This document shows, piece by piece, positions 1-64,000 of a stretch of DNA of 64,000 nucleotides. The stretch is from Macrostomum lignano (lineage: Eukaryota), in contig NIVC01000245.1 in NCBI GenBank assembly GCA_002269645.1, positions 248,001 to 312,000 on the forward strand. Reading direction: 5' to 3'. Under the pieces are notes generated by a model. That model ran no database searches, was not told the origin of the DNA, and was given only the letters and a program-made list of their open reading frames with translations. Made by a program: the position numbers and the translations under genes. The first letter of the stretch is position 1. Every line of letters begins with the position of its first letter.

Positions 1-258
1 AAACAATAAAAAATTATGACTTCATCACATGTAATATGTATACCTGTACGTCGCGCAAATTCGTCATATATCGGTTGAACGTCGATGTGATGCAAAAGTA
101 AATAACTGTAAAAAATAAATTTAGAGGCCAACTTTTAAAGATGAAAGTCTCTAGTAAAACATTTGCTTGACGGCTTTTGTATTTTAAATGTTTATTACTG
201 TAAAACGCCTTGACCTTCCATTGATACCAAATGAGAATCTTTCACGGGGATGGGATAG

Positions 259-264
259 TTTATT
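259..264 (-). terminator. Candidate polyadenylation signal (AATAAA) of PDX1
   Basis: TTTATT on the + strand, about 235 nt past the PDX1 stop. Position only. Confidence 0.35.
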
Positions 265-498
265 GTAGATAATGTTTCTGTATAATCAGTTACTGCAAGT
301 TTATCTGATATTGCCCGAATCGGTCTACAAAAAGGTCTTATCTGCATGGGCATTAATTTCATAACTATAAAAGCGACTTCAACTATACGAAAGAAAAAAT
401 GAGTAATGAATGGGTAAACCGTAGGAAACTTCCGCTACGAAAGTAACAAAGGAAAAACAAGATGGAGTTCCAACAATTCGCCACTCCGTGAGCATGGC

Positions 499-1960
499 CT
501 AGTTGCGCTGGCTCTCGCGGCCGGCCCACAGCTGACCTTTGATCAGCTCGTCGCAGTCGATGCCGATCATGGCTTCGCCAAGGTCTTCGCTAACTCGCGC
601 CAGAAACTCCGGATCTCTGTAGTGCGTCACCGCCTGCACCATAGCCTCGGCGCGCTTCTGCGGGTTGGCGCTCTTGAAGATGCCGGAGCCGACGAACACA
701 CCGTCCACGCCGAGTTGCATCAGCATCGACACGTCGGCCGGGGTGGCCAGACCGCCGGCGGCGAAATTCACTACGGGCAGGCGGCCCTGACGCTTCACTT
801 CTTTGAGTAGGCCGTGATGCACCTTGAGAGGTTGAAACAGTAATTTAATGTAGGTTTATGAGATTTATGAAATACATATTGCGCTCCTAGAAATCATATA
901 GATATTGTTCAAAAGCTTCTTTAGATATTCTTCAGAGATTGCTTAGGGATTAATCAGAGACTTATCCCAAAGAGTTCCCAAGGGATTGCGCAGAGATTAC
1001 TCCAGCATCAATCTTCGCCCCTTGTTGCATAGAGTTAGTTCGCCTCCAGTCACAAGAACCAAATTCCGCGCACCTGCAGCTGCTTAGCATATGAGTACAG
1101 TTCGTCGTCGTCCATCACTTTAGCCGCGCGCATCTCCCGATTCAACGCCCTAGCGTGACGCACCGCCTCGATGACGTTGCCGGTACCGGCCTCGCCTTTG
1201 GTGCGCATCATGGCTGCGCCCTCCGCGATGCGACGCAGCGCTTCGCCGAGATTCCGACAGCCGCAGACGAATGGGATCTTGAAACTGTGCTTGTCAATGT
1301 GGTTCTCTGGATCGGCTGGTGTTAGAACTGTGGCGATGGATCACATTTTTTTCAACAGTTAAAAGTGGTGACTCGAATAGTGGTGGATTTGGATAATGGT
1401 GATCGAAATATGGCGTGAGACTTTTCGTAAGATATACGCCGATGAAGGTCCATGCACACGCTCCGTGTCGGCCCTTTGAATTTATTTTTGCTTCTTTGCC
1501 TAACGCCTATCTGCTACAGGGATGTACAGGATAAGGTCATATGACGCAACTCACCCTCCGACTCGTCGATCATGTCAACTCCGATAGCTTGCAGAATCTG
1601 CGCCTCAGCAAAGTGGCCAATTCTGGCTTTGGCCATCACCGGAATTGTGACGGCGCTCATGATCTCTTTGATCAGCTTTGGATCCGTCATTCGAGCGACG
1701 CCGCCCTGCTTGCGAATGTCAGCCGGTACTCGCTCCAGAGCCATCACTGCGCACGCCTGCAACGTAACGGTCGACCATAGATTTGCTAAAACCATATGAA
1801 ATCTTTTATAAATACTGCACTACTATCTTACCCCCGCTTCCTCGGCAATTTTTGCCTGCTCCGCATTTACAACATCCATGACGAGTCCGCCTTTGGTCAT
1901 CTTGGCTAGGCCAGTCTTTACCGTGTAGGTGCCAATCACTGAATCACCGTTGCTGGTCAT
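499..1960 (-). CDS. PDX1: Pyridoxal 5'-phosphate synthase subunit PDX1 (SNZ/PdxS), 4 exons, 302 aa
   Basis: Exons 1960-1832, 1756-1555, 1327-1074 and 822-499 total 909 nt, all with GT-AG introns in matching phase. The protein has the family motifs [74 protein letters not shown] and [11 protein letters not shown]. Catalytic Asp and Lys residues equivalent to B. subtilis PdxS D24, K81 and K149 are present. Confidence 0.96.
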
Positions 1961-2633
1961 TGTCCCGGGAATAAGGTAAAGCTGATGATAAAGGTGAAGT
2001 CTAAACTAACGACACGAAACGAATATCGAATGCAGTAGCAGCGACTCTCGCCTAGCGCATGTGCCGCCTCTTTAAAGACTAGCCGTGCATCAGAGCAAAA
2101 GTTTTAGCAGCGTTTCTGGCCTGTCTCGCAGCTCATTGGGTCTGCAAATGTCAAGGGGCTGAGCAAACTTTCGCACTGTACAAACAGGGCTTGCCCTCTC
2201 CCCCACCGAGAGAAAACGTGGGAAACTCTGCAACTAAATGCAGCCTATCTTTACACCTGGCCACTGTGCTGGGTGCGAGTGCTAACGAACTAGCGAGCAA
2301 ATAATAGAAAAAATTGAGGGAGCTGAGGTTGTCTGTAATATGCGTTCCGCAGAGGCAGAGAATTTCACCGGGAGTGAACAGTTATTAGCCTTCTGTACCG
2401 AGCGGTGCACAACACGCAGACAAATCGCCCAGCCCCAGCCAGCTGAGAGGACAGGAAAGTTAGCCAGCCACAGGTCCCAAGAATTCCGACGGAGGACCGC
2501 GTGTTGACTTAACCTGCCAATCTCACAAAGTCTGCTTCTTAAATTTTAATCGTGAGAAAGTGAGAGAAACTTTTCCATCCGACAGAACCCGAAGAGCAAA
2601 CATCTGAGCAGAGTTTTCGGAGAACGCGGAGCC
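1961..2633. promoter_or_regulatory. Putative bidirectional promoter shared by PDX1 and PDX2
   Basis: 673 bp lie between two divergent ATGs, so both promoters and 5' UTRs must fit here. An NRF1-like GCGCATGTGC is at 2055-2064. Confidence 0.6.
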
Positions 2634-5600
2634 ATGCCTCAACTAAAGATCGGATTGCTAGCAATTCAAGGTGCATTCATTGAGCACAGGAATCTGCTGG
2701 AGTCGGCTGTTGAACAGCTTCAGCAAGAGCAACGGCAGAAGAAGCAGAACTCGAAGGATTGCTACTCAGTTGAAGCAATCGAAGTCCGCAGGGGCGACCA
2801 GCTCACTGAGGACCTTGACGCGCTCATCATCCCGGGCGGAGAGAGCACCACAGTGGCAAAGTTTATGCAACAAAATGGACTGCTTGATGCATACAAAGTC
2901 TGGTTCAGCGGCAAGTGTACTTTAAATGCTATGGGCAAGGTTGCAAATAATTTTAGTAGCGCAAAAATATAGGAATTTACCTAGCTTAGCTCTAGAGTTG
3001 GGCGCTGTACTATTATTACTCTCAGTCACGTCTTTAGGTTTTGACGAGTCTCAGGTACAGATTTCAGAAACATTTCTTAGTATAGACATGTCCATAATTT
3101 CCACTGTTTTGAAACAGCAGAAAACATTTCCACTCTATAGATACGTAGAAAAGAACTCAGATCAGTTTTTTTTAAAAGTAGCAAGCTACATGTAAGCTTC
3201 ACTGACACCTGCTACCTGCACTGAACTGCAGAGACCAACCCCAGAGCGGTTGTCTGGGGCATCTGTGCCGGCCTCATTGCTCTGTCAGATCGAGTGGTCG
3301 ATATGAAAACTGGCGGTCAGACTTTGGTAAGAGTAATTTTGGTTCGAATTCTTTGACGAAAAAGGCTTTCTCAATCCTTGCTCAAGGGGTCAGCGAAAGG
3401 TGGACGGTCATTTCATCGAAAACCTTTTCGTCTTTTCGTCATTTTGGAACGTAAATGTGTGCGTGCTTTGAAAGTTGGATTTCAATAAATGTTTTTTAAA
3501 TAAGAAATTTGATGAATGATGCCTTGTTAAAACAGGTCAGTATCGGAAAGTACCGGTAACTATACGAGTACCTGTTGTTTTAAAGTGGTGTTTCTAAGAA
3601 AAATCCCGTATATTCAACTACCAGGGGGAATCCAAGGACTGTACTTACGATGAACACTAGATCTACCTCCTATAAAAAGCAATAACAATTTCGTTCTGAA
3701 GAAATGAAAATCTCCTATCCGTAAATTTTTCGGAAAACCTGTCTCCTAAAATTTTCCAAGAAACGAGGTTACCCGTCCAACTTGAGTAGTCTTTAAGGGA
3801 ACCGTGTTACATTATTTTGATCATCTGATTGTAAAAAATATTCATTACAACGTACTTAATTATGCTTTTTCCTCTTAATTTTTTACACTAGTATTAGTCT
3901 AAAGTATTTACTTCAATTTAACTTTGAAATCACGCTCATGACTACTTTTTACCATTTGACGAAATTTTCCACATTGGTTTTCTCATTATTATTAATTTAA
4001 TCTAAACCCACGTGGAGACACGTTGCAGGAATAAAATTCTCTCGGAAACTTCTGTTCAAGTATATGTAAAATAGCTACACTGTGTAGATTTGAAAGTCAA
4101 TCTAGTTTTATAAAACATCAAAGAGATCTGCCGACCCGATTATAGAACTGTTTAACTGGGGCTGACACTACAACCTTATCAACTAAGTAAGAATGTAATT
4201 AAGAATGCACAGGTGCTTCGCGCTGGTGCTACCTGACGAAACGGCTAACCGAAAACGTGTTTATCCAACTAACTAAAGAATTGCATTAATTATCGCATTA
4301 CAATTTGGATACAAGCGCGTTGGGGCAAGAAAGGTTAAATTAGGCATAGCCAACGTTAAGGTACAATTGCAATCTGATATCAGTTTATTCATAGTTATTT
4401 TTTTCCAATTAAAATGCAACACTAAATGCTGAACTCTCGCTTACAGATCCAAGGACTGGCAGTCACAACCGACCGAAACTTTTATGGAAGGCAAAGAGAA
4501 AGTTTTGAGTGTCAAATCGAACTCAAACCTGTTGAGGACATTTCCGACTGTAATGGTGAGAGTATGGAGCGGTTTCAAACAGCAAATTAGATTACTTCTT
4601 TATCTGGCGCCTCAATTCCTCATCTGGCGCCTCACTTCCTTATCTGGCGCCTCAATTCCTCATCTGGCGCCTCAATTCCTCATCTGGCGCCTCAATTCCT
4701 CATCTGGCGCCTCACTTCCTCATCTGGCGCCTCACTTCCTCATCTGGCGCCTCACTTCCTTATCTGGCGCCTCACTTCTTCATCTGGCGCCTTACTTCTT
4801 TATCTGGCGCCTCAATTCCTCATGTGGCGCCTCAATCCCTCATGTGGCGCCTCACTTTCTCATCTAGCGCCTCACTTCCTCATCTGGCGCCCTAATTCTT
4901 AATTTGGCGCCTCAAGTCCTCATCTGGCGCCTCACTTCCTTATCTGGCGCCTCACTTTCTCATCTAGCGCCTCAATTCCTCATCTGGCGCCTCACTTCCT
5001 TATCTGGCGCCTCAATTCCTCATCTGGCACCTTAATTTCTCATCTGGCGCCTTAATTCCTCATCTGGCGCCTCAATTCCTTATCTGGCGCCTCAATTCTT
5101 CATCTGGCGCCTCAGTTCTTTATCTGGCGCCTCAATTCCACATCTGGCGCTTCAAGTTCACATCTGGCGCCTCACTTCCTTATCTGGCGCCTCAATTCCT
5201 CATCTGGCACCTTAATTTCTCATCTGGCGCCTCAAGTCCTCATCTGGCGCCTCAATTCCTTATCTGGCGCCTCAATTCCTCATCTGGCGCCTCACTTCTT
5301 AATCTGGCGCCTCAATTCCTCATCTGGCACCTTAATTTCTCATCTGGCGCCTCAATTCCTCATCTAGCGCCTCAATTCCTTATCTGGCGCCTCAATTCCT
5401 CATCTGGCGCCTCACTTCTTTATCTGGCGCCTCAATTTCACATCTGGCGCCTCAATTCCTCATGTGGCGCCTCAATCCCTCATGTGGCGGCTCACTTTCT
5501 CATCTAGCGCCTCACTTCCTCATCTGGCGCCCTAATTCTTAATCTGGCGCCTCAATTCCACATCTGGCGCCTCAAGTCCTCATCTGGCGCCTTAATTTCT

Positions 5601-6111
5601 CATCTGGCGCCTCACTTCCTCATCTGGCGCCTTAATTTCTCATCTGGCGCCTCACTTCTTCATATGGGGCCTCACTTCCTTATCTGGCGCCTTGATTTCT
5701 CATCTGGCGCCTCACTTCTTCATATGGGGCCTCACTTCCTCATCTGGCGCCTTGATTTCTCATCTGGCGCCTCACTCCTTAATTCGTAATTTTAATATGG
5801 GACATAAGCTCGTATATAATGCTATCACAATAAACATCACTTAACTGAAGTGAATATGCTTCTAAATTTAAATCAATACCCAATAAACCGATTCTGCAGA
5901 ATATTTTCCTGGAGTGTTCATTCGAGCGCCAAAAATACTCAGCATCGACAAGCCAGAGTCCGTTCGCGTACTCGCCACGGTCAACTCTTATCCCGTTGCG
6001 GTGGCCCAGGATCGAATCCTGGCCTGCAGCTTTCATCCGGAGCTCACGGAGGACCCACGGCTGCACCTGGTGCTGCTGAAGATGGTTCTGAGGAGCAGGG
6101 GCGAGCTTTAG
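2634..6111 (+). CDS. PDX2: Pyridoxal 5'-phosphate synthase glutaminase subunit PDX2 (SNO/PdxT), 4 exons, 230 aa
   Basis: Exons 2634-2910, 3232-3326, 4447-4555 and 5900-6111 total 693 nt. Motifs: GLLAIQGAFIEH, LIIPGGESTT, VWGICAGLI (nucleophile Cys), RNFYGRQRESF, FPGVFIRAP and SFHPEL (His-Glu of the triad). Intron 1 most likely uses a GC donor. Confidence 0.94.
4595..5778 (+). repeat. 20-bp minisatellite (CATCTGGCGCCTCAMTTCCT)n in PDX2 intron 3
   Basis: About 59 tandem units with an invariant GGCGCC core. Confidence 0.95.
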
Positions 6112-6219
6112 CTTGACTCACATTTTTGTCTTGCAATGGGAACTGTTTTCGTTAGTTATATTGCAAGCCTGCATCGGAACGTTGGATTTTGCACTTTTAT
6201 AATAGCTAAAATATTCTCA

Positions 6220-6225
6220 AATAAA
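6220..6225 (+). terminator. Candidate polyadenylation signal (AATAAA) of PDX2
   Basis: AATAAA about 110 nt after the PDX2 stop. Confidence 0.4.
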
Positions 6226-6290
6226 GTTATCAAAATCCGCATTTTTAGACTTGTTTTTTATTTAAAGTTATCGAATTAGATCTTCCGGTA

Positions 6291-6645
<355 letters not shown>

Positions 6646-6888
6646 CTTGTGCTCCAATATCTATTCTCACTTTACAAAATGACAGAGTAATTGCAAACAT
6701 AAATATCTTTACCATATTAGGACGATACACCATCCGAATTTCTTCGCGTTCCAATTCATCCGAATGCCATATCTGGGCCACTCCAACGTCTGTCTAGAGG
6801 TGAAGCAGGTGCATGATGCCCAATGTGCCATGTTGGTCGTGATTAACATCTGTCTCAGCAACTCTTCATGGTAGATTGAATCGTGCAG

Positions 6889-8456
6889 CAGTCTGGTCGT
6901 TCTAGCCGTGTTCTACGAAAGGCGCCTAAGGCTGCCCAGTAACTACTACGTGGTGAGCCTTGCAGTGGCGGACCTGGCCATTGGAATCGCGGTTGTGCCA
7001 ATATCGGCCGTGTACGAAATCGCAACCCGTTGGCTCCTGGGACAGGCCCTCTGCAGGATGTGGATTAGCGCCGATATCACCTGTTGTACAGCGTCAATTA
7101 TCAATCTGTGCGCCATCAGTTTTGATAGGTACCGAGCACTGTCGCAGCCCATGCTCTATCCGCAGTACTCGACTGCTAAGCGGTCCTGCATCACCATCAC
7201 GGGAATCTGGGCTGCCTCTCTGGCCATCAGCACTCCCACACTGTTTGGAGTTGGCATTGAGAAGCGCCAATCTAATCAGTGCCTACTGGCTAAACGATCC
7301 CCGTTTGTAGTGTTCTCAGCCTGCGGCAGTTTCTTCATACCGCTCTGCATCATGCTAGTATTATATCGGCTGATTTTTAAAATAGCCAACAAACAGAGAA
7401 GAAAGATACAGCGCGGTCAGTCGGTTGGTTTCAGCCACTTGAACAACGATATGTACGCCGATAGCGGGTCTGAGATGTCGCTAAATCACAGTCCCTGTTT
7501 GCAATCAGCATCTGGTAGGCCGCTTCTGTTGAAGCAACAACAACAGCAGCAGCAGCAACAACAACAGCATCCAAATCGGCCTCACAATTTGCCCGCGTTA
7601 ATCCTTCAGCGAGACTCCTGCGCCAGTTTCACAGGCATCGGAGTGCCGGCTTTTAAGAGTTCGCCTAAGGGGTCTGTGTCTTCAGGTGAGCTCATGTTGA
7701 CTATCGATTTTTAACAGGACTGGCAGTTATCAAAACCCAAGTTCCAATCCGCTTTAATTTGGGCGTCTTTTAGAGTGTTTTCTTATATAAATTATTTTCG
7801 GATGACAAGACATTTCTGGCTTAGGAAATAGAGATTTCAATGTCGGAGCCAACGATCAAGTCTCTGATTTGAACTCAGAGAGTTCAAAAGCGGTCTCATC
7901 AGCAAGTTCACACTATTTGAGAGTGCTACTAAGAGAAATGGTTGTCTATGCTTCAAACTATGCTGCAACAATGCACTTAACTCAAAGTTAATCCGATTCA
8001 CCCGCCGCAGGAGACAGCATAGCGATTGCGTCGTCGTCGCACGCAGCCGCCCTCGCCCAGCAGCGACGCCAGAGCGGCAGGCGGCCCAAGCTGCTGGCCA
8101 AGAATCCGGTTGCTCAACGCCTCAGACGTCTCGGCTCGCACACGAAAGCCGCTAAAACTCTCGGCATTGTTGTTGGCGCTTTCGTCTTTTGCTGGGGTCC
8201 GTTCTTCTTCACTTACCTGCTGCACGGCGTCTGTTACTCCTGTCGAGTGCCGGACACCTTGGTGAAGTACTTCGTGTGGCTGGGCTACTGCAACAGCTTC
8301 CTGAATCCGATCATCTATCCGTGCTTAAACAAAGACTTTCGACGAGCATTTCGGAAGTTGTTAACGAGGCATTATTGCAAGAGAAAGTCGTTGGATTATT
8401 GGAATAGCAGACGGCAGTCGGTTACTCAGCTTATTAAGGCGTCGAGGCACCTGCGA
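6889..8456 (+). CDS. Aminergic class A GPCR (octopamine-alpha / alpha1-adrenergic-like), end of TM1 to TM7; 5' exon not found
   Basis: Exons 6889-7685 and 8011-8456 (or to the stop at 8486 if not spliced further). Motifs: SLAVADL (TM2), WISADITCCTASIINLCAISFDRY (TM3 Asp plus DRY), FSACGSFFIP (TM5), TKAAKTLGIVVGAFVFCWGPFF (TM6) and WLGYCNSFLNPIIYPC (TM7). Confidence 0.92.
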
Positions 8457-8645
8457 GTAAGCATTCAGGTGAGGATTGCAAACTAACTTCAATAAGTTTG
8501 TTAAAACTACTTCCAATAGTTTGTAGCGCACTATACTGCTTTCTAGTTTGTATGATTGTGATGAACGGACAATGTGGCTCTTACATTACACGTCCAATGT
8601 TTACTAGATGTTTTATGACTTCAACTGCTAATCCCCGAACTTCAG

Positions 8646-10656
8646 GACACCAACTACACCGGTTCATCGGGCACTCCGCCGGAATCGCCCTACAGTTCCA
8701 GCCGTTCGCCTAGCTTCTTTTCCAGTCGCTCCGGCTCGTTTCTGTCCCCAATGGACGCCCTAAAACGGTCGCGAGCCGACAGTCGCCAGTCGTCAGAGGA
8801 CGACGGCGCGTCGGCTTACCAGGAGCTGCTGCCGGGCGGCCACTCTGCTTCCTGGCGACGCCGGCTGAGTAGTCGACGATCGAGCAGTCGGCGATTCTCG
8901 TTTCTGTCGTCGTCAAGTGGGTACACCTGTAATCGCACCGATCAGCGACTGTCGTGCGCGTCCACGGATACCAGGTGGATACTTTGTGGATATACAAGAC
9001 TAATATTCACATTTTATCGTATTTTTGTCCCGTTCATTGTATAGACACAGTTTTTAATCAGACAACTATCGGGCTACGTACACAGTTCACTGAGGTACTG
9101 TACCCTATGACCCATAATTAGACTTTCCAATCAGCTACCCTCTAAACAAAAGTTCAACAGAAAACTTTAAACACAAAGTCCCTTTCAACTCCGATTATCT
9201 TCTCAGATCCACCGATATGACCGATAAAGTTGACGGTGGACAGGGCGGATCGAATCTTACATCGGCAGCAGCGGCGGCTGCAGCTGCAGCAGCTTCAACT
9301 CTCGGCGGCGGTGGCGGTGGCGGAGGCAGCAGCGGCGGAGGCTGCAGCATCGACAGCAAAGATCCGGGCTTGAGCTCCGGTGTGTACTTCCATCATCATC
9401 ACCAGCCCTTGCATCGCAGGCAGAGCAGTTTGAAGATAATACAGAAGCAGCAGAAGCATCAGCAACAGCAGCAGCAGCAGTACCATCCATCTCAGGCTTC
9501 GGCTAGTTCAACCGCCTATCAGCACCATCATCAGCAGCAACATCAGCGTCACCATCAGGAAGATCCAGACGCAATCATCTGCGAAGACGACGATCAAGAA
9601 AGCCAGCAGCTGCAACAGCCAGACCAGCCTGTTAAGAAGAGAAAATCTCGAACCAACAGTCTACCGGCAATATTCGAGAAAATCGAAGTAAAGCTCTGGC
9701 AACGACGTCGGACTAGAAAGTCAAAAAAGATCCGCGACTGGCTCGCCTCAGACCAGTCGTCTACTGGAGTCAAGGACACCACGTCCTCGGTCACTGACAT
9801 CAGCGACTCGGACGCTTTCGACGATTCCGGGCCGCACGTCGGTTCGCGCATGAAAGAATCGGCGCTGTTCCACCACCCCATCAGACAGGCCAACCATCCG
9901 GTCTGCGGCATGACCCGCCGGAACACGGTCAGCGGAAATCGTCCAGAGCCGCACCGACGACCGAGCCTGCTGGTCAACGACACGCTGATTGACTTCAACA
10001 ACAGCCAGGACCATCGGCTCAGCATCTACACCATTGAGGAGAGTCCACGCCGGGAGAGCGGCTCCTCCTGCAGCGGCTTCAGCTTCTCGCGCACCAGCGG
10101 CTTCCGTCTGGACAAAGCCGCAGCTTCATCTAGCGGTGGCGGCGGCGGCGGTGGCGGAAGCAGCACAGGGGGCGGCTTTGACCGTGAGGGCAGCGAAGTG
10201 TCGCAGGGCTCGCAGGGCGACGTCAGCGGCCAGACGAGTCCCAGATGCGGCCGGACGGCAAAGCGCGAATCGCTAACTGTCGAGTCCGTGTGGAGCCGAG
10301 TCAACAAGCAGCGACCAAGCGCCGATTCCAGCAACTCGTCGGCTAACGGTCACGAGAGGACGCCGAGCCCGTCGCAAAGTGTCATCAGTCAGAGCAGCGG
10401 CTTTGGTCTAGAGCATCTGTACAGCGGCTCCAGTCCAGGTGGCGGCACAGGTGGAGGCAGTGGCGGCGGCGGAGCCAGCGGCGTCGGGTTCAACATCAGC
10501 CCGCCAGCGAGCAGCAAGACCAGCGCTGTGGTTGAATACGCGGACGGAGCAACGCAGACGGACGATCTGATTGAATGTCAGGCGAATCAGGACAGCGCCA
10601 CGGAGCCCATTGCCAATCCCGTGTGCTACTTTGTTTACGAAGAGTCGTTCGTGTGA
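8646..10656 (+). CDS. Probable extended low-complexity C-terminal tail of the GPCR (exons 8646-8974 and 9207-10656)
   Basis: CGA|GTAAGC at 8457 joins ttcag|GAC at 8646 in phase 0. CAG|GTGGAT at 8975 joins tctcag|A at 9207 in phase 2. The last exon contains the 479-aa ORF, rich in poly-Q/G/H/S and RRxS motifs, ending EESFV. It could instead be a separate gene. Confidence 0.6.
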
Positions 10657-10699
10657 GACTGGGAGACCTGTTTAAAAAAAGGCAAGTTCATACATCAAG

Positions 10700-11360
10700 A
10701 AAGTCAACCCACCCGTTCTTAAGTCAATCTTCCTTTTCTGAAGTCAATCCAAAAGTCAACCCACCCGTTCTTAAGTCAATCTTCCTTTTCTGAAGTCAAT
10801 CCAAAAGTCAACCCACCCGTTCTTAAGTCAATCTTCCTTTTCTGAAGTCAATCCAAAAGTCAACCCACCCGTTCTTAAGTCAATCTTCCTTTTCTGAAGT
10901 CAATCCACCTGTTCTGAAGTCAATTAACCTGTTCTGAAGTCAATCAACCTGTTCTGAAGTCAATCAACCTGTTCTGAAGTCAATCAACCTGTTCTGAAGT
11001 TAATTAACCTGTTCTAAAGTTAATTAACCTGTTCTGAAGTCAATTAACCTGTTCTAAAGTCAATTAACCTGTTCTGAAGTCAATTAACGTGTTATAAAGT
11101 CAATTAATGTGTTATAAAGTCAACTAACGTGTTATAAAGTCAATTAACCTGTTCTGAAGTCAATTAACCCGTTCTGAAGTCAATTAACCTGTTCTGAAGT
11201 CAATTAACCTGTTCTGAAGTCAATTAACCTGTTCTGAAGTCAATTAACCTGTTCTGAAGTCAATTAACCTGTTCTGAAGTCAATTAACCTGTTATAAAGT
11301 CAATTAACCTGTTCTGAAGTCAATCCATCCCCTTTGTAGTCAATCCACCTGTTCTGTAAA
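10700..11360 (+). repeat. Minisatellite: about four 52-bp units grading into 20-bp units (AAGTCAATTAACCTGTTCTG)n
   Basis: 52-bp period at 10701, 10753, 10805 and 10857, built from 20+20+12 subunits, followed by a pure 20-bp period. Confidence 0.9.
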
Positions 11361-11924
11361 AACACATGCAAGTTCCAGTAAGTTTTTTTCTAACTAAGTG
11401 TACATTAAATAAAGTTCGTAATAGCTACTAAAAATTTTGCTCCTATTCTGTATATAGAACATAACTAAAAATCCATATACTAAAAATTAATCACTAAAAA
11501 TTTACTTACCTTGTTACCCTTAGACTGTTATCATATATATTTATTCAAGAAGTATCGCACCTCATATTCCATTTTCGTATCGTTATTTGAATGAACTTTA
11601 TGATAAAAATGCGAATACACTACTTAGAGTAAAATTGATTTCTAGAACCAAACGTTCTATTACGTTTTATTCCATGGTCTTGCTTACCTTTCGTTGACTG
11701 ACTAGCTGTAGGTCAAATGTTGAATTATTGACAGCATCTATACATGCGAATACTAACGACCCTTCCGTTCGTTCCTCTGCTTCGTCCAGCTATTTTTATC
11801 GTCGATAATTTTTTTAGCAATCAGAATTTAAGTTACAGATGGAGGGGGCTGTTATTAACTTAGAACTTTTTGAGAAAATGTGGGAAGACACCGGCACGCA
11901 AGTATGAGTATGCATTTTGGAACA

Positions 11925-14270
11925 CCAAGATTGTGTCTGTAACACCAAAGAAAATGTTTTTTTCTTAGAATTCGTGTCTGTAAAATTCATGTGATAGTGT
12001 CTGTATCACCAATATGATCGTGTCTGTAACACCAATATGATCGTGTCTGTATCATCAATATGATCGTGTCTGTAACACCAATATGATCGTGTCTGTATCA
12101 CCAATATGATCGTGTCTGTATCACCAATATGATCGTGTCTGTATCACCAATATGATCGTGTCTGTATCACCAATATGATCGTGTCTGTATCACCAATATG
12201 ATCGTGTCTGTAACACCAATGTGATCGTGTCTGTAACACCAATGTGATTATGTCTGTAACGCCAATATGATCGTGTTTGTAAAACCAATATGATCGTGTC
12301 TGTAACACCAATATGATTGTGTCTGTAACACCAATATAATCGTGTCTGTAACACCAATATGATCGTGTTTGTAAAACCAATATGATCGTGTCTGTATCAC
12401 CAATATGATCGTGTCTGTAACACCAATATGATCATGTCTGTAACACCAATGTGATCGTGTCTGTAACACCAATGTGATTATGTCTGTAACACCAATATGA
12501 TCGTGTTTGTAAAACCAATATGATCGTGTCTGTAACACCAATATGATTGTGTCTGTATCACCAATATAATCGTGTCTGTAACACCAATATGATCGTGTTT
12601 GTAAAACCAATATGATCGTGTCTGTATCACCAATATGATCGTGTCTGTAACACCAATATGATCATGTCTGTAACACCAATGTGATCGTGTCTGTAACACC
12701 AATGTGATTATGTCTGTAACACCAATATGATCGTGTTTGTAAAACCAATATGATCGTGTCTGTAACACCAATATGATTGTGTCTGTAACACCAATATGAT
12801 CGTGTCTGTAACACCAATGTGATTATGTCTGTAACACCAATATGATCGTGTCTGTATCACCAATATGATCGTGTCTGTAACACCAATATGATAGTGTCTG
12901 TAACACCAATATGATCGTGTCTGTAACACCAATATGATCGTGTCTGTAACACCAATATGATCATGTCTGTATCACCAATATGATCGTGTCTGTAACACCA
13001 ATATGATCGTGTCTGTAACATCCATTGTGATCGTGTCTGTAACACCAATGTGATTATGTCTGTAACACCAATATGATCGTGTTTGTAAAACCAATATGAT
13101 CGTGTCTGTAACACCAATATGATTGTGTCTGTAACACCAATATGATCGTGTCTGTAACACAAATGTGATCGTGTCTGTAACACCAATATGATCATGTCTG
13201 TATCACCAATATGATCGTGTCTGTAACACCAATATGATCGTGTCTGTATCACCAATATGATCGTGTCTGTAACACCAATATGATAGTGTCTGTAACACCA
13301 ATATTATCGTGTCTGTAACACCAATATGATCGTGTCTGTAACACCAATATGATCGTGTCTGTAACACCAATATGATCGTGTCTGTATCACCAATATGATC
13401 GTGTCTGTAACACCAATGTGATTATGTCTGTAACACCAATATGATCGTGTCTGTATCACCAATATGATCGTGTCTGTAACACCAATATGATAGTGTCTGT
13501 AACACCAATATGATCATGTCTGTATCACCAATATGATCGTGTCTGTAACACCAATATGATCGTGTCTGTAACATCCATTGTGATCGTGTCTGTAACACCA
13601 ATGTGATTATGTCTGTAACACCAATATGATCGTGTTTGTAAAACCAATATGATCGTGTCTGTAACACCAATATGATTGTGTCTGTAACACCAATATGATC
13701 GTGTCTGTAACACAAATGTGATCGTGTCTGTAACACCAATATGATCATGTCTGTATCACCAATATGATCGTGTCTGTAACACCAATATGATCGTGTCTGT
13801 ATCACCAATATGATCGTGTCTGTAACACCAATATGATAGTGTCTGTAACACCAATATTATCGTGTCTGTAACACCAATATGATCGTGTCTGTAACACCAA
13901 TATGATCGTGTCTGTAACACCAATATGATCGTGTCTGTATCACCAATATGATCGTGTCTGTAACACCAATATGATCGTGTCTGTATCACCAATATGATCG
14001 TGTCTGTATCACCAATATGATTGTGTCTGTAACACCAATATGATCGTGTCTGTAACACCAATGTGATCGTGTTTGTAACACAAATGTGATCGGGTCTGTA
14101 AGATCACTATGATCGTGTCTGTAGCACCAATATGATCGTGTCTGTAACACAAATGTGATCGTGTCTGTAACACCAATATGATCGTGTCTGTAACACCAAT
14201 ATGATCGTGTCTGTAACATCCATTGTAATCGTGCCTGTAACACTAATAATTGTGTCTGTAACACCAAAAT
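11925..14270 (+). repeat. 23-bp satellite (TGTCTGTAACACCAATATGATCG)n with higher-order repeats
   Basis: About 100 units. Variant patterns recur at a 230-bp period and a block of about 553-565 bp is duplicated. Confidence 0.95.
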
Positions 14271-14903
14271 TGAGTCTATACTACTAAGATCGTGCTTTTA
14301 ACGTCAAACAAAAGTGACGTACATTTCAAAGCTGAAAATCGTGTGACAGACAGACTCAGGCTGTTGTATCGCTGATGGCTCGGGCCAATACACTACATTA
14401 GTGACCCATGTTTAGTGTGTGATATAGTTTGTTTATAAATTCATACACAAAAGGTCTCTAGTTGTCATTCATGAATAAGTTTCTCCCATGGTAAAGATGA
14501 TGAGACATGATACGACATTAAAGCTAGACCTAGCCCTATGGAGCCGCTATCCAACAGAATCAACAACTGTCCCATTTGAGGCTGAGAGCCAATCAAGGAA
14601 CCGGGTACAGAGCCCACAGCCCACAGAAGCCACTAGCATGCGTCTCATTCAAGCAACTCAACAATTTCTCATATAAAAAAGCAACAAATAGCGTGCTAGC
14701 TTATAGCTTACCAAGGCATTGCCAGTTTCCCTGTCGCAGGATTGTTAATAATTCAATTCTAAAAAAGCTTTCTGGTTGGCAGATAGACCGACAGACGGTG
14801 AGAGAGGGACAACAAGTAATCTACCGCTTTAGAAGTGTCTGCCAGAGCGCCACCATAATTGTTCTTTTAACGAGGACTGCTTTACGTCGCCCTGCTAAAC
14901 AGA

Positions 14904-40576
<25,673 letters not shown>

Positions 40577-40669
40577 TTTTGCGTTTGCTTTTCTTTGTCT
40601 GATGATTTGCAAGAAAATTTACTCGCGATTCGTCTGGGTACTTTTAGGATTGTGGGTTGTGAATGGTAA

Positions 40670-40915
40670 AAGGTAGATGGTAGACGGTAGTTGGTAGACG
40701 GTAGATGGTAGACGGTAGATGATAGATGCTAGATTGTAGACGGTAGAAGGTAGATGGTAGACGGTAGTTGGTAGACGGTAGATGGTAGACGGTACATGAT
40801 AGATGCTAGATTGTAGACGGTAGAAGGTAGATGGTAGACGGTAGATAGTAGACGGTAGACGGTAGATGGTAGACGGGTAGACGGTAGACAGTAGATGTTA
40901 GACGGTAAACGGTGC
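40670..40915 (+). repeat. 7-bp repeat (GGTAGAY)n
   Basis: Read directly from the sequence. Confidence 0.85.
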
Positions 40916-41008
40916 ATGACTCTTAGAGAATAAGGATCATTTGACACCCCTACGCGCCACAACGTATTACTGAATACCTCAATGAAACATTTCATTTTAC
41001 CTCCACAG

Positions 41009-41334
41009 GCGTCGCGGTTTTAATCGCAAACGCACCGGCTGACCCGGAACTGAACAACAGTTCACCAACATCGCCGCAGCCTGCGTCAAGGTCACCAGCA
41101 GCGCGTGAACACGCGACAGCGGTGGCGGCAACGGCGCCCGCATCGGAAGAAAATGGCATCAAGGAGCCGCCAGTCTGGCTGACCGTCGAGCAGTTAAACC
41201 GGCTGGAGAAGGCGCGCAAATCGGCGCCGAGTCAGCCGTGCAGCAGCTGCGGATGCGAGGACCACCAGGCTGAGGACTGCCAACTGCCCGGGGAGATATT
41301 CGCCAACCCCAACGTCAGGGAGACGGCGCTCTGA
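41009..41334 (+). CDS. Probable alternative or true terminal exon of the mGluR, ending in PDZ-ligand-like ETAL
   Basis: Strong acceptor ttttacctccacag at 41008, with an open frame in phase 1 to the stop at 41334. A phase-1 GC donor (ATG|GCGAGT) at 40440 gives an in-frame 1046-aa protein. Confidence 0.55.
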
Positions 41335-42521
41335 GTCGGACTAAAGAGACCTAAAAATGCGGAAGCATCCTCTGAGATGTTCATCTTCTGCATGCAATAA
41401 AGACGTGCGCTCGTACTTGTTTGTTGTCTTCCAGCGTTGTCGTACGGTACTGAAATGTAGATAAATATATGTGACAGGCTGGTATTATACTGATCGCTTC
41501 TCTGCCCGTCTGTTCCGGCATCTGTAATACTAAACAGTTTATGACTTGCTTTGTTTTGTCTGATTGTCTGTCTGTTTGTCTCGGTATTTCTCTGTCTGTC
41601 TGTCTGTCTGTTCTGTCTGGTTGTCTGTCCGTCATCTGTCTTAGAATCGTCTGACTGCTTGTTGTGAGCATCGAAATATGCCCCAAATCAAGATTCGATC
41701 TCGCGAGAGCGATTTCGCACTTTACGAGTATATAAGAATTTTTTTCATTCTTTTTAACTACTTGTAGTTAGTAGTTAGCTCCCGTGCCTCTTATTCACTC
41801 TTTCACCTTTTTTCATTCATTCGCTCTCACAATCAGTTTGTCGAACGGTCACAAAGGCGGTGCTTTTTCTTTGCAGTGCTGAGACAGCATAAACTAATTT
41901 AGCTAAGTGCAGAGGGTCGGACATTATGCATGTGTAATAGAATCGGTATGACCGTCTCTTAGCATAATAATGAATTCTGAGAATGTCAGAGGGGTTACCG
42001 AATGAATAGATTAACCGGAAAGCATAGGGGAAAAAGCAGACAGTCGGAAAGGTCTTTTCCAAGCCTGTTGCAATGCAGATAATGCTACGTTAATGTTGTT
42101 ATACGTATGGTACGGCATTAAACCCTTCAACCTACAGGCACGCACGCAGACAATTTTTGGTGCAGATTCGGTATCAAGGAAAAATCATCCTGGAATTTCA
42201 CTTATTTTTAAGCTTGGCATTCAGTCAGAAGCTACGTTTTCTCGCGCTTTCAGTGGCTCAGATCTTCTTTAGCCGACGTAAAACAGTTGAAGGCGACCTA
42301 CCGAAGTTGTTCGCAACTGTTTTAAGACTGCAACCTGTTTTCAATATTCCGACTGATTGTCATCTTTCCGCGTCTATCATCTGCATATGAAGAATTCTCA
42401 CTGCTGCATAATTCTATCTGATAGCTATCAGGTCATGGTCAGTCCATAGTGAACGTCCTGCCACTTGCAAAAGGAGACAGACAGTCAACGCCCTTCCTTT
42501 CGCCCCATTTTAACCGTAGAC

Positions 42522-42887
42522 CATGAGTCGGCAAACCTTTTTACCTTAAGGGCCAAAAGCCCTTGATACAACTCGTAGTGAACCTAAAGAATGACTGCGG
42601 GCCGGTGGAGGGGAGAAAGTCGATAGAATAAAGGAGAAGAGAGGAGTGGCGAGAAGAGGAGAGAAGAGACGAGAGAGATAAGGAGATGAGAAGATTGGAG
42701 AGGAGAGACGAGAGACGAGAGAGGAAAGAAAGAGAGTAAGGTAGAGATTAGATAGAAGAGCGATGAGAATAGATGCAAACATTGAGCGGGCCAGATTGCC
42801 ATTGTGAACTTTCAAAGGACCTGAGGGCCGGATAGAGAGGCTCTGCGGTCCGCATGTGGCCTAAGGGCCGGAGTTTGCCAACCCCTG
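42522..42887. mobile_element. Non-autonomous hAT (Charlie-like) MITE, 366 bp, with a GA-rich interior
   Basis: Imperfect TIRs CATGAGTCGGCAAAC and GTTTGCCAACCCCTG. 8-bp target duplication CCGTAGAC / CCATAGAC (7 of 8 match). Internal GGGCCG motifs. Confidence 0.75.
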
Positions 42888-43409
42888 CCATAGACTATGC
42901 GTTTTTAGTCTTCTAAGCAAGTAGATGTTCGTAGTATGCTAGTTAACTTTACACAGGCCTACTGGATATACTAGCTAGAAAGCAAGTCAGGTGAGTCAAC
43001 GCCTATGAAATTTGAAACCTATCTGTTAAGTAAAGAAGTATTGGCAGGTGCTTTGACACCTCACGCTCGCTCTGAAGAAATGACACGCGACAGGGCACTA
43101 TTCTAGTCTGGTTTTCTTTTGCACTCCGAGCTTCAATTATTACCTGATCAGGTGCTTGTCACCACTTGGATTTGCCAAACTACAGTACATTTGAATCGAG
43201 CTAGCTAAGGTTCACGACGGAGTAATTAACTTCGCGTGCGGCAACAAACTCGTGATGCATGCAAATACTCGTGTGCCATTCGGATGGCAACTCAATTTGA
43301 TGCAGAGCCACTGAATGGCTTTGGGGTTTGAGCTGAGCATAAGAAGCCCATGCACCTCCTCTGTCACCCCGCCTTTAGCTGCTAATGAGCGAAATGGAAT
43401 GCTTTGTGT

Positions 43410-43635
<226 letters not shown>

Positions 43636-44514
43636 GTCATTACGAGCTAATATCTTAGTTTTGGTTCTTCAGTCCATACGATCCTGGAGCGACACACAGA
43701 AGTATCGTTATTTTCTAAACTTCATTTTCTTTCGAAACGATTCTAAAACAGGATGGAAAGTTTTTTGTAAAATAAAGCTTTTTTCAACTATAGAATCTAC
43801 CCAACCGTGAGTCAACCCGCACTCGAACCAAAGCGGGCCAAGAGGTAAGTCATCGTCTACGCCCAGTTTAAAGTCCTCTCAAGTCTCTTAGCCCTCGCCA
43901 GCCACAGAGCAGACGACTCACCCCCCCCCCCCACCTCAGTCATGCCTCACCCGCCTCATCAGTACAATTAGCTACACCAAGCAACGCTTTTTGAGCAGAC
44001 AAGCCCGGCTGTACGAGCGTATCCAGTTTTAGACCGGATTAGAGCGAGCGATGTGAAAAAAATGATGACGCGCTATAAAGATGCCTGTGTGCACGGTGGG
44101 GCTGGATGGGGAGGACGCAGTGCGGGGAGAGAAACTGCATGTGTGACGCTTTCATAAAGGTCTTGGGCTAACACTCTGCCTGTATCTATGCCAGTTGACT
44201 GACTGCTCTGGGAAGGAAGAGAGAGAATGAGAGCTGTGAGGAACAAGCATTCATTCTATAGAGGGACCAAATGCGGAGGGCGCATACGTCCAACCTCTCT
44301 GCTGAGGACGAGGAAGGCCTGAGTAGCCGCTATTTTTTATTTCAACAATGGAAGCTCAGTCCTATTGTGTGTCGCTGGCTGTATTTTTCATCATCAGGGA
44401 ACCCTCTTCTCCCAGTATTGCTAGTGTTATTTTTATTAATGTTATCAATGCTCTTCCATACCTTCTCTGAGAATCTGTTTAACAAAAATTGTAACAAGTC
44501 TTCATAGAGAGCAG

Positions 44515-44935
<421 letters not shown>

Positions 44936-46352
44936 GCTTTGGTTAGAGTTTTAGCCAACGTGGTGCGTAAGCTTGTGCGCGAAAATTTCTGTATTGAAAC
45001 CTAAAAACAGAAAGGTAGAGTGACAGATTGATTAATGGATGGTCGCAGTGTTGCATATTCAAGTATAATTGTAGTGACAGATTGGCGCATCGAGTGACAT
45101 GGAGTGATAGATGGAGTGACAGATTGATTTATGGATGGTGGCAGTATGACAGATTGATTAACCGATGGAGAGAAACAGAGAGTGAAAAATATTAAAAATA
45201 CATACAGTGACAGACCGACAAACGAGCTAAAAAGAAATTCATGACAAATACGGACAAATTCCTATTAAAACAGAGAGCGAGAAGGATGGAGCAGGCGGAG
45301 ACAGAGGCTGCACACGCAGCGGGGAAGGCAGAGAGTCGCAGGTGACACTGCTTCTGAGCGAGGGCGATTAACCAACCAAACCCTTCGCTATAACACGCGC
45401 GGCCCTGCCTGAACTGAAGACTTTAGTGCAGCCCGAGAAACATACCCTGCAAACGTACGCTTTTGAATCAGTCGACCCCTTCCCCTATACTCTTCTCTCC
45501 CCTCTGAGCATGCAGAGGCTCATCTGCTTCCCCCATAGCTACAATTCCCTCACCCTGAACCGGTCCCCCTGCCTCTCTTACCGTCCTACACGTTTGCCAT
45601 TTGCCCATTGTAAAATCCTGCTGGCACTTCTTCCGGGTTCGGGCTCATAAATACGGTCTGAGCTTGAAGTAACTTGTGGACCAACTGGTTCTCTCTGAAC
45701 TGCTATTGAACAAGTCAAATTGCAACGCATTCAAAAACTGAAATCGCGCCCAAGGCCATGCGTCTACAGGGCCTCCAGTGCCTTCGTTGAACTTTAGATA
45801 GTTTTCCTATTTTTTTCTGCAACAAATTAAGTCCTGTAGCTCAAATTCGCTTCGTTCGTCACTGCTTATTTCGTCCTAACAACAGAGAAGTACTACCCTG
45901 GGTCTTCCTCTTACTTCTCTCGTCTGTTTACTTTCTATCAATTTTTCTTTATACTTTCTTAATTTTCGCAGAAGACTCAAAAGAGTTTTGTTTCTTTTTC
46001 TTTTTCGTTTCTGCCTTTTCTTATACAAAATTCGGTTCTCACTTTTCTTACCTGCGCTTAGAATATTTGCTTTATTATCACTCAGAACCAGCTGTGCTGA
46101 TTACTGCTTTCAGTTCATCTTCAATACATCGTTCACAGTTTCTCACAGTGAGGGAGCAGACCTAAACTTCATTTATCTTGAGTAGTCATTCCTACCCACT
46201 GAGCCAGCCTTGGACAGCCAAAGAGAAAGTAATTTATTTTGTGTATAAAAGCGAGACAAAACAGCCAGTCTTCTGCTAATCTGCTTCTAAAAGAAGAAGA
46301 AACCAGACTAAGAACAGGAGACAAGGAACAGGATTAAAGAAATTAAAAGACA

Positions 46353-46799
46353 ATGACGGCAGTTTTGTGCGGTTGCTTCGGCCGTAGGAGCCGATTTTCG
46401 CCCGGCGGTGCTTCGGAGCGTTCAAGACGACGACAGAATTCGCGGCGGCCGATGACCCTCATCGACGAGGACCTGATGCGCCAGGAACCGACTGTGGAGG
46501 TCCGACTGGAAAAGGATAACCAGCAGCAGCAACAACAGAAGCTGGCTGCTTCCGCCGCAGTCAAATCAATGTCACTGCCATCTCGTCTGGTGGACACTGG
46601 AGCCGGCGGCTATGAAGCTTCTGCAGGCACCACGTTAGATCAGCATCAACCGCAGCAGCAGCAGCAGCAGCCAACTAACGAAACTGCAGCTGTTGCTGAA
46701 GATCCGCAGCACCAAGTTCTTCAGCAGTCATCGACAGAAATTTTCAAGCCGACTGAACTGCCTCTGAATCTCAACGCGTTAAATGCTTTCGCTATGGAG
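46353..46799 (+). CDS. Initiating coding exon (149 aa, Gln-rich), probably the N-terminal extension of the ankyrin
   Basis: ATG with an in-frame stop just upstream, GC-rich coding-like sequence and a strong phase-0 donor GAG|GTGAGT. The phase is compatible with the ankyrin exon at 59056. The link to ankyrin is inferred. Confidence 0.6.
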
Positions 46800-46832
46800 G
46801 TGAGTGGATCTTTTGTGGTGCTCACTTTCGCT

Positions 46833-47330
46833 GTCTAACAGGTGACTCCTCTGTGTCTAACAGGTGACTCCTCTGTGTCTAACAGGTGACTCCTCCGTGT
46901 CTAACAGGTGACTCATCTGTGTCTAACAGGTGACTCCTCTGTGTCTAACAGGTGACTCCTCCGTGTCTAACAGGGGACTCATCTGTGTCTAACAGGTGAC
47001 TCATCTGTGTCTAACAGGTGACTCCTCCGTGTCTAACAGGTGACTCATCTGTGTCTAACAGGTGACTCCTCCGTGTCTAACAGGTGACTCCTCTGTGTCT
47101 AACAGGTGACTCCTCTGTGTCTAACAGGTGACTCATCTGTGTCTAACAGGTGACTCCTCTGTGTCTAACAGGTGACTCCTCCGTGTCTAACAGGTGACTC
47201 CCCTGTGTCTAACAGGTGACTCATCTGTGTCTAACAGGTGACTCCTCTGTGTCTAACAGGTGAGTCCTCTGTGTCTAGCAGGTGACTCCTCTGTGTCTAA
47301 CAGGTGACTCCTCTGTGTCTAGCAGGTGAT
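46833..47330 (-). repeat. 22-bp minisatellite (TCTAACAGGTGACTCCTCTGTG)n
   Basis: Reverse complement of the unit at 33822-34295. Confidence 0.93.
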
Positions 47331-48294
47331 TAACCTTGGGCTAAAAACAAAGTTGCAATTTAAAAACTAACAGGACCTTAGGTAAGTATCCGGATTCGAA
47401 AAGAACCATGCAAACTGTAGCAGAGTGCTTTTATGCAGTTTTGCATTTTTGGAACCTCGCATCGCTAAACTAATTAGCAAATTAAAAAACACACAGCCGA
47501 GCGAGCCAAGGCCACTAGAGCAATCTAAACCCATCTAAAACTAATTTAGGCCAAAAATTGACTTCATTTTTTCATTTATCATTTTTATGTTTTACTAAAT
47601 CAATTTGAATTATTGATTTCATTGTCAGAGGTGACAACACATTTCTGCGGGTATTTTGTAATTCAATTTCAATGTCACGCAATCCGTCAGCAGATATTTT
47701 TTGTTGTCACGTTAGCTCCGATTTTTTCGCTCTACTAATTCTATTTCTCCTACTCATGAGTAGTGTAGTTTGGATATTCCATTAAAATTATCAATTGAAT
47801 TTTTACTACCCTCATTATTAACGACGACGCGCGAATACAAATCACGGCGAAATGGAGATTTCGCTTTGAGTTAAACAGAGCGTGAGATTGAAGCAGTGGC
47901 AAGGTCAATGGAATTCTGACTGACATTGGGAGAGAGTTTGCTGGAAGCGCCACTTTAAGCTCTACAAGGACACTAGAAAATGAGTCACTTTGCAACCCGA
48001 GTTTACAACTTCTACATTCCCATTTTTCGCTACTCAAAGTAGGTTAAATTAGCATTGCATATATGAGAGCAAAATTGGACTTGGGATATGGGCTAAGTAG
48101 CATTCGCAGACTAAAGCAAAATCGACAATATTCCTACCAAACTCTGGGTTGCAATTTCTGGGCCAACCATATTAACGCCTGACTGATTTCCCAGTCCCGG
48201 AATCTGGGTGCCCTGTTTTAGCGACAGCACAACTGCTCCATTTAATTATTTATAATAGAATATTGCCGAGAGCAATATGGCTGCATTTTAGTCA

Positions 48295-48705
48295 TCCACT
48301 TTCTCCCCTCCCCACTCTACCTCTCCTAACTCTTTATCTTCCCACTCTCCCCTCCCCACTCTACCCTTCTCCACTCTACCTTTCCCCACTCTCCCTCTCC
48401 CCCTCTCCCCACTCCCTCTCCCCCTCTCCCCACTCTCTCTCTGCCCCCTCTCCCCACTCTCCCTCTCCCTACTCTCACCACTCTCTCTCTCCCTACTCTC
48501 CCCACTCTCTCTCTCCTCCTCTCCCCACTCTCGCCCCACTCTCCCTCCCCCCCACTCTCCCCACTCTCCCTCTCCCCACTCTCCTCCCCCCACTCTCATC
48601 ACTCTCCCTCTCCCCACTCTCTCTCTCTCCCTCCTCTCCCCACTCTCTCCCCACTCTCCCTCCCCCCACTCTCATCACTCTCCCTCTCCCCACTCTCCTT
48701 CTCAC
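48295..48705 (+). repeat. Degenerate polypyrimidine repeat (CCCCACTCTC-like)
   Basis: Read directly from the sequence. Confidence 0.8.
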
Positions 48706-48977
48706 TAAGCTATAAACTGCAGTGCTAAGCTTCCCAATGCAGACAGCTCTCATCCCATTGGATAAGGCACTCGCTGGCCTTGTTTCACTACTAGGGAATC
48801 AGGATTCCTGCATTCGAAATCAACGTTGGTACTCCTAGGGTCGCAGCTGTTTTAGCTGCCAGCAAAAGTGGAGATTGAAATTCCACACGAAGGCAAAAAT
48901 CTGTTGCCGCATAACAGGGCAAAGTCAATAAACTGACATTGCCAAAAAATAGCTCAAAAACATGAGTATTTAGCTAG

Positions 48978-49136
48978 AAAACTGCATCAATGGAGCTTGA
49001 AAATCACGAATTCGGCACTGGCTCAGCATTTGAGTTGGACGAGCAGGGCTTCAACAGGCAGGACAGTCAGTTAAGTTTGCTGTTGTCCGCTGGAAGAATT
49101 GTGGCCTCACAGACTATTGGCGATCTGAAGGCTGAG
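48978..49136 (+). CDS. Candidate exon (internal from 48978, or initiating at ATG 48990) upstream of ankyrin
   Basis: Open frame (K)TASMELENHEFG...DLKAE ending in a phase-0 donor GAG|GTGAGG. No homology recognised. Confidence 0.35.
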
Positions 49137-49189
49137 GTGAGGCATCGGTCTCTGGTGCTTTTAGGATGGGGAGGGGAGGATAGAGGAAA

Positions 49190-50300
49190 GAGGGAGAGAG
49201 AGAGAGGGTGAGAGGGAGGGTGAGAGAGCGAGAGGGAGGGTGACAAAGATTGTGAGCGAGAGGGTGATAGAGAGGGTGAGAGAGAGGTTGAGAGAGAGGG
49301 TAAGAGAGAGGGTGAGAGAGAGGGTAAGAGAGAGGGTGAGAGAGAGGGTGAGAGAGAGGTTGAGAGAGAGAGGGTGAGAGAGAGGGTGAGAGAGGGTGAG
49401 AGAGAGGTTAAGAGAGACGATGAGAGAGAGGGTGAGAGAGAGGGGGTGAGAGAGAGGGTGAGAGAGAGGGTGAGAGAGAGGTTGAGAGAGAGAGGGTGAG
49501 AGAGAGGGTGAGAGAGGGTGAGAGAGAGGTTAAGAGAGACGATGAGAGAGAGGGTGAGAGAGAGGGGGTGAGAGAGAGGGTGAGAGAGAGGGTGAGAGAG
49601 AGGGTGAGAGAGGTTAAGAGAGACGATGAGAGAGAGGGTGAGAGAGGGTGAGAGAGAGGTTAAGAGAGACGATGAGAGAGAGGGTGAGAGAGAGGGGGTG
49701 AGAGAGAGGGTGAGAGAGAGGGTGAGAGAGAGGGTGAGAGAGGTTAAGAGAGACGATGAGAGAGAGGGTGAGAGAGAGGGTGAAAGAGAGGGTGATAGAG
49801 AGGATGAGAGAGAGGGTAAGAGAGAGGGTGAGAGAGAGGGTGAGAGAGAGGTTGAGAGAGAGAGGGTGAGAGAGAGGGTGAGAGAGAGGGTGAGAGAGAG
49901 GTTGAGAGAGAGAGGGTGAGAGAGAGGGTGAGAGAGAGGGTGAGAGAGAGGGTGAGAGAGACGATGAGAGAGAGGGTGAGAGAGAGGGTGAGAGAGGGTG
50001 AGAGAGAGGTTAAGAGAGACGATGAGAGAGAGGGTGAGAGAGAGGGGGTGAGAGAGAGGGTGAGAGAGAGGGTGAGAGAGAGGTTGAGAGAGACGATGAG
50101 AGAGAGGGTGAGAGAGAGGGTGAGAGAGGGTGAGAGAGAGGTTAAGAGAGACGATGAGAGAGAGGGTGAGAGAGAGGGGGGTGAGAGAGAGGGTGAGAGA
50201 GTTTGAGAGAGAGGTTGAGAGAGAGAGGGTGAGATAGACAGTAAGAGAGAGGGTGAGAGAGGGAGAAGAGGGAGTGAGGATGAGAGAGGATTAGGAGAGA
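49190..50300 (+). repeat. Polypurine 12-bp repeat (GAGAGAGGGTGA)n with larger duplicated blocks
   Basis: Read directly from the sequence. Confidence 0.92.
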
Positions 50301-50874
50301 AAAGACAGCCAAGCAAGACAAATGATCATTCATTTTTTAGCACAAATTCAGCACAAACACGCGGAAAGCAAAGACGAAATGATAAAGAATTTACTCAATC
50401 GAGTGCCGCCAGTTTCTACCCAAGCCCCGAACCGCTCCGCTCTAATCTCAGTCTAGAAAGTCCACCCTAAAGCCCCAAGAATTAGAAAGTAATTTAGGAA
50501 GAATTTCGGCTACGACAGGGGAGAAGAGATCGAAACAGGAGCAGAAAAGTAGCCGGTTGAGCTTGAATTGAATCAGTTTGGCCGGGGCCAAAGCCGGGGC
50601 TCGCTGTTGGACTTGGGTTGGCATCGATTTTTGACTCCGGCTTAAATCCCCAGATACCGCCTTGCTCTGTACGAAACTGATAGATACAGAGGTTGATCCT
50701 ATATGATACTTCACTGTCTGGAAGATTAAATTGCGCACGAATAATTGAGTTACACTTGCTTCTTGTACACTGGATTCCCGATGCACTGATTTCGTATTCG
50801 ACACTGTATTTGAATCTCAACTGCATCTACCTGTCTGCGATTATCATACCGGGTACTGGCTGTCTCTTAAAGTG

Positions 50875-50896
50875 CCTGTCTGTCTGTCTGTCTGCC

Positions 50897-50957
<61 letters not shown>

Positions 50958-50960
50958 GCC

Positions 50961-51017
<57 letters not shown>

Positions 51018-51018
51018 T

Positions 51019-51069
<51 letters not shown>

Positions 51070-51088
51070 GCCTGTCTGTCTGTCTTAG

Positions 51089-51165
<77 letters not shown>

Positions 51166-51191
51166 GCCTGTCTGTCTGTCTGTCTGTCTCG

Positions 51192-51228
<37 letters not shown>

Positions 51229-51260
51229 TAGTGTCTGTCTGTCTTGTGTCTGTCTGTCCT

Positions 51261-51329
<69 letters not shown>

Positions 51330-51349
51330 ATGTCTGTCTGTCTGTCTCG

Positions 51350-51398
<49 letters not shown>

Positions 51399-51405
51399 TT
51401 CTGTC
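50875..51405 (+). repeat. (TCTG)n microsatellite
   Basis: Read directly from the sequence. Confidence 0.95.
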
Positions 51406-51581
51406 GGATCTGATTTTCCCTCCCCATCGATATGTCTGTCTATCGATGTGTCTGCCTGTCTGTCTGCCAATAGGTCTATAATTTCCCGCCAGCAGCCTTC
51501 CCAAAGTGTCCCCCAGCCAGGACAAGTGTGCATCTCAGTAATAGAATTTGCCTGTCTGAGGTTGGAGGGCGGCTCCAACAG

Positions 51582-51773
51582 GAGGGGGCGGCACCCCAGG
51601 AAGGAAGGAAAGTCAAGAACTCGTCGACGCCCTGCAAAGTGAAATTCCTTAATGAGCAGCCTGCGTCTCGGGGACTCTCTCCAGATCCGAGTGGATCTCG
51701 AATAAAAAAATCGATAAACAGACTGGACTGGAAAACAGAAGTGAATTGGGAAGGATTTCCTCTCACAAAGTGA
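51582..51773 (+). CDS. Candidate exon (internal 51582-51769, or terminal to the stop at 51773)
   Basis: Phase-0 acceptor ctccaacag, open frame EGAAPQEGRK...FPLTK, and a possible phase-2 donor AA|GTGAGC. Confidence 0.25.
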   Translation, partial: EGAAPQEGRKVKNSSTPCKVKFLNEQPASRGLSPDPSGSRIKKSINRLDWKTEVNWEGFPLTK

Positions 51774-52365
51774 GCTGATTTTCTAATGGTCAACAAAGTC
51801 CAAAAATGCCATGTTTAGCAGTGTTTTCGCGTTGAGAAATACCAGCAATTTTTGTAACAAAACTACTTATATAAAACAAAAAAGTAGTGCAAATAGCATC
51901 TTCATGGATTTTTTAGTCAAGTAGAAAATATGAGCAGACTTTAGATGACTTTACACCACCGTCTGGAAATCGATTTTATTTCATTTTAGCGTTTTTTTCG
52001 AAAGTAAATTAAATGAAATTGAAGTTAGTTAATATTTAATCAGATGGTTTCCACTGACTCGATTCACTTAATGGCACACGGGTTTGCCCCGCGGGCTCAG
52101 TCAGCCTGTGTTGCCGGTGAATTCTAACTCAAAACCAAACTGAGACTGCATGACTTCCCCGATTCTCTGGGGATATTCCCCGCAAGAGTGCACATGAGGA
52201 CTGGGGGATGCTGGGGAACAGGCACGCTCCAGACGAGATAAGCGACATATGGATGTGTTAAGGGGATGAAATTTTTCGGCGAATAAAGTTACAGGAAACG
52301 CGCCCAGGAAATATAAAACGCCCAGTCATCCTCAGCGTTCGCTATCTCCGTCTGAGTCTGCGCCA

Positions 52366-55300
52366 CCCTATGAAAAATTGGCCCGAATTTTCGCCCGAAA
52401 ACATATGAAATTGGGCCCGGAACTTTAAATTTGCGGGTGAAAACTAAAAAGCGGTCGATTCACCCGGAAAGCACGCCGACAAAACGGTTGAAACTAAATC
52501 GGGCGAAAAAGCGGGACTCTCGCCCGGAAAGCGGGGAAAGCAGAAACGGCCCAGACGTGCGGGTCTCTAGCCCGTTTTTTTCTAAAAGCGTGTCCTGAGG
52601 GACTTTGACGTGACGATGCAGATTAAAAATGGGTTTAAATCAATATAGCTAAACGAGTAGGAAGCTAGGTGCCCAGGTTCCAAGATTCAACCGTACATGT
52701 ATGTTTATTATTTTAAAAAGTACTATTATAGGAGTTTATATATCGATCACAAATGGTGGGAAATAATGTGTCGAAATCATTACTTCCATGCCCTTTTGGG
52801 GAATCTTTTTGCATGCTAATCTTTAATTTTTTACACGAGCTGCGTCTGGGGACTGCGTTTAAAATTTTGACGCGGCTGAGATGCGGCTGGCGACATGGAA
52901 GTGAAATCATTTACAATCGCTTACTATAAATACCTGTTTCTGAATAAGCTATTCACTGGCTAAAATCTATTTTTATTAAGTATTTGCTGTGCTTTTCACT
53001 CTTTCATTGCGCTGACCAATGTGAAAAAAAGCTAGGAAACTATTTTGTTTGTTTTTGTTACTCGAAAAATATTTAAATTTCAGACGCCACGTTTTCAGAA
53101 CTTCGATATTTTATGTGCTAGCTAGTGAAGCGTGTTTTGTTACTTTTGTATTAATTTATCATAATCTAACAGACAAAGTTTATTTAACTTCAAAAATAGT
53201 CAATGTGAATTATTTCACTAAATGAGTCAATAGCAAGGACTGACCCCCTGCCCCTGCCCTGGTTCAGGAATTGGCAGTCACATAGTTAATTATAATTTAA
53301 TTAAGTCCAGTAATTAGCCTATTTATTTATTTCTTAAAGTTAGTAAAAATAGAAAATAATTTAGAAAACTTATCCTGATTAATATTTCACCTATAATGAA
53401 GATAGTATTGTATATGAGCACAGAGAGCTTGCTGAATGGTAAAAAGTTTTAGAACATAAGTAACAAATCAATTTAAAAAACCATTTATAAAGTCCAAATA
53501 TAGCTCGTAAAACTCTGAGTAGCATTAATATAATTTTTGCTTTTTCAAGTTTGTATAGTCTATATAGTACTTTTTAGAAAGCTATGTATTCACATTATTT
53601 TTTAATCTGTATGCTTTTTGTATTTTATTTAATATAATTTTGATAACTTATTATATTCTAAGGGAACCTAAAGCCTAGAACTGAGCATTTTTCAAGGAAG
53701 CTAATAACTTGAAAAAGTTTTGCAATTTAACATATTCCCAGAGATAAAGGCCCTTTATATCTTATAAATAAGCCTTCTTTTTGCTCTTATATGAATGTTT
53801 TAGATCTAATAATCTGAATATGTTTTGTAGAATAAACATTTACCATCAGATTTAACATTCCAAGCACTGTACTTATACCATTATAATTAAAGAAAAATTA
53901 TTAATAATCAATTTTGTTGCCTTTTAATTTAGGTTTAGATTTTATTGCTCAATAAACAGAATTTTAGCATCATCATACCATGCTCCTAAGTCATTTATGC
54001 TATGTATACATGCCCCTCAGCCAAGTTTTCCTCTGGCCATTAATGTCTGATGACATTGGACTGCTAAGCATCGTCGCCGGGATTATGCCGTGCACTACAG
54101 GACTGGTGTTAGGCGACATACTCCAGCCCAAACAGTCTATTTTAAAGTCATGTAAAATCACAAAATCCGAGCTGCAGTGTGCCTACTCCCGATGCCGAGA
54201 GGGCCAACTACCGAGAAAGACCAGCGTCGCTAGAAAGGCGACGAAGACCAAACCAGGTGATGTTTTCATTTTTTTGTATTGTAGTGTTGTTTAAAACGTT
54301 ATTTACGCTTTTCTGCAACTGCGCCCCCTTCTACTCCAGGTGCGCTGCTTCGATTAGCTGGTGCTGCAGCATCTCAGCTGCCAGAATCTGCTGTTACGCC
54401 ACCCAGCACCAGGCTCACAACCAGTGACACTGCTAACATGTTCAATCAAGCGCAGTATCGCATCCTGTCGCTCGCTGAGTTATAAATCTATACCTAAACT
54501 TTGAACTTATGAATTTCTATCGCATTTGCTTTTGTTCTACACTGATTTGTTTTTTTCATTGCTTCGTAATGTGGCTGCGACTGGGAGGGAGGGATCTCGA
54601 AGTCACCTTAATTTGCACCAGACCCCATTACTGATCTCGGTTCTTCCTATCCTTCCGAATGTTGCTATTTCCCCCTCACATCGTTTCTCTCCTTTCTCCG
54701 TGGTCGCGCTAATACTTTCCCTATCTTAGCTATTTCACATGTGCATTCTGTGTGCACCCCTCTCCTTGCACTCTGTGCCTTAGATCTACCTCTTTTCAGT
54801 TGCAAACGTACTAGTATATTTGGTTATTTCTTAGCTGCAAATGCCCTATAAATAGTTAGTTATTTCTCCTTTTTATGGTTTTCTTCAGAATTTCTCTACG
54901 TCAAGCCCCTTCATGTTATCTTCTTTACAACTTTGTTTGTTTCTGTTTCGATTCTTTTCTTAACCCTCCTTTGCTTTTACTACTTTAATGCTTTAATGCT
55001 TTTGTTTACTGAACGTATTGAATGCATACATTAAATATTTAAATAAACTATCGCTCACACTTTTTCTTATTATGTGGCCAAGCTTAAACATTTCTATCTA
55101 GATCTAGATTTCTTATTGAATCCCTCCAGAATTGCCTTATTTTTCTTCTCGATACATGTAGCTCTCTTGGAGGGGGTCATTTAGCTCGTACATGCAAAAT
55201 CTTCCTATTCAACTAGATACAAGTTTTATTACAGTATGAAAAGTGGCAGTCACCGTAATTAAGTTTATGCCCTCTAAAAACTTACTATAATATCGTGCAC

Positions 55301-55581
55301 TATCACTAAGACCAAAAGCAGGAAATATGACCAGCTCTTCGGGCCGGATTTGCAAGCAAAATATCGGTTAACTGGCCCGGATTTTTCGGCGCAAAATAAT
55401 TCTGGGTGAATCGCCCGTAAATATTCGGGTATAAATGCGGTTGCATGCACGGGTGCATCGCCCGAAAAACGAACTTTTCGTAACGATTCCGGGCCAGTAG
55501 CCCGGCAATTTTTACACCCGCAAAGTGCTGACGATTTCGGGTGAAGAGTAGGGTGAAAATTCGGGCCAATTTTTCATAGGG
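52366..55581. mobile_element. 3.2-kb non-autonomous DNA transposon with 27-bp TIRs starting CCC (CMC/EnSpm-like)
   Basis: Perfect inverted repeats CCCTATGAAAAATTGGCCCGAATTTTC at 52366-52392 and 55555-55581. Flanked by a 2-bp duplication CA. Dense CCCG/CGGG subterminal repeats at both ends, an AT-rich interior and no transposase ORF. Confidence 0.75.
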
Positions 55582-55717
55582 CATCGATGCACAGCTCGCA
55601 TTCTGCTGCAGGCTTGGCTGAGGAATTTTAGTAGTTGGGGAGCGAGCCGGACTGCTTCGGGATCATTGGGGATGACGAATCGCTGACTCAGATAAAAGTG
55701 CTGTTGGGTGACTAACC

Positions 55718-56432
<715 letters not shown>

Positions 56433-56924
56433 CAGTCGGTGCCAGTGTGTATACGATAAACTGCGCCCAGCATCGAATAAAAAGCAGCTGAGCTGGCAAG
56501 ATTTGAGAGATCACAGCGGCAGTGACACACGCACACAGAGATTGGTGTAGTCAAGCCTCCGTTGCCCATAGCTCTGCGGAAAAAGATGGATGAAGACAGT
56601 AAAATCCCCACGCCCTAAGATCCTATCAGAACCAGTCTCATTCTCCCAGCTCAAGGCTCACCCCCAAAAACTGGATAGCAACTCGCGCAAAGTTCGAGCC
56701 AAAACAAGTCGTCTACGGAAGAAGAGCAACTTCACCACCAACTCGATTTCTCTCAGCTCGAAACCGCATAGCAAATTGCATTGAATCTTGGCTAATCTTC
56801 GGCAAGTGTCGGTCTAAAGGACTATGCAGGCGACCCAGGAGGAGGCGTCGCCACCTCCGAGGCAGCTGGATAGATCGGTGGGTGACCCACTGGTGATGGG
56901 GCAAAGATTTTGGATTTCTATAGG

Positions 56925-57435
56925 TTTTAACTAGGTCTTTCTGTTTGTTCTAATTAGGTGATTCTGTAGGTTCTAATGAGGTGTTTCTGTTGATTCTAAT
57001 TAGGTGTTTCTCTAGGTTCTAATTAGGTGTTTCTGCTGATTCTAATTAGGTGTTTCTGTTGATTCTAATTAGGTGTTTCTGTAGGTTCTAATTAGGTGTT
57101 TCTGTAGGTTCTAATTAGGTCTTTCTGTATGTTCTAATTAGTTGTTTCTGTTGATTCTAATTAGGTGTTTCTGTAGGTTCTAATTAGGTGTTTCTGTAGG
57201 TTCTAATTAGGTGTTTCTGTAGGTTCTAATTAGGTGTTTCTGTATGTTCTAATTAGGTGTTTCTGTTGATTCTAATTAGGTGTTTCTGAATGTTCTAATT
57301 AGGTGTTTCATTAGGTTCTAATTAGTTGTTTCTGTAGGGTCTAATTAGGTGTTTCTGTAGGTTCTAACTATAGCTGTTTCTGTAGGTTCTAATTAGGTGT
57401 TTTTGTGGGTTCTAATTAGGTGCTTTTGTGGGTTT
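56925..57435 (+). repeat. 23-bp minisatellite (CTAATTAGGTGTTTCTGTAGGTT)n
   Basis: About 22 units. Confidence 0.92.
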
Positions 57436-58284
57436 TAACCAACCGCTTTACTTTCATATACACGCCAAGTCTACTGACAAGTAGTAAAACTCATTGAATT
57501 CTTAGAAAACTTGCCACACAATTTTCTCTTTAAGCTCCAGAAATTTAATCTGTCTTTTTATGTAAAAAACACTTTGGTAAAACCCCGAAATTAGGTTGAA
57601 CAAACAAAAAATGTTAACCTGGTCACAATTTCACGCAATTTGGATTGTTACATCTTCTGAATCCGCTCTCCAACTGGCCAAAACTGAACCATGCTGGCTA
57701 GATATACGCTGAAAGGCTGAAGAAAACAGAGAGGTGAGGGAAGAAATCAGCAACTGCCCCACCCCCCTTCCATGGGGTTAGGAAAGTCCAAACGTACCGC
57801 ATATTGGGGAAGAGGAAGACAAAAGCAATGCGGTATGGAACCCTGTCCATTTTTCATTTAGTCATGTAGAAAATGGGAGCAGAGGGAGGGGAGTGAGAGA
57901 GAGAGAGAGAGTGGACGGGTGAAAGCTTTAAAGAATTTACCACCGCAACTCGTGTACGGCATGGATTTCTGCCCAGCCATCAACATTATATGATGCACTA
58001 AGGAATCCAATATATTTGGACTTAGTTTGCATAGTCAAGTTGGAAATGCCTTTTAGTATCCTACCTTAAAAGTTACTATGGTATTGTGAACAGGTGTTAA
58101 CAATTCATAAATACGGACAGATAAATAGCTGTAAATATTGAAACCAGCTGACTCATGGATAGTCTGGGCAGCGCCTTCTCACTTGATGTAAGTCTTTATA
58201 TTTCTTTCCTGAGGCTAATAATCTTCACTGATCCAAACTCCTGGCTAGATCGATGTGCATCAGTGTCAGATCCTGAGAGCATAA

Positions 58285-58525
58285 CACCCTTAGACTGTCA
58301 CACCCTTAAAATTTTAGAACTATTAGAATATCACAACGTCTGAAAGTCATACTCTCAGAATCTCACACCATTAGAATGTCACACCATTAGAATGTCACAC
58401 CATTAGAATGTCACACCATTAGAATGTCACACCCTTAGAATGTCACACCCTTTGGAATGTCACCCTTTTTGTAATGTCACACCCTCAGAATATCACACTA
58501 TAAGAATGTCACACCCTTAAACATA
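58285..58525 (+). repeat. 16-bp minisatellite (CATTAGAATGTCACAC)n
   Basis: The same family recurs at 59260-59750, on the other side of an ankyrin exon. Confidence 0.85.
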
Positions 58526-59055
58526 TCAACTTTAAAATGACTTCATGCAACTATTTCACACCTAACAGTGTATATCGAATAAATATTCTCGATATCAATT
58601 AGACAAATTGAAGACTATTTCTAAATGGAGTGGTACTATATTTATACCATAATTAATATGCTAATGATAGAAAATGATGGAGCTGATGCGGTATCAGGTT
58701 TCATCGATCACTGGACTTGAGCTTCAAGTTTCATGCGTTAGCCACCCCCCCCCCCAACCCCGTTTCCTTGATCTGTCACACTTTGTGAAAAGCCATGCGC
58801 GCTTGTGAGTTGAGCCTCATCTAATGTCAACTCTGGTAGAGACTCAATCAAAAATGTACTTTCATGATTCATATATCGATTCTTATGTGCTAAAAAATAC
58901 TTGATAAAATATTTTTAGGAAAATATTGAACTAAGATGCCAGAGCGCATTTAATTTCACCGACTTAAAAGTGATCAGAAGGTGCACAGCACATAGCAACT
59001 ATTCGAGGCAGATTGTTAAATCGTTGCCCCCCCCCGCTTTTTCTGTTCATTCCAG

Positions 59056-62000
59056 TCGGACCCAAGTCAGAATTTTCTGCGCGTTGCCAGGGCCGGAAAT
59101 TTGGAGAAGGTCTTGGACTACCTGGAGTGCGGAACCAGAATCGATACCAGCAATGCTGTGAGTGTTTTTCCTCGGTTTGAAAGTGCTTGTAGTCTTTATT
59201 CACAGGTGTCTGCAGAGCGCATAGTAACAAGTACACATGCTTAAAATCGCTAAAAATTCACACCCTTGGAATATCGTATCCTTAGAAAGTCACACCCTTA
59301 CAATGTCACACCATTATAATGTCACACTCTTAGATTGATACACCCTTAGAACGTCACCCCCTTAGAATTTCACACCCTTAAAATTTCAAACCATTAGAAG
59401 GTCACACCTTTACAATGTGCCGCCGTTAGAATGTCCCGCCGATAGAATGTCACACCTTTAGAATTTCACATCATTAGAATGTCACACCATTCGAACATCA
59501 CATCATTAGAATGTCACACCATTCGAATGTCACACCATTAGAATATCACACCATTAGAATGTCACAACATTCGAATATCACATCATTAGAATGGAACACC
59601 ATTCGAATGTCACAACATTAGGATGTCACAACATTCGGATGTCACACCATTAGAATGTCACACCGTTAGAATGTCACACCATAAGAATGTCCCAACATTA
59701 GAATGTCACATCCTTTAAATGTCAAACTCTTCAAATTTCACACCCTTGCACTAATTTTCTGTCATAAGAACTAATTAAGCCACTAATTAATTAGGGAATT
59801 AAGCCATTGTTGAGTAGGGAATTACACAATTGCTGAGTAGGGAATTACACCATTGCTGACTAGGGAATTACTTTATTCCTGAGTAGGGTATTACTCCATT
59901 TCTGTGTAGGGAATTACACCATTTCTGACTAGGGAATTACACCATTGCTGAGGGGAATTACTCAATCAACGAAGGAGAACTTGGTGGATAGCTGAAGAGT
60001 TTAGTGGGACTTCACCTTAGTTGGAGAACTTTAAACAAGTTTTCCGAATTTTCTCAAGTAACTACTTGTCAAACTACTTAGCAAGAGTAGTAAGTGAAGC
60101 TCTGTGTCGCCCTAATATGAGCTATCATGGCTGTCTATCTCTCTCTCCCTCTCTCACGCCCACTTTGCGAAACGCAGTTGTCAGACCGTAGAAAAATCGA
60201 TGGAATCCTCACGATAAGCGTCTTTACTGACGATAGAAGGTTGGCATTTATTGTTCGAAGCCAGTATAGTACATGAAATTTTGTGTGCCTATGCTTGCTG
60301 CACCTTGCCGTGATTCGCGATATACTCGCCTAAAACTGTTTGCAGGTAGGCAGATATGCGGCCAACCCTAACCCTAGCGAGCTAGCTGCAATTGCACAGA
60401 TGGCGCACCTTTCCAATACAGCCAACGGCAACGAACTACTTTCGCTCCTTACCTCCACCCCCTACCCCCACCCCGAACTCCACAACCCGAAGGTCAAAAC
60501 TTGGCATCGCGTAGGGGGGGGGGTAGGGATCGAAGACTGACGCTGGGAAATGCGGATTATTTTAGTATCTATAAGGTGGACGGACGCCTTCGCTGTCGAC
60601 TGGTAAGGAAAAGCACTATACGCATCCTGCGTGTGAGAGAGAGAGAGAGTGAACGATGAAAACAAAATTGAACGTCGGTTGCTGCTAGGAATTAGCTGGC
60701 CAACCACTGCGAACTGGGGAAATTTTTCCTTAGACCTACCTTTGCCCACCTTAGCCCGAGAGGAGAGTGAAAAGGCCTGTTTGCCAGTCTCCGACGCAGT
60801 AGAAGCAGAAAAGTTCTTCGACTTCTTCTTCTACTTTGCGTTAGCTCTCTCCATCATTATCTGTCTTTCTTTCGCCTTCTTCTTCTGTTCGGCAAAACTT
60901 CAACTTCGGAGAGACAAGCGTGCGAATTACAAAGAGATAAAGAGAGCCGCGTGCAACCAGTTATTAGAAGAGAAGAGAGTTACTTTTTTACCTTCGCAGC
61001 ATCCGGCCGAATCATTTTGTGCTGTTTGAATTGGCCCGATTATATACTACTGCCAGAATTTCTGTCGATTTTCGTTTAGTTGGGGGTGCTTCTCAGTAGC
61101 TAATAAACTGGTTATTTTGTAACCTGAAAGGCGGAACTAAATCATGAGCTCGTCAGCGGCTGGGACCGCCAAAATTTTTTCCAAATCGTTGAAAAGACAA
61201 CGACACGCGGTACCGCCGGATATTGAGCGGTATTTGAATTTCTACGACGAAAAGGTAGGGGATTCGTTATAATAGCTAGTTTACTTCGGTTCTTCATCTA
61301 GCCATTGATACTCGTCTATGTTGATTGAGTACTTCACAGTCCGAGAAATAACCCATTGAGTACTTGACAATCTGAGCAATTCCTCATTGAGTACTTGACA
61401 ATCTGAGCATTTTCCATTGAGTACTTGACAATCTGAGCAATTCCTCATTGAGTACTTGACAATCTGAGAAAATCCCTATTGAGTACTTCGCAATCCGAGA
61501 AATTTCTCCTGAGTGGTAAAGCTACCGCTATTTTCACTCAGCTACGCTTTTACCTCATCTGAGTTACTTGTCGCTGTCTCTTTTGAGTACAGATTAATAT
61601 AGAAATTATTTTGATAGTTTATCACTTTTAAAACCCGCACAGAATGGACTCAACGCTCTGCACCTGGCCAGCAAGGAGGGCCACACGGCGGTGGTACAGG
61701 AGCTATTATCCAGAGGCGCAGACCCGGACGCTCGCACCAAGAAAGGCAACAGCGCATTGCACATCGCATCGCTTGCAGGCCAGCTCGAAGTTGTGAAATT
61801 GCTGATCGAACGGGGCGCCAAAGTGAACTGCCAGTCGCAGGCGGGCTTCTCACCGCTCTACATGGCCGCTCAGGAGAATCATCTGGAAGTTGTTCGACAC
61901 CTGATAGCGTCGGGTGCGTCGCAGAGTCTGGCTACAACCGACGGATTCACTCCGTTAGCGGTGGCGCTTCAACAGGGACACGACAAAGTGGTGGCGGTGC

Positions 62001-63839
62001 TCCTGGAGACGGACACTCGCTGCCGGTCGCGGATGCCGGCGCTGCACGTGGCCGCTAAGAAGGACGACGTACGCAGTGCAGGATTGCTGCTCACATCCGA
62101 CTGCGATCCCAATCATCAGGTGAGTGGTGCTGACAACAATGCAAGTCAAAGGCTTTTTTATTAGAGGCAGGGGGGTTGTGTGCACCCTGGCGCACTTTAA
62201 GCGACATAGGCACACAACCGGCGAGAGGCATTACTGCCCATTCCGCCGACTCCCCTGAGCAGGCATACAAGCGCGCAAATACGTACGCAGGCACACACTC
62301 ACACAGGAGTGTACAGCGGCCCTAACTTTATATTATCATTAGGCATGTACACTTCACTGCGCCTTGGGAGGTTGGCTCTCAAGGCCGTTAATTGCACGAG
62401 CAGAGCCAAGCCGAGATTCCAATTCAGCCCCAAATTAATGTGACTGCACTTGGAATCGAGCCTGGGTCGCTGGCACACCAGAGCAGCTGCGCTACCACTG
62501 GGCTACGCCCCCCCCCCCAAGTCAAAGGCTACTAAGGGTACAACTAATTTTCCATATTTTAATGTCGAATCTTATCGAATATTATCGCTTTGGGACACTT
62601 TGGGATGATCATCTTGGTTGCGCCGCGGAAAGGAGCACCATCATGGGGGCTCCGCCAGCGGTAGGCCCAATTAGTTGTGGAATTACCTAAATATTGAAAA
62701 CGGAGACACCAAATCAACGGGAAAGGTACTTTTGCGAGCCTACATGTATTAGGGCAAAGCATCCTTGCTCATTGGCTATGCACCTGAAACATTCTTTGTC
62801 AACTATAATTGTAATTGATCATATGTTCGTGAATTTTATCATATATTGTTTCGTCTGGGGCTTCAACGTGAATGTTAAAAGTTGATCTATCTATTTGAAA
62901 ATCGTCTTTTTATCAGCTAAGACGAAAAATCCGACAACACTACGCTCGTGTATTTCCTACCAGGCCGGCAGCGGCTTCACGGCGTTGCACATTGCCGCCC
63001 ACTACGGCAGCGCAGGTGTAGCCAGCCTGCTGCTGGACCGCGGCGCCGATCCGAACTTCCCGGCGCGCAACGGCATCGCTCCGCTGCACGTGGCCGCCAA
63101 ATGGGGCATGCTGTCCGTGGCGCAGAAGCTCCTTGAACGCGGCGCCGCGGTCGACGCTCGAACGCGCGACGGATTGACAGCCGTTCACTGCGCCGCCAGA
63201 TCTGGACAGACGGCCGTATTGAAGCTGCTCCTCGAGTTGAACGCTGGTATTGATCTGCGCTCGAGGAGCGGCCTGAGCCCGTTGCACATGGCCGTGCAAG
63301 GCGACCACACAGACTGTGCCAGACTGCTGCTAGCTCGTGGCGCCAACAGCGAGGACGTCACCGTGGATCAGCTGACACCGTTGCACATTGCGGCCCACTG
63401 CGGCTACGTCAGCTCAACGCAGCTACTACTAGACAGCGGATGTAGAGCGAGCGCACGAGCGTTAAATGGCTTCACCGCGCTGCACATCGCCTGCAAGAAG
63501 GGCCGGGTGCGCATTGTTGAGCTGTTGCTCAACTACGGAGCCGAACCGGACGCAGCCACCGATGTCACGGGTCTGACACCGTTGCACGTGGCCGCGTTCT
63601 TAGGACAGACAGCTTGCGCCGCACTACTCGTCGACAAGGGCAGGGGAAATGCGTCCGCGGTGACAGCCAAGGGGGAGACTCCGCTGCACATGGCTATGAG
63701 AGGCGGGCACACCGAGACAGCCAGGCTCCTGCTCGAACAGACGAAGGTGAACGCGGACGCCGCCGCAACGGATGGACAGACGTCGCTTCATGTGGCGTGT
63801 CGGACTGGCAACACTGAAGCTGTAGAACTTCTGCTCAAG
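59056..63839 (+). CDS. ANK: Ankyrin (ANK2/unc-44-type membrane-binding domain), partial; continues beyond the window
   Basis: Exons 59056-59157, 61643-62119 and 62964-63839 are all phase 0. [17 protein letters not shown]...SNA|[63 protein letters not shown] and [12 protein letters not shown] are diagnostic of canonical ankyrin repeats 1 to about 14. Confidence 0.95.
59260..59750 (+). repeat. 16-bp minisatellite (CATTAGAATGTCACAC)n
   Basis: Read directly from the sequence. Confidence 0.88.
59800..59960 (+). repeat. 23-bp tandem repeat (GAGTAGGGAATTACACCATTGCT)n
   Basis: About 6 units. Confidence 0.8.
61144..61254 (+). CDS. Candidate alternative first exon of ankyrin (37 aa, [10 protein letters not shown]...FYDEK)
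   Basis: ATG in an ATCATGA context, an open 111-nt frame and a phase-0 donor AAG|GTAGGG that splices in frame to NGLNALHL at 61643. Confidence 0.5.
61335..61500 (+). repeat. 29-31-bp tandem repeat (ATTGAGTACTTGACAATCTGAGCAATTCCTC)
   Basis: About 5 units. Confidence 0.8.
62335..62510 (-). mobile_element. tRNA-derived SINE in an ankyrin intron
   Basis: Minus-strand A box TAGCCCAGTGG (62505-62495) and B box GGCTCGATTCC (62462-62452). The body is shared with 32995-33135. Confidence 0.8.
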
Positions 63840-64000
63840 GTGAGGCTTTACTAGTTTCGCAGTATCTGTTACATGTACCTGTTTAATAAAATTTTTAGGG
63901 TCCGCAAATATACCGTCTTAGCAACCGCACAAGCATTTGTTATAATGCGTCATTTGGTACACAAAGAATAACTCTCTGATAATGTTTCTACGTATTGTAA

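Follow-up and report, generated by a model that had tools for sequence, protein, structure and literature searches.

Vitamin B6 synthesis raises two questions in the flatworm Macrostomum lignano, namely whether this animal carries a working pathway and, if so, from which ancestor the genes came. In reviews, animals other than sponges are still described as incapable of vitamin B6 synthesis (PMC7954711). The window, which is the whole 64-kb stretch of M. lignano DNA that was analyzed, contains PDX1 on the minus strand and PDX2 on the plus strand, which are intact, uninterrupted, and arranged head-to-head. Judged from its sequence, this pair was very probably inherited vertically and encodes the two subunits of the PLP (vitamin B6) synthase of M. 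lignano, an enzyme of the DXP-independent type.

PDX1 gene and protein

PDX1 (499-1960, minus strand) encodes a protein of 302 amino acids in four exons, and all of its introns are GT-AG. Exon 1 (1832-1960), which runs from the ATG at 1960-1958 to the donor GTAAGA, encodes the MDV motif with Asp29. Exon 2 (1555-1756) carries Lys86 of MAK and Asp107 of DESE, and exon 3 (1074-1327) carries Arg152 and Lys154 of RTKGE. Exon 4 (499-822) encodes the phosphate-binding GSGIF region and the C-terminal tail, with the stop codon at 499-501. The protein matches the Pfam family SOR_SNZ at 4.7e-108 (360 bits, cut-off 27). It also exceeds the cut-offs of the NCBIfam PdxS equivalogs NF003215 (494 bits, cut-off 395) and TIGR00343 (473 bits, cut-off 438), and the PdxS equivalog covers the complete 302 residues from end to end.

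The catalytic residues D29, K86, D107, R152, and K154 are all present. Arabidopsis PDX1.3, which has a solved structure, matches PDX1 over its full length (1.4e-131) with identical catalytic residues, and K86 and K154 align with its two relay lysines. The bit score of PDX1 is 441 against the catalytic PDX1.3 and 307 against the pseudoenzyme PDX1.2, which assigns it by sequence to the catalytic type and not to the PDX1.2 type. The original prediction of an intact PDX1 with its catalytic residues is therefore borne out by an open model, scores above curated cut-offs, and residues in place.

PDX2 gene and protein

PDX2 (2634-6111, plus strand) encodes 230 amino acids in four exons. Exon 1 (2634-2910) contains Gln12 and the PGGEST motif, and exon 2 (3232-3326) contains the catalytic Cys104 in GICAG. 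Exon 3 (4447-4555) encodes the RNxxGRQ segment, while exon 4 (5900-6111) carries His206 and Glu208 in FHPE, with the stop codon at 6109-6111. A 20-bp minisatellite of 58.7 copies (4602-5774) lies inside intron 3. The 230-residue model requires a GC-AG first intron, with the donor G/GCAAGT after 2910 and the acceptor before 3232. A GT-AG alternative for this intron (2914/3245, the latter an alternative acceptor of exon 2) gives 227 residues. Both versions are open, and both occur among the database models; the UniProt PDX2 models of M. lignano are residue-identical to the window, including an in-frame 5'UTR.

PDX2 matches the Pfam family SNO at 8.3e-46 (156.7 bits, cut-off 27) and the PdxT equivalog TIGR03800 at 168.5 bits (cut-off 105.55), but it falls below the cut-off of the narrower PdxT model NF010050 (102 vs 181 bits). 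Geobacillus PdxT is a full-length match (1.7e-35) with identical catalytic residues; the triad C104, H206, and E208 aligns with it, as does PGGEST. The predicted Cys-His-Glu triad is thus confirmed in an open 230-residue model by alignment to a solved PdxT. Bacterial PdxT differs from the flatworm protein, in which the first strand is followed by a eukaryote-type insertion at about residues 25-45.

Genomic context and the second copy

The expectation that the pair lies among animal genes agrees with what was found in the window. A rhodopsin-type GPCR gene is located at 6908-7714, a metabotropic glutamate receptor gene with ANF_receptor, NCD3G, and 7tm_3 domains at 14904-39319, and ankyrin repeats at 61691-63854. 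The codon GC3 of the pair (0.72 and 0.58) is in line with that of the neighboring host genes (0.59-0.72).

The M. lignano genome is extremely repeat-rich, and 40 tandem arrays were counted in the 64-kb window, which makes misassembly plausible in principle. The pair could then be a contaminant, from food diatoms or another organism, misjoined to flatworm genes. However, an independent M. lignano contig (NIVC01001239.1) carries the same PDX1-PDX2 pair, also 673 bp apart. Its colinearity with the window, at 94-98% identity, extends through the GPCR gene in the order PDX1-PDX2-GPCR, and the downstream repeats of the window are found on this contig as well. The minisatellite array of PDX2 intron 3 is shorter there. 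A divergence of 2-6% indicates a separate copy rather than the same reads. Together with the agreement of GC3 between the pair and its neighbors and the metazoan phylogeny of PDX1 described below, the second copy makes an assembly artefact extremely improbable.

Selective constraint and predicted function

Comparison of the two flatworm copies revealed purifying selection on both genes. PDX1 differs by eight synonymous changes and one non-synonymous change (dN/dS 0.04, p = 7e-5). PDX2 differs by six synonymous and six non-synonymous changes (dN/dS 0.30, p = 0.04), an estimate that is based on 12 substitutions in all. Both genes are open in both copies, and none of the six PDX2 replacements, which are conservative, touches a motif.

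These values bear on the possibility that the genes no longer make PLP, with PDX1 acting as a pseudoenzyme or in another role (stress or singlet-oxygen resistance) and PDX2 decaying by aberrant splicing. The higher dN/dS of PDX2, its GC donor, and several exon-skipping database isoforms are compatible with such a loss. Isoform P0123 lacks the exon bearing the catalytic Cys and P0124 lacks exon 3, so some PDX2 output may be non-productive. Dietary B6 is also available to the animal. M. lignano in culture feeds on diatoms, and because this diet is a source of B6, the selective need for the pair is not obvious. In contrast, neither protein has lost a catalytic residue, the dN/dS of PDX1 is very low, and PDX1 is far nearer to PDX1.3 than to PDX1.2. 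The open reading frames of both copies and the conservative nature of the PDX2 replacements also argue against decay, and loss of PLP synthesis is considered unlikely.

The pair is thus best read as a PLP synthase, with an activity predicted from the known PdxS/PdxT and PDX1/PDX2 enzymes. Members of the PDX1 family form dodecamers and combine ammonia with a pentose phosphate and a triose phosphate to yield PLP, while the glutaminase activity of the PDX2 family depends on binding to PDX1. In the flatworm, PDX2 would hydrolyze glutamine with its Cys-His-Glu triad and deliver the ammonia to PDX1. PDX1, a predicted (beta/alpha)8 barrel, would bind ribose 5-phosphate through a Schiff base with Lys86 and then add ammonia and glyceraldehyde 3-phosphate. 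The intermediate would be relayed from Lys86 to Lys154, after which PLP would be released. An enzyme of this kind would be expected to make M. lignano a B6 prototroph.

Shared 5' region and divergent arrangement

The two start codons are separated by 673 bp (1961-2633), which matches the divergent orientation and spacing described originally. At least 2587-2633 of this stretch is PDX2 5'UTR, which the UniProt models translate in frame. The intergenic divergence between the two M. lignano copies is 1.5%, compared with 4.1% in introns (Fisher p = 8e-4). This shared region is a putative bidirectional promoter, through which PDX1 and PDX2 would be co-regulated and the two subunits most likely kept in step.

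The same arrangement is known from other organisms. In Saccharomyces cerevisiae, SNZ1 and SNO1 are adjacent, divergently transcribed, and co-regulated. They encode the same enzyme, and SNZ1 is matched by the window PDX1 at 3e-112, but the yeast genes are fungal and intronless, whereas the flatworm genes contain introns. PdxS-PdxT of Bacillus subtilis and Geobacillus form a co-directional operon, unlike the divergent flatworm pair, and the bacterial genes lack the spliceosomal introns that both flatworm genes carry. Among the other animal loci examined, six of seven have SNO and SNZ head-to-head, with gaps of 228-2377 bp. These are the annelids Capitella, Owenia, Paralvinella, and Dimorphilus, the tunicate Clavelina, and the sponge Dysidea. 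The seventh, Amphimedon, has no adjacent SNO gene within 10 kb, which indicates that the head-to-head layout is not universal. The rarity implied by the original prediction was therefore overstated, since the linked pair is widespread in invertebrates and database gene models of M. lignano exist. That prediction had itself allowed that the same linked pair in related invertebrates would reduce its novelty, and such pairs occur in sponge, annelids, and tunicate.

Ancestry of the pair

The original prediction left two alternatives, retention from an animal ancestor or acquisition followed by intron gain, and proposed phylogenies and a comparison of intron positions. The named best PDX1 matches are all animals, with 74-80% identity. 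The PDX1 protein of M. lignano itself was absent from the results of the PDX1 homologue search (best match 77% identical). Since PDX1 was called as a gene on the second contig, this is treated as a database gap and not as an absence. In neighbor-joining trees (200 replicates, with a sample biased towards top matches), PDX1 groups within the named animal PDX1 proteins, a clade with a bootstrap of 100%, and the metazoan grouping of PDX2 has moderate support (60%). The sponge PDX1 proteins of Amphimedon, Dysidea, and Halisarca, which represent sponges in this tree in place of that of Suberites, belong to the PDX1 clade with 100% support, together with the flatworm protein.

Intron positions point in the same direction, as a match to other animals in both alignment column and phase exists for each of the three introns of PDX1 and for two of the three in PDX2. 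PDX1 intron 1 (after codon 43, phase 0) is common to Capitella, Clavelina, and Owenia. Intron 2 (phase 1) is common to these three and to the sponge Amphimedon, and intron 3 (phase 0) is common to Clavelina. PDX2 intron 1 (phase 1) occupies the same column as an Owenia intron, and intron 2 (phase 0) is common to Owenia, Capitella, Clavelina, and the sponge Dysidea. Intron 3 (phase 1) lies at most two residues from an annelid phase-1 intron. In this comparison, Capitella PDX2 was represented by the one of 12 equally long models with the best splice sites, and Clavelina PDX2 (annotated as 246 aa) by its internal junctions alone.

Two animal systems serve as references. The SNZERR/SNO genes of the sponge Suberites domuncula are an animal PDX1/PDX2 pair reported in 2001 (Seack et al. 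2001, as cited in PMC7954711). Suberites SNO is 43% identical to the window PDX2. The Suberites genes are reportedly linked and divergently oriented, with a shared promoter. The flatworm pair differs from the sponge system in its bilaterian host, in having three PDX1 introns compared with six in Amphimedon, and in occurring at least twice per genome, as diverged copies. Dysidea, in turn, shares the head-to-head arrangement and PDX2 intron 2 with the flatworm. The second reference is the SNZ/SNO pair of Heterodera glycines, which has been attributed to horizontal transfer from bacteria (Craig et al. 2008, as cited in PMC4901422). As in the flatworm, an animal genome contains both PLP-synthase genes there.

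A similar origin, in which a bacterial, fungal, or algal donor supplied the genes and introns were gained later, would fit some features of the flatworm pair. PDX1 is so highly conserved that its identity to bacterial proteins (about 72-73%) comes within a few points of its identity to animal ones (74-79%), the solved structure that it matches best is from a plant, and the named top PDX2 matches, apart from the own species, include many fungi at 40-44%. However, the fully supported metazoan PDX1 clade, the introns at animal codons and phases, the divergent pair kept in six other animals, and a codon GC3 that agrees with host genes all disfavor horizontal acquisition, which is regarded as very improbable. 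Nesting in a bacterial clade together with lineage-specific introns, the pattern of a Heterodera-type transfer, was not found for the flatworm pair. The choice between retention and acquisition is thus settled in favor of ancestral retention, and clade, introns, arrangement, and GC3 support vertical inheritance of the pair from an animal ancestor, in contrast to the origin attributed to that of H. glycines.

Implications for vitamin B6 synthesis in animals

The enzyme is canonical and involves no new mechanism; knowledge of animal copies dates back to the sponge report of 2001, and the flatworm genes have database entries. A literature search found no paper discussing these genes in flatworms or linking Macrostomum with vitamin B6, and no survey of animal PDX genes. 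An old animal pair that is also kept by sponges, annelids, and a tunicate thus represents ordinary enzymology in an undiscussed taxon. Nevertheless, the flatworm and the comparison loci contradict the view expressed in reviews, because this flatworm shares an intact pair with a tunicate, several annelids, and a sponge; PDX1 is named in copepods too. Survival of the pair across animals with the same arrangement and introns indicates that the pathway was lost repeatedly rather than early.

The divergent pair spans animals as distant as sponges and a chordate and may go back to an ancestor common with fungi, where yeast SNZ/SNO have a matching layout. The chances are about even that M. lignano is a true B6 prototroph and that its divergent, promoter-sharing pair is among the oldest conserved gene pairs of animals. 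Because M. lignano is a laboratory model, the role of the pathway in the animal is directly testable. If this reading is true, M. lignano would provide a tractable bilaterian, open to RNAi and transgenesis, in which to ask why most animal lineages lost the pathway.

Gene models and family assignment

The region was read and its open frames were spliced, giving two complete genes. The four exons of PDX1 (1960-1832, 1756-1555, 1327-1074, and 822-499) lie on the minus strand and encode 302 aa, with GT-AG introns throughout. PDX2, also in four exons, runs on the plus strand from a start at 2634 to a stop at 6109-6111, and a 673-bp gap (1961-2633) separates the two start codons. Intron 1 of PDX2 has two workable splice solutions. 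A GC-AG intron (donor G/GCAAGT after 2910, acceptor before 3232) gives the 230 aa originally predicted, and a GT-AG intron (2914/3245) gives 227 aa. The GC-AG model is favored because its phase-1 intron shares an alignment column with intron 1 of Owenia; its non-canonical donor is a weak point of the case.

The PDX1-PDX2 enzyme of M. lignano is canonical. PDX1 matches Pfam SOR_SNZ (4.7e-108) and exceeds the cut-offs of both NCBIfam PdxS equivalogs, and PDX2 matches Pfam SNO (8.3e-46) and exceeds the cut-off of the PdxT equivalog TIGR03800. Comparison with solved structures aligned PDX1 over its full length with Arabidopsis PDX1.3 (1.4e-131; 441 bits, against 307 bits for the non-catalytic PDX1.2) and PDX2 with PdxT of Geobacillus and Bacillus. 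PDX1 contains D29, K86, D107, R152, and K154, and PDX2 contains Q12, PGGEST, C104, H206, and E208, which include every catalytic residue named in the original prediction.

Evolutionary origin of the pair

Ancestral retention and acquisition followed by intron gain had been left as alternatives. Four independent lines, namely PDX1 matches and trees, PDX1 introns, PDX2 introns, and layout, agree and point to vertical inheritance of the pair, favoring retention over acquisition; GC3 adds to them.

Only animals are among the named best matches of PDX1, with annelids, copepods, sponges, and a tunicate at 74-80% identity. In a neighbor-joining tree, PDX1 falls with 100% bootstrap inside a clade of every named animal sequence, apart from the fungi, the plant, and a presumed bacterial set consisting of one named bacterium and further proteins encoded on long contigs. 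PDX2 likewise groups with animals, at 60% bootstrap. Neighbor-joining on a sample biased to top matches is a weak point of these trees.

PDX1 exon structures were rebuilt and aligned for Capitella, Owenia, Clavelina, and Amphimedon. All three flatworm PDX1 introns coincide with those of other animals in column and phase, intron 2 even with the sponge Amphimedon, and the flatworm gene has simply lost four others. PDX2 intron 2, a phase-0 intron that separates GGQxx from IxG, also occurs in Capitella, Owenia, Clavelina, and the sponge Dysidea. Intron 3 agrees in phase with the annelid intron and lies within two residues of it, in a poorly aligned stretch. GC3 is 0.72 for PDX1 and 0.58 for PDX2, inside the range of neighboring host genes (0.59-0.72 for those genes), and therefore indicates no foreign composition.

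The head-to-head layout recurs in Capitella (427-bp gap), Owenia (780 bp), Paralvinella (2377 bp), Dimorphilus (517 bp), the tunicate Clavelina (1067 bp), and Dysidea (228 bp); in Amphimedon, it was not found within 10 kb. The Dysidea avara locus (L006) holds two 314-aa SOR_SNZ genes within 17 kb (10001-17715 and 22490-27217), only one of them paired head-to-head with SNO, and a PLP-dependent decarboxylase gene 6 kb away. A Tara Oceans marine metagenome contig (L009, 1881-3594), apparently eukaryotic from its Patched/sterol-sensing fragments, carries intronless SNZ (306 aa) and SNO (205 aa) head-to-head, 175 bp apart.

Second copy and selective constraint

The PDX2 homologue search returned four M. 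lignano proteins (74-97% identity); the next match reached only 44%, and the SNO of L009 (44%) is among the closest non-Macrostomum relatives. The UniProt models P0122 and P0123 are identical to the window PDX2, exon by exon, which establishes M. lignano as the host species. They also translate 2587-2633, upstream of its ATG, which suggests that they were derived from transcripts. A further version, 95% identical, is the NCBI model P0121 from contig L005 (NIVC01001239.1, GCA_002269645.1), on which a minus-strand SOR_SNZ of 302 aa and a plus-strand SNO of 230 aa are again 673 bp apart. L005 and the window align colinearly from PDX1 past the GPCR gene and into the minisatellites beyond it (94-98% identity). 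The whole segment is thus present in two or more diverged copies in this genome, consistent with the recent genome duplication reported for M. lignano. A chimeric join of the pair to animal genes is ruled out by this second copy. The UniProt model P0124 is window-type in its 5' part and L005-type in its 3' part, hinting that there may be a third copy or that the model is chimeric. The three UniProt models P0122-P0124 differ in splicing: QTLIQ at the boundary of exons 2 and 3 is missing from one, another omits exon 2 and with it the catalytic Cys, and another omits exon 3; isoforms without the catalytic-Cys exon are a weak point of the case. No M. lignano PDX1 appeared among the PDX1 homologue-search matches (best match 77%), yet the 302-aa gene is called on L005; the omission reflects incomplete coverage by the searched collection, not biology.

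Window and L005 genes were compared for selection, and both reading frames are open in both copies. PDX1 shows 8 synonymous and 1 non-synonymous changes (dN/dS 0.04; binomial p = 7e-5). PDX2 shows 6 and 6 (dN/dS 0.30; p = 0.04), a value that rests on few substitutions and is a weak point; its replacements are all conservative and outside motifs. Between the copies, 1.5% of aligned sites differ in the shared 673-bp region and 4.1% in the introns (Fisher p = 8e-4), which fits regulatory constraint.

Genomic neighborhood and repeats

The neighbors are animal genes: a metabotropic glutamate receptor spanning some 25 kb, ankyrin repeats, and a 7tm_1 GPCR. The GPCR exon is followed closely downstream by a 479-aa open frame (9217-10656, plus) that is rich in Gly, Gln, His, and Ser runs, has no Pfam match, and shows 98% conservation in L005. 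This frame could belong to the receptor, as its long third intracellular loop or its tail, or be a low-complexity gene in its own right.

The tandem-repeat load is extreme across the window (for example 11972-14267, 16305-17865, 21713-22862, 24104-26033, 35436-36371, and 44515-44935), with 40 Tandem Repeats Finder rows, in some cases the same array called more than once with overlap. Some arrays have a unit of 3-24 bp repeated 80-230 times. Most of the arrays are in glutamate-receptor gene introns or intergenic. A (TGTC)n/(CAGA)n microsatellite at no fewer than four sites (6299-6647, 43407-43638, 50876-51405, and 55717-56435) yields long spurious ORFs (CLSV/DRQT repeats) on both strands. The minisatellite in PDX2 intron 3 (4602-5774; 20-bp unit, about 59 copies) is clearly shorter in L005 (11963-12675), and its length has changed after the duplication.

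Proposed function and significance

The two proteins PdxS and PdxT alone suffice for PLP. By established knowledge of this system, PDX2 would hydrolyze glutamine and channel ammonia to PDX1, which would condense it with ribose 5-phosphate and glyceraldehyde 3-phosphate into PLP via a two-lysine relay. The 673-bp region probably acts as one bidirectional promoter balancing the subunits, since the layout is kept from sponges to a chordate and the region evolves more slowly. PLP-synthase activity, B6 prototrophy, and co-regulation of the pair in M. lignano are inferred.

The first animal PDX copies described, in 2001, were those of the sponge Suberites domuncula, as cited in PMC7954711. That 2021 review names 'some sponges' as the sole animals with the pathway and states that animals are unable to make B6. 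In public annotation, 'SNZERR-like' PDX1 is already named in many invertebrates, and the M. lignano genes already have database entries. The B6 genes of the cyst nematode Heterodera glycines are attributed to horizontal transfer (PMC4901422), and that pair differs in kind from the flatworm pair. The literature search found no paper linking Macrostomum or flatworms to B6 synthesis, nor any survey of how the pair and its introns are conserved across animals. The mechanism is not new, but the flatworm pair is a useful correction of the textbook generalization that animals lack B6 synthesis, and M. lignano offers a possible experimental system.
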